Assembly (NCBI GenBank): GCA_963751455.1
Contig: CAVVUN010000009.1
Location: forward strand, 224,001 to 288,000
Direction: 5' to 3'
Source: Nitrospirota bacterium
GTDB lineage: Bacteria; Nitrospirota; UBA9217
DNA length: 64,000 bases
In this document: positions 1 through 64,000 of the stretch, piece by piece
Numbering within the stretch: position 1 is the stretch's first letter
Layout: each line of letters begins with the position of its first letter
Program-made: the position numbers and the translations under genes
The notes under the pieces: generated by a model
Databases searched by the model: none
What the model was told of the DNA's origin: nothing
What the model saw: the letters and a program-made list of their open reading frames with translations, nothing else

Positions 1-630
1 AGTTGAAGTCGTTTCCCCGGTCATGGGCAACCTCGGCGAAGACAGCGTGCCATTCACGGCATTCACCATGAACAGCGAAAACGAAATCACCTTATGCCCC
101 GAGGGACGCGCTCCTCTCAAAACCCGGAGCAAAGACGACAATCACTCCGCGCTCTTTTCAAAAAAAGCGTGCCGTGGTTGTTCCCGAAAGAACACATGTC
201 CGACGCTGCCCGGCAAAAAGGGCCGCTATCTCCGATACGACGATAAAGCGATCCGTCTGGCCCAGCGACGGGCTCAGGAAGACACTCCCGAGTTTCGGGA
301 CAGGTACCGCTTCCGTGCAGGGGTCGAAGGAACCATGTCTCAGCTTGACCGAATAACCGGCTTCAAGAACTTGCGCGTCCGAGGACTGTCCGCCGTGAGC
401 TTCGCCGCGTACTTGAAGGCTGCCGGAATCAACATTATCCGGGCGGCGGCATTCCGCAAACGGGAAAAGGAAGAGGAATCGGCCCTCATAGCCGCCCTTT
501 CATTGCTATTTTGTGCTGTCAAAGAACGAGTGCAGAATGTTTCAGCCGCCATCGGGCGCTGGATCAGTCTCCGGCCGCTGATTATGCAGTTTAAGGTACT
601 TTACGCCGTTTGACTTCTTACGAATTCATC
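1..630 (+). mobile_element. 3' part of an IS1182/IS5-like (DDE_Tnp_1_6) insertion sequence; right end at about 630
   Basis: Transposase C-terminus followed by the IS-end-like motif GACTTCTTACGAATTCATC (612-630). Identity to the downstream 306-bp-period repeat begins abruptly at 631, marking the junction. Confidence 0.75.
23..613 (+). CDS. DDE transposase, C-terminal part (5' end outside window)
   Basis: CPEG, CRGC..C zinc-like motif and YRFRAGVEGTMSQLDRITGFKNLRVRG, typical of DDE_Tnp_1_6 C-termini. Confidence 0.8.
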   Translation: MGNLGEDSVPFTAFTMNSENEITLCPEGRAPLKTRSKDDNHSALFSKKACRGCSRKNTCPTLPGKKGRYLRYDDKAIRLAQRRAQEDTPEFRDRYRFRAGVEGTMSQLDRITGFKNLRVRGLSAVSFAAYLKAAGINIIRAAAFRKREKEEESALIAALSLLFCAVKERVQNVSAAIGRWISLRPLIMQFKVLYAV

Positions 631-1173
631 AATGTTGATACAGGCGGAAATTGGTTATATAACAATTGGCTTTATCGAACCCTTTGGAACGAGACATATG
701 GCGATATGGTTTATATTGCCTTATCTGGTAATCATGACGCAACTAGTGATCCTGCCATTGTTCTCAGTAGTACCAATGGACTTTTAATGGGACGTGGTAA
801 ATCGGCAGGCGATGGTCTATCTACCGAGTTTATGAGGATAACAAATACGGGCAGCGTCGGCATCGGGGTAGCGAATCCGGGAGAAAAATTAACGCTTTCA
901 GGAAATTTACGCGTTCCCGCGGATAATTTTGGGATAAATGTTGATACAGGCGGAAATTGGTCATATAACAATTGGCTTTATCGAACCCTTTGGAACGAGA
1001 CATATGGCGATATGGTTTATATTGCCTCATCTGGTAATCATGACGCAACTAGCGATCCTGCCATTGTTCTCAGTAGCATAGATGGACTTTTAATGGGACG
1101 TGGTAAATCAACAGGTGATGGTCTATCTAGCGAGTTTATGAGGATAACAAATACGGGCAGCGTCGGCATTGGG
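631..1173 (+). repeat. Direct repeat of about 237 bp (631-867 and 937-1173; period 306 bp)
   Basis: Two near-identical copies encoding NVDTGGNW...TGSVGIG, with about a dozen substitutions. Confidence 0.95.
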
Positions 1174-1821
1174 ACTTCCAGTCCTCAAGAAAATTTGCAT
1201 ATTCAGGAAAACGGGGTAGCGCGTTTGCGTATTGCGGGTTCTGGAGATGGAACGGATGTGGCAGAAATTAATTTATATGATACTACAGATAATAAATTTT
1301 GGATGATTGGGAGAAGAGATAAGGATTTCATGGAGTCCAATAATTTAATCTTTTCTTTTTATGACGGGAGTAGTTGGCATCAACCTTTAAATTTATTGCC
1401 TGACGGAAATTCTGTTTTTAACGGCAATGTCGGTTTTAACGGCAACGTCGGCATCGGGACAGTCCCGGGCCAGAAACTGTCTGTAGCGGGGACCGTTGAA
1501 TCGACATCCGGAGGTTTTAAATTTCCTGATGGTACTATTCAAACGACGGCATCGCGGAACAATGTGAACGCGACCATATATTCTAATAGCACTACCGCCT
1601 GTATTGGTTGCTATGGCTCTGGCGTTACCACAACTGTTTCATGCCCTGCTAATACCGCAATGGTAATAGGGGGCGCAGCTTGTTTGGCTAGCGGTACTGA
1701 CGATAGCATGCTTAAAAAAAGCCATCCGATGCTAAATGACAGTTGGACTGCGACATGCGTACAGGGGTATTGTAGCGGCTGCATAAACGTAACTGTTACT
1801 GCCTATGTAAAGTGCTTATAG
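631..1821 (+). pseudogene. 3' portion of a trimeric fibre/adhesin-like protein (G[NS]VGIG repeats, Cys-rich C-terminal domain), truncated by the IS
   Basis: GSVGIG/GNVGIGT repeats, KLSVAGTVES, GFKFPDGTIQTTA, then a Cys-rich tail (SCPANTAMVIGGAAC). The ORF-track start at 610 lies inside the IS end. Confidence 0.65.
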
Positions 1822-1992
1822 CATTTTGATTTAAGTGCTGCTTTACTGTACTAGGGAAATTGGTTGACCTCGCCATAAGCAGATCCGTGTCTCTTTTTAA
1901 TTAAGGTGCAACAGAAAGAGATCGATGAATTGAGTGAAATTATTGCCATGAAGTAAGGCAACAGCGGGTGTCTGATAATAACGGAGGCTCGA

Positions 1993-4900
1993 ATGCGAGA
2001 TCGGGACGCTGTGAAGAAAAAAATGAGTACTGGGATGGCACGATTGAAAATATCTATTGTGTTGGTATGCGCCTTCTTTTGCGTCCTGCTGATACCCGCA
2101 AAAGATTCTTTTGCTTGCACGGATCTCCCTGTCAGGATAGCAGGTGCAAATCCCGTTTGTTACGCAACACTTCAGGATGCATATGATGTGGCTTTGGACA
2201 ATGCTGTAATTCAGAGCAAAAATATAACACTTTATCAAAAGCTCAATGCCAATCGCAACATAAATGTAACATTACAAGGCGGCTATAATTCCGATTATTC
2301 TGCAGTGGACGGATTCACCTATGTGAAAGGATCGATAACGACTAGCGCAGGTGCCGGAACCGTAACAGCAGGCAATTTTCAAACTTCAGCCGGACCGGTC
2401 GTAGCGATTACGTCTCCACTGCCGGGTCTGACGAATATTACGACAGCGCAGTTGACATATATGGTGAACGATGGGTTGGTCAAAGTATATCTTAATAATA
2501 ACCTAATCTCAAAAGTGTCGGGTGATACACTTGGCCCCTTGACTCCAGATGGCACATATGTAGTCCGCATAGATTCTACGGACTTGCAAGGCACGGTCGG
2601 CTCGGCTAGCGTGACACTGACCATCGACACCACGCCTCCATCAGCCAGCTTTACAATTAACAACGGCGCTGCTTATACCAACAATACTTCAGTTGCTTTA
2701 AATGTTTCTGCGAGCGATGCAAATGGTGTTCGGATGCAGTTCAGCAATGATAACTCCAACTGGTCGAATATGACACCCTTTACCCAGACGGTGAGCTGGG
2801 CGCTCCCCGCAGGTGACGGAGCCAAAACAGTCTATGCCAAGTTTAAAGACTACGCGGGAAACTGGTACCCTGCGCAAAGCAATTCAACAATAATCCTCGA
2901 TACGGTCACCCCATCCACCGCTTTCACGCCTCAGGGTGGTATGTACAATGCGCCGCTTAATGTTGAACTCGCGCCAAGCGAAACGGCAACGATCCATTAC
3001 ACTACAGACGGCACTTCGCCAACGACTTCATCGCCGGTGTACTCGGGTCCTATTAACATAGCAAATAATGCGACAACCACTCTAAAGTTTTTTGCACAAG
3101 ATGCCGCGGGAAACACCGAGAACGTAAAGACAGCCGTATACACGATCGACACCGCCGCGCCAACAGGAACGATTACGATAAACAACCATGCCAAATTAAC
3201 GAATAAAGCGACGGTAATATTGAATCTGAATGCGACGGATACCAACGGCGTATCCGAGATGCAGTTCAGCAATGACAACAACTCGTGGTCCACACCGATG
3301 CCATATGCAGCGAGTGCGAACTGGACACTTACCTCTAGCAACGGGATGAAGACTGTTTACGCCAAGTTCAAAGATACTGTTGGTAATTGGTCTGTGCAGG
3401 AGGTAGCCACGATTTTCTTATCGGACCCTTTAAAGAAAATGCAAGCTGGTTTGTCACAGATAGCAGCCGGCAGCTTCCATAACCTTTACTTGAGCCGGGA
3501 TGGAGTGCTTGAGGGTTGGGGTAGTAATTTATATGGTGAAGTCGGCGACGGAACAGCGGAAAATAAGCCAGGGCCGGTGCGGATAATGACCGCTCCTACC
3601 CAGACCTGGATTGGTATAACGGGAGGCATGCATCACAGCATAGGATTAAAGAGTGACGGGAGCTTGTGGGGATGGGGTATCAATAATAGATATCAACTGA
3701 CGCAGATGATTAACACTGACGAGCAGTTGACGCCGGCAAAGAGTGGAACAGATACTGACTGGATATTTGCATCGGCCGGCATGAACCATACGATGGGCAT
3801 CAAGACGAACGGGTCCCTGTGGGGTTGGGGAGACAATCCTGCTGGCCAGGTAGGTAACAACAGTACAGATAGGCAGCCGATCCCTGTTCGGATAGGGGCG
3901 GATACTGATCACTGGGTGTTGGTATCAGCAGGAGGAAGTCACACGGCAGCAATCAAGAGCGACGAAACGCTCTGGGTCTGGGGTTTCAACAACAATGGTC
4001 AAATAGGCGACGGGACCGCACAAAAACGATTATCGCCGTTCAAGATAGAGACGGATAACGGTCATTGGGTGACTACATCGGCAGGAGGATATCATACGGC
4101 AGCAATCAAGAGCGACGGGACGCTCTGGACCTGGGGCGATAATATCCATGGTCAACTAGGCGATGGGACAGAGACAGATCAAAAATCGCCTATCAAGATA
4201 GGGACCGATAATGACCGCTGGGTGGACGTATCAGCAGGAAAATATCATACGGCAGCGATCAAGAGCGACGGAACGCTTTGGACCTGGGGTTACAATAACA
4301 ATGGTCAATTAGGCGATGGGACAAATACAAATCGAACAACCCCTTTTAAGATAGATACTGCAACAGATTGGGTGGCGGTAGATGCTGGAGACTATCATAC
4401 CATCGCTTTTAAAAGTGACGGGTCGGTATGGACGTGGGGTTTGAACTCATCTGGTCAAGTAGGAGATGGAACGCTCGTTAGTCGGATAACGCCAACTCTA
4501 ATCTTATCGGGGTCGTCTTCCTCAAGCTCTAATGATCCTGACGCCTTCAATGTTTATTGCAACGGAACTGAAAAATATATTGTCGGAGAGAGCACATTTA
4601 CCAGCGGGATGATACTTCCTCCGGCAGGAAGCAACGGGATATTGATCGACTTGCCGTTAGAAGGGTCCACAATTAGCGGTTCAAAGACAATTATCAAAGG
4701 TTCAATAGACACGACAATTCCCGTGAACAAAGTAGTCGTCCAGGTTATTTCGAATGTTTCAGGATCAAACAGCTATGTAGCTCAAGTAAACGCAAATTAT
4801 TTTGCAGCAAAGATTATTTTAGCAGAAGGCGCAAATACCGTAACAGCCATTTCTTATGACAAAAACGGCGGTCAGCATCAGATGACCATTTCAATCAATG

Positions 4901-5508
4901 CGACTGCGCAAACAGAAGGTGTAAGCCTTGTTGCAACTCCGGGCTCGGGGATTCCGACCACCAAAGAGAACGGCCAGAGTGGGCTCGACGTGATTTTGAC
5001 CGCTGAGCCAACGCTTTTGAGCGCTCCCACAAGTTACATTTGGGATTTTATCGGATCAGGTTCGGATCAGCTTAAATGCTTTACCCATTCAATTGCAGCG
5101 GTAGAGTACCAGCAGCCAAGTTTGTATTTAACACAAGTTACTGCGACGGATACGGTGGGAAACACATACTCGGATACAGTAATTATAAATGTACTTGATG
5201 TGGCTCAAATGAACGCTATTCTGAAACCAATATGGAGTGATATAAAGATTGCGCTGGCGAATGACAATATTGCTGCTGCACTGAACGGCATTTCGGAAAA
5301 TGCCAAAGCTACATACCAGAGTAATTTTGAGTTGTTGCGGGACTATTTACCTCAAATTGCACAGGACATGGGAGATATAACGTTAAAGAGAATGGAGGAA
5401 AACACCGCTGAAATGGAGTTGCTGATGACTCAGGATGGGGTTCTGCGGTCATATTACCTGGAATTCAAAAGAGCTGAGGACGGATCATGGAAGTTGAATT
5501 TCTTTTAG
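1993..5508 (+). CDS. Secreted multidomain surface protein: Ig-like repeats, Fn3-associated domain, RCC1 beta-propeller, Ig/PKD-like domains and a C-terminal alpha/beta domain
   Basis: Signal peptide; two copies of TINN...KTVYAKFKD; IHYTTDGTSP; about 7 RCC1 repeats (SAGxYHTAAIKSDGTLWTWGxNxxGQLGDG); C-terminal YLEFKRAEDGSWKL. Confidence 0.85.
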   Translation: MRDRDAVKKKMSTGMARLKISIVLVCAFFCVLLIPAKDSFACTDLPVRIAGANPVCYATLQDAYDVALDNAVIQSKNITLYQKLNANRNINVTLQGGYNSDYSAVDGFTYVKGSITTSAGAGTVTAGNFQTSAGPVVAITSPLPGLTNITTAQLTYMVNDGLVKVYLNNNLISKVSGDTLGPLTPDGTYVVRIDSTDLQGTVGSASVTLTIDTTPPSASFTINNGAAYTNNTSVALNVSASDANGVRMQFSNDNSNWSNMTPFTQTVSWALPAGDGAKTVYAKFKDYAGNWYPAQSNSTIILDTVTPSTAFTPQGGMYNAPLNVELAPSETATIHYTTDGTSPTTSSPVYSGPINIANNATTTLKFFAQDAAGNTENVKTAVYTIDTAAPTGTITINNHAKLTNKATVILNLNATDTNGVSEMQFSNDNNSWSTPMPYAASANWTLTSSNGMKTVYAKFKDTVGNWSVQEVATIFLSDPLKKMQAGLSQIAAGSFHNLYLSRDGVLEGWGSNLYGEVGDGTAENKPGPVRIMTAPTQTWIGITGGMHHSIGLKSDGSLWGWGINNRYQLTQMINTDEQLTPAKSGTDTDWIFASAGMNHTMGIKTNGSLWGWGDNPAGQVGNNSTDRQPIPVRIGADTDHWVLVSAGGSHTAAIKSDETLWVWGFNNNGQIGDGTAQKRLSPFKIETDNGHWVTTSAGGYHTAAIKSDGTLWTWGDNIHGQLGDGTETDQKSPIKIGTDNDRWVDVSAGKYHTAAIKSDGTLWTWGYNNNGQLGDGTNTNRTTPFKIDTATDWVAVDAGDYHTIAFKSDGSVWTWGLNSSGQVGDGTLVSRITPTLILSGSSSSSSNDPDAFNVYCNGTEKYIVGESTFTSGMILPPAGSNGILIDLPLEGSTISGSKTIIKGSIDTTIPVNKVVVQVISNVSGSNSYVAQVNANYFAAKIILAEGANTVTAISYDKNGGQHQMTISINATAQTEGVSLVATPGSGIPTTKENGQSGLDVILTAEPTLLSAPTSYIWDFIGSGSDQLKCFTHSIAAVEYQQPSLYLTQVTATDTVGNTYSDTVIINVLDVAQMNAILKPIWSDIKIALANDNIAAALNGISENAKATYQSNFELLRDYLPQIAQDMGDITLKRMEENTAEMELLMTQDGVLRSYYLEFKRAEDGSWKLNFF

Positions 5509-5574
5509 AAGATAAGGTCGAGGTAATCTCCCCCCAGATACTTTACGTCAAAGAGATAGGAGCTACTTAAAATC

Positions 5575-6192
5575 ATGAGGCTAGTGAAAATTATCATAGT
5601 AGTTGGATTCTTTCTTTTCTCCGTTGAGACCATTTCTGAGGCAGGCTGGCTCATATATCATAAGCCGGCATTCCAGGGGAAGGTAATCGATGCCGAGACC
5701 AAAAAGCCGATTGAGGGGGCGGTCATCGTTGCAGTGTACAACAAGACGACTGTGGGTCTCGGAGCAGGCAATATTTCATCCATAATAAGTGTGCGAGAGA
5801 CTTTAACAGACAAGGATGGAACATTTCTAATCCCTTCATATACGACGATCATTCAACCATTTTCATGGGAGGATAGCGCAAGCTTTATCATATTCAAGCC
5901 TGGTTACGGAAACTTCCCAGATAAACGAGTGTATCCGCCAGGCCTCAGTTTGCCCGATCAAGAGAAATTTTTCAGCATGGGCGTTGGGGCTGAGCTATAC
6001 ATGGAAACACAGGTAGGTTTGGAATTTAAGGTTGCAACTCTTAAAACCGGCATCGTCGAACTTCCCAAGCTAAGGACGAAGGAAGAACGGTGGCATGCGA
6101 GCTTTGTTGGAGTAGCAGGGTACTCAGAAAAAGAATTGCCTTTGTTATATAAAGCAAGAAGTGAGGAAGACAAAGCATTAGGCATAAAGTGA
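5575..6192 (+). CDS. Exported protein with a carboxypeptidase-regulatory-like (transthyretin-like) beta-sandwich
   Basis: N-terminal hydrophobic segment; GKVIDAETKKPIEGAVIV...TDKDGTF.IP...IFKPGY; AGGAG upstream. Confidence 0.7.
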   Translation: MRLVKIIIVVGFFLFSVETISEAGWLIYHKPAFQGKVIDAETKKPIEGAVIVAVYNKTTVGLGAGNISSIISVRETLTDKDGTFLIPSYTTIIQPFSWEDSASFIIFKPGYGNFPDKRVYPPGLSLPDQEKFFSMGVGAELYMETQVGLEFKVATLKTGIVELPKLRTKEERWHASFVGVAGYSEKELPLLYKARSEEDKALGIK

Positions 6193-7315
6193 GGGTCTTC
6201 AAATGAATAAACTAATTTCAACATCGATTTTGATGATAGTTATCCTCTTTGGCAAAATGAATACCATCTCTGCCTTAGATGTTATAACTCATAAGGCAAT
6301 TAACGAAAATATTGCTCAAAACAAGCTAAATGGATTTTCTTTGGATTTATATTTAATAAACCAGCTTGGAATTAATAACGGTGTGAAGGAAAAATTCAAC
6401 TCCTCAATGACGTGGGAATTACTTCGCGATGGTGGTGAATTCGAAGACATCCCTGTTTGGTACATGATATATCGTCGCTCGGTCAATCATTTTCACAATC
6501 CGTTAAGACCCCTAGTCGATGCAGGTTTCACCGGCGTTTGGGGTACATATATTTTAAGCGGGCAATCAGCCATCTTGTGGTCACAAAACCAGCTCGGCAT
6601 GCAAGATCCAGGCGGATTTTATTCCTGGTATGATGTGAGAAACTATTTTTACAGTGGGCTTACAGCTTATGATAAGAAAACGCGAGATACAAACTTTGCC
6701 GAAACCTTCAGAGGCCTAGGCCAGCTCATGCACTTGGTACAGGACATGAGTGTGCCAGAACACGCGAGAGATGACGGGCATTATTCAGATGCATATGAGG
6801 AATGGGTAAAATCAAAACCCGATTTGATTAAAACTTTGATGCAAAATCCTGTATATTTTGATAGTTTCGCTTTGGCTCAACCAACAGCCTTTGGTGCGGA
6901 AGCCTCTGTCCCCATTGCAAACTTATTCGATACGAACCAATATGGCGGGACGAACCCAAACCCACAGGTAACGACACAATATTTTACTATCGTATCTACC
7001 CCGACAGGTCCAATCGGCGTGGATAAAATCGGCCTCTCTGAATACACTAACGCCAATTTCCTTAGCCTAGATACAATGTTCACCGATAATTTGCCACCGG
7101 CGAGTAGCAAATATTTCCCATATCCAAAGAGAGCCAACGCAGCGCTTTGGAATGATACGATGAACAATAGATATTATTTTAAAAAGACAGGAGACGGCGA
7201 ACCAATCAATCACCTGGCGCATTGCGGGCTGATATGTATGTCAATGTTGTATAGTGGACCCCAATTTTCGGACAATAGTTTAAGATGGTAACCTGCCGTT
7301 AAAAAGGAGCAGGTT

Positions 7316-7609
7316 TTGAGCGAAAAAAAGCGCAAAAATTTCAGCAGTCAGTTCAAAGCCAAGGTCGCGCTTGAGGCGATCCGAGGTGTCAAGACAGTAA
7401 CCGAAATTGCCCAGGCGTTCGGCGTACATCCAACGCAAGTGGGGCAGTGGAAAAAGGTTTTGCAAGATCAGGCTGCGGGCATATTTGACACTACGCGCGG
7501 TCCCGCGCCGGTAGATCCTGCTGCCAGTTCGGAGCGGCTCTACTCCGAGATCGGACGGCTGAAGATGGAACTGGACTGGCTTAAAAAAAAGTCCGGGATC
7601 AGCCTATAG
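7316..7609 (+). CDS. IS3 OrfA (HTH)
   Basis: RKNFSSQFKAKVALEA...VHPTQVGQWKK...ELDWLKKK; slippery A8G at 7583-7591 for -1 frameshifting. Confidence 0.92.
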   Translation: MSEKKRKNFSSQFKAKVALEAIRGVKTVTEIAQAFGVHPTQVGQWKKVLQDQAAGIFDTTRGPAPVDPAASSERLYSEIGRLKMELDWLKKKSGISL

Positions 7610-7644
7610 CGGACCGGCGGCACTGGGTAGATACCAAAAACCCC

Positions 7645-8568
7645 TTGGCGCTGACCAAACAATGCGAATTGGCAGGTGTCAACCGGTCCACTTTCTATGC
7701 GCCGCATCTGACTACCGACCCGGACGAGCTGGAATTGACCCTGCTGAGTGAGATCGACGCCGAATACACCCGGCATCCGTTCTACGGCAGCCGCAAAATA
7801 ACCGTGTACTTGTGCGGCATAGGGCATCAGGTCAACCGAAAACGGATACAGCGGCTAATGGGCATTCTGGGGCTGGCAGGCATGGCACCGGGACCGAACA
7901 CCAGCCGCCCCAGCCCGCAGCACATGGTTTATCCATATCTGCTCAGAGGCGTATCGGTGACACGACCCAATCAGGTATGGAGCACTGACATCACCTACAT
8001 CCGCCTGGCGCGGGGATTTGTGTACCTGGTGGCCGTGATCGACTGGTACTCACGCAAAGTGCTGGCATGGCGATTATCAAACACGCTCGATAGCAGCTTC
8101 TGCGTGGACTGCCTAGAACAGGCATTACAGACATACGGCATCCCCGAGATCTTCAACACCGATCAGGGCTGCCAGTTCACCTCTGAGGCCTTCACCGGCG
8201 TGCTCAAGGCGCACTGCATTAACATCAGCATGGACGGCCGCGGCCGTGCATTGGACAATATCTTCGTGGAACGGCTATGGCGGAGCGTAAAGCACGAAGA
8301 CGTATATTTAAAAGGGTACGCCACAGTACCTGAAGCGCAACTGGGGCTGACGAAATACTTTATGTTCTACAACACGGAAAGAACACATCAATCATTGGAC
8401 TACAGCACACCGGATGTGATCTATCAAACAGCGAACGGCGGTGGAGCAAGGATTGTGGATAAATTCAAAGAGCGAAAAGAACCTCAGGGAGAGGTAGAAA
8501 CCGGGGCAGCGCCATGCAGCTGCGGCTTGGTCGGTTACCATCTTAATCTCACCCCTTTATTGTCTTGA
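7645..8568 (+). CDS. IS3 OrfB (integrase-core DDE transposase)
   Basis: WSTDITYI, FNTDQGCQFTS, DNIFVERLWRSVKHE. Confidence 0.95.
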   Translation: MALTKQCELAGVNRSTFYAPHLTTDPDELELTLLSEIDAEYTRHPFYGSRKITVYLCGIGHQVNRKRIQRLMGILGLAGMAPGPNTSRPSPQHMVYPYLLRGVSVTRPNQVWSTDITYIRLARGFVYLVAVIDWYSRKVLAWRLSNTLDSSFCVDCLEQALQTYGIPEIFNTDQGCQFTSEAFTGVLKAHCINISMDGRGRALDNIFVERLWRSVKHEDVYLKGYATVPEAQLGLTKYFMFYNTERTHQSLDYSTPDVIYQTANGGGARIVDKFKERKEPQGEVETGAAPCSCGLVGYHLNLTPLLS

Positions 8569-9889
8569 CAGAGGGGTCCACTTAATTGAGATATTCCCCT
8601 AATAGCTCTTTCGCGTTGGGATTGGACGATAGATGCAATGAAGAATATGCGTCCAAGCTCATTCCACGCGCTGTTGGTTACTCCGCCGGTCTCCTGAATT
8701 ACTTCTTCCGGGGCAGTATCAATATGAAAATTGATCCCAATGGGGTAGGGTATGTTATCGAGAACAAATCAAACGAAACGTTAACAGGCACCTTCAGTCT
8801 GTATTACGACAAACTAAACGGCGAAAGGGTTCCTATAATTAGTTGGCCCCTTCCCTCGATTAATCCAAACGGTCAAGGCATAGTAAGTTTTACTGCACCT
8901 ACAGATCCGTATCGAAATGACCCGAATAGTTATATCCTTGTTTTTAATGGACAAATGGGGTACGAGACGAACGCGGTAATTGGAAAAGTAGTACGAGATT
9001 TGCCACTTCCTGCTCCCATTCCTGAACCTCCTTTAAATGGTTATATTTATGGACCACCCAGAGATCCAGGCTTGAAATGGAGCGCTGTTAGCGGGTCTGG
9101 TATCTACGAAATTTGTATAGATTGCTCCGGATCTGCAGGGACACCTATAATTGTTGATTCTACGACTTATCCGGATGTTGCTGATTTATCAGCGGGCTCT
9201 CACACTTGGAAAGTAAGGACATTAACCTACTCAGGTACTCCAGGCCCATGTCTAATACAATCACTTTCATGAAATGCGATTATTTACCCGCACCTTCTAT
9301 CGTTTCACCACCGGCTAATGGTTCAACAGTAAATAATCCCGTACTTGATTGGAGCTACGTCTATGAAGATGGTCATCCTGTTGATTCATTTAGAATCCAG
9401 ATATCGAGCGCAAATTATTTAAAAATATTGACTCCATCTGTTTCGATATATGATACATCTTTACTAGGCCTTGTTGATGGGAATTATTTTTGGTCTGTAG
9501 CCGCGATTGATAGTCATGGGGTAGAGGGTGATTATTCGACGGGGCAGTGGACAGAGATTGGTAGTGATCCTAGCTATTCTTTAAGTCTTGTATTCAGCCC
9601 TGAAGATCCGATAGCCGGCCAGGACGTTGTTGTAAAAGCATGTTTGTTACCTCCCCGTACTAATGTTAGCATCGATTTCACCGTATCTGGGACCGATGGG
9701 TATAATCCGCCTGTCGAGACAAAGCTTACCGGGAGTGACGGTTGCGCAACTATCATCGTTTGGGGCGATGTGGAGCCCGGTACTAAGGATACGGTTACTG
9801 CGCAGGCACTCAGCCTTGGCCTTACTACTGTTATTACTTATACATTCTAATACTGGGACTTCTAGGAAATAGACAATCCTAGTGTTATT

Positions 9890-10886
9890 TTACGCGCAAA
9901 AATGGTCCAGACAATCGAAGAATTGGACCGATATGCATGGACCGGACACCGGGCTGTTATCGGCAAGGCTGACCGGCCATGGATGGACATTGATGCCGTT
10001 TTGTCCGAGTTTGGAGGCACAAGAAAAAAAGCAATTCTTGAATACCGACGGTTTATGCGAGCGGGCGCGATGGAAGGGCATGACCCTCTTTTAACCGGAG
10101 GCGGCGAAGAGGGAATCTCTTCGGTCATGAGAAAGCAACTCACCTGGTACGCTCAGCACTACAACCGTCGCCATAAAAGGACTGGACACCTTTTCGAAAA
10201 TCGGTATAAATCCATTATTTGCGAAGAGGTGACATACCTTCTGGCACTCGTTCGCTACATCCACCTTAATCCCATCAGGGCCAAGATGATCCAAACAATG
10301 GAAGAGCTGGATCGGTATCCATGGAGCGGCCACTGGGTTATTATGGGCAAAACCAGCCATCCATGGATGGATATCGATACCGTTTTATCCGAGTTCGGAG
10401 GAACAAGGAAAAAAGCGGTTCTTGAATATCGGCGATTCGTACAGGAGGGGATTACAGGAGGGGCGTAACCCGACATTAACCGGTGGAGGCTTGATCAGGA
10501 GCCAGGGTGGGTGGTCGCAAGTATTGGCCATGCGAAGAAGGGGGCAAAAAGAAGAATACGATGATCGAATACTGGGGAGCGGCTCTTTCGTGAATACGAT
10601 CTTCAAAGAGGCTGAAGAACGGCAGCTCCGGCAGATGAAACACAAACTCGGCGGGAAGACTATCCAGAAGATCATCGATGAAGAATGTAAAGAAAAGCAG
10701 ATTAACCAGCGGGAGCTGAAGGCCGGCGGCAAACGCGCAATCGTGAGTACGGCGCGAGCCGTTATTGCTCATCGCTGCCGTGAGGAGCTAGGGGCATCAG
10801 CTGCGGAAATTGCACGACATCTGGGAGTCAACACCTCATGTATTGTGCGCTCGATTGCGCGGATAGTGAGCCGGGAGGAAGAGTGA
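9890..10886 (+). pseudogene. Fragmented REP-associated tyrosine transposase (Y1_Tnp + DnaA_C-like HTH) containing two paralogous segments
   Basis: YAQHYNRRHKRTGHLFENRYKS, YIHLNPIRA, YPWSGH and C-terminal AEIARHLGV. The N-terminal HUH region is missing; 9902-10105 and 10287-10490 are diverged copies. Confidence 0.75.
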
Positions 10887-10933
10887 AGAAGAAGGCAAGC
10901 ATAGAATGTCCATTTGTTATTTATTACTCTCGC

Positions 10934-10962
10934 TTGACATTCATAGAGGGTATTCATATTAT
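10934..10962 (+). promoter_or_regulatory. Sigma70-type promoter of the mntA-hepT operon
   Basis: TTGACA(10934)-N17-TATTAT(10957). Confidence 0.7.
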
Positions 10963-10968
10963 TGGAGT

Positions 10969-11373
10969 ATGACGAACCGCACATCTATAAAAGATTTCTG
11001 TGAAAAAACAGGTATCGAACTTCTTGTCCTTTTCGGGTCAGCGGCCAAAGGGACTGAACGAGAGGGAAGCGACATCGATCTCGCGGTAAAAATGAAGACG
11101 GACCGGGAAATCGACAAGCTCGACCTGATTTTTCATCTGGGCGGAATATTTGGCGACCGTGAAATTGATCTGGTCGTCCTGACCCTTGACACTGATCCCG
11201 TGCTGCTATTCGAGATCTTTTCGCAAGGGAAACCTCTGTATGAAGCACAGCAGGGAATCTTTGAAAATGATCAGCTGCGCGCGTTCAAGCTCTATTACGA
11301 CACCGAAAAGATCCGCCGATTCCAATCGGAATATCTAAGGAAATTCGCCGCAGGAGCCCGGAATGTCGCCTGA
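10969..11373 (+). CDS. mntA: MNT nucleotidyltransferase antitoxin (type VII TA)
   Basis: LFGSAAKG...SDIDLAV...EIDLVVL. Confidence 0.88.
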   Translation: MTNRTSIKDFCEKTGIELLVLFGSAAKGTEREGSDIDLAVKMKTDREIDKLDLIFHLGGIFGDREIDLVVLTLDTDPVLLFEIFSQGKPLYEAQQGIFENDQLRAFKLYYDTEKIRRFQSEYLRKFAAGARNVA

Positions 11374-11761
11374 AGTGGTGAAGCGAAAACTTACGGCATT
11401 AGCCACTTACCTGCAGGACCTTCGGCGTCACGAAAGAATGACGTTCGACCAGTTTATGGTCCGACACTACGAAATAGAGCGGATTCTGGAACTCATAGTG
11501 ATGACGGCAAGTGATATTGTTCTCCACCTCATCTCTTCTCGTGGAGAACCGGCGCCCGGGTCTTACAGGGCCGCATTTCTCACAGCCGGGGAACTCAAGA
11601 TCATAAGTACCGATCTGAGCAGAAAATTGGCTTTGAGCGCGGGCTTGCGCAATATCCTAGTTCACGAGTACGAGGAAATCGATTACTCGATCCTGCATAA
11701 GAGCATTCCCGCCGCGCTGAGGGATTTTTCTGCATTCATTGATGAACTTTCAAGGCAATAG
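11363..11761 (+). CDS. hepT: HEPN/DUF86 ribonuclease toxin
   Basis: GLRNILVHEY (RX4HXY) motif; overlaps the end of mntA. Confidence 0.88.
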   Translation: MSPEVVKRKLTALATYLQDLRRHERMTFDQFMVRHYEIERILELIVMTASDIVLHLISSRGEPAPGSYRAAFLTAGELKIISTDLSRKLALSAGLRNILVHEYEEIDYSILHKSIPAALRDFSAFIDELSRQ

Positions 11762-11786
11762 CCCGTTTTGGGGACATCCCTTCTAA

Positions 11787-11966
11787 TGCAAAGTGCTCGG
11801 ATTACAGTTTGTGACAGCAGTACACTTTTTGCTCCATTTGGCATCTCAGAGTAAATTGTCACCCGAATTAGCACAGGAAAAACTAACCAAGCTGGTCCAG
11901 TATGGAAGATACAATAAGAGGATCATCGAGGATGCGATGAAACGTTTAAAAGAAGGGAGAAAATAG
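11787..11966 (+). pseudogene. C-terminal remnant of a PIN/DUF3368-like toxin (not in ORF track)
   Basis: Manual translation CKVLGLQFVTAVHFLLHLASQSKLSPELAQEKLTKLVQYGRYNKRIIEDAMKRLKEGRK*; stop is 1 nt before the UPF0175 start. Confidence 0.55.
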
Positions 11967-11967
11967 C

Positions 11968-12255
11968 ATGGGGGTCATAAGCTTACGGCTTGAGAATTCG
12001 GAATTAAAACGTATCGACGACCTTTCAAGCGAAGAGAACAAGGGGCGGTCAACGGTTGCCCGGGAGCTTATACAGCAGGGCTGGCAGTTCCGGATGCTCA
12101 AACAGTATCGGGACGGCAAGTTGTCTTTGACGAGCCTGGCAAAGAACCTGGATATCTCAGTCAGCGAGACAATCGATATGCTTGCTGAGTTTGGAATAGA
12201 AGCGCCTGTTGAATATGAAGATTATCTCAAGGGCTTTGAAGTGTTGAAGGGCTAA
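11968..12255 (+). CDS. UPF0175-family putative antitoxin
   Basis: RHH-like N-terminus and YRDGKLSLTSLAKNLDIS...EDY. Confidence 0.75.
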   Translation: MGVISLRLENSELKRIDDLSSEENKGRSTVARELIQQGWQFRMLKQYRDGKLSLTSLAKNLDISVSETIDMLAEFGIEAPVEYEDYLKGFEVLKG

Positions 12256-12431
12256 ACTCTTTAGCGTTTCTCGCCAAATGCATCAATCCTGTCTGAACGA
12301 CGTCCCGATAAAAGCATTCGGGGATGACAAGTAACTATATAATTTCGCACCGAGTTCAAGCCCGGAGTTTATCAAATCTTTTTCTTTCCCTCGACAAATC
12401 TCGCAAAATAATCTAATATAATCGAGAACCT

Positions 12432-14991
12432 ATGGACGATCTTAAAGCTATTCTTGAAAGAATCAGGAAGCCGCTTGCGTTTGCGAGCAGGGACGGGTTT
12501 GCCCATTTGGGAAGCTTGGCGGCCCTTGAACCTTTCATGGTGAAACAGGTCCAGGATCTGAAAGCTATCACAAAGGGGAATAGGCTTGTTCCTGAACTTG
12601 AAAAGCTGTTCGCAGGGTTCGACAGTCTGAGTCTGAAGGAGAAGAAGGAGCGGATCAAGGAAGCTTCAAAGGTGATGGATTTGCTTGGTCAGGAGCAAGA
12701 ACATGCACCTTCAGTCAGAAATTGCCCCTCACCCCAACCCTCTCCCTCAAAGGGAGAGGAGGAAGAGGGAGAAGCAGAGTGGAAAGGTATCAGTTTCTTC
12801 GAAAAAGACTAAAACCACCCCTCACCCTATGCCTCTCCCCAAGGGGAGAGGGAATGTAGAATAGGGGAGAGGGAGCAGTGCCCATCTCAATCTAGACACT
12901 CCTGTCCAGTACGTAAAGGGCATCGGGCCGAAGCGGGCGGAATTGCTGAAGAAGGTCGGGATCTCGACCGTGGATGATGCTCTTACCTATCTTCCCTGGA
13001 GATACGAGGACCGGGGAAACTTGAAGAAGATCGGCCGGGTCAGCATAGGTACCTATGAAACCGTAATGGGAGACGTGGTATCCGCGGAAGTGGTCGAGAC
13101 GAAGCGCAGGTGGGTCAAGGTTTTCGAACTTGTGATCAGGGACCAGAGCGGGATGCTCGTCGGTTCCTGGTTCAACCAGCCGTTCATGAAAAAGGCGTTT
13201 AAAACCGGCCAGAAGGTGATCCTTTCCGGAATTGTTAAATCCAACCCATACCGCAGCGGCCTTCCGCAGATCGATAACCCGGACTACGAGATCATGGACG
13301 AGAACGAACAGGACAACCTGATACATACCGGGAGGATCGTTCCGATCTACAGGACAACATCCGGACTTTCCGTTCGATACCTCCGCAGCATGATGAAGAC
13401 AATTCTCGATTCCTCTGCTGAAGCAATGACGGAGTGTCTGCCTGATGACATTATAAAAAAATACTCTCTCATGCCCCGAGCAGAAGCTTTGTCTGAAGTG
13501 CATTTTCCGGACAAAGAAAAAGACATTTCGATTCTGAACAGGGGTACAAGCGCTGCCAACAGGCGACTGAGCTTTGAGGAATTATTCTCGCTCGAACTCG
13601 GCCTCGCACTTAAAAAACGTGGCGTTGCTGTAGAAAAGAAGGGTATTTCGTTCAAAAATGTCGGGGACATGGAGGCGAAGCTTCGCAAAGACCTGCCCTT
13701 TTCGCTCACAAAAGCACAGGAACGGGTGATAGCGGAAATCAAGCATGATATGACTGCAGAGCGGCCGATGAACCGGCTCGTTCAGGGGGACGTGGGGAGC
13801 GGAAAGACCATGGTGGCGTTGGTTGCCGCGCTCATGGCTGTGGAGAACGGATACCAGGCCTGCATCATGGCGCCAACCGAGATCCTTGCGGAACAGCACT
13901 TTAAGAACATCACAGCTTTGGCCTTATCACTCGGCATCCAGGTGCGGTCGCTGACCGGCCGCATGAAGAAAAAAGAAAAGGATACACTGCATTGCCGAGA
14001 TAGAGTCGGGAATTGCCCAGATCGTGGTCGGCACACATGCGCTTATCGAACAGCAGGTAAAATTTCATCGTCTTGGCCTTGCTGTCATAGACGAGCAGCA
14101 CCGATTCGGGGTGATGCAGCGCTCAACGCTTGACCTCAAAGGGATATGAGCCGGACGTACTCATCATGACCGCGACCCCGATTCCGCGCACTCTTGCGCT
14201 TACGGTGTACGGGGACCTCGACGTATCCGTTATCGACGAGATGCCGCCTGGCCGGAGCCCCATCATAACAAGGCTTTATTTTGAAAACAGGCGCGCGGAA
14301 GCGTACACTTTCATAGATAATGAAATCAAAAAGGGGCGGCAGGCATATGTGGTTTACCCGCTTGTCGAGGAGACCGAAAAGTCCGACCTCAAGGCAGCTA
14401 CCGAGATGGCAGCGCATCTCCAGAAGGACATATTTCCCGAAATGGAAGGTCGGGCTCCTGCACGGCAGGATGAAATCAATTGAGAAGGAATCGGCGATGG
14501 CTGCGTTCAAGGCCGGAGAGACCTATATCCTGGTATCGACGACCGTGATCGAGGTCGGCGTGGACGTGCAGAACGCTACTGTCATGGTTATCGAGCATCC
14601 GGAGCGCTTCGGACTGGCACAGCTTCACCAGCTTCGCGGCAGGGTCGGAAGGGGCGGGCATCAGTCCTATTGCATTCTGATGGGTCCGCGCATGTTTGCC
14701 GAAGAAGCCAAAGAGCGGCTGAACGCTTTTGTCCGTACGATTGACGGCTTCAAAATCGCCGAGGAAGACTTGCGGCTCCGCGGGCCCGGTGAGTTCTTCG
14801 GAACGCGCCAGTCAGGCTTGCCTGATCTGCGCGCTGCAAACATTATCCGGGACGCAGACCTGCTCGAAAAGGCCAGGTTCGAGGCGTTCGAATTGGTGCA
14901 GCGCGAGCCGGAGCTTTCAGGCTATCCGGAGGTCCGGGAACTGCTTCGCAGAAAGTGGCAGGGGAGGTTGGGGCTCATAAGCGTCGGTTGA
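12432..14991 (+). CDS. recG: ATP-dependent DNA helicase RecG with N-terminal extension (3 or more frameshifts, probably sequencing errors)
   Basis: VKGIGPKR, LPWRYEDR, QGDVGSGKT, MTATPIPRTL, ERFGLAQLHQLRGRVGRG, DLRLRGPGEFFGTRQSG, spread over ORFs 12432, 12943, 14130 and 14320. Confidence 0.93.
12725..12852 (+). repeat. Two REP-like palindromes CCCTCACCC...CCTCTCCC-n-GGGAGAGG (12725-12759 and 12818-12852); third copy at 23912-23943
   Basis: Hairpin motif read directly; both copies lie within the RecG interdomain linker. Confidence 0.8.
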
Positions 14992-15045
14992 TATTTTCGA
15001 GCTATTCTGATAAAGTAGATGTTTGAAACAGGGAGTAGAAATCGG

Positions 15046-15098
15046 GAGTCAGAAGTCAGGAGTCAGAAGTAAGTGAAAGTCAGAAGTAAGAAGTAGAA
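15046..15098 (+). repeat. Degenerate heptamer tandem repeat (AGTCAGA-like)
   Basis: gagtcagaagtcaggagtcagaagtaagtgaaagtcagaagtaagaag. Confidence 0.75.
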
Positions 15099-15116
15099 GC
15101 GGGAGATAAACGAGAA

Positions 15117-15482
15117 ATGAACATCTGGGAAAAAGCGGTCCTGAACATGCAAAGGGGAACGAAAAAAGTCGCCGTAGCTGCAGCCATATTTTCCGATCGG
15201 GTGAAGGCCGAGATTGACATTGCCCGGCTCAGGATCAGAATGGATGACATCGATTCCATCATCAATGAGCAATACCGCGTTATCGGCAGGAGGATCGCGG
15301 ATTTCAGGAAGCGGTCAGAGCTCCCGAAGACGACCGAGCAGCTTATGAAAGACGAACCAATCGTCCTGGCATTCTCGGAAATTGAAGCGCGGGAAAAAGA
15401 CAAAGTCGAGCTCCAGGCTGAAATCGAGAACCGTGTCGCCGAGTTCAAGCCCGTAAAGAAGACGGAGGATAAGCATCCATGA
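15117..15482 (+). CDS. Hypothetical coiled-coil protein
   Basis: 121-aa ORF with ATGA coupling to pilD. Confidence 0.7.
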   Translation: MNIWEKAVLNMQRGTKKVAVAAAIFSDRVKAEIDIARLRIRMDDIDSIINEQYRVIGRRIADFRKRSELPKTTEQLMKDEPIVLAFSEIEAREKDKVELQAEIENRVAEFKPVKKTEDKHP

Positions 15483-16306
15483 TAACGATCAGCGTCCTCC
15501 TCTTCGGCCTTGTTGTCGGAAGCTTTTTGAATGTCTGTATAGTGCGCCTGCCCCGCGGACGTTCCATCGTTCACCCTCCGTCACATTGCCCGAGATGCAG
15601 GGAGAGGATAAAAGTCTACGACAATATACCCATCATAAGCTATTTGCTGCTGCGCGGCAGATGCAGGAGCTGCGGAGAGCCGATCTCGCTGCGCTATCCG
15701 CTCGTTGAAGTTGTGAACGCCTCGTTCTATGTCTGGATCGTCAGCGAGTTCGGGCTGGGCGGAGAAGCGTTCCTGATGATGGTGTTCTGTTCCTCGCTCA
15801 TCGTGATAACCTTTATCGATTTCGATTACCAGATAATCCCGGACATAATCACCCTCCCGGGAATTCTCGTCGGGGTTTCGGCAGCTCCTTTTTTCATGTC
15901 AGCGCTCACCGAATCTCTCCCTTTCCGTCTTGGAGAGCTCATGCCCCATGCCGGGCTCTATCTGACCAGTTTTCTCAACTCGGTGATCGGCATGTTGATC
16001 GGCGCCCTGCCCCTTCTCATTATCGGATGGGCGTGGGAAAAGCTTCGGCATATCGAAGCAATGGGCGGCGGGGACATTAAATTGATGGGCATGGTCGGCT
16101 CTTTCCTCGGCTGGAAAGGCGCGCTCCTCACTATCATGCTGGGAGCGCTGACGGGCTCGGCTGTCGGCCTCAGTCTTATTCTGCTGAAACGCCAAACCAT
16201 GGAAAAAGTAATTCCTTTCGGTCCCTTTCTCGCTCTGGGAGCTGTCGCAACCGCTTTTTACGGACCCGATATCATTTCCTGGTACCTGGGTCTGCTCCGC
16301 ATATGA
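15479..16306 (+). CDS. pilD: Prepilin peptidase / N-methyltransferase
   Basis: GSFLNVCIVRLP, SHCPRC, CRSC, MGGGDIKL, IPFGPFL. Confidence 0.95.
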   Translation: MITISVLLFGLVVGSFLNVCIVRLPRGRSIVHPPSHCPRCRERIKVYDNIPIISYLLLRGRCRSCGEPISLRYPLVEVVNASFYVWIVSEFGLGGEAFLMMVFCSSLIVITFIDFDYQIIPDIITLPGILVGVSAAPFFMSALTESLPFRLGELMPHAGLYLTSFLNSVIGMLIGALPLLIIGWAWEKLRHIEAMGGGDIKLMGMVGSFLGWKGALLTIMLGALTGSAVGLSLILLKRQTMEKVIPFGPFLALGAVATAFYGPDIISWYLGLLRI

Positions 16307-17567
16307 CCCTCAACCCGACCTCGATACTACTGCTCACTCTGCTTATCGTGCTGTTTGGCACGGCGCTGCTTTGGGGTTTCGTGCGTCGGTATCGCCGGGA
16401 ATTGGGGATCGAGAAGGAAGAACGGAAAAAGACGCAAGACTCCGCTTTTATCATCAATGCCTTTCATGACGTCACCAAACAGCTCAAGGAAAAGGAAAAG
16501 GAGCTTGAGCGGCTCAAATCGCTCGCTGAACAGCGTGCCGAAAACGTAACAAGCTACAACGAGAACATACTGCAGTGCGTTACGAGCGGCGTTATGACAT
16601 TCGACATAAACTGTGTTCTGACTACGATAAACCGCGCAGCCGAAGAGATGCTCGGCTTCGACCATGGACAGAAAATCGGTCAGAGCTGTCGCGACCTTTT
16701 CGGCAACGGCGATATAACCGGCGCAGTGCATGAGACCATCCGGAACAAGATGCCGTCCGCGCGTCTTGAGGCAATGCTGGACCGGTCTGCAGGCAAAATG
16801 TGGCTGGGGTTCAATACGGCGCTTCTGACCGACAGCCGGGGTGAGGCACTTGGCGTCATTCTTTCATTCTCCGACTTGACCGAAGTCAAGAGGCTCCAGG
16901 AGCAGGTGGAGTTGCGGGAGCGGCTGACCGCCCTCGGGGAAATGTCGGCAGGCATCGCGCATGAGTTGAGGAATCCCATGGCGGTAATCAGCGGATACCT
17001 GAGCATTCTGGCGAAAAAATCAGAGAACCAGAAGACGCGGACGATCATACGTGACATCGGCAGCGAGATCAGCGGCATGAACCGCATCATAGACGATCTC
17101 CTTACTTTTGCGAGGCCTGCTTCCTTGAACCGGGTGCGTATTGACATCAGGGAACTGCTCGACGGGTGTATGGCCGGCGCGCTTCAGGCTACGGCGCAGG
17201 TTCGCGCATCACAGCGACAATCAATACCGAAAAACACGAGCTATTCGTCGACGAAGTGCTGATGCGCCAGGCATTTACGAACCTGTTCCAGAACGCAATC
17301 GAGGCCATTCCCGATACCGGCGCCATAACCGTTGACGTGAGAAGCGGCAGGCAGATGAAGATAGCCATCCGCGATACAGGCTCCGGCATTCCAGCCGATA
17401 AAATCAAGATGATATTCGTTCCTTTTTTTACCACGAAGGACAAGGGCGTGGGGCTTGGCCTGGCCCTGGTCCATAAGATCATCCTGTCGCACGGAGGAAG
17501 AATCGAAGCGGAGAGCATGGAGGGAAGGGGAACGACATTTACCGTAACGATGCCGAAAGGTAATTAG
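16303..17567 (+). CDS. PAS sensor histidine kinase (PilS/NtrB-like; one frameshift near 17190)
   Basis: TM, PAS, AHELRNPM, NLFQNAIEA, DTGSGI, PFFTTK..GVGLGL. Confidence 0.88.
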
Positions 17568-17833
17568 AAATAAAGCCAGGGAACGCCCTATCCGCAGATT
17601 TCGTACCCTGCTGTTGCCAAAACGCGGGCACAAGCAGATAGGCGCAGATTTTAACACCGGATTCATCTGTGAAATCCGTCAATCGGCGTAACGTTAACAA
17701 AGAAGAATCGGAATATAATTCAAGAAATCACATTGATGAGCAAATATTACGGATGGTCATAGATTTTAAAACAAATATTTGATCGGGTTAATCTTTGAAA
17801 TCTGTGTAATCTGCGGATAAATATAAAATACCT

Positions 17834-19216
17834 ATGGACACTATTCTCGTAATAGAAGACAAAGAGAGCATGCTCGACATGCTGAAGCAGACACTCGAAG
17901 CGGAAGGCTACCGGGTGATACCTGCCAAAGACGGCGCTGAGGGGATTAAGAAACTTTCCGACGAACGGATAGGCGTGGTTCTAACGGATCTCAAGCTGCC
18001 GAAGAAAGACGGATTCGAGGTGCTGAAGGCGGTCATGGAGGACAATCCGCTGCTGCCGGTGATCGTCATGACCGCATTCGGGACTATCGAGACCGCGGTC
18101 AAGGCCGTCAAGCAGGGGGCATACGATTTTCTGACCAAGCCGTTTGATACCGATCATCTGCTTGTTCTTATAAAGCGGGCACTCGACGGAAGCAGGATAG
18201 CCACGGAAAATATTCTTTTAAAGGATGAGTTTGCCGACAGGATAGGATTACCCAGGATAATAGGCAAAAGCGCGCAGCTCCAGGAAATTACGGCAAAACT
18301 GCAGAAGGTCGCGCCCACGACCGCAACCGTGATGGTTCACGGCGACAGCGGAACGGGCAAGGAACTGTTCGCGCGTGCCATCCATTATCTCAGTCCCCGG
18401 AAGGATTCTCCTTTCGTTGCGATCAACTCCGCGGCTATTCCGCGCGAACTGCTTGAGAGCGAACTCTTCGGCTATGAACGGGGCGCTTTTACCGGCGCGG
18501 ATGCCCGGAAGCTCGGGAAGCTGGAGCTTGCCGACAAGGGTACCGTGTTCCTGGATGAGATCGGCGATATGGACATGGCGCTTCAGGCCAAGCTGCTTCG
18601 GGTTCTCCAGGAACAGGTTATCGAGCGGGTCGGCGGCGGCAAGCCCATAAAGATAGACGTACGGGTCATTGCAGCCACGAACAAGGACCTGGATAAGGCG
18701 GTTGCGGCGAAGCTGTTCCGCGAAGACCTGTTCTATCGCTTGAATGTATTTCCGATAACCATCCCGCCGCTCCGGGATCGCCGGGACGACATCCCGGCGC
18801 TTGCGCAGCACTTCCTGAGTAAATATTCAAAAGAAGTACGGAAAGGACCTCTTTCGTTCTCTGACGAGGCCATGGATATCCTGATGAAATCACCCTGGAG
18901 AGGAAACGTCAGAGAACTTGAGAACGTGATTGAACGTTCGGTGATCTATTCCGAAGGGGGGGTTATCCGAGCCCAGGACCTGGGTATCAGCGAGTCGAGC
19001 ATCATAGATTCTCTGGCGGAAAACGTTCCGATGGACGGCCCGCTGCATGCCGTGGCCGAGGCGGCTACCCGAATCGCCGAATCACGGCGCATACGGCAGG
19101 TCATGAAACAGACGGGCGGGAACAAGTCACGCGCTGCCGAGGTACTGCAGGTAAGCTATAAGACGCTCCTCACCAAGATCAAGGATTATCAGTTGGAAGA
19201 GAAGAGCGAGGAGTAG
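17834..19216 (+). CDS. Sigma54-dependent response regulator (PilR/NtrC family)
   Basis: REC domain, GDSGTGKE, GAFTGA, FLDEIG, WRGNVRELEN, Fis-type HTH. Confidence 0.95.
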   Translation: MDTILVIEDKESMLDMLKQTLEAEGYRVIPAKDGAEGIKKLSDERIGVVLTDLKLPKKDGFEVLKAVMEDNPLLPVIVMTAFGTIETAVKAVKQGAYDFLTKPFDTDHLLVLIKRALDGSRIATENILLKDEFADRIGLPRIIGKSAQLQEITAKLQKVAPTTATVMVHGDSGTGKELFARAIHYLSPRKDSPFVAINSAAIPRELLESELFGYERGAFTGADARKLGKLELADKGTVFLDEIGDMDMALQAKLLRVLQEQVIERVGGGKPIKIDVRVIAATNKDLDKAVAAKLFREDLFYRLNVFPITIPPLRDRRDDIPALAQHFLSKYSKEVRKGPLSFSDEAMDILMKSPWRGNVRELENVIERSVIYSEGGVIRAQDLGISESSIIDSLAENVPMDGPLHAVAEAATRIAESRRIRQVMKQTGGNKSRAAEVLQVSYKTLLTKIKDYQLEEKSEE

Positions 19217-19252
19217 GTCTCAAGATAATCTGAACATGTTTTATAAAATCTC

Positions 19253-20539
19253 TGTGCAACATGCACATGGGTTACATTTTAACCTGTGGACATGGGTTAC
19301 ACTTTTTTTAACTTAGGTTCCACTTTTCCGAGCTTGACGTCGAGTATGCCGATAGGATGGAAACCGAAGCGAATTTCGTATTTTCCATCGGCAGTCTCGA
19401 TGAGGCCGACTCTCGCTCCGGCCAGGAGCTCGGAGATGAAGTAGTAAGTTCTGTTAAACCGGATCTCGCCGTGAAGGCGGATCTTGCGGACCTTGATGCC
19501 ATGATCGTACTCAGGTTCGCGGAGTTTTTCCGGGAACCTCCTGGGTGATGGTTCGTAAACGCTCGCGGGTGTCTTTTTATTGAGCGCCTCATGCGGGCGG
19601 TCGTAATTGTACTCGTGCCGGAACTCATCAAACCGGATTTGCTGCCGGTTCATGTCCGACTCGGGCGGCTTGGTCGTATCCTGTTTCAGGGTTCGGTGCA
19701 TCCGCTCATGGCGCCCGTTCTGCTGGGGCTTGCCGGATTCTATCCGTTCCGGCCTGATACCGAGTTTGATGAGCCATACCGACAATCGGCTGAGGCCCGT
19801 TACCCCGCGTCCGGCAAACGGCGTCCCGTTGTCGGTACGAATCGCTTCCGGCAGGCCGAACTCCCGGAACGCCCACTCGAACCAGGGCTGGGTGTCCGCA
19901 TGGCAAGGGGAATAAAGGCCCTTGCACGTAAGCAGGTAACGGCTCATGTTGTCGGTGATGGTCAAGGGATAACACCATCGGCCGTCGCCTGTCTTGAACT
20001 GGCCCTTGTAGTCTGCGCTCCAGACTTTGTTCGGTGCATCGCAGGCCAGGAACGGCTCACTGTATTTCGGCGTTTTCTTGCGCAGCCGCCGGTCCTTGAC
20101 AAGGCCGTGTCGTTTAAGCCATTTCTCGGCGGTACAGACAGAGGGCCATTTAATCTGGGGCTCGTCCCGGTTTAAGAGGTCTAACAGCTTCTCGGGACCC
20201 CAGGTCATATGCAGCAGCTTTGCTTCAACCAGACGGTTGATGATTTCCTCATCGGTCTGGTTCGGGTGAACGATTGGAGCTCGGCAGAGCTCTTTCAGGC
20301 CGTCTTGGCCGAGACTGTCGTAACGCTCGGTCCACTTATAAATTGTCTTGCGGCTTACTCCGTAGATCACCGACAGATCGGTGATACTGTAGCCGTTAAG
20401 CCAGTCGGCTATTAGCTTTAAACGCTCTTCCATGGGCTCCGTCTTTCTCCAGGGCATAGGATGATCCTCCTAGCCCTGCAGTTTAACGTGTTACCCATGT
20501 CCATAGGTTAGTTTGTTACCTATGTTAGCAGGTTGTACC
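19253..20539 (-). mobile_element. IS481-family insertion sequence
   Basis: Ends TGTGCAAC... and ...GTTGTACC, each with repeated GTTACC(C/T)ATGT-like motifs in inverted orientation, flanking the transposase. Confidence 0.85.
19297..20457 (-). CDS. IS481 transposase
   Basis: MPW...GVSRKTIYKW, WSADYKG, IRTDNGTPF, PQQNGRHERMHRTLK. Confidence 0.95.
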   Translation of the reverse strand: MPWRKTEPMEERLKLIADWLNGYSITDLSVIYGVSRKTIYKWTERYDSLGQDGLKELCRAPIVHPNQTDEEIINRLVEAKLLHMTWGPEKLLDLLNRDEPQIKWPSVCTAEKWLKRHGLVKDRRLRKKTPKYSEPFLACDAPNKVWSADYKGQFKTGDGRWCYPLTITDNMSRYLLTCKGLYSPCHADTQPWFEWAFREFGLPEAIRTDNGTPFAGRGVTGLSRLSVWLIKLGIRPERIESGKPQQNGRHERMHRTLKQDTTKPPESDMNRQQIRFDEFRHEYNYDRPHEALNKKTPASVYEPSPRRFPEKLREPEYDHGIKVRKIRLHGEIRFNRTYYFISELLAGARVGLIETADGKYEIRFGFHPIGILDVKLGKVEPKLKKV

Positions 20540-20658
20540 CTCCCCTGACCCCTCTTTGCTAAAGAGGGGAAATACCTCCCTTAGGAAAAGGGAGGTTAGG
20601 AGGGATTCTCGAAATGACGTACACGCTTTGATGATACTGTTAATCCTAAAAACGGCAG

Positions 20659-20804
20659 TTGGACGCAGATAAACGCAGAAACGGCGGATTAAATCGAAGA
20701 CTTGGATCGAAACGAAAAATCACCAAACGGGTGATGGTTTTTTATTAAGAAGATTGATTTTTTATTTATCTTTATCCGATGTTATCCGATTTTTCCGCGT
20801 CCAA
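20659..20804. repeat. Inverted-repeat element TGGACGCAGAT...CGCGTCCA; related copy at 50226-50315
   Basis: ttggacgcagataaacgcagaaacggcggattaaa (20659) matches ttggacgcagatgaacgcggaaactgccggattaaa (50226). Confidence 0.75.
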
Positions 20805-20883
20805 ATGCTCTTTCTAGGTTAATAAGTCGGACTTTAAACCCGGCCAGGCATCCTGCATGGCCTGATATTTATTATTGATATAA

Positions 20884-22939
<2,056 letters not shown>

Positions 22940-22983
22940 CACGATGCAGAAGAAAGGGTCAGCATGCATTAAGGTTTGATTCC

Positions 22984-23863
22984 ATGAAAATCGGCTTTCA
23001 CGTTTCAATTTCAGGCGGCTTTTCTCTATCGGTCCGGCGGGCATTCGAGCTGGGCTGTTCCTGCATGCAGATCTTCAGCAGAAATCCGCGGGGCTGGTCC
23101 GTCAAGCCGCTCGATGCGGCAGACATCGCCGAATTCAAAAAACTGCGTGAGCAGTTGGGACATAGGACCTGTTTTCGTTCACACGAACTATCTTATCAAT
23201 CTCGCCTCCTTTAAACCGGATTTGTACGTTAAATCCATAGAACAGTTCGTTATAGACCTTGAGCGCACGGAAGCGCTGGGTGCTGAATACGTGGTGATCC
23301 ATCTCGGTTCTGCGGGCGGAAAAGATCCGGAATGGATGATCACGCGCGTTGCGGAGGCGTTAAATATGGCGATCAAGCTTCACCCTCCCAAAGCAATGAT
23401 TCTCCTGGAAAACACGGCAGGGGAGTCCGGAGATGTCGGATATACTCTTGAGCAGATTGCCCAGGTCATCTCGGGCGTTAAATGCAACTCATGCCTCGGT
23501 ATCTGCTGGGACACGTGTCATGGTTTTGCGGCAGGCTACGATATCCGGACCAGGAAAGACGTGGATGCGCTTGCAGCTAAAATGGATGCCACAGTGGGTC
23601 TGCACCGTTTGAAGGGGATGCACTTGAACGACTGTTTGCGCGATTTCAATTCCCGCATCGACCGGCACTGGCATATCGGCGAGGGGAAAATAGGACTGGA
23701 CGGGTTTAAAGAACTGCTCAATCACCCGCTCTTTGCTGATGTGCCGAAAATCATGGAAACACCGAAGGAAACAGAAGAGGACGATCCGAGGAACATGAAG
23801 GTAGTGAAATCGTTAATCATGGAAACGAGCGCAAGGACTTCTCATCCTCAGGAGAGAAGTTAG
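22984..23863 (+). CDS. nfo: Endonuclease IV (one frameshift)
   Basis: GFHVSISGG, QIFSRNPRGW, LLENTAG, DTCHGFAAGYD, DRHWHIGEG, IMETP. Confidence 0.93.
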
Positions 23864-23955
23864 GTCTTTACCAACGGTTTCTCCCCTTCAAGAATCGGCC
23901 TGAAGACCCATCCTCACCCCGTCCCTCTCCTTGAAGGAGAGGGCAAGAAAAAGGA

Positions 23956-24417
23956 TTGGAGGAACTTGTGAAAATAATCAGTCTGACTCTTTTAATATTG
24001 ACTATTGCTGCGCCGATTTACGCTGCAAGCCGGGACGATATCCTGGGTCTTTGGGACAACCAGGAGAAAGACGCAAAAATCGAGGTATTTAAATGCGCGG
24101 ATAAATATTGCGGGAAAATTGTTTCGCTGAAAAACCCCAACTATCTTCCCGGATCCACAGAGGGAACGCCCGGAACGCCAAGAGTCGATCGCAACAATCC
24201 CAACCCCTCACTGAAAACGCAGCCCATTATCGGCCTGCAGATCATGAATAATTTTATTTTCAAAGGAGGCAACGAATGGAAGGGTGGTACGGTTTATGAC
24301 CCCAAGAAGGGAAAAACGTACCAAGGCAAGATTACGCTGGTGTCGCCCCATCAACTGGACCTCAGAGGCTTCATCGGAGTTTCACTAATAGGCAGAACTT
24401 CAACCTGGACCAGGTAA
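23956..24417 (+). CDS. DUF2147 secreted protein
   Basis: ILGLW, WKGGTVYDPKKGKTY, LRGFIGVSLIGRTSTWTR. Confidence 0.88.
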   Translation: MEELVKIISLTLLILTIAAPIYAASRDDILGLWDNQEKDAKIEVFKCADKYCGKIVSLKNPNYLPGSTEGTPGTPRVDRNNPNPSLKTQPIIGLQIMNNFIFKGGNEWKGGTVYDPKKGKTYQGKITLVSPHQLDLRGFIGVSLIGRTSTWTR

Positions 24418-24540
24418 TAGTTTTTGGAACCCAAATTGCGCTGAACCGTCCGCGTTAAAATTGTATTGACCGTGTCCCTGATGACCGGTATACTTGTTGA
24501 GATTATAATTAAATACAGCCCCAAAAAGAAAGGATCAATT

Positions 24541-24876
24541 ATGACGGAGAAAAAAGCTGAACTCATCAAAAACATCATGATTAATCTTGGGATTCTGCTC
24601 ATTCTGGTCAGCACGATGGCGGCCAAAGAATTGAACTTGGCTTCTTTTTTTCTTGCATTGATATTGCTTGCTATTCAGACCATCGATTTTAAAGGGATCG
24701 AACCTAAAAAACTCATTGTTGCCGAGATTATTATTGCCTCTGCGCTTTCCCTGGGCACTATAATCCAGCTCACCATGTCCAAAAGCTTTGGTCCTTCGCA
24801 AGTTTTCATGATCATCCTGTTGCTCGGCGGCCTCATGGTCACTGTGGAGGCGGTACGCAAGTATGCAGACCTGTAG
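24541..24876 (+). CDS. Small 4-TM hypothetical membrane protein
   Basis: Hydrophobic ORF, AAGGA RBS, followed by a terminator. Confidence 0.65.
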   Translation: MTEKKAELIKNIMINLGILLILVSTMAAKELNLASFFLALILLAIQTIDFKGIEPKKLIVAEIIIASALSLGTIIQLTMSKSFGPSQVFMIILLLGGLMVTVEAVRKYADL

Positions 24877-24884
24877 AATCCCCG

Positions 24885-24908
24885 ACCACTCCGTAGAGTG
24901 GTTTTTTT
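24885..24908 (+). terminator. Rho-independent terminator
   Basis: ACCACTC-CGTA-GAGTGGT followed by a T-run. Confidence 0.75.
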
Positions 24909-25027
24909 AATCCTTTCTGGATATTTTCCTTTTCTTTTGGTATATTACACAAACAAAAATTAACGTTTATTCCAAGACAGAGTGTCCATTGTACAGGAAC
25001 ATATCCGAAATACCGGTAAAACAAACG

Positions 25028-25951
25028 ATGCATCGCTATAACGCCTTTGGACAGTACATGAAGGACCTGTACGGCCGGCCGGTCTACAAGGTGAACGTGG
25101 ACGCGGGATTCACCTGCCCGAACAGGGACGGTACGGTTGCCACAGGCGGCTGCATCTATTGCAATAACGACAGCTTCAGACCGGTTGCGTGCGCCAGTTC
25201 CGTTTCCGTCACGGAGCAGATCGAAAAGGGAATCCCGTATCTCCGTTCAAGATACGGCGCCGAAAAGTTCATTGTTTATTTTCAGCCTTTCACGAATACG
25301 TACGCGTCCGTGGATATCCTTGAGAGGCTTTACCGGGAGGCGCTGGACAGTCCGGGGGTTGTGGGGCTCGCAATAGGCACGCGGCCTGACTGCGTGGATG
25401 AAGAGAAAATTGCGCTCCTTGAAGTTCTTGCAAAGGATGCCTTTATTCTGGTCGAATACGGACTACAGTCTATTTACGATGAGACCCTCAAATTCATCAA
25501 CCGGGGCCATGATTATGCCTGCTTTCAAAATGCAATAGAGCTTACCGCGGGAAGGGGCATTCAGGTCGGCGCGCATATCATCCTCGGCTTTCCCACCGAG
25601 ACTCGGGAACAGATGCTCGCAATGGCAGATGCGCTGTCGGCTCTGCCCGTAGAATTCCTCAAGATACACCAGCTGCAGGTCGTGAAAGGCACGTCCCTCG
25701 CTGATCTTTACGCTGACAACCCCTTTCATACATTTGGTTACGAAGAATACATTACGATGCTGGCCGATTTTCTCGACAGGCTGTCGCCGGATATAGTTCT
25801 TCAGCGCCTGTTTGCGGCAGCGCCGGACAACATGCTGATCGCGCCGGTGTGGCACAAAACCAGGAGCGAGCTTCTGAACGATCTCGACGCATTTATGAAG
25901 CAGCGAGAGAGCAGGCAAGGCAAAGCGCGCGTCGTGCGAATTGAAAAATGA
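25028..25951 (+). CDS. TIGR01212 family radical SAM protein (YhcC/YtqA)
   Basis: GFTCPNRDG...GGCIYC, GTRPDC, EYGLQS. Confidence 0.92.
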   Translation: MHRYNAFGQYMKDLYGRPVYKVNVDAGFTCPNRDGTVATGGCIYCNNDSFRPVACASSVSVTEQIEKGIPYLRSRYGAEKFIVYFQPFTNTYASVDILERLYREALDSPGVVGLAIGTRPDCVDEEKIALLEVLAKDAFILVEYGLQSIYDETLKFINRGHDYACFQNAIELTAGRGIQVGAHIILGFPTETREQMLAMADALSALPVEFLKIHQLQVVKGTSLADLYADNPFHTFGYEEYITMLADFLDRLSPDIVLQRLFAAAPDNMLIAPVWHKTRSELLNDLDAFMKQRESRQGKARVVRIEK

Positions 25952-26021
25952 AAATTGTAAATATCAAAATATTCAATTTGCATTTTCCAATTTCCAATTT
26001 TAAATTCACCGAAGGTGGCCT

Positions 26022-26683
26022 ATGATCGATCTTCACACGCATTCTCTTTTCAGCGACGGCGTCCTGGTGCCGTCTGAACTCGTCCGGCGGGCAGTGGTGA
26101 AAGGCTATGAAATAATCGCGATAACCGACCATGCGGACGCTTCAAACCTGGATTTCGCGATCCCGCGTGTCGCGGCGGCCTGTAGAGAACTTAATAGGCT
26201 CTGGAAAATCAAGGCGCTTCCCGGCATCGAACTTACCCATATCCCCCCGAGAGTTTCAAAAAGCTGACAGAACAGGCACGGTCCCTCGGCGCCCTGATTG
26301 TGGTTGCGCACGGGGAAACACTGGTAGAACCGGTGCATCCGGGAACAAACCGTGCTGCGATTGAAGCAGGGGTCGACATTCTCGCGCACCCCGGGCTTAT
26401 AACCAAAGAAGAGTCTGAATACGCGGCAAGGAATGGTGTGTATCTCGAAATTACCTCCCGCAAAGGCCACAGCCTTTCCAACGGACATGTGGCAAGAATG
26501 GCGGAAGAGACGGGTGCAAAACTCGTGATAGACACCGACACTCATGAGCCAGGCGATCTGATCACCGACGAATTTGCACGGCAGGTCCTTCTGGGAGCAG
26601 GGCTGAGCGAAAAACGCATGGCTGAAGTCGTCCGTAATTCAAGAGAACTGGCGGATAAAGCTGTAGCGGCCATGAAGCAATAA
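26022..26683 (+). CDS. PHP-domain phosphoesterase (one frameshift)
   Basis: IDLHTHSLFSDG, ITDH, HGET, LAHPG, DTDTH. Confidence 0.88.
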
Positions 26684-26715
26684 AACATTAAAACAGAATA
26701 CGAGGAGGTTTCCAG

Positions 26716-27429
26716 ATGCCAACAATAAAGAAAAGGGGTTATGCGAAAAAACAGCAGCCTGAACAGGAGATTGTGACGATAGCCCACCGGGTTTCAGATC
26801 TTGCGTCCCAGTACAGAAAACCGGTATTGATCGTGACAACCGTAATTGTTGCTCTGTTGCTCATCACGGGCGTGTATTCCCTCACCCGTTCAATGAAGGA
26901 ACAAAAGGCAGCGCCTTTATTCGCGTCCGCTTACGGCGCCTATAGCGCCTCAACCGGGGCAGCGCCGAATTACGCCAGAGCACTCGAGCTTTTTCGGACC
27001 GTCAATAAAAACTATCCATCCACGAAAAGCGGAGCAATCGCTCAGTACTACATCGGGAACTGTCTGATGGGTCTTGAGAGGAACGACGAGGCGCTGAAGG
27101 AATATCAATTGTTCCTTTCTAAATACAGCGGAAATACGTTCCTGCTCGGGCTGGTCTATGAGCGCCTGGGCTATTTATATACCGCGATGGGTAAGCAGCC
27201 GGATGCAGTTCAATCTTTCGAGAAAGCTGAATCCATCCTGGGACCCGGTATTTCGACGGTTGAACTTGCCAGGTTATATGAAGCCGCGGGAAACAATGCC
27301 GCGTCTCAAAAAAAATATAAGACAATATCAGTTCAACTTGCCGGGACGAAGTACGCAATGGAGGCGAGCGGAAAAGTTCAGAAAATAGGAAGCCCTACGG
27401 AAACAATCCCGGCAAAAAAGAGCAAATAA
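26716..27429 (+). CDS. Membrane-anchored TPR protein (YfgM-like)
   Basis: Single TM followed by TPR helices. Confidence 0.75.
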   Translation: MPTIKKRGYAKKQQPEQEIVTIAHRVSDLASQYRKPVLIVTTVIVALLLITGVYSLTRSMKEQKAAPLFASAYGAYSASTGAAPNYARALELFRTVNKNYPSTKSGAIAQYYIGNCLMGLERNDEALKEYQLFLSKYSGNTFLLGLVYERLGYLYTAMGKQPDAVQSFEKAESILGPGISTVELARLYEAAGNNAASQKKYKTISVQLAGTKYAMEASGKVQKIGSPTETIPAKKSK

Positions 27430-27456
27430 AAAAGTTTGAATCAAGCGTGAAGAATA

Positions 27457-27933
27457 ATGGCCGTCTCCATTAAAAAGATATTTTATGTATTCCTGTTCTT
27501 GCTGGTCGGCGCTCTGGCCGGATGCTCCCAGGGGACCCCGGTCATTTCAATTGATTCCGCGGAAGCCAGGCTTTCACCGGTGTTCTCAGGAGCGGCTTCC
27601 ATCTTTATGAAGATAACTAATTCAGGAAACGGCGCTGATTTGCTTGTTGGTTGCGTTCTCGATATCCCGAATACGACCGCGGAATTTCACGATATGAAAG
27701 ACGGCAAGATGGTAAGAGTGGAAAGCATAGCGATCCCGTCAAACGCTGTGACTGCACTCAGACCTGCCAGCCTCCATATCATGGTATTCAAAATGCCGAA
27801 AGAGATAAAAGAAGGGCACCAATTTACTGTTCGGTTGAATTTCAAAAAATCGGGACCAAAAACAGTGTTGATCAGGATTGCCGGTGCATCGAATCATCTA
27901 AACAAAACGCACGGTAATCAGAAAATTATCTGA
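27457..27933 (+). CDS. PCu(A)C copper chaperone lipoprotein
   Basis: Lipobox LAGC; EFHDM...M...HIM copper-binding motif. Confidence 0.9.
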   Translation: MAVSIKKIFYVFLFLLVGALAGCSQGTPVISIDSAEARLSPVFSGAASIFMKITNSGNGADLLVGCVLDIPNTTAEFHDMKDGKMVRVESIAIPSNAVTALRPASLHIMVFKMPKEIKEGHQFTVRLNFKKSGPKTVLIRIAGASNHLNKTHGNQKII

Positions 27934-28150
27934 CCCGGAAACACAATAATTTTGCGATGTGCTGGAAACAATATTGTTCAATATGTTGCATAGGAAAAGT
28001 TGTATTTTCTGTTGACCTGTTCACTTCCTTATGATAGTTTTAAAACTCTTCTTTGAGGAAAGATAAAAATAAGGGAGGTGATGAACAAGACCTGCATTCG
28101 TTCGTCGTTTTCCAAGGCGTTCTTAGTTTAACTATATAAAGGGGGACCTT

Positions 28151-29377
28151 ATGAAAAAAAGACTTTTCGCAGCAGTCGTCGTATTAGCTCTTTCGCTTCT
28201 GACGTATCTCGCTTTCACCACCATTGACAGCAAAACCCAGACTGCTGTGGCAGCCGCACCGGCCGAAGCACCTGCAGCAGCACCTGCACCTGCAGCAGCA
28301 CCTGCACCTGCAGCAGCGCCCGCAGCGGCATATTCCGCTACGGTCTACGTTGCAGGCCACGGAGGACATTTTGCAAAAGCTGAAGTTACCATAGACCCCA
28401 GCAATGCGGACAACCCGATAGCGATCGCGGCACTTGACAAGGTTGACATCGGCACGACAAAATCCCATAAGACGCATGATGCACGAATCGATTCCCAGAA
28501 CAGCAACGTATTACTCTGGTCGACGTACCAACTCGACGAGAACGGAAAGCAGCATGTCGGAAAATCCGACCTCACGACCGGCAAAGTGATCACCGATATC
28601 GCCATGGACACTGACAAGCGTTCTACGGGCGGCGAAAAGAAGATGCCGATCTATTGCGCCTCAGGACAGTCCAAGGCCTTTTATATGCCGGTTTTCATGG
28701 GCAGTGAAGCCTATGTCGATATAATCGATAAGAAAACCATGCAGCTCAAACACAGGGTATTCATCAGCGATCTCGGCTACAAGGCAGGAAGCTATCAATT
28801 CCTTCATGGCGTCAACAGCAACAAAATGGATAAATTCCTTCTCACCATGACCATGAAAGGTGAAGACGGGAAGATGAACGGAAAAATCGATTTCGTGCTC
28901 GTTGACCTCAAACAGATGGAAAAGGGCAAATTCAAGGAAATCAAGAAAAAGTCCCATACCGGCACACCCATGAAGACGATCACGTTCAGAGAATACTTCA
29001 GCAAAGATGACAAATACATATTCCAGTCCGCCGGAGACAGGCTCTGGGTACTGGATGCAAAGACCCTCGAGCTGGTTGACGAAAAAATGAGCACCGCCGG
29101 AGAAAACCACGACTTGATGCCGACCCCGGACGGAAAATATGCGCTCATGACCGTCAGGAACCCGACAACAGAGGGCTGTGACACCGAAGGCAAGCCGATT
29201 GTCGACAAGGAAGGGAAACCGGTCCTGATTACGGACGGCCTTATCCAGCTGTACGATTTCGGCGCCAAGAAGATCGTAGGCAAGGGTAATTCAGTCTGTT
29301 TCGGCTGCCACAAAGGCATGGGCCTCGGCGACAAGACAGCCATCCTCTGCGGCCTGGATGCGAATTACAAAAAATAA
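28151..29377 (+). CDS. Secreted His-rich beta-propeller protein with Ala/Pro linker and C-terminal CxxCH motif
   Basis: Signal peptide; VAGHGGH, HKTHD, FLHG, NHDLMPTPDGKY; CFGCH near the C-terminus. Confidence 0.7.
   Translation: MKKRLFAAVVVLALSLLTYLAFTTIDSKTQTAVAAAPAEAPAAAPAPAAAPAPAAAPAAAYSATVYVAGHGGHFAKAEVTIDPSNADNPIAIAALDKVDIGTTKSHKTHDARIDSQNSNVLLWSTYQLDENGKQHVGKSDLTTGKVITDIAMDTDKRSTGGEKKMPIYCASGQSKAFYMPVFMGSEAYVDIIDKKTMQLKHRVFISDLGYKAGSYQFLHGVNSNKMDKFLLTMTMKGEDGKMNGKIDFVLVDLKQMEKGKFKEIKKKSHTGTPMKTITFREYFSKDDKYIFQSAGDRLWVLDAKTLELVDEKMSTAGENHDLMPTPDGKYALMTVRNPTTEGCDTEGKPIVDKEGKPVLITDGLIQLYDFGAKKIVGKGNSVCFGCHKGMGLGDKTAILCGLDANYKK
28268..28321 (+). repeat. Three copies of an 18-bp coding tandem repeat (APAAAP)
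   Basis: GCACCTGCAGCAGCACCT units. Confidence 0.9.
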
Positions 29378-29399
29378 GTTTTGATGAGTCATACAATTC

Positions 29400-29429
29400 A
29401 AAGGGCATCGCAATTTGATGCCCTTTTTT
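29400..29429 (+). terminator. Rho-independent terminator between the propeller gene and the ABC genes
   Basis: AAAGGGCATC-GCAATTT-GATGCCCTTT followed by T's. Confidence 0.8.
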
Positions 29430-29502
29430 AGTTTACGCTGCTATCAGCATTAAATTCATAGAAAGAATTATTACACAGCAGTTCAGATAAGAAGACTACG
29501 CT

Positions 29503-30699
29503 ATGACTGAATCGTTCTCACTTATTTCACTTGCGGGAAAAAATCTAACAAGAAAACCGCTGCGCACCGTTATTCTCATCTTCTCAATAGCTATGCTCGT
29601 AACCGCTATCATATTCATCCTCTCTTTTGTAAGGCGGGTGGATTCCGTGATAGCGTCGACCTCCGACCGGCTTGGCGCCGATATTATCATCGTGCCGACA
29701 GGTTCACGCGGGGCCGCAGAAGACATCCTTCTTGAAAACAGAGTGAAGTCTTTTTACATGCCCCGAAATATACTGGAAAAGCTCAAACAAATAGAAGGGG
29801 TCGACCGGCTGACGGAGCAGACCTACCTCGCCACCATTACGGGCGAATGCTGCGATGTGCCCGAGACTATGGTGGTTGCCTTTAATCAGGAAACTGATTT
29901 CATCATCAAACCCTGGCTGAACAAAAAACTGGGCCGGATACTCAAAAAAGGAGAGGCGATTGTCGGCCAGGAATCCGCCCTGAACATCAGTGTCGGTCTC
30001 ACCGATGTGGACGGTATTCTTTTCGGGAATATATTCAAGATGGTGGGTGTACTCGATAGAACAGGAACAGGCCTTGACACCGCAATATTTATCGATGAGA
30101 CGAACATCGGCGATATTCTGACGAAAGGAAAGAGCGCGCTCAAACCCGATCAGGTTTCCATCATTTTCGTCAAAGTTCTCACCGGAACGGACCCGCAAAC
30201 GATTGCCAATCAAATAGAGGATTCCGTGATCGAAGTCGATGCCGTCGCGAGAAAGGACATAGGAAAAAGCATTCTCGCAACACTCAGGGATCTGAACACA
30301 ATCTTTTTCGTAAGCGTCGCGCTGGCTTCTCTTTTGTCGGTATTTCTTGTCTGGGCGGTCTTTTCGGCGATAGCGAACGAGAGATCACGGGAAATAGGGA
30401 TCATGCGCGCTCTGGGAGCCCGTGAGTCGCACATCAGCCGCCTGTTTCTGACAGAAGTGCTGTTCATCGGCTGCGCGGGAAGCATAATCGGCGTCCTGGC
30501 CGGGACGAGTATTTCTTTTCTGGTAATAAAGAATTTCATGCTCCTGAAGGGCGTAACAACGGATATAACGCTGATTGATCGGCTGGTCATCGCTTTATTC
30601 TCGTTTGCAGCAGGAACGGCAATATGCACTGCAGGCGCCTTATCTCCGATACAGAGGTTAAAGAAACTGGAGCCGCTGCTGGCGATAAAAGAGGATTAA
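29503..30699 (+). CDS. MacB/FtsX-type ABC permease
   Basis: KNLTRKPLRT, RLGADIIIVP, NERSREIGIMRALGA; periplasmic ECCD motif. Confidence 0.9.
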   Translation: MTESFSLISLAGKNLTRKPLRTVILIFSIAMLVTAIIFILSFVRRVDSVIASTSDRLGADIIIVPTGSRGAAEDILLENRVKSFYMPRNILEKLKQIEGVDRLTEQTYLATITGECCDVPETMVVAFNQETDFIIKPWLNKKLGRILKKGEAIVGQESALNISVGLTDVDGILFGNIFKMVGVLDRTGTGLDTAIFIDETNIGDILTKGKSALKPDQVSIIFVKVLTGTDPQTIANQIEDSVIEVDAVARKDIGKSILATLRDLNTIFFVSVALASLLSVFLVWAVFSAIANERSREIGIMRALGARESHISRLFLTEVLFIGCAGSIIGVLAGTSISFLVIKNFMLLKGVTTDITLIDRLVIALFSFAAGTAICTAGALSPIQRLKKLEPLLAIKED

Positions 30700-31383
30700 A
30701 TGCAGCATATCGAAGTGCAGGATGTATCGAAATATTATACGATCGGCAAACAGAGAATTACAGCCGTTGATCGAGCCGCGCTCACTATCCAGGAGGGAGA
30801 TTTTGTGTCCCTCATCGGTCACTCCGGGTCTGGGAAAACGACCTTGTTGTCGATCATCGGAGGCATTATCAGGCCCACCGGCGGACAGGTACTCTACCGA
30901 GGGAGCGACATATGCACTGCCAATGACGACGCGCTATCGCAATACCGGAATACAAAGGTCGGCTTCATGTTCCAGTTCGCGAGCTTGTTGCCGTCGCTCC
31001 GTGTCAGCGAGAACCTGCTGCTTCCGACTCTTTTCAATGACGGCCGGGGTGCAGCCGCAGGATCACACGGCCATAAAGTCCGGGAACTGCTCTCTCTGGT
31101 CGGGCTCGAAGACAAAGTGCGAGCTTTTCCTTCCCAGTTGTCCGGCGGGCAGCAGCGCCGTGTCGCGATTGCGAGGGCCTTCATGAATAATCCGGAGCTC
31201 ATACTTGCCGATGAACCAACCGGCGATCTTGATGAGGAAACCGAGCAGGACATGATGGATTTTTTCAAGTCGATGAATAAAAGTCATCGCATAACTTTCA
31301 TCATGGTCACTCATAATACCGACCTCGCAAGGCAAGCAAACCGATGCATCAGGATGCATCAGGGCAGGCTTAACGAAGCGTGA
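30700..31383 (+). CDS. ABC ATP-binding protein (LolD-like)
   Basis: GHSGSGKT, LSGGQQRR, ILADEPTG, VTH. Confidence 0.95.
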   Translation: MQHIEVQDVSKYYTIGKQRITAVDRAALTIQEGDFVSLIGHSGSGKTTLLSIIGGIIRPTGGQVLYRGSDICTANDDALSQYRNTKVGFMFQFASLLPSLRVSENLLLPTLFNDGRGAAAGSHGHKVRELLSLVGLEDKVRAFPSQLSGGQQRRVAIARAFMNNPELILADEPTGDLDEETEQDMMDFFKSMNKSHRITFIMVTHNTDLARQANRCIRMHQGRLNEA

Positions 31384-31529
31384 TTTCGTTAATTAATCTG
31401 TAACAAAATGAATAAACCCGCATCAAATGCTCGCTTAATCCACTCTTCGATTGACACACACCCGTACTCAGTATAAATTAAAAATCGATTCAGCAGGGCA
31501 GGTTGTTTTCATCCGGGAACGGTGTGCGT

Positions 31530-34139
31530 ATGAAAATACGTGAAGATAGAAAGATAATTCTGCTTTCGGTTGTCGGGGGATTGATGGTGTGGGTATTGGA
31601 CGCAGCCATCGACTCCTTTTTCTTCTCTCAAGGCAGCTTCATCGGTTCTCTGCTATCCGACATGTCCGCGCACGAACGCTTTTTCCGGACATTTATGGTC
31701 CTCAGCCTCATAGTGTTTGCCCTCGTTATAAAGCAGATAACCAGAAAACGCCGCCAAATTGAAGAGCGATACAAGAATCTCGTTGAGCTTTCATCGGATA
31801 TTATCTATGTATCGGACAGAGACGCTAAACAGATCTTCATGAACAACGCGGCTTACCGGATACTAGGCCGTACGTCGGAGGAGGTCATCGGCAAACCGAT
31901 GATCGAATTGATACATCCCGACGACCGGGAAAAGACGCTGGAGAAGCGGAATGAGCTGGTGGTCATGAACACCGACGCAGTGAATTTCGAAAATCGTTAT
32001 GTAACAAAAACGGGAAGGGCCATACCGGTCCTGCATAATGTACGCGTTCTCAGAAATGATCAAGGGGAATTTATCGGCACTCAGGGCATTGCACGCGACA
32101 TTACCGACCGGAAAACCGCTGAAGACGAACTGAAAAAGGCGATCCAGCGGATCGAAGAAGAGAAAGCCAGATCAGAGTCGGTTCTCGCCGCGATCGGAGA
32201 CGGCGTCAGCATTCAGGATGCAGATTATAAAGTACTGTATCAGAACAGGGTCCACAAGCAAATGAGCGGAGGGATCAAAACCGGGGAGTATTGCTACGCC
32301 GCCTATGCGCACAGCGATGCCGTATGTCCCGGGTGCCCGGTATCGAAAACATTTATCGACGGTAAAAACCACACTCTTGAAAAGGATATAGTGAGGGGAA
32401 CGCAGTTACTCACTATCGAGATCATGGCGTCTCCGTTGCGCGACTCTTCCGGAAAGATTATAGCAGGGATTGAAGCGGTAAGGGACATCACCGAACGCAA
32501 AAAGGCGCGTGAGCGGCTGACGCTGTTCTCAAAAGCTATCGAGGAGGCCGGAGACGGTGTGCAGATTGTGGACCTCAACGGATTCATCGTTTATTCGAAC
32601 AAAGCGGTCCAGGAAATATACGGGTTTTCTCCGGAGGAATTGTCCGGGACACATGTCAATCTGATGAACGCGGACCCCGACTTTGCCGGCAACGTGATTC
32701 TTCCCATGATAAAGGATACAGGCCGATGGTGTGGTGAGTTGATCGTGAAACATAAGAACGGCAGAACCTTCCCGGTATGGCTCTCCACGTCACTGGTAAG
32801 AGACGCGTACAGTAATCCGATAGCGATGATCGGTATAATTAGAGACATTACAGACCGGAAACGGTCTGAAGAAATTGTAAATCGTCATCGCGGAGACCTT
32901 GCGAGGCTGGTCGAGGAACGTACGAAGGAGCTTACGGCAGCAAATGAAAAGTTGCGCAAGGAGATGTCTGAACGGGAACGCATGGAGGATGAACTTCTGA
33001 AGGCCCAAAAACTGGAGTCCCTTGGCATTCTTGCCGGAGGAATCGCGCATGATTTCAACAATCTGTTGGCATCAGTTCTGGGCAATATTTCGCTTGCCAT
33101 GCTCGACATTGACCGCGCACATGAGGCATTCAGCCGGCTTATCGCAGCCGAGAAAGCTTCTCTGAGGGCGCAGGACCTTACGAGGCAGCTTCTCACGTTT
33201 TCCCGGGGAGGTGTGCCTGTAAAAAAGACGACTGAAATAACGGAACTGATAAGGGAAGCGGTAAGCTTCGCGCTGCGCGGATCGAATGTCAGATTCGAAT
33301 TAGTCATTGAGGACAGGCTCAAGCTGGTGGACGTCGATGAAGGCCAGTTTAGTCAGGTCATTCATAACCTTGTTATTAACGCAAATCATGCCATGCCGCA
33401 GGGAGGCGTTGTCACGATACGGTGCAGCACTATACATCACAGGGCGCACGGCGCTCTTCCTTTGCGGGAGGGAGAGTATGTCCGGATATCAATCGAGGAC
33501 CACGGAATAGGAATTTCCCAGGAACACCTATCGAGAGTTTTCGACCCGTACTTTACGACCAAGCAGAAAGGAAGCGGCCTCGGGCTTGCCACTACCTACT
33601 CCATCATCAAGAAACACGGGGGGCACATATCGGTTGAATCGATAGAGGGCGTCGGAAGTACATTTCACGTCTATCTTCCGGTCTCCCGGGAAACAAAGCT
33701 GCCGATCAGATCGTCAGAAGGGGTGTTGCGGAAGGGGACAGGCAGCGTTCTGGTCATGGATGACGAGCACGAGGTAAGGGAGACAACAGGCCAGGTTCTG
33801 AGCAAACTCGGGTATATGGTGACCCTCGCCGAAGACGGCGACGAAGCGATCGAACGGTACTGCAGCGCCAGGGAGGCAGGTAAGCCCTTCGCTCTTGTTA
33901 TCATGGATTTAACGGTCCCGGGAGGCATGGGCGGGACGGATGCGTTGAAGAAGCTTCGGGAGATAGATCCGGACGTCAAGGCCATCGTGTCGAGCGGGTA
34001 TTCTAACGATCCGGTCATGGCGGATTTCAGGCAACACGGCTTCATGGGAGTCGTGACGAAACCGTACCGAATCAAGGAACTGAGCGAAGAGGTTCACAAG
34101 GTTATTAATAGCGTTTCACAAGGAGCAGGCAGCTCGTAG
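31530..34139 (+). CDS. Hybrid sensor kinase (2 TM, 3 PAS, HisKA, HATPase, REC)
   Basis: ARDITDRK PAC motifs, GGIAHDFNN, GSGLGL, C-terminal receiver. Confidence 0.93.
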   Translation: MKIREDRKIILLSVVGGLMVWVLDAAIDSFFFSQGSFIGSLLSDMSAHERFFRTFMVLSLIVFALVIKQITRKRRQIEERYKNLVELSSDIIYVSDRDAKQIFMNNAAYRILGRTSEEVIGKPMIELIHPDDREKTLEKRNELVVMNTDAVNFENRYVTKTGRAIPVLHNVRVLRNDQGEFIGTQGIARDITDRKTAEDELKKAIQRIEEEKARSESVLAAIGDGVSIQDADYKVLYQNRVHKQMSGGIKTGEYCYAAYAHSDAVCPGCPVSKTFIDGKNHTLEKDIVRGTQLLTIEIMASPLRDSSGKIIAGIEAVRDITERKKARERLTLFSKAIEEAGDGVQIVDLNGFIVYSNKAVQEIYGFSPEELSGTHVNLMNADPDFAGNVILPMIKDTGRWCGELIVKHKNGRTFPVWLSTSLVRDAYSNPIAMIGIIRDITDRKRSEEIVNRHRGDLARLVEERTKELTAANEKLRKEMSERERMEDELLKAQKLESLGILAGGIAHDFNNLLASVLGNISLAMLDIDRAHEAFSRLIAAEKASLRAQDLTRQLLTFSRGGVPVKKTTEITELIREAVSFALRGSNVRFELVIEDRLKLVDVDEGQFSQVIHNLVINANHAMPQGGVVTIRCSTIHHRAHGALPLREGEYVRISIEDHGIGISQEHLSRVFDPYFTTKQKGSGLGLATTYSIIKKHGGHISVESIEGVGSTFHVYLPVSRETKLPIRSSEGVLRKGTGSVLVMDDEHEVRETTGQVLSKLGYMVTLAEDGDEAIERYCSAREAGKPFALVIMDLTVPGGMGGTDALKKLREIDPDVKAIVSSGYSNDPVMADFRQHGFMGVVTKPYRIKELSEEVHKVINSVSQGAGSS

Positions 34140-34194
34140 GAGAGCATGGGACCAGATTATAAAAGCCGCAGCTCTTTTGTTCAGATCAACATTC

Positions 34195-35538
34195 TTAAAT
34201 CTGGTCTACATCCACGATCAACTTGATTTTCTGGCCGACCCGCACCGTTTTGCCGATGCCTTTGTTCCACTCCCGTATATCTGCAACAGTGACATTGTGT
34301 TTTTTTGCAATTTTAATAAGATTTTCACCGCGCCGTACACGGTAGAGAATCTGCTGATTTCTGACTGCCTGAGCGGGAGAGAGGCCATGGATGTCCTGCG
34401 GCCGGCCGCTGGTGCCGACAGGTATCAGCAGATGTTTACCGGTCGATATTTTTTTCCTGCCAAGCCCGTTGATATCCCGGATAGCTTCGGGAGTGGTATT
34501 ATACTGTTTAGCCAGTAGTGCCAGCGTCTCGCCCTTCTTCACTTCATGACGCTCCCATGTGATTTTCTGCTCGGGCGGTATGGCAGCGTAATTGGCGAGG
34601 AATTTATCTTTCCTGCCCGGGGGTATTCTGAGCACATAATGGCTGTATTGGGGAGGAGTTACCCACCGCCGGATTTCCGGATTCAATTCTTTGATCTCCT
34701 GATAAGTGCACTCGGCGCACCGCGAGATCAACCGAAGATCCGTGCTCTCCTCGACAACAACCTCGTCGTACTTGAACGGTTCGAATTTTGAAAGGGTAAA
34801 CCCATAGGCCTCCGGGTTCTTGGCAATGATCGTTGCGGCCATGTACTTGGGTACGTAATTTTTGGTCTCTTTGCGGATATAACGGGAAGCCTTCAGGTCC
34901 CAGAAATCTTCTGACCGGGTCCTCAGGACGGCACGCTGAACTTTGCCCGCTCCTGCGTTGTATGACGCGAGGGCCAGGGGCCATGAACCGAATAGATTGT
35001 GCAGATCTTTCAAGTGTTCAGCGGCAGCTTGGGTGGATTTGACAGGATCTTTCCGCTCATCGATCCACCAGTCGATCTTGAGCCCATACGACTTACCGGT
35101 TGCAGGCATGAACTGCCAGGGACCTACCGCATGCGCCCATGATACCGCGTAGGGATTAAACCCGCTTTCTATCATGGCGACGTAAACCAGGTCTTCGGGA
35201 AGGTTCTTGTCCCTGAAAATGTCCTTCATAAGCGGTATATACCGGGCGGAACGATCAAGCCACAATTGGAATATATTTCTGCCGCGCGTCTTAAAGTATT
35301 CGAGATGATTTTCGACGCTGTCATTCAGGATCATCGGAATCTGATACGGTTTTTCTTCGGCGGTTTCGTCGATGACTTCGTCCAGCTGCGCGATATCTTC
35401 AGAAGGGGGTTTTAATTGGCTGGGAACTTGTATTCCCGCCTGCTGAGGATCAACGGATTGAGCGAATGATCCGGGAAACGGAACCAGTAGTGTCATACAG
35501 GCGATTGCCAGTGCGACTAGAAAATTTCTCGATATCAT
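34195..35538 (-). CDS. mltD: Lytic transglycosylase with LysM domains (MltD-like)
   Basis: IESGF, GPWQFMPATG, ASYNAG, ETKNYV and two LysM repeats. Confidence 0.9.
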   Translation of the reverse strand: MISRNFLVALAIACMTLLVPFPGSFAQSVDPQQAGIQVPSQLKPPSEDIAQLDEVIDETAEEKPYQIPMILNDSVENHLEYFKTRGRNIFQLWLDRSARYIPLMKDIFRDKNLPEDLVYVAMIESGFNPYAVSWAHAVGPWQFMPATGKSYGLKIDWWIDERKDPVKSTQAAAEHLKDLHNLFGSWPLALASYNAGAGKVQRAVLRTRSEDFWDLKASRYIRKETKNYVPKYMAATIIAKNPEAYGFTLSKFEPFKYDEVVVEESTDLRLISRCAECTYQEIKELNPEIRRWVTPPQYSHYVLRIPPGRKDKFLANYAAIPPEQKITWERHEVKKGETLALLAKQYNTTPEAIRDINGLGRKKISTGKHLLIPVGTSGRPQDIHGLSPAQAVRNQQILYRVRRGENLIKIAKKHNVTVADIREWNKGIGKTVRVGQKIKLIVDVDQI

Positions 35539-35712
35539 TTATCCTCCAGCTTTAGTATAAAGTTACCGTATTCATGTTTCTTTGTCAAGGTCTAACGGCG
35601 CGAATCAATTGAGCTTTAGATGATGGACCAGCTGTAAAACGAATCGATAAAGTGGGGCCATTTTCTCTTATTTCTTGTAATTCGTTAGGGGCTTCTGTAT
35701 TATAAATTAGTT

Positions 35713-36468
35713 ATGAATGCCCGTATTCTTGAGATATTTTCTTCTATTCAGGGGGAAGGACCTTTCGTCGGCCAGAGGCACATTTTCGTCCGGTTTTCCG
35801 GTTGTGATATCCGGTGCAGATACTGCGATACGCCGGCAGCCTTAACGAGATATGATAACAGTCACGACTTTCCCGGCCGGATGCGCGCCCAAGCGTCGCC
35901 GGAATCTTTTACGTTTGAAGATCTGCCCGATATCGTCACTGCCGTTCAGTTGTCCGGATTTGTGAGCGCCTTGCCTGGAACGGCCCGGCCCGTCCTGTGC
36001 TCAGTATTACGGGAGGAGAGCCGCTGCTTCATAATGAGTTTCTTGCCGAATGGCTGCCGTTCGTGCGGAACCGTTTCACTATTTACCTCGAGACTAACGG
36101 AATTCACAATAAAGCCATGGAAAAACTCCGCGCGCTCATCGATATCGTGAGTCTTGACTTTAAACTGCCATCCGCCACCGGTCTGTCTGCCTTCTGGGAG
36201 GAGCACCGGAGATTCCTGGCAGCAGCAGGAAATGAAAATGTCTTTGTCAAAGCCGTAGTGACCTCCGATACCATTGCGGACGATATTGTAGAATCGGCGA
36301 ATATCATAGCTCAAATTCGATCGTTTTATTCCCCTGATTATCCAGCCGGCGGCCGGACGCTTTGCACCGGACACGTCGCTCCTGATCGATTTCCAGAACA
36401 GGGCTCTCTCGATTATCGGGGATGTGCGCGTCATTCCGCAGGTCCATACAATGCTTTCTTTACCCTAA
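35713..36468 (+). CDS. queE: 7-carboxy-7-deazaguanine synthase (frameshifted)
   Basis: [34 protein letters not shown]-terminal IPQVH. Confidence 0.88.
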
Positions 36469-36484
36469 CAAGGGGATACTACGG

Positions 36485-37922
36485 TTGAACCTTCCACTCC
36501 TTATTAAGATTGTCGAAGAACTCTCCTTGCTTCTCACGGATGCCCGGGTCCGGCAGGTGGCTGAAGGACCGAAAGGAACACTGTACCTCTTACTCATTCG
36601 AAGCCGGAAGCAGTTTATTCTTCTGCTCTCATCCGACCGGTCACTGCCCAGAATATATCTCGTTTCTCGAAAGACCGAACCATCCCGCTTTCCGGGACCC
36701 TTCACGCAGTATCTCAGAAGCCGTTTGAACGGCTCGGTTATACGGCATATCGTATTGCTGAACGAGGACCGTATCGTTGAAATTGCTTTTTCCGCCAGGG
36801 CCGGAGAATTCCGCCTTATTCTGGAGCTTACCGGTTCAACTGCAAATCTCGTGTTTACTGACGCTTTTTCGACAATTCTTGCGGTGTATTCATCAGGCGC
36901 ATGACGCGGTGTGCGCGGCCGGCAGCTTGTTCCCGGAATCCGATATGAATTCCCGCTCAAAAAAGGCGCGCAGTCGGCCACCATGTCGGGCGAAAAACGA
37001 AATTCATGCATGCAGCCCCAGCCTCAGGAAGAGGCTGAAGCAAACCGCGAAACTGCTCTCATATATGAACGTCTTCTCGAGCAGAAAGAGATCGAGGGTC
37101 TCCGGTCCCGGCTCCGTTCGCATCTCCGTAGATCACTCAAAAAGATCCGGCGACGGATAGAGGCTCTGACGGTGGACGGTCAGACCATGGAAAACGCGGA
37201 ACAATACAGGGCTGGCAGGCGACCTGATCCTTGCCAATCTCGATAGACTCCAAACCGGGATGGCGGAAGCTGAACTTACGGGTCACGATGGAACAAGATG
37301 CATTATTATTCTCGATCCGAAGCGCTCGGGTACGGGAAATGCCCAACTTTATTTTAAGAAATATAAGAAAGCGAAAGCCGGACGGAAAATCACAGCTTCC
37401 CGTCTGCTTCAAGCCGAGGCTGAGTGCAAGCAAATCCTGGATTTTCGGAAGAGCTTGATCAGGCTCAGGACAGGGAAACGCTGCATTCTCTCGGTTCTCG
37501 TATAAATAAGCGGGGACAACTGCATGCCGGCGTGAAGGATAAAAAGAAAGTCTCCATGCCAGGTGAAGCCTCGGTTCGGACGATCCAGTATTCCGGATGG
37601 GAAATACTTGTAGGGAAGAGCGCGGCGGGAAACGATTACCTGACCATGAAGCTGCGCTTGTGACAACGATCTGTGGCTCCATGCCGAGGGCACGCCCGGA
37701 TCTCACGTGCTCATTAGAAATCCCGAGCAAAGGGAAATACCTTCTCCGGTACTCGTAAAGGCCGCATCTCTGGCTGCTTTTTACAGCAGGGCATGCGCAG
37801 CCGGAAAGGTGCCTGTTGCATACACTCTGGCCCGACATGTTAAAAAGCCCAAAGGGGCCAAGCCGGGGCTGGTTACGCTGTCAGAAAGGAAAACAATAAT
37901 AGCCGTGCCCCAGGAGAATTGA
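36485..37922 (+). CDS. NFACT/Rqc2 (RqcH/FbpA-like) ribosome quality-control protein (several frameshifts)
   Basis: DRIVEI...LILELTG..ANL, NAQLYFKKYKKAK, VGKSAAGND, DLWLHA..PGSHV, KKPKGAKPG. Confidence 0.85.
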
Positions 37923-37964
37923 GAAAAATCGCTTGGGAAGATGCCACGGACGGGATACAATTTC

Positions 37965-37994
37965 TTGACAAATAAAAAATAGTAATCCTATAAT
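37965..37994 (+). promoter_or_regulatory. Consensus sigma70 promoter
   Basis: TTGACA-N18-TATAAT upstream of the cNMP-binding gene. Confidence 0.75.
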
Positions 37995-38041
37995 TCGAAA
38001 GTGCCGTCTTAAAATCGAAATCGAAGTAGATCATTCCGGGA

Positions 38042-38495
38042 ATGGATAACGTTGAATTTTTGAAAAAAACAGTGCTGTTCAAGGGCAGCAGCAAGGAAGA
38101 AATCGAACTTGCTGCCGGCTTGTTCCAGGAGCGCGTGATCAAGCCGAACATGACCATCTTTACGGAGAAGATGCCTTCGGAGGCGCTCTATATCGTGAAG
38201 AGCGGAAGCGTGCGGATCAGTATCATGGCCAGGGAAGGCGAGGAAAAATCGCTGCATTTTATACGGTCCGGGAGAGTTTTTTGGTGAACTCGCGCTGCTT
38301 CAGGAAGAAAGCAGGCTGGTCACTGCGCGTACTGAAACGTCCGCTGAATTGCTTCTTTTACGCGGAAGGATTTCCTGGCACTCATGGAATTGGACCCCCG
38401 GCACTGCGTCGAGAATGCTCATGGTGATTGCAAAACTGCTCGCTATGCGGACCAAGGCTTACAGTTCCCGGCTCAGAGAGATGCTGCTTTCATGA
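38042..38495 (+). CDS. Cyclic-nucleotide-binding domain protein (frameshifted)
   Basis: LYIVKSGSVRI followed by FFGELAL in a shifted frame; ATGA overlap with ppx. Confidence 0.75.
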
Positions 38496-39446
38496 TCCTT
38501 GCCGGCATCGATGTCGGGACGAATACTCTCCGTCTCCTTATTGCCGATATCGAACATGATTCCTTCCGTGAAATACATTCAGACAGAAAGATCACAAGGC
38601 TGGGGCAGCGCCTTGATACGCTGGGATATTTGTCCTCGGAATCGCAGCAGCGCTCCATTACCTGCCTTGCTGCGTTCAGCAGAACGATTGGGAAGTATGC
38701 TGTAAGCGGAGTTGCGGCCGTGGGAACGAGCGCACTGAGAAAGGCGTCAAACGCCGCGGAATTCATCAAGATGTAAAAAACAAGACCGGCATCGACATAC
38801 GCATTATCGAAGGTACCGAAGAGGCGGCCCTCACGCTTTTAGGCGTTATCTGCGGACTGCAAGGCAGTAAGGGCGGACGGGAGACCGAATTTTCCCCTGC
38901 AATGGTCCTTGATATAGGCGGAGGCAGCACGGAAATAAGCCTGATTCGGCCGGCAACGGGCACCAAGGCTTTCAGTCTGCCGCTCGGGGCCGTGTATCTC
39001 ACCGAGCGGTTCATAAAAAACGATCCTCCATCAGACACGGACCTGGAGCGGCTGAGGCAGGCGATCAGAAGCGAGATTGAAAAACTGAGTTTGTTCCACC
39101 CGGGACGGCGCAGCTCCTGGGCACAGCGGGAACCATTACGACTCTCGTGGCAATGGATTTGAAGCTTGCCGAGTATAAACCCGAGCTTGTAAATGGAGCC
39201 AAACTCACGCGAGAGTCAGTCGACGAAATCGTGAAAAAACTTCGTACGGCTACGATTGCACAACGGCGGCAAATTCCAGGCCTCGAGGCGGGACGGGAAG
39301 ACATTATTCTGGCCGGCGCAGTGGTGGTTCAGGAGATCATGGATCGTTTCTCATTCCGGAAGATGGTCGTGAGCGACTGGGGGCTGAGAGAAGGGATCGT
39401 GATAGATCTCTATCAGAAACTGACGCGCCGGGAAAGTCCGGGATAG
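38492..39446 (+). CDS. ppx: Ppx/GppA phosphatase (frameshifted)
   Basis: GIDVGTNTLRL, GTSALR, DIGGGSTE, GREDII, WGLREG. Confidence 0.88.
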
Positions 39447-39491
39447 AGGTATTCACGTGCATTAATTTCCTGAAAAAGGAATTATCCGAAA

Positions 39492-39866
39492 ATGCTGAAA
39501 GAACTGACTTCACCGAAAAATGACGGAAAAAGTCCGAGAAGATGGTTCTCGGACGATTATTTCGATCTTATACTCTGGCTGCGACAAGACGGATCTCTTT
39601 CCGGGTTTCAGTTATGCTACGATAAAAAAAAGCAAGAACGGGCCCTGACCTGGTCAGGAGAGAGTGGGTTCAGGCATGAAGCCGTTGATCAGGGAGAAAC
39701 AAATCCGGCAAAAAACCGGAGCCCGATTCTGGTGCCTGACGGGCTTTGTCCGATCTCGGAGATTACATCGCTCTTTCTCGCAAGGAGCAGCGAACTGGAG
39801 CCCTCAATCAGGTCGTTTATCGAAACCAGGTTGCGTGAATATGAAATGATAACGCAGTCTGCTTAG
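39492..39866 (+). CDS. Conserved hypothetical protein
   Basis: AAGGA RBS; RRWFSDDYFDLILW...GFQLCYDK. Confidence 0.7.
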   Translation: MLKELTSPKNDGKSPRRWFSDDYFDLILWLRQDGSLSGFQLCYDKKKQERALTWSGESGFRHEAVDQGETNPAKNRSPILVPDGLCPISEITSLFLARSSELEPSIRSFIETRLREYEMITQSA

Positions 39867-40106
39867 TGCGTGGAGCATTCTGGGTTCAGAGACAGGAGCC
39901 TGCCGCCTGAGCTGACGAGGCGTTTTGCCGAAAAGCTCGGTGTCAATCCGGTGAGATAGACGCAGGTCATAATAGGATGGTAGTGCGTGCTACGGATGTG
40001 GCGGAGGTGCTTAGGAAACATCGTGACGGGAGAACTGGTCTAATCGGATAGAAGCCTCAGCGAACGAATATAGTGATACAGTTTATTTATTGTGACTCTG
40101 ATCCTG

Positions 40107-40424
40107 CTACTTATGACATCGGCTGCAGTTTTTATTGTCCTGCACATCAAATGATTTTTGTCCGTTATGGCATTTTCCGCAGAAATCGCCTTTGTTGATC
40201 TTGGACATATCCATTTTATAAGAACCCTGCTGCATTTGAAAAATAGCATAGTGGCAGCCGGTGCACTTGAGGCCTTTTTCGCTGACATGTTTCTCATGGC
40301 TGAAGACAACCGGGCTTACATTCTTGGGTCTGAAGGTGATGTCGCCACCGCCGACCTTTTCTGCTGCTATCCCGGCAGAAGCAAAAAGACAGAATGAAAC
40401 CATGAATACGATTAACAGTCTCAT
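40107..40424 (-). CDS. Periplasmic triheme cytochrome c7-type protein
   Basis: Signal peptide; FSHEKH; CTGCH, CGKCH, CSRCH. Confidence 0.92.
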   Translation of the reverse strand: MRLLIVFMVSFCLFASAGIAAEKVGGGDITFRPKNVSPVVFSHEKHVSEKGLKCTGCHYAIFQMQQGSYKMDMSKINKGDFCGKCHNGQKSFDVQDNKNCSRCHK

Positions 40425-40590
40425 AAATCCCCCCCCAAAAAAAATGTAACGATAACGAAGCTATTATAGCAATTCCCGCGCTAGGGTCAAGCACTTTCTT
40501 GCACTGAAGAGCTTTCTTGCCGGTTATTATGCGAATCTGGTATACTCTAGATAAAGAATTCAAATGCTTGCGAGGGGAGCGGCGCCTGCG

Positions 40591-41369
40591 ATGACAAGAG
40601 ACTCTATAGATATCATGAAAAGCGAGTTGGCGAACATAAAAAATCCCGTTCGTTTAATATTGTTCACGACCGATATCGCTTGTGAAACATGCCCCGATAT
40701 GCTGAAGAAGGTCAGGCGATCAAGGCCGCTGTCTCCGAAAATCGCGCTCGAGGTGTACGACCAGGTTATGGACCGCGATAAGTCGGAACAGTACAGGAGT
40801 ACGAAATGTCCCGGCTGTTGTGGTACAGGGCGGCAGCGGACGTTCCGTTACGTTTTACGGCCTATGTTGATGATGTTTTTTTCGAGATATTGCTTGATAC
40901 TATTCTTGCCGTATCCGGCGGCAGGGACTGGTTTGCCGGCAATATCCGAAAGACCCTCGCTCATCTCGAACGCGAGGTGAACATCCAGGTTTTTGTAGAA
41001 AGCGACTGCCCTCAGTGCAGGCCTGTGGCCGAAACGGCGATAGGACTGGCATTGGAAAGCGATCTCATCTCCTCAAATATTATCGTTGCAAGCACATTTC
41101 CGGCTCTTATCAAGAAGTATTCAATAAAAACGCTTCCCAAAACGATTTTCGGCGCGAACCTGCATATGGACGGCCACGTAACGGAAAGCGAATTTCTTGA
41201 AATGATCTTTCAGGCAGAGGGGGTTCAAGCCGGGCCTGACAGGCGCTGCCTCTCCTGCGGAAATCCTTCCGGTGACCTGATCTGCGGGTCCTGCAAAGCA
41301 AGGATCCAGGCTGAGGCCGTTGACCATAAACGCAAAGGGGAGAAATTGAGACAAACAGGTTCTTCCTGA
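40591..41369 (+). CDS. Protein disulfide oxidoreductase (two thioredoxin folds) with a C-terminal zinc-ribbon-like tail (one frameshift)
   Basis: CETC and CPQC motifs; tail CLSC..CGSC. Confidence 0.75.
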
Positions 41370-41493
41370 GCTTATTCTTCTGCCTTACTTCCCGAAGGGA
41401 CTGCGGCTTGCAATCAGTATTCCAGGGTGTATAAAGCGCGCAAGGCACGTTCCGCCGTTATGATCCAAGACTAAGAGCAATCGAGGTCTGATC

Positions 41494-42505
41494 GTGAAAC
41501 AGGCGATGTTCCAGGAAATGAAGGACGCTCGCAAGGTGGAGTGCAGTCTGTGCAGCCACCGTTGCCTTATTCCGGATGGGAAGCGCGGCATTTGCGCGGT
41601 CCGTGAAAATAAGGCTGGCACTCTGTACACCCTTGTATACGACAAGGTCATCGCGCAAAATGTAGATCCTGTTGAAAAAAAGCCGCTGTTTCATTTCCTG
41701 CCAGGCAGCCGGTCCTATTCCATCGCCGCTCCCGGATGCAATTTTCGCTGTTTACATTGTCAGAATGCGGATATTTCCCAGCTTCCGCGCGACCGCGGCG
41801 GCACTGTCACGGGAGAGGATGTCCCGCCCGAAAAGATCGTACAATCCGCCAAAAACACCGGTTGCGGCAGCATCTCCTATACCTATACGGAACCGACCAT
41901 ATACTTCGAACTCGCTTATGATACTGCGCGCCTTGCAGCCGAGGCAGGCATCAAGAATGTATTCGTCACAAACGGATATATCACACCGGAAGCCCTTGAA
42001 ACGATACAGGCCGTATCTGCATGCAGCGAATATAGACCTGAAGGGATTTTCCAACGATTTTTACAGGAAAGTGTGCGGCGCCCGGCTTCAACCGGTGCTT
42101 GACGCGATCAGGCTTTATAAAAAAATGGGCATCTGGATTGAGATAACGACGCTGGTTATCCCGGGTCATAACGATTCAGAACAAGAGCTCCGGGACATAG
42201 CGGAATTTATAAGGTCTGTCGGTGAAGAAATACCATGGCATGTTTCCCGGTTCCATCCGACGTATAAATTGCCGGACCAGCCGGTGACGCCGATCGAAAC
42301 GCTCACGATGGCGAGGCGGATCGGACTCGAAGCGGGCCTGCGGTACGTCTATGAAGGCAATGTGCCGGGAGAGGGCGAAGATACCAACTGTCCGGTGTGC
42401 AAGAAAGGCTTGATTAAAAGGATAGGCTACCGCATCAGGGAAAACAACGTGAAGGATGGTAAATGCGTATTCTGCGGCGCGGCCATTGACGGCGTGTGGG
42501 AGTGA
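41494..42505 (+). CDS. amrS: AmmeMemoRadiSam system radical SAM enzyme (one frameshift)
   Basis: CSLCSHRC, DPVEKKPLFHF, GCNFRCLHCQN, YTYTEPT, PWHVSRFHP, YVYEGN. Confidence 0.88.
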
Positions 42506-42644
42506 AGCTAATGCGGTGGAAAGTGAGAACGCTTACCATGCATGAATGACGAGGCGCGTATCGTGAAGCGGAAAGGTTGGCGTCAAAGCGAATAACATGA
42601 TCGCTAGACAAAACGGGCGTCGCACCCGTAGCCTTTTAAAACCT

Positions 42645-43064
42645 ATGGTAATAGTCAACTACGAAACATTCGAACATGAAGCCGACATCGGCGTTCGAGG
42701 CTTCGGCAGGACGATTGAGGAAGCGTTCGAGAACGCTGCAGTTGCGCTCTATTCAATCATCGTAAATATCAATAAAATTCAACCATCAGAAAAAAAGATC
42801 GTAACAGTAACCGCTCCTGACCTCGACCTTTTGCTCGTAGAATGGCTGAATGCGCTACTGTCATTGTCGGATATCGAGCGGATTGTTTTCTCGAAATTCT
42901 CGGTAAAAATAGAAAATCAGTCGCTCGAAGGCACGGCGTGGGGAGAGCCGCTTGACCGGCAGCGCCACGAACCCCACGTGGAGGTAAAGGGAGCCACTTA
43001 CCACATGCTCAGCGTTACGCAGAAAAACGGCGGATATTCGGCGCAGTGCGTGGTAGATGTATAG
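42645..43064 (+). CDS. Archease
   Basis: YETFEHEADIG...EVKGATYH...CVVDV. Confidence 0.93.
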   Translation: MVIVNYETFEHEADIGVRGFGRTIEEAFENAAVALYSIIVNINKIQPSEKKIVTVTAPDLDLLLVEWLNALLSLSDIERIVFSKFSVKIENQSLEGTAWGEPLDRQRHEPHVEVKGATYHMLSVTQKNGGYSAQCVVDV

Positions 43065-43190
43065 GAATTGCGGAATCTGAATGCGGAATGTAGAATGTAG
43101 AATAAGGAATGCATCCCTAGTCACAGACCGAGTCTAGAGGTCAGATGTAGTAATGGTAGGTGCAGGCTTCAGCCTGCGTCCAAGAATAAA

Positions 43191-44621
43191 ATGGACATCA
43201 AAACATTAATTAAAATCTCGGATTATGTTTGGGAAATTCCCCGGCAAGGCGGCATGCTCGTACCGGGCAGGATCTTCGGGAGCGAACAGCTCGTTAAGGA
43301 AATGGATGAAAAGGTCCGCGAGCAGGTGACGAACGTTGCGATGCTTCCGGGGATACAGCTTTTCTCTCTTGCAATGCCGGATGCTCATTGGGGCTACGGG
43401 TTTCCTATCGGCGGCGTTGCCGCATTCGACCCGGATCAGGGGGGCATAATTTCCATGGGCGGAGTGGGGTTCGACATTTCCTGCGGCGTCCGGACCATGA
43501 AAACCGGGATGATTCGTGACGAAGTCATGTCGCGGCTCAAGACGCTAGCCGATCAATTCTATAACCGCGTGCCTGCAGGTGTCGGATCAGAAGGTTTGAT
43601 AAAACTTTCGCTGGAGCAGACTGATGATATGCTTGTCGGCGGAGCCGAGTGGGCAATAAAAAGGGGTTACGGTATACAGGACGATCTTCAGTACATCGAA
43701 GAAGGGGGCAGGGTGGATGGCGCGGATCCCGCACAGGTTTCGGAAACAGCCAAGAAGCGGCAGTATCGGGAGATGGGAACACTCGGATCAGGAAATCATT
43801 ACCTCGAGGTCCAGGTGGTTGCTGAAATCTACGATGAAAACGCGGCCTGGGCAATGGGAATCAATATGGAGGATGTGGTCATCTCGGTCCATTGCGGGTC
43901 CCGGGGTCTCGGACATCAGATAGGAACGGACGCTTTAAAGAACCTCGCCTATGCCGCGCAGAAATACAATATCAACATCAAAGATCGCGAACTTGCCTCC
44001 GCGCCCATTAATTCGCCTGAAGGTAAACGATATTTCGGCGCAATGTCTGCAGGAATCAATTGCGCTCTCGCAAACAGGCAGATCATCACGCACCTGGTTC
44101 GGGAGATATTTACGGAAGTGTATCCCGAGGGGCATATCAAGATGCTGTACGATATCAGCCATAATACCTGCAAAGTTGAGACGCACCTGGTCGAAGGAAA
44201 AAAGAAAAAGCTTTATGTCCACCGCAAAGGCGCTACACGCGCGTTCGGACCGGGTCAGATCGATCTCCCCCTGGAGTATCAACATGTCGGGCAGCCGGTA
44301 TTGATCGGCGGCACGATGGGGACGTCTTCATACATTTTAATCGGGACGGAAGAAGGAATGAAGCAGTCGTTCGGTTCCGCATGTCACGGGGCCGGGAGGT
44401 CCATGTCGAGGACCCAGGCCAAGAAAAAATGGCACGGCAGAGAGGTAGTAAAAGAGCTGGAAGAGCGGGGCATCCTCGTAAGGGGGCATTCCTATTCAGG
44501 GATAGCAGAGGAAGCGCCTGGTTCGTATAAGGATGTAATCGAAGTAGTTGAGTCGACACATAACGCCAACCTTGCCAGAAAAGTGGCGAGGGTAAAGCCG
44601 ATTGCCTGCATCAAGGGTTAA
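43191..44621 (+). CDS. rtcB: RtcB RNA ligase (archaeal/eukaryotic-like type)
   Basis: MPDAHWGYGFPIGG, DISCG, GSGNHYLE, HCGSRG, HRKGATR, SACHGAGR, EEAPGSYK. Confidence 0.97.
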   Translation: MDIKTLIKISDYVWEIPRQGGMLVPGRIFGSEQLVKEMDEKVREQVTNVAMLPGIQLFSLAMPDAHWGYGFPIGGVAAFDPDQGGIISMGGVGFDISCGVRTMKTGMIRDEVMSRLKTLADQFYNRVPAGVGSEGLIKLSLEQTDDMLVGGAEWAIKRGYGIQDDLQYIEEGGRVDGADPAQVSETAKKRQYREMGTLGSGNHYLEVQVVAEIYDENAAWAMGINMEDVVISVHCGSRGLGHQIGTDALKNLAYAAQKYNINIKDRELASAPINSPEGKRYFGAMSAGINCALANRQIITHLVREIFTEVYPEGHIKMLYDISHNTCKVETHLVEGKKKKLYVHRKGATRAFGPGQIDLPLEYQHVGQPVLIGGTMGTSSYILIGTEEGMKQSFGSACHGAGRSMSRTQAKKKWHGREVVKELEERGILVRGHSYSGIAEEAPGSYKDVIEVVESTHNANLARKVARVKPIACIKG

Positions 44622-44655
44622 ACTCGAGTAGTTGCCCGTATTGCTGCTGATTCGC

Positions 44656-44871
44656 TCACGTTGAACGTGGCTTTGAGTGATATACCCTTTTCATGTAACG
44701 ATCACCCCGCCTGAGTTCATCGAGGATATGTGTCAGTCGCTTCAGTTGTGTGGCTTCAAGCTTTGCGCGAGTAATCCGGCCTATATAATCGTTCTGCTGG
44801 TATGGCGGTCGGCTTCGATACGCTTCCAAAAGCCCGTTTTCAGCAAGCGCTTTCCGAACGAAGGAAGGCAT
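44656..44871 (-). CDS. YdeI/OmpD-associated (LAAC) small protein; true start may be 44909
   Basis: RPPYQQNDYIG.ITRAKLEAT..KRL. Confidence 0.7.
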   Translation of the reverse strand: MPSFVRKALAENGLLEAYRSRPPYQQNDYIGRITRAKLEATQLKRLTHILDELRRGDRYMKRVYHSKPRST

Positions 44872-44928
44872 TTTGTGAACAGGGCGCTTTAGCCGCAGTG
44901 TTTGCTCATCTTCATAAGAGAGTCTGTA

Positions 44929-45477
44929 TTATCGCCGCTCTCTCGGATGTTTTTTCTTGTAATCGAGCGGTCTTTCCTTCAAACCGTCAGGTCCCCATAT
45001 GCCCAGCTTTTTCTCTCGAGCAAAACGCTGTGCTTTCCTGAATCGGTCAACATATTTGCTGTTCGGCTGCATCGTGAATAAAACGGCATACCCGTCAAGA
45101 AGCATCTGTTCATTGATCAGCGTTTTGCCGGACCAAAGGTAAACGAGCAGACGATTATACTTGTCACGCTGTTCGAAGTCGGTTTCGATTGATACCTGCC
45201 AGTGTAGTTCTTTTAAAATATTTCTTAAATGCTCATGAGCCTTGGGACCCCAGGGTTCCTGGCCTGATTCAGGAGCATCGAGGCCGATCAGGCGGGTCCG
45301 GACTTCGTTGCCGTTCATTCTGACAGTCACAGTATCGCCGTCATTGACAGCAATCACGCGTGCAACACGAAGCTCAGGAGTCGTATCCGCTTGAGCCGGC
45401 CGGCAGAAACAGGCAGATACAATAACGATAAAAATGAGGAGATGTTTATAAAATCTCCTGCTGTGGCTTGCGATCAT
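44929..45477 (-). CDS. Thermonuclease (SNase) family protein
   Basis: VNDGDT, RLIGLDAPE, DKYNRLL, KLGIW. Confidence 0.92.
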   Translation of the reverse strand: MIASHSRRFYKHLLIFIVIVSACFCRPAQADTTPELRVARVIAVNDGDTVTVRMNGNEVRTRLIGLDAPESGQEPWGPKAHEHLRNILKELHWQVSIETDFEQRDKYNRLLVYLWSGKTLINEQMLLDGYAVLFTMQPNSKYVDRFRKAQRFAREKKLGIWGPDGLKERPLDYKKKHPRERR

Positions 45478-45686
45478 TATGTTTTGTGGTCCCTCATGTA
45501 ACTAAGGAGTCAAAATCTTCTCAAAACGGGAAGAATATTTACCGCGAAGACGCGAGGGACGCAAGGAAACCATGCAACATCTTTTCAGGTTTTAAAACCC
45601 TGCTGTTGGCTTTGCTTTCCTCGCGACCATTGCGCCTTTGCGGTTCAAGGTTTTACTTCCGGCTTGTCCGGGTTAGGATACGCAAT

Positions 45687-45716
45687 TAAAAGGGCGGGCT
45701 TTGTAAAGCCCGCCCT
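45687..45716 (-). terminator. Rho-independent terminator of the carbonic anhydrase gene
   Basis: AGGGCGGGCTTT-GT-AAAGCCCGCCCT with a T-run on the minus strand. Confidence 0.75.
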
Positions 45717-45739
45717 GTATAAGGAACAAATATCAGGTA

Positions 45740-46447
45740 TTAATGTGCCGTTGCCTGCGCATGAGTATGTGATGTCTTTGTCTCGATCGGGAGTGTTTCC
45801 ACCTGACCGCTCGCGAGATGATAAATCCCCGTTACCACCTTAAGTTCGCCTTTCTCGATGAGATGTTTCAGGATAGAACTCTTTTGCAAAGCGGTTGTGT
45901 ACGACTCCGCCACATTCTCCCGGATGGCGTTGTCCAGGATCTCGTCCCTGGTGCCGCCTTTTGCTTTAGCTTTCTTGACTGCCGGCTCTATTTTATTGAT
46001 GATCACGCCGATATTGCCTTCGGGCTTGCCGTGCGCGTCGAGCGCTGCCCCCACGGCGCCGCATTTATCGTGGCCCATAAGCACAAGCAGGGGGGCGTGA
46101 AGGTGCTCGGCTGCGTATTCGATGCTGCCGAGCGCAACCGCATCCAGCACATTGCCCGCAACGCGCACGACAAAGATATCGCCGAGACCCTGATTAAAGA
46201 TGTGTTCCGGGGCGACCCTCGAATCCGAGCAGGTGACGATAATCGCATGGGGATGCTGGCCGCCGGCCAGTTCCATCCTCCGGGCGCTGCTGACATCTGC
46301 CTGTACGAGAGCCCCTGACACGAAGCGTTTGTTACCGTCCGTAAGCCTGGCTATTACGTCTACGGATGTTTGCGGAGAGGTAAAGGCAAATACGGCGGAT
46401 ACCGCGACAGAAAAAATGAACGAGGCAACTATGCTTTTTTTCAACAT
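45740..46447 (-). CDS. Exported beta-class carbonic anhydrase
   Basis: Signal peptide; CSDSR, RVAGN, HDKCGAV. Confidence 0.93.
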   Translation of the reverse strand: MLKKSIVASFIFSVAVSAVFAFTSPQTSVDVIARLTDGNKRFVSGALVQADVSSARRMELAGGQHPHAIIVTCSDSRVAPEHIFNQGLGDIFVVRVAGNVLDAVALGSIEYAAEHLHAPLLVLMGHDKCGAVGAALDAHGKPEGNIGVIINKIEPAVKKAKAKGGTRDEILDNAIRENVAESYTTALQKSSILKHLIEKGELKVVTGIYHLASGQVETLPIETKTSHTHAQATAH

Positions 46448-46572
46448 TTTGTTTCTCCTCTTCTTCGGGTAAAATAAGGTGAAAATATGGCACGATTGAT
46501 ACTATATTTCAACCGATAATGTCAAGGACTACTTTTTGTTATCGATGGTATTCGTAGTCCGCATGATAAATC

Positions 46573-46622
46573 TTGACAAACTGCCACTTTTTGCTAGTAT
46601 TGTAAGTAAGTATTCACTTACA
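46573..46622 (+). promoter_or_regulatory. Promoter with overlapping TetR-type operator palindrome
   Basis: TTGACA at 46573, TAGTAT at 46595, and palindrome TGTAAGT-N8-ACTTACA at 46601-46622. Confidence 0.7.
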
Positions 46623-46642
46623 AAAAGACCAATACCAATACA

Positions 46643-48091
46643 ATGCCCATCAAAAAGGATCGAATCATACGGAAGGTGCGGGGTGAGGTGAGGCGGGAGC
46701 AGATCGTTCGGGCCGCGCTCCTGATCATCGGCCAAAAAGGTGTGAGCAGTCTCACGACAGCTGCGATCGCGCGCGAAGTCGGCATCTCAGAGGGCAATCT
46801 CTATCGGCATTTCAAGAATAAGGATGAAATCTATTACGCAGCGGTTACACAAGTAAAAGAAATGATAATGAATAATCTGGAAAAAGCTCTGATGGGCAGT
46901 AGTGACCCGATACGGGTGTTAAAGCGCTTTTTTTCACTTCAGATCGAACTGATTGAACAAAACAGCGGAATTCCCCGGCTCATGTTTTCGGAAGAGCTGC
47001 ACGTTCACATGAATCTCCGGGAGAAGATACTTGAGACCATGCTTTCGGTTTCGAACAGACTCGCGTCAGTTATTAAAGACGGTCAGAAGGCAGGTTCAAT
47101 CAGAAAGGACATTGACCCGGTGACCACGATATCGATGTTTGTGGCCATGGTCCAGGGGCTGGCTTTTCGCTGGTCCCTGGGAGGGTTCTCTTTTTCTTTG
47201 ACAATCGAAGGTATGAAAACCTGGAAAAATTTTGAGAAGTGCATTGCGAAACAGGGAGAAGCTATGAAAAAGAGACTTATCGCAGCGGGTATACTTCTGA
47301 CGATCGCTCTCGCTGCAGTTCTGATACATCGGTTCGGCAATAATGAGAATGAAGACGTTATTTCAGTGTCGGGAAATGTCGAGGTTACCGAGATAAATGT
47401 AGCGTTTAAAATACCGGGCAGGGTGCTGTCACTATATACAGACGAAGGCCGGAGTGTGGCAAAAGGCGATAAACTTGCGGTTCTGGACAGCGCTGAATAT
47501 GAAAGCCAGGTAGCGCAGAACAGGGCGAATGTCATGAACGCCGATGCCGAACTCGAAAAGGCCGGAAAAGATCGTGAGCGCTCGGAGCTTCTTTATACAA
47601 GAGAGGCCATACCCGCGCAGCAGCTGGATAATGCAAGAACTGCGTATGATGTTGCGTTCGCGCATGCCGAGCTGGCAAAGGCATCGCTTCGAACGTCTGA
47701 AGTAAAATTAAAAGATACCGTCATCTTTGCGCCGACATCAGGGGTCGTCCTCATGAAGAACACCGAGGCCGGCGAAACTGTCGCAGCCGGGGTGCCCATA
47801 TTGACGATCGGCGACATGGAAAATCTTTGGGTTAAGGTATACGTGAGGGAAAACAAGCTTGGACTCGTGAAACCAGGGCAAAAGGCGCAGATCGTAACCG
47901 ATTCTTATCCCGAAAAAGTGTATGAAGGTTCAGTTTCCTATATTTCATCAGAAGCGGAATTTACACCGAAGAGTGTTCAGACCCAGGAAGAAAGAGTGAA
48001 GCTTGTGTTCGGTGTAAAGGTGAGCGTCAGAAATGTAAACAATGAGTTAAGGCCGGGCATGCCTGCGGATGTAAAAATACTTCTGAAGTAA
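46643..48091 (+). CDS. TetR regulator (46643 to about 47260) in frame with a HlyD/YbhG-like membrane fusion protein (ATG at 47264)
   Basis: IAREVGISEGNLYRHF; GGGAG then MKKRLIA + TM; AEFTPKSVQT..ERVKLV. Confidence 0.85.
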   Translation: MPIKKDRIIRKVRGEVRREQIVRAALLIIGQKGVSSLTTAAIAREVGISEGNLYRHFKNKDEIYYAAVTQVKEMIMNNLEKALMGSSDPIRVLKRFFSLQIELIEQNSGIPRLMFSEELHVHMNLREKILETMLSVSNRLASVIKDGQKAGSIRKDIDPVTTISMFVAMVQGLAFRWSLGGFSFSLTIEGMKTWKNFEKCIAKQGEAMKKRLIAAGILLTIALAAVLIHRFGNNENEDVISVSGNVEVTEINVAFKIPGRVLSLYTDEGRSVAKGDKLAVLDSAEYESQVAQNRANVMNADAELEKAGKDRERSELLYTREAIPAQQLDNARTAYDVAFAHAELAKASLRTSEVKLKDTVIFAPTSGVVLMKNTEAGETVAAGVPILTIGDMENLWVKVYVRENKLGLVKPGQKAQIVTDSYPEKVYEGSVSYISSEAEFTPKSVQTQEERVKLVFGVKVSVRNVNNELRPGMPADVKILLK

Positions 48092-48122
48092 TGAGATAAC
48101 TTCAGCCACGAAGAGAAAACAT

Positions 48123-49034
48123 ATGACGGCAATCAAGACATCCAACCTTACAAAATCCTTCAACGGGAATATTGCCGTTAATAACCTCGAACTGGACATC
48201 AAGAAAGGCGAGCTCTTCGGGCTCGTGGGTCCGGACGGGGCGGGCAAGACCACGATCATGCGGCTGCTGACGGCCATCATGAAACCAACCTCGGGCGAGG
48301 CATGGGTGGCCGGTCATTCCGTACTGACCGATGGCGAGACGGTCAAGGAAAAGGTCGGGTATATGTCCCAGCGCTTCGGTCTTTATGAAGACCTTACCGT
48401 CAATGAAAATATCAACTTCTACGCCGACCTGTATGAAGTTCCGGCAAGGGACCGACCTTCGCGCATTGAACGCCTGCTCGGTTTCAGCAACCTTACGCCG
48501 TTCAGGGAGAGACTTGCGGGCAAACTCTCCGGCGGCATGAAGCAGAAACTCGGGCTCGCCTGCTCCCTGGTGCACACACCCGAAATACTGTTCCTCGACG
48601 AACCGACGAACGGCGTTGACCCGGTTTCGCGCAGGGACTTCTGGAAAATCCTGTATGATCTCCTGAAGCAGAAAATAACCATATTTGTCTCTACGGCATA
48701 TCTTGATGAGGCTGAGCGCTGCACACGGATCGGGCTGCTGCATGAGGGAAAGCTGATGACACAGGAACGACCGGACACTGTTAGAAAGTCCCTTGGGCTG
48801 CCAATGATCGAGGTGTGGTCGGAAAACGCCCGTCAAACAGCGGCCCGGATCAGCCAGATCAGCGGTGTGCGGAGAGTCAGCCTGTATGGGGACCGACTGC
48901 ATATCACGCTCGAGGAGAAAGCGATGACCCGGGAAGTCGTGGCCGAAATTCAGCAGATGGGTATTGCGATAAAAGATTTTCGGGAAATTGTTCCCTCGCT
49001 CGAGGACGTGTTTATTGCAATGGTGGAGAAATGA
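48123..49034 (+). CDS. ABC ATP-binding protein (YbhF N-half-like)
   Basis: GPDGAGKTT, LSGGMKQK, STAYLDEAE. Confidence 0.92.
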   Translation: MTAIKTSNLTKSFNGNIAVNNLELDIKKGELFGLVGPDGAGKTTIMRLLTAIMKPTSGEAWVAGHSVLTDGETVKEKVGYMSQRFGLYEDLTVNENINFYADLYEVPARDRPSRIERLLGFSNLTPFRERLAGKLSGGMKQKLGLACSLVHTPEILFLDEPTNGVDPVSRRDFWKILYDLLKQKITIFVSTAYLDEAERCTRIGLLHEGKLMTQERPDTVRKSLGLPMIEVWSENARQTAARISQISGVRRVSLYGDRLHITLEEKAMTREVVAEIQQMGIAIKDFREIVPSLEDVFIAMVEK

Positions 49035-49238
49035 ATTTAAGTAACTACTCAGGTCATTTCTTTATCCGCAGATTACGCAGATTACGCAAATAAAAACAAA
49101 ACCCGAATTCTGGTTTTAAAATCTGCGGATAGAAGGCTTTTTCCCAGATTTGTCTTAATGCCGTTCTGAAAAGAAGCTGAATAGTTACGAATTTAATTGC
49201 AAATACGAAATGCCGATTTAGGAATGATTAAATTAAAC

Positions 49239-50165
49239 ATGGAAAATGATTCAAATGCAGTCAAAGTGCACGGCCTCAGCCGCACCTTCGGGGACTTTGT
49301 CGCTGTGGATCACATTGATCTTGCGGTGCGCAAGGGCCAGATTTTCGGATTTCTCGGCCCCAACGGCGCCGGCAAATCAACAACCATCAAAATGCTATGC
49401 GGGCTGCTTCTGCCGACCGGAGGAAGGGGAACAGTAGGCGGCTTTGACATAATTACTCAATCAGAACAGATCAAGCAGCACATCGGATATATGTCGCAGA
49501 AGTTCTCTCTCTATGACGACCTTACTGTTGAAGAGAACATTAATTTCTTCAACGGCATCTATAATGTAGCTTTTTCCAGGAAAGCAGAACGCAGGGATTG
49601 GGCCCTCGAAATGGCGGGACTCAAAGACAGACGGAATACGCTTACAAAGATTTTACCCGGCGGTTATAAGCAGAGGCTCGCGCTCGGCTGCGCCATATTG
49701 CATGAGCCTCCGATGCTGTTCCTCGATGAACCTACCTCGGGAGTAGATCCTGTTTCCCGGCGTAACTTCTGGAGCATGATCTATGGAATGTCGCAGGCAG
49801 GTACGACGGTTTTCGTGACGACCCACTACATGGATGAAGCGGATTACTGCGACCGTCTGGCGCTCATTTACCGCGGGAAAATCATTGCCGAAGGGTCTCC
49901 CCATCAACTTCGAAAGGATTTCATGAAACGCGACGTGGTTGAAATCGAGGTGGATCGCCTCTTCGAAGCGTTGGATATCCTGGACAGAAACAAGATCGAA
50001 TCGGCAATATTCGGCAGCGTTCTGCATGGCACGGTGGAAAACGCAGCGTCCGGAGAACCGGTTATTCGAAAGCTTTTGACCGATGAGGGGATAACCATCA
50101 GAAAGATCGAAAAAATCGTGCCGTCGCTGGAAGATGTTTTTGTGACGCTGATTGAAACAGCATGA
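49239..50165 (+). CDS. ABC ATP-binding protein (YbhF C-half-like)
   Basis: GPNGAGKST, DEPTSGVDP, TTHYMDEA. Confidence 0.92.
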   Translation: MENDSNAVKVHGLSRTFGDFVAVDHIDLAVRKGQIFGFLGPNGAGKSTTIKMLCGLLLPTGGRGTVGGFDIITQSEQIKQHIGYMSQKFSLYDDLTVEENINFFNGIYNVAFSRKAERRDWALEMAGLKDRRNTLTKILPGGYKQRLALGCAILHEPPMLFLDEPTSGVDPVSRRNFWSMIYGMSQAGTTVFVTTHYMDEADYCDRLALIYRGKIIAEGSPHQLRKDFMKRDVVEIEVDRLFEALDILDRNKIESAIFGSVLHGTVENAASGEPVIRKLLTDEGITIRKIEKIVPSLEDVFVTLIETA

Positions 50166-50370
50166 TATCGAAGTTACCACAGAGTCACAGAGACATAGAT
50201 AACAGAATAAAGAAGTGAAGATGTTTTGGACGCAGATGAACGCGGAAACTGCCGGATTAAAGAAATTAAAAGATAGAAAAACTTATCTGCGTTAATCTGC
50301 GGAAATCTGCGTCCATGCTTAAGGTGCTAAAGATATTTGCATCGTGTTCCGCACGTGGTAGATTATTTAA

Positions 50371-51480
50371 ATGAAATTTCTTCGCATTAAAGCCATCTCA
50401 AAGAAAGAGCTTATCCAGATCTGGCGCGATCCCTTCAGCCTCGCCATGGCCTTTCTCATGCCTGTGCTCCTGCTCGTCATCTTCGGGTACGCCATAAGCT
50501 TCGACATCACGAACATCGATACCATCATTGTGGATAACGATAAAAGCAGTTTCAGCCGCGAATTTGCAGCCAGGCTGCAGTCGTCGGGTTATTTTACCAT
50601 CCTGGGCTATCTTGAAAAGTACGGAGACATCGATCATTATCTGGACTCGGGTAAAGCGAAGGTAGCAGTGATGATTCCCGAAGATTTCTCAAAAAATATC
50701 AGAGCAAACAGGAGCGCTCAGGTCGCCGCGATCGTGGACGGCAGTGATTCCAACACGGCAGCCATCGCGCTGGGATACCTGACGTCGCTTGCCGAACAGT
50801 ATTCGCAGTCCCTCGCAAATGTACGGATCGTCCCTCTCGTAGAGGCCCGCAGCCGGGTCTGGTACAATCCTGAGCTGAAATCGAGGAACTTTATTATCCC
50901 GGGACTGATTGCCGTGATCATGGCCGTGATTGCCGCGCTCCTGACTTCCCTTACCGTGGCCCGGGAGTGGGAGCGGGGGACCATGGAACAGCTCGTTTCG
51001 ACTCCACTCAAGACACCCGAACTGATCATCGGCAAATTACTGCCCTACCTTCTGATCGGTTTCAGCGATACCGTTGTTGCGGTGTCGATGAGCGTATTCC
51101 TGTTCGGGGTTCCCCTCAAGGGAAGCGTGGCGCTACTCATGGCTCTGGGCGGCCTGTTTCTGTTCGGCGCACTCTGTTGGGGCATCTTCATATCGATTGT
51201 TGCCCGGACTCAGCTCTTGTCAAGCCAGATAGCCCTCGTCAGCTCGTTCCTGCCTGCGTTTCTGCTGTCCGGATTCATGTTCTCGATCTGGAACATGCCG
51301 AGGCCGCTCCAGCTCGTGACCTATATTATCCCGGCGCGCTATTTCGTGACAATCCTGAAGGGGATATTTCTCAAGGGAAGCACTCTAGCTCTCTTGTCAG
51401 GACAGGCACTCCTCCTGGCTCTCTATGGGGCGGTTATTTTCTATGCTGCAACCAGGAAGTTCAGGAAGAGGGTAGAATAA
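50371..51480 (+). CDS. ABC-2 permease (YbhS-like)
   Basis: WYNPELKS, AREWERGTMEQL. Confidence 0.92.
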   Translation: MKFLRIKAISKKELIQIWRDPFSLAMAFLMPVLLLVIFGYAISFDITNIDTIIVDNDKSSFSREFAARLQSSGYFTILGYLEKYGDIDHYLDSGKAKVAVMIPEDFSKNIRANRSAQVAAIVDGSDSNTAAIALGYLTSLAEQYSQSLANVRIVPLVEARSRVWYNPELKSRNFIIPGLIAVIMAVIAALLTSLTVAREWERGTMEQLVSTPLKTPELIIGKLLPYLLIGFSDTVVAVSMSVFLFGVPLKGSVALLMALGGLFLFGALCWGIFISIVARTQLLSSQIALVSSFLPAFLLSGFMFSIWNMPRPLQLVTYIIPARYFVTILKGIFLKGSTLALLSGQALLLALYGAVIFYAATRKFRKRVE

Positions 51481-51482
51481 TA

Positions 51483-52595
51483 ATGTTCGAGCGGATCAAG
51501 CACATCGTTATCAAAGAGTTCCTGCAGACTTTCCGTGACAAACGGATGCGCTTTTTTTTGATTATACCTCCCCTCGTGCAGCTCATGATGTTCGGGTATG
51601 TAGTGACCATGGATGTGGATCGGATCCCTACTGCAGTGTATGATTTGGACCGTTCGTCAGACAGCAGGGAACTGGTGCGGCGTCTTGCCTCCTCGGGTTA
51701 TTTCATTATCAACGAACAGGCCCGCAGTTCGATGGAGATCATGGATATGCTTGACCGGGGCAAAATTATTTGCTCGGTCCAGATCAATCAGGGCTTCCAG
51801 GAGCAGGTCCGGAGAGGAATACCGACCTCGGTCCAGGTGCTGGTCGACGGGACCGATTCCAATACCGCGCTGATTGCCCTGGGATATATTGAGCGTGTGA
51901 TAGCGAAATTCGGAGCTGAACGGTCACAAAGAAAATCAGCAATCAGCGCGGGCAGGATCGATTTACGAACCCGGGCATGGTACAACCCGGAGCTCAAGAG
52001 CAGAAATTATAATGTGCCCGGTGTTATCGGGTCAATTCTCATGCTCATCTGTCTCATGCTCACGGCCATGGCAATCGTCAGGGAGCGGGAAGTGGGGACC
52101 ATGGAGCAGCTGATGGTTACGCCCATCACGTCATTTGAACTAATGCTTGGAAAGACCATCCCGTTCGCGTTAATCGGGTTCGTCGATATGATTATCATCA
52201 CGGCCGTTGGGATAAGCTGGTTCAGAGTACCGATTCACGGGTCGATACTCGTTCTCTTCCTGTCCTCCGGTGTTTATATTCTCTCCGCGCTCGGCATCGG
52301 GCTGTTCATCTCCACGGTTTCGAGAACCCAGCAACAGGCGCTCATGGCCACGATGCTGTTCTATATGCCTGCTATTCTTCTATCGGGCTTTGCATTTCCA
52401 GTCGAAAATATGCCGAAGATCTTTCAGTACATTACCTATCTCAATCCGCTTCGCTATTTTCTCGTGATCATTAGAGGCATATTCCTGAAAGGGAACGGCC
52501 TTGCTGTCTTGTGGCCGCACATACTCGCGCTATTAATCATGGGCCTGATCGTAATAGCCCTTAGTTCCTTGCGTTTCAGGAAACGTTTAGGATAA
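51483..52595 (+). CDS. ABC-2 permease (YbhR-like)
   Basis: KEFLQ.FRD, VREREVGTMEQL, NPLRYF; the ORF-track start at 50967 is overextended. Confidence 0.92.
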   Translation: MFERIKHIVIKEFLQTFRDKRMRFFLIIPPLVQLMMFGYVVTMDVDRIPTAVYDLDRSSDSRELVRRLASSGYFIINEQARSSMEIMDMLDRGKIICSVQINQGFQEQVRRGIPTSVQVLVDGTDSNTALIALGYIERVIAKFGAERSQRKSAISAGRIDLRTRAWYNPELKSRNYNVPGVIGSILMLICLMLTAMAIVREREVGTMEQLMVTPITSFELMLGKTIPFALIGFVDMIIITAVGISWFRVPIHGSILVLFLSSGVYILSALGIGLFISTVSRTQQQALMATMLFYMPAILLSGFAFPVENMPKIFQYITYLNPLRYFLVIIRGIFLKGNGLAVLWPHILALLIMGLIVIALSSLRFRKRLG

Positions 52596-52693
52596 TATGT
52601 GGATTGTATTTCGACTGCGACTGCAAGTTTATGCTATAGTTTTATTAATTAGGCGCTTACGCCCATAACATCGACAATCTTTTGTCGATGTTT

Positions 52694-52755
52694 GTAGGGC
52701 AACCCTTCAGGGTTGCGGCTTCCCGGTGATCAGCAAGGCTAAAGCCTCGCCCTAC
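52694..52755. repeat. GTAG-type REP inverted pair; other GTAG-type REPs at 43156-43178, about 54839-54861 and 58462-58571
   Basis: GTAGGGCAACCCTTCAGGGTTGC ... GCAAGGCTAAAGCCTCGCCCTAC. Confidence 0.75.
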
Positions 52756-52826
52756 AAAAGCGTTAAATTCAAACTGCCCGAAGGGCCTAAAACCATTCAC
52801 AAATAACTTTAACAAAGGGAGATCGC

Positions 52827-52985
52827 ATGGACAAATGGCAATGTACGGTTTGCGGCTGGATCTATGATCCGGCTAATGGTGACCCGGACGGCGGAATTGC
52901 ACGGGGAACACCTTTTGAAAAGATACCTGATTCATGGGTGTGCCCGGTATGCGGAGCTGGCAAAGACGCATTTGAAAAAATATAA
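52827..52985 (+). CDS. Rubredoxin (52 aa, not in ORF track)
   Basis: Manual translation [52 protein letters not shown]; AGGGAG RBS. Confidence 0.97.
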
Positions 52986-53275
52986 CGTCCGGGCGGTGCA
53001 ATCCCGGGAAGATTGCAAACAGATCCGATAACCGGAGGTGCAAAAATGAAAACGAGGGAAAATAATCTGTTTTTCCTTCATTGTGGGCCTTTTCCTGATG
53101 GGCTCTCCGCTGACAATCAATAACGTCGACTATTAAACTGATTTTTTTACGCCCCTGCACTATGCAGGGGTGTTTGTTTATTTAAAATAAGGCTCAAGCA
53201 AACATTATTCCTATAGCAATCAATCTTTGCTATAATAGTCAAAGTTATTAAGCCGGATCGTCTCAAAGGGGGTCT

Positions 53276-54172
53276 ATGAGACCGTTCAAGGAGATCAAGC
53301 ATAATTACCGGTTCACTGAAGAGGACGAGCGGCGCCTGGCCGGTCTCCGTCCCCTCATGCAAGCGCATGCGGACGAGGTGATGAACACGCTCAATGACTG
53401 GATCACGGGCACGCCGGGGGCCGCCCGTTTTTTTACCGAAGAAACGAGAAAAAAGCACGTATTTGACGCTCAGCGTGAGTGGTTCGAGACCCTTTTCTCG
53501 GGCACGTATGACAATAAATACCATGAAAAGTTGAGCAATATAGGAACGGCCCATGTAAGGCACGGCGTAGAAGCTCACTATATGAACCGCGCCATCAACC
53601 TTGTAAAGAATTCCTGCATCGGTATTCTGCAGAACCTCGACGAGGATAAGAAAACAGTGACCGACAAGATCATATCGGTTGGAAAGATCCTGGACATCAG
53701 CCTGGACGTCATTACCACTGCGTATATCGAAGAGGAAATACGGACGTATTCGCCGGTCTACAAGGTGAGAAGCAGGCTTATCGCTTTTTCCGAATTCTTT
53801 TCTCAAACGACCAACCTCCTGCTTGTGCTTGCCCTCATTGGGCTCACGCTGGGCGTTGTCTGGCTGTTCGCCCAGGACGTCTTGCTTCTCCTTTCCGGTG
53901 ATGTCGAGCGGGGAATCATATCCGCATTGGGCTCCATGCTGCTGCTCTGGCTCATGATCGAGCTCATGAATACGGAGATAGCACACCTCAAAGGCGGCAA
54001 ATTCCACATCAGCGTGTTTGTAGGGGTCGCCCTCGTGACCATGATCCGGGAGACTATGATCGCAACTTTAAAGCATGAAAGACCGGAATCGATATATTAC
54101 CTTATCGCGGCAATCTTCGTAATCGGCTTTGTATTCTGGATCGTTACCAGGGCTGAAGACCGTCAGAAATAA
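53276..54172 (+). CDS. Protoglobin / globin-sensor domain fused to a PsiE-like membrane domain
   Basis: FTEED, Q.EWF..LFSG.YD.....IG.AHVRHG; C-terminal 4 TM with VALVTMIRE. Confidence 0.8.
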   Translation: MRPFKEIKHNYRFTEEDERRLAGLRPLMQAHADEVMNTLNDWITGTPGAARFFTEETRKKHVFDAQREWFETLFSGTYDNKYHEKLSNIGTAHVRHGVEAHYMNRAINLVKNSCIGILQNLDEDKKTVTDKIISVGKILDISLDVITTAYIEEEIRTYSPVYKVRSRLIAFSEFFSQTTNLLLVLALIGLTLGVVWLFAQDVLLLLSGDVERGIISALGSMLLLWLMIELMNTEIAHLKGGKFHISVFVGVALVTMIRETMIATLKHERPESIYYLIAAIFVIGFVFWIVTRAEDRQK

Positions 54173-54244
54173 CGACATCGTAGTATGATCTTCATCATAG
54201 CAGTTTTCCTTTTCTTGTGCCAAAATTAACAATAGAGGAGAATC

Positions 54245-54829
54245 ATGGATAATCGTCAGCCGGATTGCAGCGTGTCTGAGGAAGACCTTCGCGCGGCCCT
54301 GAGGGAAATGAAGTCCTATATGGACGTGACCGAAGAGGACCTGAAAAAGATCTACGCGATCGCGCTCAAACATGCCCGTGAACGGGCAGTCCTCCGTATC
54401 CCGGTAAAAGAAGTGATGACGACACCGGTCGTGTCCGTCTTCCGCGATGCCGGTCTGCATGAAGCAGCCCGCCTGCTGTCAGAGAACAGGATCAGCGGCA
54501 TGCCGGTGGTCGACAAGGAGAACCGCGTAATCGGCGTCATCAGCGAGGCTGATATCCTGATGCTTGCGGGGATGAGGGAGGGACATACCTTTCGCGACGT
54601 ACTTCGCAGGATCCTCGGGGAACAGGTGCCTGCAAAAAAGGCCGGAGATACCGTCGGACAGGTGATGAGTTTTCCTCCGATTACAGCAAAGACGGATGAC
54701 GAAGTGGATGAAGTTGCAAAGATTCTGGATGAACGAAGGATAAAGAGACTGCCTGTTGTTGACGATGACGGGAAACTCCTGGGAATTATCTCGAGGGCGG
54801 ATATTGTGAGGGCGATCGGGAGGAAATAA
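54245..54829 (+). CDS. CBS domain protein
   Basis: Two CBS motifs (ISGMPVVD, IKRLPVVD). Confidence 0.9.
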   Translation: MDNRQPDCSVSEEDLRAALREMKSYMDVTEEDLKKIYAIALKHARERAVLRIPVKEVMTTPVVSVFRDAGLHEAARLLSENRISGMPVVDKENRVIGVISEADILMLAGMREGHTFRDVLRRILGEQVPAKKAGDTVGQVMSFPPITAKTDDEVDEVAKILDERRIKRLPVVDDDGKLLGIISRADIVRAIGRK

Positions 54830-54878
54830 TCCAGTTCTGGCAGCCGCAGGCTTCAGCCTGCGCATCAACTGAAATTGC

Positions 54879-55424
54879 ATGACCATCAACGAATATATCT
54901 CAAAAATGAAAGGCGGGGGCAAGAGTCCGCCGGGGGTGCGATCTATCGAGCTTCTTTGGTCGTGGCTCGGCGCAGTGATGGGCATCGGCATTTGCGGGTA
55001 TATTTCATCCCAATATTTCGAACCACGTGAGCTTACTCTTCTGATCGGATCCTTCGGCGCTTCCGCAGTGCTTGTGTACGGCGCAGTAAAAAGTCCGCTG
55101 GCGCAGCCCAGGAACCTTGTGGGAGGTCATATACTATCCGGGATCATAGGGGTCGCATCGTACCAGGTGTTAGGCGATACGATCTGGCTGGCATCGGCAA
55201 TAGGGGTTTCTCTCGCAATCGTCGCGATGCTTGCCACGAAGACACTTCATCCGCCTGGCGGAGCTACGGCCCTGATCGCGGTCATAGGCGGGCCAAATAT
55301 ACACGGTCTCGGCTTTTACTATGCCATCCTTCCAGCGGGCGCGGGCGCAGTCATCCTGCTGATAGTTGCCGTGCTCGTGAACAACCTCTCAAAAAACAGA
55401 CGTTATCCTGAATACTGGATCTGA
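54879..55424 (+). CDS. HPP family membrane protein
   Basis: SFGASAVL, SPLAQPRN, HPPGGATAL. Confidence 0.93.
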   Translation: MTINEYISKMKGGGKSPPGVRSIELLWSWLGAVMGIGICGYISSQYFEPRELTLLIGSFGASAVLVYGAVKSPLAQPRNLVGGHILSGIIGVASYQVLGDTIWLASAIGVSLAIVAMLATKTLHPPGGATALIAVIGGPNIHGLGFYYAILPAGAGAVILLIVAVLVNNLSKNRRYPEYWI

Positions 55425-55621
55425 TTTGAACCAAAAGGCAATACCGTATCCGCAGATGACGCAGATTTCTCAGAGCAGATCAGGGATATTTATTAATATG
55501 TCTGTGACGCACTCATTTTGTCATTCCGAGCCAAGCGAGGAATCTTGCTCTCCCAATCTTCTCCGAGGTGAGAGCGCCAAGGTAAGTGGCCTGACGGGCG
55601 GTTTGCCCAGAGTCTCGCAGT

Positions 55622-56010
55622 TCAGTTCCGGTATCGTACATCCGTTTCCGAAACCCAGATGGAACAAGCCTTTCCCCGTCCGAGTTCTTTGTTGCACGCT
55701 GCAAGGCACGCCCCGCAATTTACGCACGAGATGTCCCGCCTGCGCATCCGCGGGTTCACCTTCATAAAACAAGCCCGGTCGCAGCCTTTACAATCCGTGC
55801 ACGATGATGCCCGGGCAACGTCCATGTTGAGCTGAGCGAGACAGGGCTGACCCAGCCCGAACAGCAGCTGCATCAATCCAGCCGCACATATGAACTTGCA
55901 AAGCACATGTCGGACAAGTATCGAAGTGAGCAGCATATTGATCGACACTCCGATAATGCATGCCTTGACACCAAACGTGAAATCCCAGGTTGCGATCTGA
56001 TGAAATATGG
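55622..56010 (-). pseudogene. Fragment of a CcoG/FixG/NapH-like 4Fe-4S membrane ferredoxin
   Basis: CKFIC, CTDCKGCDRAC, CVNCGACLAAC; N-terminus missing. Confidence 0.65.
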
Positions 56011-56625
56011 TGGCGGGTGCAACGAGATAACCGGTGAGAGCAATCCCGCGCCTTTCCACCCCCGGCTCCCGCCGGGGGTGGAAAGCGCTCACTCGCGCGA
56101 GGCCCGATGAGCCTCGCGTTCGCGAGTTCGCAGTTCCGGGAGGTCGCGTTGTTTGAGGGAGCCACCGGCTCCTGCCGGTGAGGGCTCCACTGCCGCCTGC
56201 CGGCGGTATAATGACGATTGCAAGAATTGCAGCTATAACATAGGGAAGCCTATTCTTCTTCGAACCGTCAGAATCGTTGGAGTGTTTAGCGTACAGATTC
56301 CTTCTCGAGAAGACCGAGCGTCAGAATATCCGCGAGTTCGAACAAGCTTCCCTCGGGACACAGCCCGCCGCAGAATAACCGCCCCGTCAAGTGCCCGGAA
56401 CGTCATAAGAAGATTAGGGCGGAAGGAAAGCAAATTGCAAAATGCAAATTTAATTTACCACGAAGACTAGAAGGCACGAAGAAAGACAAATCATTGACAA
56501 GCAAAATGCAAATAATTTCGGCCGCAAAATTTAAATCTTTATTCTTGCGCTTTCTGCGCATCTTTGCGGCTGAAATGCCTTTATTCCAGCTTGTCTGGTT
56601 TGCGGCTAATAGGACCGTGGTTCGT

Positions 56626-57015
56626 CTAATCGGATTTGACTACGCTTTTCTGCTGCAAGGACTTGAAGATCATATCGAGAACGTCCTTTTGTTTTCCCTC
56701 AAACTTGTTCAGCACAGCCAGGCAGCTTCCCATGGGAAACCGCTGATGCAGATAATCGGCATCGCGGCCTGAAAGGATAATGATCCGGTTCTTATTGATT
56801 CCCTTTGATGTGGCATACGAGAGAACTTTTCCGCCGTCAAGGCCGGGCATTTCAAGATCAACCAGCAGGAGGTCGAGGTCATTCGTGATCAATACGAGGC
56901 ATTTTATAGGATCATTGCAGGTGATAACATCAAGTCCCGGATAACGCTCCTCAACATATTCCTCAAGAATTCTTGAGAATGCCGGATCATCGTCGATTAA
57001 TAAAATCTTTCCCAT
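56626..57015 (-). CDS. Single-domain response regulator
   Basis: ILLIDDD, VDLEMPGLDG, ILSG, LNK. Confidence 0.85.
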   Translation of the reverse strand: MGKILLIDDDPAFSRILEEYVEERYPGLDVITCNDPIKCLVLITNDLDLLLVDLEMPGLDGGKVLSYATSKGINKNRIIILSGRDADYLHQRFPMGSCLAVLNKFEGKQKDVLDMIFKSLQQKSVVKSD

Positions 57016-57074
57016 GAGTGGTTCCTTTTAAAAAGAATGGCTAAGCAAGGGGCAATGTACTACTTTTGTATTCT

Positions 57075-57340
57075 TTAGGCAAGTATAATTAGAGCGAAGG
57101 CAGGAACTGCGAGGATCAAAGAGGATGCGGCCCACCACTGCGATTCAGGGTCGCTGCTCTTTCTTCTTTTTGCGGCAAGAATGGCGGCAGCAAGGCCGGC
57201 GAGGACACTGGCAAAGGCGATCACGACCGCGACCAATCCGCGCATGCGGCAAGTGAGCACATTGCCGGGATTGCGACCACGACAAAGAAGACAGTCGGTG
57301 AAACAGCGGGCAGTAGTATGTGTCGGATGAGAGGGGACAT
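57075..57340 (-). CDS. Small hypothetical membrane protein (frameshifted)
   Basis: Hydrophobic ORF pieces; probable ATG at 57340. Confidence 0.45.
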
Positions 57341-57419
57341 ACGTAACCCTTCAGAGGGCGGCTTTAACGCACGGGTGGACCGGCCGGTGAGCATTTTTGT
57401 ACGGCCTGTGCCTTTGCTT

Positions 57420-57569
57420 CTTTGTGTTATGAAAAGCGAACACGTAATCAGGCCATTCAGGCCGTGAAAGAATTCGGTGGGAACCGGCGGTTTATCGTTT
57501 GATAGACCAGCCGATATGAAGGAGTGCCGTCAGGACGTTACGGGCTTTGGAGGAGGGCCATTGGCTCAT
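57420..57569 (-). pseudogene. hicA: HicA toxin pseudogene
   Basis: Manual translation MSQWPSSKARNVLTALLHIGWSIKR*TAGSHRIL..PDYVFAFH; premature TAA and truncated 3' end. Confidence 0.75.
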
Positions 57570-57766
57570 GCAGGCAGCGCAAAAAGCTCATCAAGTTCGG
57601 GAATGTTCTCCCCGTGATCCAGCCGATCTGCTATGATACGCAGTGCCAGTGCTTCAACTTTGGCAATTGCTTCTTCTCGTGTCTTTCCGTAAGCTAAAAC
57701 ACCCGGAAGATCAGAAACCTCGGCAATCCAACGACCATCTTCTTCTTTTTCAATATCTATCTTCAT
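57566..57766 (-). CDS. hicB: HicB-family antitoxin
   Basis: EEDGRWIAEVSDLPGVLAYGKTREEA; ATGA overlap with hicA. Confidence 0.85.
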   Translation of the reverse strand: MKIDIEKEEDGRWIAEVSDLPGVLAYGKTREEAIAKVEALALRIIADRLDHGENIPELDELFALPA

Positions 57767-57878
57767 TCTATTCTCCTCTGATGATAAATTTATCTGAATA
57801 TGGCGCTGATTGCAAGTCTAAATTTATCGTGGGCGGAGCGGCTTTTACACCTGGCTCGATCCGGATGAGACGACAAAA

Positions 57879-58460
57879 TTACGATTTAACCGCATAAGTT
57901 CCCTTGGGACTTAATGCACGCTTGTAATCTGAAATCGAGTGATATCCGTTCGCCGCAAGAATCAGGTCGTAACGCTGCCCATTTTGGGTGAAATCTTCTC
58001 TGGTGTAATCAATGACCTGGTCTGCGCCAATCGAGCGCACCATATCCAAATTCCTCGTACTGCACACGCCAGTCACTTTAGCTCCGAACGATTTGGCAAT
58101 CTGTACCGCAAACGTACCAACACCACCAGACGCACCATTAATCAAAACCTTTTGCCCTGGCTGAATCTGTCCTTTATCGCGAAGACCATGTAGGGCGGTG
58201 ACTGCCGCCACAGGTACGACCGCTGCTTCCTCGAACGATATATTGGCCGGTTTCAACGCCAATGCATTTTCACGGCACATACATACTCGGCAAAACCGCC
58301 CAAACCGCACTCGAATAAGTCCCCGAATACCTCATCACCCGGCTGAAACTGCCTTACGTTTCTGCCTACTACTTCCACCCGCCCCGCTATGTCAGATCCG
58401 AGTATCTTGTATTTTGGTTTTAGAAGCCCAGAGTGCAGGCGGGCCAAGAACGGGTCAGTT
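57879..58460 (-). pseudogene. Internal fragment of an NAD(P)-dependent MDR oxidoreductase
   Basis: ILGSDIAG.VE, INGASGGVGTFAVQIAK; both ends missing; bounded by a REP at 58462. Confidence 0.8.
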
Positions 58461-58612
58461 GGTAGGTTGGGTAGAACGAAGTGAAACCCAACGCTTTTTA
58501 GTTTTCAGATTACTCACCAATTGCCGAAACATTAAATCTGTCGGGTTTCGCAGCAGCTCTACCCGACCTACGAACTAATTTGTCAACATCAAAGATTCGA
58601 CCCCATGACCAC

Positions 58613-58669
58613 GCATGACCACGTTAATCACCTTGTCCGATGTCAAGGGCAATCACTTTCTTGTTACGT
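58613..58669 (-). other. Degenerate integron attC site after the 991-aa cassette
   Basis: Minus strand ACGTAAC ... CCTTG/CAAGG hairpin ... GTCATGC (GTT changed to GTC); GTAAC is complementary to this cassette's start GTTAC. Confidence 0.5.
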
Positions 58670-58682
58670 TATTCTTACTACA

Positions 58683-61658
58683 TTAATTCTCAGGCTTCTT
58701 GACTGCTAAAAAATGAACGCCAGGTTCTGGCGGCACTAACCACGCGCCAATGGCCTCACCCTCTGTTGGTTGATAGCGATATGACTGGTGAGATTGAGCT
58801 GATGCCCCAATCTTCCAGCCATAACCCATCGATTCAAGCGTAAGCAACGGAGAAAACACGGCGTCATCTGTATCAACTAGACTGCGTCCGTTAAGATGGA
58901 ACGGGGCAATGCCTACTTGAGTGGCTTGTTCAGCCGCCGATAAGTTTCTCTTGCTTACCAGAGTGACATTTCGAGCGCGGAGTGATTTTAGCGCATCTGC
59001 TATTTCAAATTCCAATGTCTTAGGCGACTGTTGGAGACCATTTGCTTTTATGTGGGTTGTTTTACTTAACAGCAACCTTCTCATATGCAACAAATCGACC
59101 TGGGATTCGTTAACAAAGTCAAAGAGAATATTTAGTGGAATGTCACGCGAGTAAGGAAGCAACCCAATTTCGATATACGTTTGCTGTTCATTTTGAATTG
59201 CCGGAATGCAATTGGCCGCCTCGGTAAGTAATTGCTCCATAACTCCATGACCAGGACTTACACAGCCCACTCCTGAAGCAGGAACCAGAAGGAACTTTCC
59301 ACTCGCTAAAAAAGATTTCGCCTCAGTAATGAGAAATTTCATAACATCATTGGGCAACCATGAAGCATACCCCATCGCCATAAAGCGATGTCGTCCCGTT
59401 TTCGATTTCAATTCAGACCCGAGCGTTAATAGGTACCCAGCACCCCAAGGCCCAAACCAATTTCCATCGACCATGTGAAGAAACTTTCCAGATTTGGTTG
59501 GTCCTTTCCACAACAATAAGGTGAAATCTGCATATAAAGACCACAGTCTAAGCGCCTGCCTGATGTCCTCCAGTGATCGCACTTCGATTGTTACATTCAA
59601 TGAGTGTGGAAACGCTTGCAAGTTTCGGAGAATTTGTGCAAAGCAACCGCGGCCCCAATAGTCATAATCGAGCGCTGCCGCATTATAGTCATCTGCGGTA
59701 TCTTCCCACCATTTGACAACAGGGGCTACGGTCAATGCGTTTGCCTCATGTAAACTTAAAATGGGTTCTTCGCTAGGGTTTTCTATTTCTGAATCGCCAA
59801 GATAACGAGAAAAGCCTCTCGCTCGTTCAAGGGTCTCCTTAAAGACGTTTGGCCCTTGTCCTATGAGCGATATGTCAATTATTCGTTTGCGAAGTTCGAT
59901 GTTTGCTTCGACCCGCTTTATATAGTTTTCCTTGATTTTGCATAGCTTTTCATCTTCAGTCAAGCATTCGCCCAATTTAGTCATTGCGCTTTGAAGGCTA
60001 TCGTTCTGTCCGAGCTGTGAAGAATAATTAGCGATCAATCCTAATATTTCTAAATGAATATCCATTGGCACACTAATGCGCCCGGCAACCAAATGATATG
60101 CTTCTTGCGCCAATTCTAAAGCACGCTCAGTTTGCCCTTTGTCTGCAAGTGCCTCTGCCAAATTCATCTTAGCCATAAAGGAAGAATCGACCTCGGAGGC
60201 AAGATCTACGGCTATTTCAGCTTTTTCCACAGCTGTAGCTAAATCGCCTAACTGCCGCGAGATCACAGAAACCAACTGTGTAGTAGCGAACGTAATAGGC
60301 TCAGTCTCTGGTGACACAGCAATGTTCAAGAGTGATTTTGCTTTCTGTAGCGCCTCCTCAAGTCGTCCAGCTTGAAAGTTAACCAAAGCCACCGTGTAAA
60401 GTACGCCGGGTAGAAAGGCCTTACGTGTATCTGTTGAAACTTTGTCAGCTAAACGCAATGCCGCTTCAGACGCGGCTACTGCTGTACTATGACGTTTGGC
60501 GTGTGATGAATTATTTGCAACATTAATCAATTGCCCTGCAATACGCAGGGAGAGAAAGCTGTTACGCGCCGAAGCTTCCAACTCATGAATTCGAGATATA
60601 GCCGCATCTTCATCGCCTGACTTCACTGCCCAGTGAATCCCAGCGTTAAGGGCTGCTTGAAAAACCTCACCGTCAAGCATATCGGGATTGCGCTTTGCAT
60701 ATGTCTCAGCTAAGTTGAGATGCTCCTCGGCCTCACTAGAGCGGTTCGCATTGCACAGAAGATGTACGTACTCTGAACGGGCGACGCATAGTTGTTCGTC
60801 ACAACGCTCGATATTTGCAGGTAGGCTGGCCAATGCAATTGCTTCCAGATATGCAGATTCGGCCCCGTGAAAATCGCGCTTTTCCTCTAGATACGCACCA
60901 CGCGCTCGATGGTACATCACTAAAACGGGCACTTCCGTAATATCTTTATGCAAGGACTCAAGCCGTTGAAAGTAATATCCGCGATCACCTATGCCACCTC
61001 GGGCAGACGAAAGTAAGGATAGGCCAATTAGTACTTCAGCCTGTAAATGGACGAGCTTCTCAGTCTCAGCTATCACAAGTGCCTCTTCCATTGCCTCAAA
61101 TGCCTTACGTCTTTTGTCTTGATTGGCTAGTTCGGTCGCTCGCTTCAATAAAGAGCGTATTTTTGACTCAATTTGATTTGGCGATTTGGAAATTCCAAAT
61201 AGAGAAGATAGCTTCTCCGTCGTTAATTTTTCCAGTCGTTCCCATAGACCGTCAATTCCAAGGGCCTCGACACGAACGTCTGGGTTCACAGCGCTCAGCC
61301 GCGCTAATGTCTTTGCTGTAAGGTGCCCAACCTTGCCATCAGCGCTATTGTGAATAAACGTCCATACTTTGAGAGAACTACCAAGAGTGTCTTTTGCCTT
61401 ATTGAAGTCGGCTGCGACCTTGGAGGCCGTGCTACTATCAGTAGTGAGGCTAGGCGGGGCATAGAGTTGATAAACTCTTCCTTCTTTCAATGCCAACCCG
61501 TCGATGCCACCATCACCTCTTGTTACACGAATTGCCAAGAAGCAGTCTTCGCCGTGAAGAGCAATCGCAATTTTTTCAAACCAGTTTTGGAAGGCTTCCC
61601 CGTGAACACTGCGGAACTCTTCTCGATATTTAAGTTTAATGCCTTGTTCTAAGTCCAT
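58683..61658 (-). CDS. 991-aa protein: N-terminal restriction-endonuclease-like domain, TPR-like array, unknown C-terminal domain
   Basis: AFQNWF...GDGGIDG...YQLYAP...WTFIHN; about 420 aa of Ala/Glu/Leu-rich helical repeats; GGAG/GCGG upstream. Confidence 0.7.
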   Translation of the reverse strand: MDLEQGIKLKYREEFRSVHGEAFQNWFEKIAIALHGEDCFLAIRVTRGDGGIDGLALKEGRVYQLYAPPSLTTDSSTASKVAADFNKAKDTLGSSLKVWTFIHNSADGKVGHLTAKTLARLSAVNPDVRVEALGIDGLWERLEKLTTEKLSSLFGISKSPNQIESKIRSLLKRATELANQDKRRKAFEAMEEALVIAETEKLVHLQAEVLIGLSLLSSARGGIGDRGYYFQRLESLHKDITEVPVLVMYHRARGAYLEEKRDFHGAESAYLEAIALASLPANIERCDEQLCVARSEYVHLLCNANRSSEAEEHLNLAETYAKRNPDMLDGEVFQAALNAGIHWAVKSGDEDAAISRIHELEASARNSFLSLRIAGQLINVANNSSHAKRHSTAVAASEAALRLADKVSTDTRKAFLPGVLYTVALVNFQAGRLEEALQKAKSLLNIAVSPETEPITFATTQLVSVISRQLGDLATAVEKAEIAVDLASEVDSSFMAKMNLAEALADKGQTERALELAQEAYHLVAGRISVPMDIHLEILGLIANYSSQLGQNDSLQSAMTKLGECLTEDEKLCKIKENYIKRVEANIELRKRIIDISLIGQGPNVFKETLERARGFSRYLGDSEIENPSEEPILSLHEANALTVAPVVKWWEDTADDYNAAALDYDYWGRGCFAQILRNLQAFPHSLNVTIEVRSLEDIRQALRLWSLYADFTLLLWKGPTKSGKFLHMVDGNWFGPWGAGYLLTLGSELKSKTGRHRFMAMGYASWLPNDVMKFLITEAKSFLASGKFLLVPASGVGCVSPGHGVMEQLLTEAANCIPAIQNEQQTYIEIGLLPYSRDIPLNILFDFVNESQVDLLHMRRLLLSKTTHIKANGLQQSPKTLEFEIADALKSLRARNVTLVSKRNLSAAEQATQVGIAPFHLNGRSLVDTDDAVFSPLLTLESMGYGWKIGASAQSHQSYRYQPTEGEAIGAWLVPPEPGVHFLAVKKPEN

Positions 61659-61740
61659 CCGCTCTCCATGACGTATTTAGTCTATACATCTATACTGTAA
61701 AAAGCGCTTCAACGCTAATGTTCATCGTCAGCACAGGGAG

Positions 61741-61799
61741 GGGTAACATGCGGATGTGGGGCGTGATTCTCAACGACCCTTACGATCCGCTTGTTATGC
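61741..61799 (-). other. Integron attC site (59 bp)
   Basis: Minus strand GCATAAC-aagcg-GATCGTAA...CCACATC-cgcat-GTTACCC. The opposite strand folds with an extrahelical G, and the upstream gene's TAA stop lies in R''. Confidence 0.85.
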
Positions 61800-63581
61800 C
61801 TGCTCGATAAATAGCTCTGAACCTCTTTTTATAGATCGGTTGAACATAATACCGATCTCGCCGGAATGAGCCTCGTCAACGCTTTTATCGTCTATTTGTA
61901 TAGACTTCACAACAGCTACCGCGTAGCTTGAATTCTTTTTTACAATTATCTTCATGTTTCTTGTGATATGAATTCTATTGATGTTTTTTACGATCGCAAT
62001 TTTCCCATCCTGATAGTATTCTTCGGGAACGCCAATGGAAATAAGGTTTTCGGGTTTTAATTCAATTAATCCCACTTGAAACAATTTATTGCGGACATGT
62101 TCCTTAGTTATTATGCCGTCTTCAACCATGAAGTATGCTTTGTACAACTCAAAAGTTGTTAATAGGCCACGCTTATCCAAAAGCGCATCTCCTATCTGGA
62201 CGTCTGAAAAAGGAGGATTAAGCCTGCTGTGAGGAGGTATATAACGCTGATGATTAACTATATACAGCCCAAAAACATCAAACCGATTTCTCTGCTCGGC
62301 TCTTCGAAATCTAATTTTGGATATCTGTGAGCAATCCTTGTCTGTGGATGTGCCACTGATGCCCTTAACCTCGATAACAAGAAGTCCTTTTTCATTTTCT
62401 ACTTGCAAATCCTCTTCCTTAATTTCTAATTCCAACTCGTCCATGTTTACGACGGATTCAAAGCCTAACCAGTTAAGAAAATATTCGACTGCCTTTACAA
62501 GCTTATCGCCGGTTTCAAATATAAGTTCATGAAGAAAGTGATATTTAATTCTATTTTCACTTAGCAATCTATCCAAATCATGAATATCTTTTTGATATTT
62601 CTCTTCGAGATTTTTCTTAGCCTCAATAAGGGCATTTTCACCAGGGAGTAAATATTCTCCACTTTTTAGCCATCCGAATTGACCATGAAATGGAAACAAT
62701 TCTGGGTAAATTTCGGGAAGATAAACGTTGAGTAGGTCAGAAAGAAATTTTCCCTTATTCTTGATATCGGGAAAAACTAAAATCAATCCTTCGTCATAAA
62801 AGTGACTAAAACTAATTATTTCCCCATTATCATTGACTAACAATGGCAAGAAAGATTTCATTTTCACATTCTTTCCATCTTTCCATTCTGTCGGATGGGA
62901 AAAAACTATATTATAGGTTGAGCCATCCAGATATTTTTCAAGAAGTGGAGACAATTTAGTCTCACTCTCCGGAAGTTTTATTTTATTACCAGACTTATTT
63001 TTCGAGGATGGTAAGCCACTATAGAAATCAAGATTTGAATATTCTTTTTCGCTCGTAACATTAGCATAACGGTCATTAATTTCTACGAATTGATAAGAAA
63101 CGCTCTCTTCTTGAGGAGAGAAGCATATGACGACAGACTCTTTTTTTAGTATTTCTGCAATTTCTTTGGCGATGACATAAATAGACAGAGGCCTCGGATC
63201 GAAAATCGTTTGCGGATATTTGCAAAGTAGAGCATGTGCTTTTTTGTCCTTTGTTCGGTCTATGCTGTGATCATTATCTTTATACTCAATACTTTTCTCT
63301 CTAGTCATATCAAAAATGACTATGTCAAACTCGTGAAGATTTGCAGGAATTCGATAATTGAGCAATAAGAAATGTTCAGAATGGCGTTCGTTATTTGGAA
63401 CTTTTACGCAGGTTCCGGTACTTGCCACCTCATGCTTAAAAAGGTTTGAACTTAGAAGCTTCGAGACGTCATCATCAGTATCAAATAAACATATCAATGG
63501 CCTTTCATGAGGAGATGCGCTTTGAACCTGAGCATCTTTTATTGTTCCCAAAGTGTCTTTCTTTTTTTTCGTTTTAAACAT
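61794..63581 (-). CDS. 595-aa protein: unknown N-terminal domain, coiled coil, PD-(D/E)XK nuclease, C-terminal EF-Tu-domain-II-like beta-barrel
   Basis: LGF...EEDLQV...VIEVKG; tail VKSIQIDDKSVDEAHSGEIGI; AT-rich. Confidence 0.7.
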   Translation of the reverse strand: MFKTKKKKDTLGTIKDAQVQSASPHERPLICLFDTDDDVSKLLSSNLFKHEVASTGTCVKVPNNERHSEHFLLLNYRIPANLHEFDIVIFDMTREKSIEYKDNDHSIDRTKDKKAHALLCKYPQTIFDPRPLSIYVIAKEIAEILKKESVVICFSPQEESVSYQFVEINDRYANVTSEKEYSNLDFYSGLPSSKNKSGNKIKLPESETKLSPLLEKYLDGSTYNIVFSHPTEWKDGKNVKMKSFLPLLVNDNGEIISFSHFYDEGLILVFPDIKNKGKFLSDLLNVYLPEIYPELFPFHGQFGWLKSGEYLLPGENALIEAKKNLEEKYQKDIHDLDRLLSENRIKYHFLHELIFETGDKLVKAVEYFLNWLGFESVVNMDELELEIKEEDLQVENEKGLLVIEVKGISGTSTDKDCSQISKIRFRRAEQRNRFDVFGLYIVNHQRYIPPHSRLNPPFSDVQIGDALLDKRGLLTTFELYKAYFMVEDGIITKEHVRNKLFQVGLIELKPENLISIGVPEEYYQDGKIAIVKNINRIHITRNMKIIVKKNSSYAVAVVKSIQIDDKSVDEAHSGEIGIMFNRSIKRGSELFIEQA

Positions 63582-63617
63582 TTTATCAAACCTCTATCAA
63601 CAATTTGCTCCGATAAC

Positions 63618-64000
63618 GAGTCTGTAGAAAAAGTCATTTTGCGAGAGATCTTTTTATCGCATCTCGTCTTTGATCCAACCTGTGTGCTCAGATTATCGGT
63701 TCGTTTTGATGATCTGCTTCGTGAGTGCCCCGGTTTCTATTCGGGTTGCCTTTCATTTACTGCTTTTTTGCTGCTCTTAACCATGCTTCTCACGCAAACC
63801 CCGGCCCGTATCGATGCACCTTCAGAAGATTGTGCACAATGCAGTAGAGCCGCCACTGGATGCTCACCTTCTTTTTCCCTCTGAGACTGAATCGATCCAG
63901 GCCGAGACTGGAACGGATGTCGGCAAAGACGGGTTCGACCGTCGCCATCCTTCTTCCATAGATCAGCTTGCCCGCTACCGAATCTATCTTCTCCCGCATC
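63618..64000 (-). mobile_element. 3' end of an IS1182-family element (transposase C-terminus at 63790-63999) abutting a cassette GTT core
   Basis: YGRRMATVEPVFADIR..LGLDRFSLRGKKKV..QWRLYCIVHNLLK; minus-strand end GACTTTTTCTACAGACTC directly followed by GTTATCG. Confidence 0.85.

Follow-up and report, generated by a model that had tools for sequence, protein, structure and literature searches.

An integron cassette array without an integrase, with two large candidate defence genes and an IS1182-family element at an attC site

Sedentary integrons of Vibrio carry phage-defence systems as gene cassettes. Phage-defence cassettes of integrons have also been described as BRiCs (10.1101/2024.07.02.601719), and clusters of attC sites lacking an integrase are termed CALINs (10.1101/030866). 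According to the latter source, cassettes are known up to a size of about 2 kb; elsewhere the median coding sequence of cassettes is given as 362-575 bp, and excision is reported to be reduced at lengths of at least 1.5 kb, in some settings only (PMC5371416).

The locus analysed here lies at the end of a window, that is, the whole stretch of 64,000 nucleotides under study (G000:C9:224001-288000, from an assembly of 5.72 Mb and 51.4% GC), and extends beyond it; positions above 64000 continue the window numbering along the contig. It resembles the CALINs of 10.1101/030866 in the attC spacing, a contig free of intI, an insertion sequence inside the array and intI loci elsewhere, and departs from their description in having 24 scattered clusters in one genome with five out of five intI copies damaged, a proximal edge formed by an IS91 remnant, and a terminal 3-kb gene deprived of its attC. 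With BRiCs and the Vibrio sedentary-integron systems it shares single-gene candidate defence cargo in cassettes, but no sequence link to BRiCs (10.1101/2024.07.02.601719) was found, in comparisons that did not directly include the BRiC sequences themselves. On balance, we favour the reading that this is the distal end of an IntI-less array, whose two largest genes, coding for proteins of 595 and 991 amino acids (aa), are likely stand-alone anti-phage genes, and which is probably immobile. The novelty lies in the cargo and not in the array: two compact, testable candidates outside the current defence libraries.

Organisation of the array and its attC sites

The features of the array are listed in Table 1. 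Read from the proximal edge, an IS91 remnant is succeeded by the 247-aa gene, eroded attC sites, the 293-aa gene, attC 65422-65480 and IS1182, followed by the 595-aa gene, the attC at 61741-61799, the 991-aa gene, a lost attC and a broken dehydrogenase gene.

Table 1. Coordinates of the array, its borders and the domains of the two large proteins (window numbering unless a locus or residues are given)
Feature	Position	Strand	Remarks
Broken Zn-dehydrogenase gene	57879-58447		5'-truncated, frameshifted; Pfam ADH_N and ADH_zinc_N in separate frames
Inverted repeat	58455-58577	.	Fold z -3.5; outer boundary of array
Dispersed repeat end (GGGGTC..TCTT..TTGACA type)	58580-58604	minus	Five other copies in genome
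R''-like remnant ACGTAAC	58663-58669	minus	After 991-aa stop; no model match
991-aa gene	58683-61658	minus	Terminal gene of array
attC	61741-61799	minus	59 bp, canonical
595-aa gene	61794-63581	minus	Complete cassette
5' core site of 595-aa cassette, GTTATCG	63611-63617	minus	Now right-hand copy of GTT target duplication
IS1182-family element (right end in window)	63618-64000, continuing to ~65425	minus	Transposase frameshifted
Next attC, past window	65422-65480		Covariance model 66.4 bits
Array remainder, past window	L006:10423-12394	minus	66.4-bit attC, 293-aa and 247-aa genes, 43.5-bit degenerate attC, eroded sites
IS91-family remnant, past window	L006:12478-13020, to ~68020	minus	3' part of transposase, NF033538 E 9e-12
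GATase-like fold	residues 26-299 of 595-aa protein		Structure model, no recognisable triad
Coiled coil	residues 315-346 of 595-aa protein		Structure model
FokI-like PD-(D/E)XK nuclease	residues 347-510 of 595-aa protein		Structure model
EF-Tu-domain-II-like barrel	residues 514-595 of 595-aa protein		Structure model
REase-like N-domain	residues 1-155 of 991-aa protein		Structure model
TPR solenoid	residues 157-600 of 991-aa protein		Structure model, fold search
C-terminal alpha/beta domain	residues 630-991 of 991-aa protein		Structure model

The site at 61741-61799 had been proposed in the preliminary description as a 59-bp attC with the gene stop inside R'' and an extrahelical G, and it holds up in each of these points. 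Its R'' is GCATAAC and includes the stop codon of the 595-aa gene, R' is GTTACCC, the L and R boxes are separated by 5-bp spacers, and an extra C in L'' provides the extrahelical base (G on the bottom strand). The bottom strand folds with -19.4 kcal/mol (z -6.17; none of 200 shuffles was as stable) into a hairpin pairing the AAC of R'' with the GTT of R', the top strand giving a weaker fold (z -4.34). The covariance-model search that had been suggested was carried out with a model of the genome's own sites, instead of that of IntegronFinder, built from 25 other attC sites with the site in question left out; it scored 41.1 bits (E 5.8e-9), against 14.4 bits for the runner-up within the window. 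Training set and site were all picked up by one pattern scan, which limits the independence of the test. The training alignment does covary, with 78 cells changed on both sides against 30 ± 4 after shuffling (0/500). By fold and covariance model the site is a genuine attC, and its recombination by IntI is predicted.

Three same-strand attC sites detected by the model lie less than 4 kb apart (gaps of 3,681 and 1,097 bp), and no intI occurs anywhere on contig C9. With at least two same-strand attC within 4 kb and no intI nearby, the array is an ordinary CALIN that runs past 64 kb, as had been anticipated: the suggested search beyond the window yielded the further attC sites of Table 1, and intI was found only elsewhere in the assembly. 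A reading as the far end of a complete integron was rejected on the termination of the array at ~67.5 kb in the IS91 remnant and on a contig free of intI. The array begins right at the 3' end of this remnant, next to which lies an attC-like palindrome that lacks GTT; no other end of this kind was found in the genome. The 293-aa and 247-aa cassette genes had no match in NCBIfam or PADLOC; the latter gene product has an RxxxxH motif and looks HEPN-like by eye.

A genome-wide covariance search returned 76 matches at E up to 1, and 71 attC-like sites (E < 0.01, the 25 training sites included) make up the 24 clusters when joined by an 8-kb rule. Five intI copies reside on other contigs: one breaks off ahead of the catalytic tyrosine, one is interrupted by a short insertion that brings in a stop codon, one has a frameshift, and the remaining two are fragments. 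Because all five are damaged, the array is probably immobile ('frozen') at present, subject to assembly error. The "mobile defence reservoir" proposed earlier thus retains its defensive-looking cargo, while its mobility has become doubtful. It should be added that the intI at L022 (G000:C2:448264-448370) is otherwise whole and is broken by an in-frame insertion of ~105 bp containing a stop, that the first cassette beside the C1 intI (L007:7364-8590, minus strand) codes for a 408-aa protein that is DGQHR/DndB-like by eye, and that attC-like sequence was also matched in many of 63 genomes of the same family.

Cassette boundaries and the terminal gene

The 595-aa gene forms a cassette of 1,870 bp with a GTT core at its 5' side, a full attC at its 3' side and complementary cores: the original start G|TTATCG at 63617 is complementary to R'' GCATAAC (61799), in agreement with the GTTAT and ATAAC ends noted before. 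The two genes are co-oriented minus-strand frames, and both are AT-rich, as was stated at the outset: GC content is 36.2% in the 595-aa gene and 46.4% in the 991-aa gene (0.6% and 5.2%, respectively, of 698 long open reading frames being as low), compared with 51.4% in the genome. Both are far larger than the median cassette coding sequence given in PMC5371416. Within this genome, though, the supposedly unusual size of the ~1.9-kb cassette turned out to be unexceptional, since 16 out of 47 attC-attC gaps (median 1,093 bp, sizes being inflated by missed sites and insertion sequences) reach at least 1.8 kb. Another large cassette carries a 619-aa open reading frame that ends at an attC (L010, upstream of 9704; G000:C2:79703).

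The 991-aa gene starts ~83 bp past the attC, and no attC was found downstream of it with the covariance model, so that in its present form the 3.1-kb 'cassette' cannot be excised. Of the two complete excisable cassettes originally described, only that of the 595-aa gene is therefore retained. The GTTAC and GTAAC ends ascribed to the second one have a counterpart in the R''-like heptamer after the stop, without the attC to accompany it, and no GTT core site is present at the boundary that had been placed at 58613. A candidate attC at 58581-58670 was rejected, as it folds with -5.8 kcal/mol (z +0.74), has no model match and takes its right arm from the dispersed repeat. Three of the five other copies of this repeat adjoin Y1/RAYT-like transposase genes. 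The inverted repeat beyond it, which we take to be REPIN-like, sits at the 5' edge of the broken dehydrogenase gene; partial copies of this palindrome occur at C2, C3, C6 and C12. Farther out, a 66-aa HicB-like antitoxin followed by an apparent decayed hicA frame was seen at 57566-57766 (minus strand).

It is conceivable, if somewhat doubtful, that the 991-aa gene never was a cassette and is instead an independent defence-island gene, in front of which IntI built the array at a secondary GTT site, the heptamer being there by chance. Integration outside att sites is on record (10.1101/2022.09.11.507474), 3.1 kb exceeds the ~2 kb of the largest known cassettes (10.1101/030866), the GC content of the gene is just mildly low, and besides the missing attC after its stop, its homologues show attC flanking no higher than background and adjoin HsdM, HerA or type IIG genes in three out of 12 neighbours. 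Against this stand the orientation of the gene, shared with the array, and its start so close to the attC; the pairing of GTTAC with GTAAC of a heptamer 13 bp past its stop; and the mobile-repeat ends that occupy the place of the missing attC part, as later damage would give. We keep to the reading of a former cassette at the distal end of the array. A once-active IntI may have assembled the array or left cassettes behind at a secondary GTT site, IS1182 would later have landed on one attC core, and decay of the outermost attC would have fixed the 991-aa gene in place.

The two large proteins and their possible functions

The 595-aa protein has no match in Pfam, PADLOC or NCBIfam, and PDB sequence searches with both proteins returned no significant match other than TPR. 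A fold search identified its nuclease domain as a FokI/BspD6I-type cleavage domain. Residues D391, E404, K406 and Q419 are invariant in all 75 divergent sequences of the family, and the nuclease is the best-conserved domain (0.68 vs 0.40-0.48). With a restriction-endonuclease fold and a conserved D..ExK, the protein conforms to the PD-(D/E)XK superfamily, and its assignment as a nuclease, in part on a structure model, is well supported. It is furthermore predicted to be an antiparallel coiled-coil homodimer, with a score of 0.71 against 0.00 for the best control, a pLDDT of 88 and runs agreeing in at least 97% of contacts; 20 of 30 solved dimers attained that mark, as did one of 23 monomers. 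The barrel is kept in 75 out of 75 full-length family members, and its best structural matches are domain II of translation GTPases (the EF-Tu/eRF3/SelB fold); Pfam GTP_EFTU_D2 was matched by eight of the 75 barrels (best E 4e-4). No Cys-His-Glu triad could be recognised in the model of the GATase-like domain. The protein is like the type IIS enzymes FokI and BspD6I in the fold of its cleavage domain. It differs from FokI in that a GATase-like fold and an EF-Tu-II barrel flank this domain in place of the FokI recognition domain, and in that no methylase recurs.

Clustering at 90% identity sorts the homologues of the 595-aa protein into 753 clusters. They have a patchy spread across many phyla and were met on seven plasmids and 19 viral contigs; neither this gene nor the 991-aa gene was found in the 63 genomes of the same family. 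Among 543 neighbours of the homologues no partner gene recurs, and type II methyltransferases adjoin three of 79 scanned loci, which sets the family apart from type IIS restriction-modification with its linked methyltransferase. PADLOC matches are not enriched in raw numbers (12 of 149 nearest neighbours vs 7 of 44 control window genes); about ten of the 12 look specific and near-full-length and the control ones partial and generic, although this sorting is a matter of judgement. The covariance model is too narrow for homologue loci (two weak matches in 90), and heuristic hairpin tests with controls were therefore used. An attC-like hairpin 3' of the gene was present in 10 of 78 homologues, compared with 9/300 and 8/246 controls, and a stricter test gave 3/78 vs 1/400; ~87% of homologues show no attC. 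Hairpins resembling attC, some of them long (up to ~190 nt), flank homologues of Bacteroidota and cyanobacteria (L061, L063, L067, L072, L076, L089). Longer fused forms of the 595-aa protein were sought and none found, which is weak evidence.

The structure model of the 991-aa protein (pLDDT 79) shows a restriction-enzyme-like order of helices and strands in the N-domain. Searches in Pfam, PADLOC and NCBIfam gave TPR only, and TPR matches filled the listing of a fold search with the whole model. The N-domain has a conserved motif, GD..DG..Q.Y, in which the lysine position reads Y (Q-L-Y); it occurs also, 72% identical, on a Walker-A/TPR protein (P0155), and a relative sharing it matches PADLOC LmuA (E 6e-6). 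By fold order and this relative, nuclease activity is likely, and not established since direct comparison with Mrr_cat proteins fails; neither these nor PDB entries were matched directly. Of the two "nuclease cassettes" announced earlier, the 595-aa gene accordingly fits the term well, with D391/E404/K406 invariant, and the 991-aa gene only indirectly. The expectation of attC-flanked homologues shared a similar fate: some 595-aa homologues have such flanks, whereas weak attC matches at 991-aa homologues (1/7 and 1/9) are at background level and essentially all lack attC. HsdM, HerA or type IIG models were matched by three of 12 neighbours of the latter.

The C-terminal domain of the 991-aa protein received no assignment in the searches, DUF6236 being matched by one of 34 such domains (E 0.014). 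Its profile collected 200 clusters, with the domain present in one of 400 genomes of the phylum. The N-termini of 71 long members vary widely. Among 41 long relatives chosen for N-terminal diversity, 12 gave a Pfam assignment (Mrr_cat, 2; DUF4365, 1; TIR/SEFIR, 2; PNP, 3; kinase, 2; trypsin, 2) and none matched an NTPase family, in contrast to what is expected of STAND NTPases; Walker A is absent from the 991-aa protein and found in one of 71 relatives, a chance level (1.35 expected by shuffling). These swapped domains overlap with the effector set of counter-invader systems (PMC8195603). The family resembles TPR-GreA/B-C-PIN of that source as a stand-alone gene with a constant TPR core and swapped N-terminal REase, TIR, PNPase or trypsin domains, but no GreA/B-C or PIN Pfam match was obtained in the scanned members and, as judged from sequence, its constant domain is apparently a different one. 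An effector plus TPR sensor layout is likewise shared with Avs/STAND receptors (PMC13581612), though the 991-aa family is devoid of the STAND NTPase.

Neither protein had a match in PADLOC-DB 2.0 (2023), nor a defence match in NCBIfam, in the recommended check against defence libraries. The cargo has the look of defence genes. A literature search found no description of either family, which the supplements of PMC13092281, PMC13581612 and PMC8195603 could still list; they are undescribed candidate defence families. We consider an anti-phage function of both genes rather probable. In the 595-aa protein, the antiparallel coiled-coil dimer would keep two FokI-type nuclease domains together. Sensing of an infection would fall to the EF-Tu-II-like barrel and to the GATase-like domain, which has no recognisable triad, and these would then permit the DNA to be cleaved, resulting in phage restriction or abortive infection. 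In the 991-aa protein, a phage protein may be bound by the TPR solenoid; the signal may then pass through the constant C-terminal domain, without an NTPase switch, to activate the N-terminal Mrr/LmuA-like nuclease.

A function outside defence, as selfish toxic or addiction modules or as inert passengers of a decayed array, is improbable to us. It would agree with the missing library matches, the weak neighbourhood signal and a scan for promoters that gave no more than chance (8 vs 9.8 +/- 3.2), but it is at odds with intact frames and catalytic residues invariant across phyla, with the failure to find an antitoxin partner among recurring neighbours, and with the effector swapping of the 991-aa family, typical of immune sensors. 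Within the anti-phage reading, the 595-aa protein could be a constitutive modification-dependent (type IV-like) restriction nuclease, in which the barrel and the GATase-like domain would recognise base modifications or the ends of nucleic acids on incoming DNA and not a phage or host protein. The FokI/BspD6I-type cleavage domain, the predicted dimeric arrangement and the lack of a recurring cognate methylase would suit such an enzyme, and so would the EF-Tu-II-like barrels that CoCoNuT helicases, which are related to type IV systems, have as predicted OB-fold domains (PMC11090510). We nevertheless regard it as unlikely, because the best structural matches of the barrel are translation GTPase domain II and not known modified-base readers. 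Among the 50 fold matches listed there was no SRA, PUA, EVE or winged-helix reader, which does not exclude one.

In the infection-sensing reading, the cue itself is a matter of speculation. Host EF-Tu is co-opted by Avs7 by way of its domains II and III, and it is also bound by the T4 capsid protein (PMC13581612). EF-Tu is thereby tied to phage sensing, which makes it reasonable to ask whether the barrel is a decoy for phage proteins that grab EF-Tu; by analogy this can be entertained, and we give it rather little credence. The protein would differ from Avs7 (PMC13581612) in having its own EF-Tu-II-like barrel with no EF-Tu recruitment. The barrel is no better conserved than the N-domain, and the EF-Tu-II fold also occurs in non-translation proteins, both of which speak against a decoy. 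Equally tentative is a broader picture, in which the 595-aa protein would be a one-gene integrated-decoy receptor coupling a bait for capsid proteins or translation hijackers to a FokI-type nuclease, the 991-aa protein would represent a second, NTPase-free class of TPR receptors with interchangeable death effectors, and both would spread via integron arrays. Since EF-Tu is now known as a hub of phage-host conflict, the fused barrel would allow one to test directly whether bacteria sense phages by an integrated decoy. With the 991-aa family, TPR receptors that swap effectors would come to include a form signalling without an NTPase.

The IS1182-family element at attC sites

Mobile elements that home to attC are known from IS1111-attC elements and group IIC-attC introns, to which the element next to the 595-aa cassette bears likeness. 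It differs from these, as far as the available sources describe them, in belonging to the IS1182 family, in duplicating the R' GTT target and in rebuilding a consensus R'. A literature search found no account of IS1182 homing to integron attC.

The element lies on the R' GTT of the 65422-65480 attC, between two GTT copies, and its left end rebuilds GTTGAAC. Relatives were sought with a query restricted to the insertion sequence, as a query containing attC sequence is biased. Twenty copies retain the left end, 19 of them with enough flank, and 17 of these 19 abut an attC detected by the model (two partial). Over all loci, 33 rows were sorted as left ends, and GTT precedes 32 of them, the exception being a mis-sorted right end; it follows 21 of 26 other ends, three of the exceptions being mis-sorted left ends. 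Outside the family, five out of five left ends follow GTT, with a model match at one only. This IS1182 lineage inserts at the R' GTT of attC in one orientation, duplicating GTT and rebuilding a consensus R'. Placed on the crossover triplets of attC, it can ride on, or reshape, cassettes.

In the literature comparison, a mutant given as 'D962A' made Cosus/Brc24 look like a cassette protein of 1,000 aa; this was dropped, as D96A stands elsewhere in the same section and the former is probably a misprint. Mini-elements sharing the IS1182 ends occur also. In a second IS1182 copy (G000:C12:53290-55150) the left end is missing, and the left arm of the attC is fused to insertion sequence that resembles an attC right arm; GTT is again present after the right end.

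Follow-up and report, generated by a model that had tools for sequence, protein, structure and literature searches.

The gene and its product

The window, a stretch of 64,000 nucleotides, carries on its minus strand (58683-61658) an intact open reading frame of 991 amino acids with no internal stops. It is a real gene, since 41 proteins among the 7996 candidates scored match its tail, at identities of 29-100%, and since its motifs are conserved among its relatives. An AlphaFold model (33 homologues, pLDDT 81, pTM 0.67) divides the protein into an alpha/beta domain (residues 1-155), a series of helical hairpins (162-598) and a tail (636-991). The features of the locus are the following:

58683..61658, minus strand: whole gene, composed of a restriction endonuclease (REase)-like effector, a TPR solenoid and a conserved tail (open reading frame and model)
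61194..61658, minus strand: predicted PD-(D/E)XK-like N-terminal domain, residues 1-155, related to the N-termini of ABC-three-component effectors
59865..61175, minus strand: TPR alpha-solenoid, residues 162-598 (Pfam TPR_2, TPR_MalT and TPR_12; model; fold matches to TPR proteins)
58686..59753, minus strand: conserved tail domain, residues 636-991 (profile, tail model and conservation), without Pfam or PDB assignment
58947..59135, minus strand: helical hairpin of the tail, residues 842-904, with weak likeness to the C-terminal half of DUF6236
61741..61799, minus strand: attC site of 59 bp that closes the upstream 595-aa gene (36.9 bits, E 5e-9)
58463..58615, strand not assigned: repeated palindromic sequence downstream of the gene, where an attC of its own would be expected; no attC match

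The motifs quoted in the preliminary description are all present, near the amino terminus (FQ..F at 23-27, GDGGIDG at 48-54, YQLYAP at 63-68, WTFIHN at 99-104) as well as in the tail (DYWGRGCF at 666-673, LWKGP at 716-720, WFGPWGAGY at 734-742). Pfam detects only TPR, at residues 391-566, and structure searches with the whole model return only TPR proteins; Rap, PlcR and NprR, regulators that sense peptides, are among the best of these generic TPR matches. The protein had been described as lacking an NTPase, and this holds: a pattern search finds no Walker A motif, and Pfam detects no NACHT, NB-ARC or AAA domain in the protein or in the relatives scanned. NTPase families of any kind are without a match in the 44 and 12 long proteins that the Pfam scans of relatives covered, the Walker A pattern occurs as five scattered matches in 4 of 112 relatives, and the two matches that are longer fusions (1050-2995 aa) are weak evidence in the same direction, neither being annotated with an NTPase. 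PADLOC and NCBIfam give no system-level match for the protein or the relatives scanned.

Integron features and neighbourhood

The gene begins 83 bp after the attC site at 61741-61799. It is the final coding unit of an attC array that has no integrase close by and that also includes a HEPN_AbiU2 gene and a frameshifted transposase; IntI-like genes, recognized by eye, lie on other contigs of the source genome. This genome contains many attC-like sites of 57-61 bp. Our attC model was made from 13 other such sites and covers only those of this length; it marks three sites within 55000-70000, the other two at about 65422-65480 and 66519-66571. With this genome-specific model, no downstream attC of the gene's own is found at E up to 1 with filters off, and the place is taken by the palindromic repeat at 58463-58615, which we take to be REP-like. 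The earlier suggestion that the gene was mobilised as a cassette is therefore borne out at its upstream end, by the attC, but not at its downstream end. The model, being specific to the source genome, yields no site at the loci of 34 relatives. An IntI-like gene is located some 3 kb from the closest BLAST relative (contig C1). Mobile integrons have been reported to carry phage defences (10.1101/2024.07.02.601719).

The neighbours of the gene in the window are unrelated to ABC-three-component systems. Across the 36 loci compared, an all-against-all comparison of open reading frames gives no general partner gene, in agreement with the original view of a gene that stands alone. The sole neighbour family to occur in three distinct loci is a divergent MvdD-type ATP-grasp gene, located by members with a short N-terminus (L012, L015, L017). 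When hand-picked neighbours were scanned at 27 loci, without a background control, defence-type Pfam matches were seen near 8 of them (methylases, ABC-3C CTD10, TOTE primase, CHAT, AbiEi, MazF), and integrase, transposase, conjugation or ArdC genes were nearby in 9. Some loci of the family sit among housekeeping genes.

A putative nuclease at the amino terminus

Residues 1-160 match 21 plasmid records annotated as 'ABC-three component system protein' (tblastn), with identities of 25-34% and a best E of 4e-14 among the 20 matches listed. In both of the records that were inspected, the matching gene is the first of a three-gene ABC-three-component operon. Five residues, D49, D53, Q64, K80 and W99, are invariant in all 37 aligned sequences of this N-terminal type. 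Alignment of the type with the Mrr-like N-termini found elsewhere in the family (Prob 77%, E 2e-5) places D49, D53 and Q64 on the Mrr-like motif G-D-x-G-x-D...QCK, with Tyr66 at the position of the lysine. Profile comparisons with two other REase groups give no alignment (Prob <1%), and a search of the domain profile against PDB sequences finds nothing.

Because D49, D53 and Q64 align with the Mrr-like motif, a PD-(D/E)XK-like fold of residues 1-155 is likely on sequence grounds, despite Tyr66. The domain would then act as a nuclease, and the invariant K80 may stand in for the missing canonical lysine. Of the nuclease-like N-terminus claimed at the outset, the kinship has been strengthened by the homology to ABC-three-component proteins; the cutting activity stays a presumption, with Tyr66 at the lysine position of the Mrr-like QxK.

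A constant core with exchangeable N-termini

A profile built from 30 tail sequences was searched against 1.84 billion cluster representatives (E up to 0.001) and matched 236 of them; among the 150 matches listed, the tail is always C-terminal in long proteins. We pooled 112 full-length proteins of at least 850 aa from the tail searches. Their N-terminal segments fall into 41 BLAST clusters, and 39 proteins are of the same type as the 991-aa protein. Pfam places Mrr_cat, DUF4365, TIR_2, SEFIR, DUF4062, PNP_UDP_1, Pkinase and Trypsin_2 domains at the N-termini of relatives, and HNH_2 and a PGAP1-like alpha/beta hydrolase below the cut-off; transmembrane, helical, Cap4-like and HTH-like labels were assigned by eye. 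Several members have a short HTH-like N-terminus only, or none. The preliminary description had proposed to search with the C-terminal domain alone for other fusions, and many different N-terminal domains indeed occur on the core of TPR and tail.

How often the effectors changed can be read from a tree of the tail only (a quick IQ-TREE run with 117 rows, after 16 close relatives were dropped from 133). The 21 effector labels need 49 changes on this tree, compared with a minimum of 20 and a mean of 82 for shuffled labels, and well-supported sister pairs differ in their effector (PNP and SEFIR, Mrr and trypsin, hydrolase and helical). Six rows carry short HTH-like N-termini by the labels given by eye. 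The core of TPR and tail is constant, and the N-terminus has been swapped repeatedly among enzymes used in bacterial immunity.

Known immune systems show the same pattern of effectors swapped on an unchanging core, and this analogy supports a defence role. The pattern has been described for Lamassu (PMC12663957) and for Avs7 (PMC13581612, section 6), and it is how TGP systems, which are marked by a similar effector set, were recognized (PMC8195603). The role in defence that had been suggested from the one sequence thus gains backing from the sequences of the family, and we consider it quite probable that the family serves in defence of some kind. Its rare and patchy distribution, and the presence of a HEPN_AbiU2 gene in the attC array, count in favour of the anti-phage reading as well. 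None of the 63 genomes from the source genome's family has a member. The 401 genomes from its phylum yield two full-length members, and 401 from the phylum of G302 yield one, which is that of G302 itself. Viral contigs contain no relative of the 991-aa form or of the stand-alone form described below, and plasmids contain only matches to the N-terminal domain and none to a stand-alone member.

The same data bear on a different reading, in which TPR and tail form a general ligand-sensing scaffold that is not directed against phages (for example a regulator that responds to peptides, or a module for stress or against plasmids) and the N-terminus binds DNA without cutting it. Such a scaffold would fit the missing catalytic lysine, the six HTH-like rows, the three such loci with the divergent MvdD-type gene, and a TPR fold like that of Rap, PlcR and NprR, though this likeness is generic. 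However, the occurrence of TIR, SEFIR, DUF4062, PNP, HNH, trypsin and several REases on one core is an immune pattern, and the two aspartates and the glutamine that ABC-three-component effectors have in common are invariant. We regard this scaffold reading as decidedly improbable.

The conserved tail

Folded on its own (57 sequences), the tail is modelled with pLDDT 88 and pTM 0.88 as an alpha/beta core that contains a long beta insertion, followed by a helical hairpin. The core spans residues 636-815 and the hairpin 842-904, and the domain ends in W973-L-x-P-P, which together with D666-x-W-G-R-G671, W717-K-G, G739-x-G-Y742 and G798-C799 makes up its signature. In the comparisons with 31 of 32 relatives, the core is the most conserved region of the protein. 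The TPR region diverges faster, and a TPR profile of the close clade recovers just 58 of the 112 members at E <1e-5. The high conservation of the tail, unequalled in the protein, and its occurrence without TPR suggest that it is the core module.

The tail had been called an undescribed third domain, and it remains without a Pfam assignment or a clear PDB match. Pfam assigns no family to 30 tail sequences and detects no GreA/B-C or PIN at E up to 1. Foldseek gives no match in the PDB at E up to 0.001, and the ESM Atlas gives no usable match for the tail of the fused form. The best match of a wide structure search (Z 5.6, rmsd 4.8, 66 residues) involves the helical hairpin only, so that the alpha/beta core was barely tested. 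The missing structural match does not establish a new fold. Prediction of a tail homodimer scored 0.00, which is no call either way.

We also considered the tail as a PIN-like domain. The sequence does not support this, as there is no Pfam PIN match and the invariant residues are DxWxRG plus Trp, Gly and Pro. More generally, the tail could be a cryptic enzyme, the first-line effector in the manner of the PIN domain of TGP systems, with the N-terminal domain as a back-up killer. The layout parallels the order TPR, GreA/B-C and PIN, some members have no obvious N-terminal enzyme, and the fused forms keep a set of polar residues: D666 (96%), R670 (92%), K718 (97%), E779 (91%) and C799 (97%), as well as D/E711. 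Yet most invariant positions of the tail are Trp, Gly or Pro, no enzyme family including PIN is found by Pfam, and K718, C799 and D711 are lost in the stand-alone clade. Taken with this loss, a cryptic enzyme is highly unlikely, the least probable of the readings that we weigh.

Stand-alone tails and a possible link to DUF6236

Proteins of about 390 aa that consist of the tail alone numbered 25 after a second search, and they form a single clade in the tail tree (SH-aLRT 100). Their sequences retain DxWxRG, GxGY and the W-L-x-P-P at the end; the residues common to fused and stand-alone tails are D666, W668, R670, G671, G739, G741, Y742, P769, G787, P793 and W973. Behind the helical hairpin they have a hydrophobic segment rich in Gly and Ala that is absent from the fused forms. 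With hydrophobicity taken as the 19-residue Kyte-Doolittle mean over the last 170 aa, 12 of 25 stand-alone proteins reach a window of at least 1.6, as against 0 of 106 fused ones; the value of the 991-aa protein is 0.94.

These proteins bear on the idea that the TPR solenoid is the phage sensor and the tail a cap or assembly domain that replaces the STAND NTPase. Repeats are reported to do the sensing in most Avs families as well as in Dsr1 and DSR2 (PMC13581612; PMC11850899), and the drift of the TPR region, with its 58 of 112 profile matches, is as expected of diversifying sensors. Against it, at least 25 stand-alone proteins hold the tail and its signature residues without TPR in the same chain. 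We consider sensing by the TPR solenoid unlikely.

The C-terminal half of the stand-alone proteins aligns with a DUF6236 profile over 142 columns (Prob 94.5%, E 8e-8; reversed control 0.5%), the profile being made from 6 sequences only. An ESM Atlas search with a stand-alone member leads to DUF6236 clusters at 0.97, with a recognition value of 1633 that is below the level of strong evidence. The link between the tail family and DUF6236 is partial on sequence grounds, because the fused tail reaches a Prob of only 35% and the N-terminal halves of the tail family give no alignment. No member, fused or stand-alone, scores above the cut-off of the Pfam model (PF19749). The half of the stand-alone tails that aligns with DUF6236 is that of the helical hairpin and the hydrophobic segment; DUF6236 does not have the DxWxRG signature. 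The tail as a full-length DUF6236 domain was considered as well and is unsupported by sequence, given the unaligned N-terminal halves.

The supplement of DefensePredictor lists DUF6236 proteins as predicted novel defence genes, and a cloned one, WP_097421955.1, which is only a distant relative, scored as non-defensive against 24 coliphages (PMC13092281). A literature text search returned no paper with 'DUF6236' in its main text.

A proposed model without an ATP switch

Together, the data suggest a model in which the 991-aa protein is a single-gene anti-phage sensor-effector that works without an ATP switch, with the tail as trigger module and a nuclease at the N-terminus. It is our best explanation, and we judge the chances that it is right to be about even. 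In the resting state, the TPR solenoid would hold the effector at a distance or block it. The Trp- and Gly-rich alpha/beta core of the tail would bind a ligand that comes from the phage, most probably one of its conserved proteins, and the TPR arm would relay the release. Several copies might then assemble, so that their nuclease domains together form the active site, and degradation of host and phage DNA would abort the infection. For the assembly step we use Lamassu LmuA, which is activated by oligomerisation (PMC12663957), as the model, and sensor-effectors free of an NTPase have a precedent in Dsr1 and DSR2 (PMC13581612; PMC11850899). The core of the stand-alone relatives would presumably drive the hydrophobic segment into the membrane instead. 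As a counterpoint to the trigger-module reading, the tail might equally be conserved for structural or catalytic reasons.

A bolder proposal, which we make tentatively and hold to be somewhat unlikely, sees in the tail a pattern-recognition domain that has not been described before and is distantly connected with DUF6236. It would come in two layouts: by itself with the hydrophobic segment, as a one-protein sensor-pore, and, lacking this segment, linked by TPR to at least ten interchangeable killing enzymes. If true, the family would be NLR-like receptors without a nucleotide switch, in which the sensor is not a repeat domain. In most known protein-sensing bacterial receptors, a repeat domain senses and an NTPase switches. 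In this family the core stays the same while nature has exchanged the effectors, the tail is modelled with confidence and lacks a clear structural match, and the tail also exists by itself; this makes two questions directly testable, namely the replacement of the ATP switch and which domain recognizes the invader. It also provides a lead on DUF6236, which is predicted to be defensive and not yet validated.

Relation to known systems

Single genes that join an effector, TPR and a constant domain without an NTPase are already known (TGP, Dsr), and in kind the 991-aa protein is not new. Pfam, NCBIfam, PADLOC and the literature searched yield neither the constant tail domain nor its stand-alone form. 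Judged by titles and abstract openings, with subscription papers and bioRxiv supplements outside the scope, no paper deals with the architecture of TPR plus tail, and the supplements of the Avs paper do not contain DUF6236, PF19749 or WGRG.

A close parallel in layout is TGP (for example E. coli Agp; PMC8195603, 10.1101/2024.11.07.622273), described as a single chain of roughly 1000 aa in which the N-terminal effector varies (REase, HNH, PNPase, TIR and others) and is joined to TPR repeats and a constant C-terminal module, with no NTPase. Unlike that of TGP, the constant module described here lacks GreA/B-C or PIN by Pfam, consists of a Trp- and Gly-rich alpha/beta part plus hairpin, and also exists as a separate protein that has a hydrophobic segment. 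Dsr1 and DSR2 (PMC13581612, section 6; PMC11850899) are likewise single genes; joined to an effector, their helical repeats sense a structural protein of the phage, and for Dsr1 it is stated that no STAND NTPase takes part. Their effector is reported as SIR2 and their trigger-binding repeats as C-terminal, whereas the repeats here are central and followed by a conserved globular tail, and the 991-aa protein matches no SIR2 or Dsr profile in Pfam, PADLOC or NCBIfam. Swappable N-terminal effectors and TPR repeats are features of Avs and other STAND proteins as well (PMC13581612), but the 991-aa protein has no STAND NTPase and its TPR is not C-terminal.

From ABC-three-component (Lamassu-like) systems the gene differs by its lack of an adjoining SMC-like ABC ATPase or middle component. 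Their proteins of the middle-component-6 type, such as WP_041377675.1, match PADLOC PDC-M68A at residues 163-301, where the 991-aa protein continues into TPR and tail and gives no PDC-M68A match. The N-terminal part of about 155 aa, however, is homologous between the two, and both have D, D, Q, K, W and N as invariant residues.

Surroundings of the main gene

The main gene (REase-like N-terminus, TPR solenoid and conserved tail) is flanked by:

57566-58310, (-): 5'-truncated zinc-type dehydrogenase fragment and 66-aa HicB-like gene, downstream
61794-63581, (-): 595-aa gene, 36% GC, closed by the attC site at 61741-61799, upstream
63737-67393 (window-equivalent, contig C9 of the window's own genome, G000): remainder of the attC array, with a transposase, a lipoprotein-like gene and a HEPN_AbiU2 gene
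about 65422-65480 and 66519-66571: attC sites within this remainder

The 595-aa gene is a candidate defence cassette; its product has no match in Pfam, PADLOC or NCBIfam, and has a C-terminal EDL...IEVK motif of REase-like appearance. In the rest of the array, the DUF772/DDE transposase is frameshifted, and the lipoprotein-like gene (293 aa) has no match in a Pfam search. Many dispersed attC clusters, and several IntI-like genes, some of them interrupted, lie elsewhere in the same genome (contigs C1, C2, C3 and C12). On the downstream side, the truncated dehydrogenase together with the HicB-like gene suggests a decayed insertion junction.

Relatives sharing the tail

L012:6298-7704; L015:289-1332; L017:342-1385: members with a short HTH-like N-terminus
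L001:3774-6752; L029/L030:1582-4682: split relatives
P0146, P0162, P0166, P0173, P0174, P0178, P0187-P0206: stand-alone tail proteins

The members with a short HTH-like N-terminus stand head-to-head with an MvdD-type ATP-grasp gene, a pairing that may have arisen twice, since L012 falls outside the subclade of L015 and L017. The two split relatives each occupy two ORFs with the break within the TPR region, reflecting either a broken gene or an assembly error.

The stand-alone proteins (~390 aa) contain a hydrophobic segment, carry no Pfam name and merit a study of their own. Two weak matches to the tail profile, L060:1216-2463 (without a match in a Pfam scan) and L061:1345-2367 (below the Pfam cut-off for DUF6236), resemble DUF6236, hinting at a wider superfamily with a common hairpin region.

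Follow-up and report, generated by a model that had tools for sequence, protein, structure and literature searches.

What does a nuclease do with a barrel of the kind found in translation factors? The question is raised by the gene at 61794..63581, close to the end of the window, by which we mean the whole stretch of 64,000 nucleotides that was analysed. Single-protein defence nucleases are common, and how they are switched on is mostly a mystery. In the original prediction the gene was read as a candidate new defence effector, a PD-(D/E)XK nuclease whose C-terminal barrel either acts as a decoy for phage proteins aimed at translation factors or directs the nuclease to RNA. The features of the gene are as follows.

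61794..63581, minus strand: 595-aa open reading frame, GATase-like domain, long helix, FokI-like nuclease and EF-Tu-domain-II-type barrel
62685..63509, minus strand: class I GATase-like (ThuA / IFT52-N-like) domain, residues 25-299
62544..62639, minus strand: long coiled-coil-like helix joining the N-domain to the nuclease, residues 315-346
62058..62543, minus strand: FokI-like PD-(D/E)xK nuclease, residues 347-508
62409-62411, 62370-62372 and 62364-62366, minus strand: predicted catalytic residues D391, E404 and K406, respectively
61797..62048, minus strand: EF-Tu-domain-II-type beta-barrel, residues 512-595, from a lineage that occurs on HEPN proteins too

The folds of the GATase-like domain, the nuclease and the barrel are model-based predictions. 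The modelled nuclease region has a restriction-endonuclease core, and the DNA-cutting enzymes FokI and BspD6I are its best fold matches among the best 50 listed; no PD-(D/E)xK tRNase appears among these 50, and kinship to one may still exist. Unlike in FokI and BspD6I, the nuclease is flanked by the GATase-like domain and the barrel, and no FokI-type recognition domains were found among the matches. D391 and K406 are present in all 118 aligned sequences and E404 in 116 (the other two have D), so the nuclease placed after a coiled coil in the original prediction was confirmed, with the open reading frame as described. N443 and R453 are invariant in the family alignment. The nuclease is the most conserved part of the protein, with a mean top-residue frequency of 0.62 against 0.38 for the N-domain and 0.41 for the barrel.

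Residues 25-299 are modelled as a GATase-like alpha/beta fold, in which the motif residues P79, N81, H83 and E84 are conserved. Catalysis by class I glutamine amidotransferases depends on a Cys-His-Glu triad. Since no cysteine in residues 25-299 is conserved at 75% or more across the 118 sequences, a GATase enzyme role was rejected for the domain, which we infer to be a non-catalytic regulatory or oligomerisation domain. The modelled barrel superposes on domain II of translational GTPases, EF-Tu being among its tied best structural matches, which supports the fold that had been proposed for the last 80 or so residues. Comparison with the ESM Atlas placed the barrel in a translation-factor-like cluster, below threshold (0.76), and the whole protein in unnamed clusters only. 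Sequence searches with the whole protein gave no match in Pfam, PADLOC 2.0 or NCBIfam at E<=1, nor in the PDB, and the only PDB matches of the whole-family and per-domain profiles had E>0.1.

The 595-aa protein belongs to a large family that carries no family name. At least 753 homologues were identified among 7,996 scored candidates, and clustering at 50% identity (E<=0.001) divides the family into 1,025 clusters. The 80 GTDB places retained out of 97 confirmed ones are in the Proteobacteria, Bacteroidota, Cyanobacteria, Firmicutes and others, together with one archaeal genome (Methanosarcinales). The gene is single-copy in the host genome, and the fusion of nuclease and barrel was absent from the other 250 genomes sampled from the host phylum. 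Two Klebsiella homologues had no blastn match in 5,426 E. coli genomes. In PADLOC 2.0, whose library dates from 2023 and precedes systems described later, neither the query (E<=1) nor 10 further members and three barrel-less relatives (E<=1e-4) found a match. No description of the GATase-nuclease-barrel architecture was found in a literature search outside which most subscription papers and supplementary defence catalogues lie. The accessible text of PMC10542128, PMC11980606, PMC12366544, 10.1101/2025.09.30.679545, PMC13434031, PMC12065111, PMC3710099 and 10.64898/2026.09.18.752725 does not describe it. In the accessible text, the closest parallel to a defence protein with an EF-Tu-domain-II-like barrel is the helicase insert of CoCoNuT CnuH (PMC10542128); in CoCoNuT, however, the barrel is inserted in the UPF1-like helicase of a multi-gene McrBC system, whereas no helicase or McrBC partner is present here. 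The architecture thus appears distinct from the named systems covered, as had been proposed, and the nuclease-barrel family is likely to be a hitherto undescribed form of single-gene defence nuclease that contains a new module.

The surroundings of the gene contain the following features.

61741..61799, minus strand: attC-like hairpin overlapping the stop codon, a putative integron-cassette recombination site
63611..63617, minus strand: GTT-starting core site upstream of the gene, with 5/7 bases as expected for the cassette's own core
63622..64000, minus strand: end of an insertion sequence, with the transposase in two ORFs, running past the window edge
58683..61658, minus strand: 991-aa TPR-containing protein, the next gene of the same array

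The GC content of the gene is 0.36, compared with 0.50 in positions 1-57000 of the window. The bottom strand of the hairpin folds at -15 kcal/mol (z -5.32), and none of 200 shuffles was equally stable. The gene therefore has both a 3' attC-like hairpin and a matching upstream core site, by a heuristic of our own that uses no curated attC model. The insertion sequence, which we take to be IS1182-like, separates the nuclease cassette from the attC-like site that belongs to the next gene upstream. There is no integron integrase near the gene on its contig (C9), matches to TIGR02249 above the cut-off being confined to contigs C1 and C2, so we interpret the gene as a cassette belonging to the remnant of an array that has no integrase. 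Anti-phage genes are frequent cargo of integron cassettes.

The degenerate array spans about 57000-64000 of the window and continues to about position 292000 of the contig (G000:C9; L174). It includes a HicB-like gene (57566-57766), followed by a frame with an early stop that is presumably HicA-like, then a zinc-dehydrogenase-like gene that is broken, an insertion sequence whose transposase occupies two ORFs, a lipoprotein-like cassette (293 aa) that ends in a clear attC-like site, and a protein of 247 aa bearing an RNxxxH motif of the HEPN type. The 991-aa protein has central TPR repeats, which account for its only family match, and an N-terminal segment that, in our estimation, resembles a nuclease domain; its gene is not considered part of the system because the linkage is not conserved in homologous loci. 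No tRNA gene was found within the 70 kb scanned around the nuclease gene.

In homologous loci the GC content of the gene is below that of its flanks in 72 of 75 cases (median -8.7 points), and attC-like 3' ends, called by our own heuristic, were seen in 7/78 loci compared with 4/412 control ORFs (p=4e-4). The gene lies between P2-like gpA and portal genes in 4 of 19 IMG/VR loci, where the copies in L086 and L098 look closely related and that in L085 is split. The P2 gpA-gpQ interval is reported to be a defence hotspot (PMC9122126, PMC9519451). A phage repressor adjoins the gene in three loci (L016, L023 and L081), and on a Klebsiella plasmid it directly follows pifC and a P-loop NTPase gene. 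Seven plasmids carry the gene, one copy being flanked by IS1, and another copy is in a phage-plasmid. There is no conserved neighbour or operon partner across 79 genome loci, the commonest neighbour being an integrase (11/79). Nor is a methyltransferase conserved beside the nuclease in these 79 loci, a C5 methylase adjoining it only in the related pair L072/L076; type IIS restriction-modification differs in having such a partner.

Genes resembling AriAB, type IIG RM, a DRT reverse transcriptase, ApeA and PD-T4-10_B were found among the neighbours, a PADLOC scan that is anecdotal because it covered 133 hand-picked ORFs with no control. When the two nearest ORFs on each side were tallied by hand, defence genes were not significantly denser there (22/287) than at least 7 kb away (7/150; p=0.31), and neither were mobile-element genes (24/287 and 8/150, p=0.33), in a comparison that is conservative, the 150 distant ORFs (of 187 available) coming from the same loci and islands as the near set. 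A recognisable defence or mobile gene is among the four closest genes, two per side, in only 29 of the 79 loci, and other copies are alone among housekeeping genes (e.g. the pyr operon, thrC). No mobile element is visible in L020/L024, where the gene is between hemB and a transketolase/PDH-like gene, in L033/L043, where it is within the pyrimidine operon, or in L038/L059, where it is beside thrC.

These neighbourhoods could also be explained by a role unrelated to phage, the protein being a nuclease against plasmids or incoming DNA, or the product of a selfish or addiction gene, with the cargo positions a sign of mobility alone. The absence of significant enrichment would fit such a role, as would the many copies alone between housekeeping genes, the seven plasmids with their IS1-flanked copy and the lack of PADLOC matches for the query, the 10 members and the three barrel-less relatives. 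It is nevertheless unlikely in our view, given the recurrence at the P2 hotspot and at repressor-adjacent prophage sites, the copy beside pifC and its NTPase, and the absence of a conserved antitoxin partner. The 595-aa protein is thus likely to be a one-gene anti-phage defence, as cassette anatomy, the P2 hotspot and carriage by prophages and plasmids suggest, whereas the enrichment near defence genes that a defence effector might have shown did not reach significance.

The nuclease core also occurs without the barrel. Proteins of 406-514 aa from Fusobacterium and Streptomyces consist of the N-domain (kinship judged from tblastn coverage and by eye), the helix and the same nuclease core, and have KAP NTPase, DUF4238 and helicase genes as neighbours. 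These are L111:2314-3858 (514 aa), L113:2227-3681 (484 aa), which sits among DUF4238 and DEAD-helicase genes, and L112:2323-3543 (406 aa), all lacking a Pfam or PADLOC match. Within the family the barrel is kept in 98% of aligned positions and is therefore not dispensable. The 14 short homologues that consist of the barrel only (53-154 aa) are probably remnants of the nuclease-barrel gene. In ten large plasmids of Pantoea agglomerans, all that is present of a homologue is its 3' fifth (the nuclease end and the barrel); these pieces (hits H18-H29), mostly annotated as a small hypothetical protein, may be a remnant or a freed barrel.

The kinship of the barrel was examined with a profile of 91 family sequences, run unfiltered on 40,984 six-frame ORFs of the host genome. 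The only matches were two small stand-alone barrel proteins (E 3-4e-7), and seven translational-GTPase ORFs of the host (two EF-Tu, SelB, IF2 and three more, with names assigned by eye) were missed. The family barrels share 17% identity with domain II of host EF-Tu (15-17% for SelB / EF-Tu domain II), 19% with stand-alone and 20% with HEPN-fused barrels, such that neither profile search nor identity puts them closer to host EF-Tu than to other barrels. Pfam GTP_EFTU_D2 gave a weak signal in 8 of the 91 (best E 4e-4). Among themselves the family barrels have a mean identity of 28% and a mean net charge of about 0 (range -6 to +6), and only the fold-core residues are conserved. Unlike domain II of EF-Tu, eRF3 and SelB, the barrel is not accompanied by a G-domain.

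A barrel tree was built from 99 rows and 86 columns, the rows being 46 of the 91 family barrels, 19 HEPN-fused, 31 stand-alone and one TrhO-like barrel, and host EF-Tu and SelB. The 65 nuclease-fused barrels (family and HEPN) form one side of a branch with support of 100/97, in a tree of few columns whose bootstrap is unsettled and in which long branches meet. The best trees set the family barrels apart from EF-Tu/SelB, and a tree constrained to hold these together was not rejected (p-AU 0.289, 38-row subset).

If the barrel were an EF-Tu decoy, a phage protein aimed at translation factors would bind this mimic and so unleash the nuclease. The shared fold, with EF-Tu among the tied best matches, is compatible with a decoy, as are the weak GTP_EFTU_D2 signal and the unrejected clade with EF-Tu/SelB, and EF-Tu is reported to be a phage-defence target in type IV Thoeris (PMC13434031). 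However, the profile that detects stand-alone barrels misses these seven translational GTPases of the host, identity to EF-Tu is no better than to the other barrels, and a mimic of so conserved a surface would be expected to be conserved itself. The decoy reading of the original prediction is thereby weakened, and we consider it very improbable. No phage-encoded look-alikes of the barrel were found in BFVD at E<=0.001, the top rows being mostly giant-virus GTPases. It is also unlikely that a decoy copies the stand-alone barrel, because no such barrel was found in five other genomes that host the nuclease-barrel gene or in 401 genomes from the phylum to which a Pseudomonas host belongs.

Stand-alone barrels are present in 48 of 60 genomes of the host's family. 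They behave as conserved housekeeping genes, whereas the nuclease-fused barrel is part of a patchy mobile gene. The two host proteins are at L109:1186-1752 (+) and L110:1486-1794 (-), with relatives in L145-L173; no function was found for them, their Pfam GTP_EFTU_D2 matches being weak only. One stand-alone barrel has a long Lys/Ala-rich histone-like tail that recalls the tRNA-binding tail of Pbp11. In Bacteroidota, TrhO-like (rhodanese/UPF0176) proteins have a C-terminal barrel (L120:1489-2847 (-), L201), as do U32 proteins; the other 28 loci of the Bacteroidota sample comprised 27 that look U32-like (two confirmed) and one TrhO-like. Pbp11 (PDB 7ANU; PF0907 4PGO) is likewise an isolated barrel outside the GTPases, and the bacterial stand-alone, U32 and rhodanese barrels are the nearest non-conflict sequence relatives of the family barrel. 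The latter is likely to have been borrowed from small tRNA-associated barrels rather than copied from EF-Tu.

The barrel also serves a second type of effector. In cyanobacteria the profile matched 25 places in 23 of 251 genomes. Seventeen of these places encode a full-length protein of some 355 aa in which an RNxxxH-type motif precedes the barrel; the remaining ones comprise the family gene itself, two GTPase-like proteins and five short frames or fragments. Both cyanobacterial barrel proteins that were tested are RiboL-PSP/MAE_28990 HEPN proteins. The HEPN-barrel loci are L119:1492-2547 (-) and L175:6342-8576 (-), and also L122-L144, L176 and L177, and the samples around the Pseudomonas and Flavobacterium genomes each contained one more HEPN-barrel pair. 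The HEPN-barrel protein had no PADLOC match. In one HEPN-barrel locus the preceding gene matches Menshen NsnA (E 1.7e-64) and PD-T4-2_A, making the NsnA / PD-T4-2_A-like gene and the RiboL-PSP/MAE_28990 HEPN-barrel gene after it a two-gene candidate defence system, in contrast to the one-gene PD-(D/E)xK protein at 61794..63581. Menshen and PD-T4-2 are reported to be DUF262 systems (PMC12065111). For MAE_18760 HEPN, a fusion to a 'novel beta rich domain' has been listed, its fold unnamed (Anantharaman 2013, PMC3710099); EF-Tu is not mentioned in the accessible main text of that source. This domain is probably a barrel of the EF-Tu-domain-II type.

Since the other homes of the barrel are tRNA- or RNA-linked, RNA targeting stays plausible. 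Like EF-Tu domain II, the barrel could grip the acceptor ends of tRNA and feed them to the PD-(D/E)xK domain, and translation would then stop in the infected cell. Reported precedents include tRNA binding by Pbp11 (PMC9540759), tRNA hydroxylases in the U32 and rhodanese families (PMC6599085), PD-(D/E)xK tRNases (PMC9086364) and EF-Tu-using toxins (PMC5737660). In a sequence alignment of distant proteins, the E259 column contains Q32/K10/R3/H1 of 46 and the R288 column K30/N5/G5/R2 of 46, such that both are partly retained (Q/K and K), yet the acidic E259 is not kept. Also against tRNA as the target, the best nuclease matches are DNases, the same core is found in the barrel-less sisters, the mean barrel charge is near zero and the Pbp11 barrel without its N-terminal tail is reported not to have bound tRNA (PMC9540759). 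We regard a tRNA-targeting nuclease as possible but rather unlikely, although it is the chief competitor of the reading that we prefer.

The CDI tRNase toxins (NC101, EC869, 1026b and E479) are a reported precedent both for PD-(D/E)xK tRNases and for nucleases that reach tRNA via EF-Tu domain 2 (PMC5737660; PMC9086364). A tRNA-targeting nuclease with a barrel of its own would achieve unaided what some of these toxins achieve by hijacking EF-Tu. They differ in being secreted, in having immunity genes and in using host EF-Tu in trans, whereas the protein at 61794..63581 has neither a delivery domain nor an immunity gene.

The reading that we prefer, with a probability of roughly 45%, is that the protein is a stand-alone anti-phage DNase that is off until infection and whose barrel is a portable, swappable sensor; it is drawn from sequence comparison and modelling. 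It was chosen because the nearest nuclease structures cut DNA and the core exists without the barrel, and because the barrel serves two unrelated effectors and diverges fast. Fast divergence and near-zero net charge would suit a variable sensor. The nuclease would be held inactive in uninfected cells, as suggested by the lack of a conserved methylase or immunity gene beside it. The barrel may bind the trigger, either a phage product or an RNA altered by infection, while the GATase-like domain and the helix might form an oligomerising or regulatory scaffold. Once infection was sensed, the FokI-like domain would cut DNA, the substrate that the FokI/BspD6I match points to.

The RNA links of all other homes found for the barrel, and the two partly kept tRNA-end columns, favour RNA instead. 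A conflict-specific barrel lineage, carried by FokI-like nucleases and HEPN RNases, might read tRNA 3' ends and either deliver tRNA to the built-in nuclease or report tRNA that is uncharged or damaged by infection, an idea that we hold only tentatively and consider somewhat improbable. If it is true, bacterial immunity would include, in this barrel, a translation-monitoring module that had gone unrecognised. The presence of one barrel on two unrelated nucleases, FokI-like and HEPN, offers a clean test of a sensor against tRNA targeting, and with either answer the small bacterial barrels, a group for which no description was found, would gain their first function.
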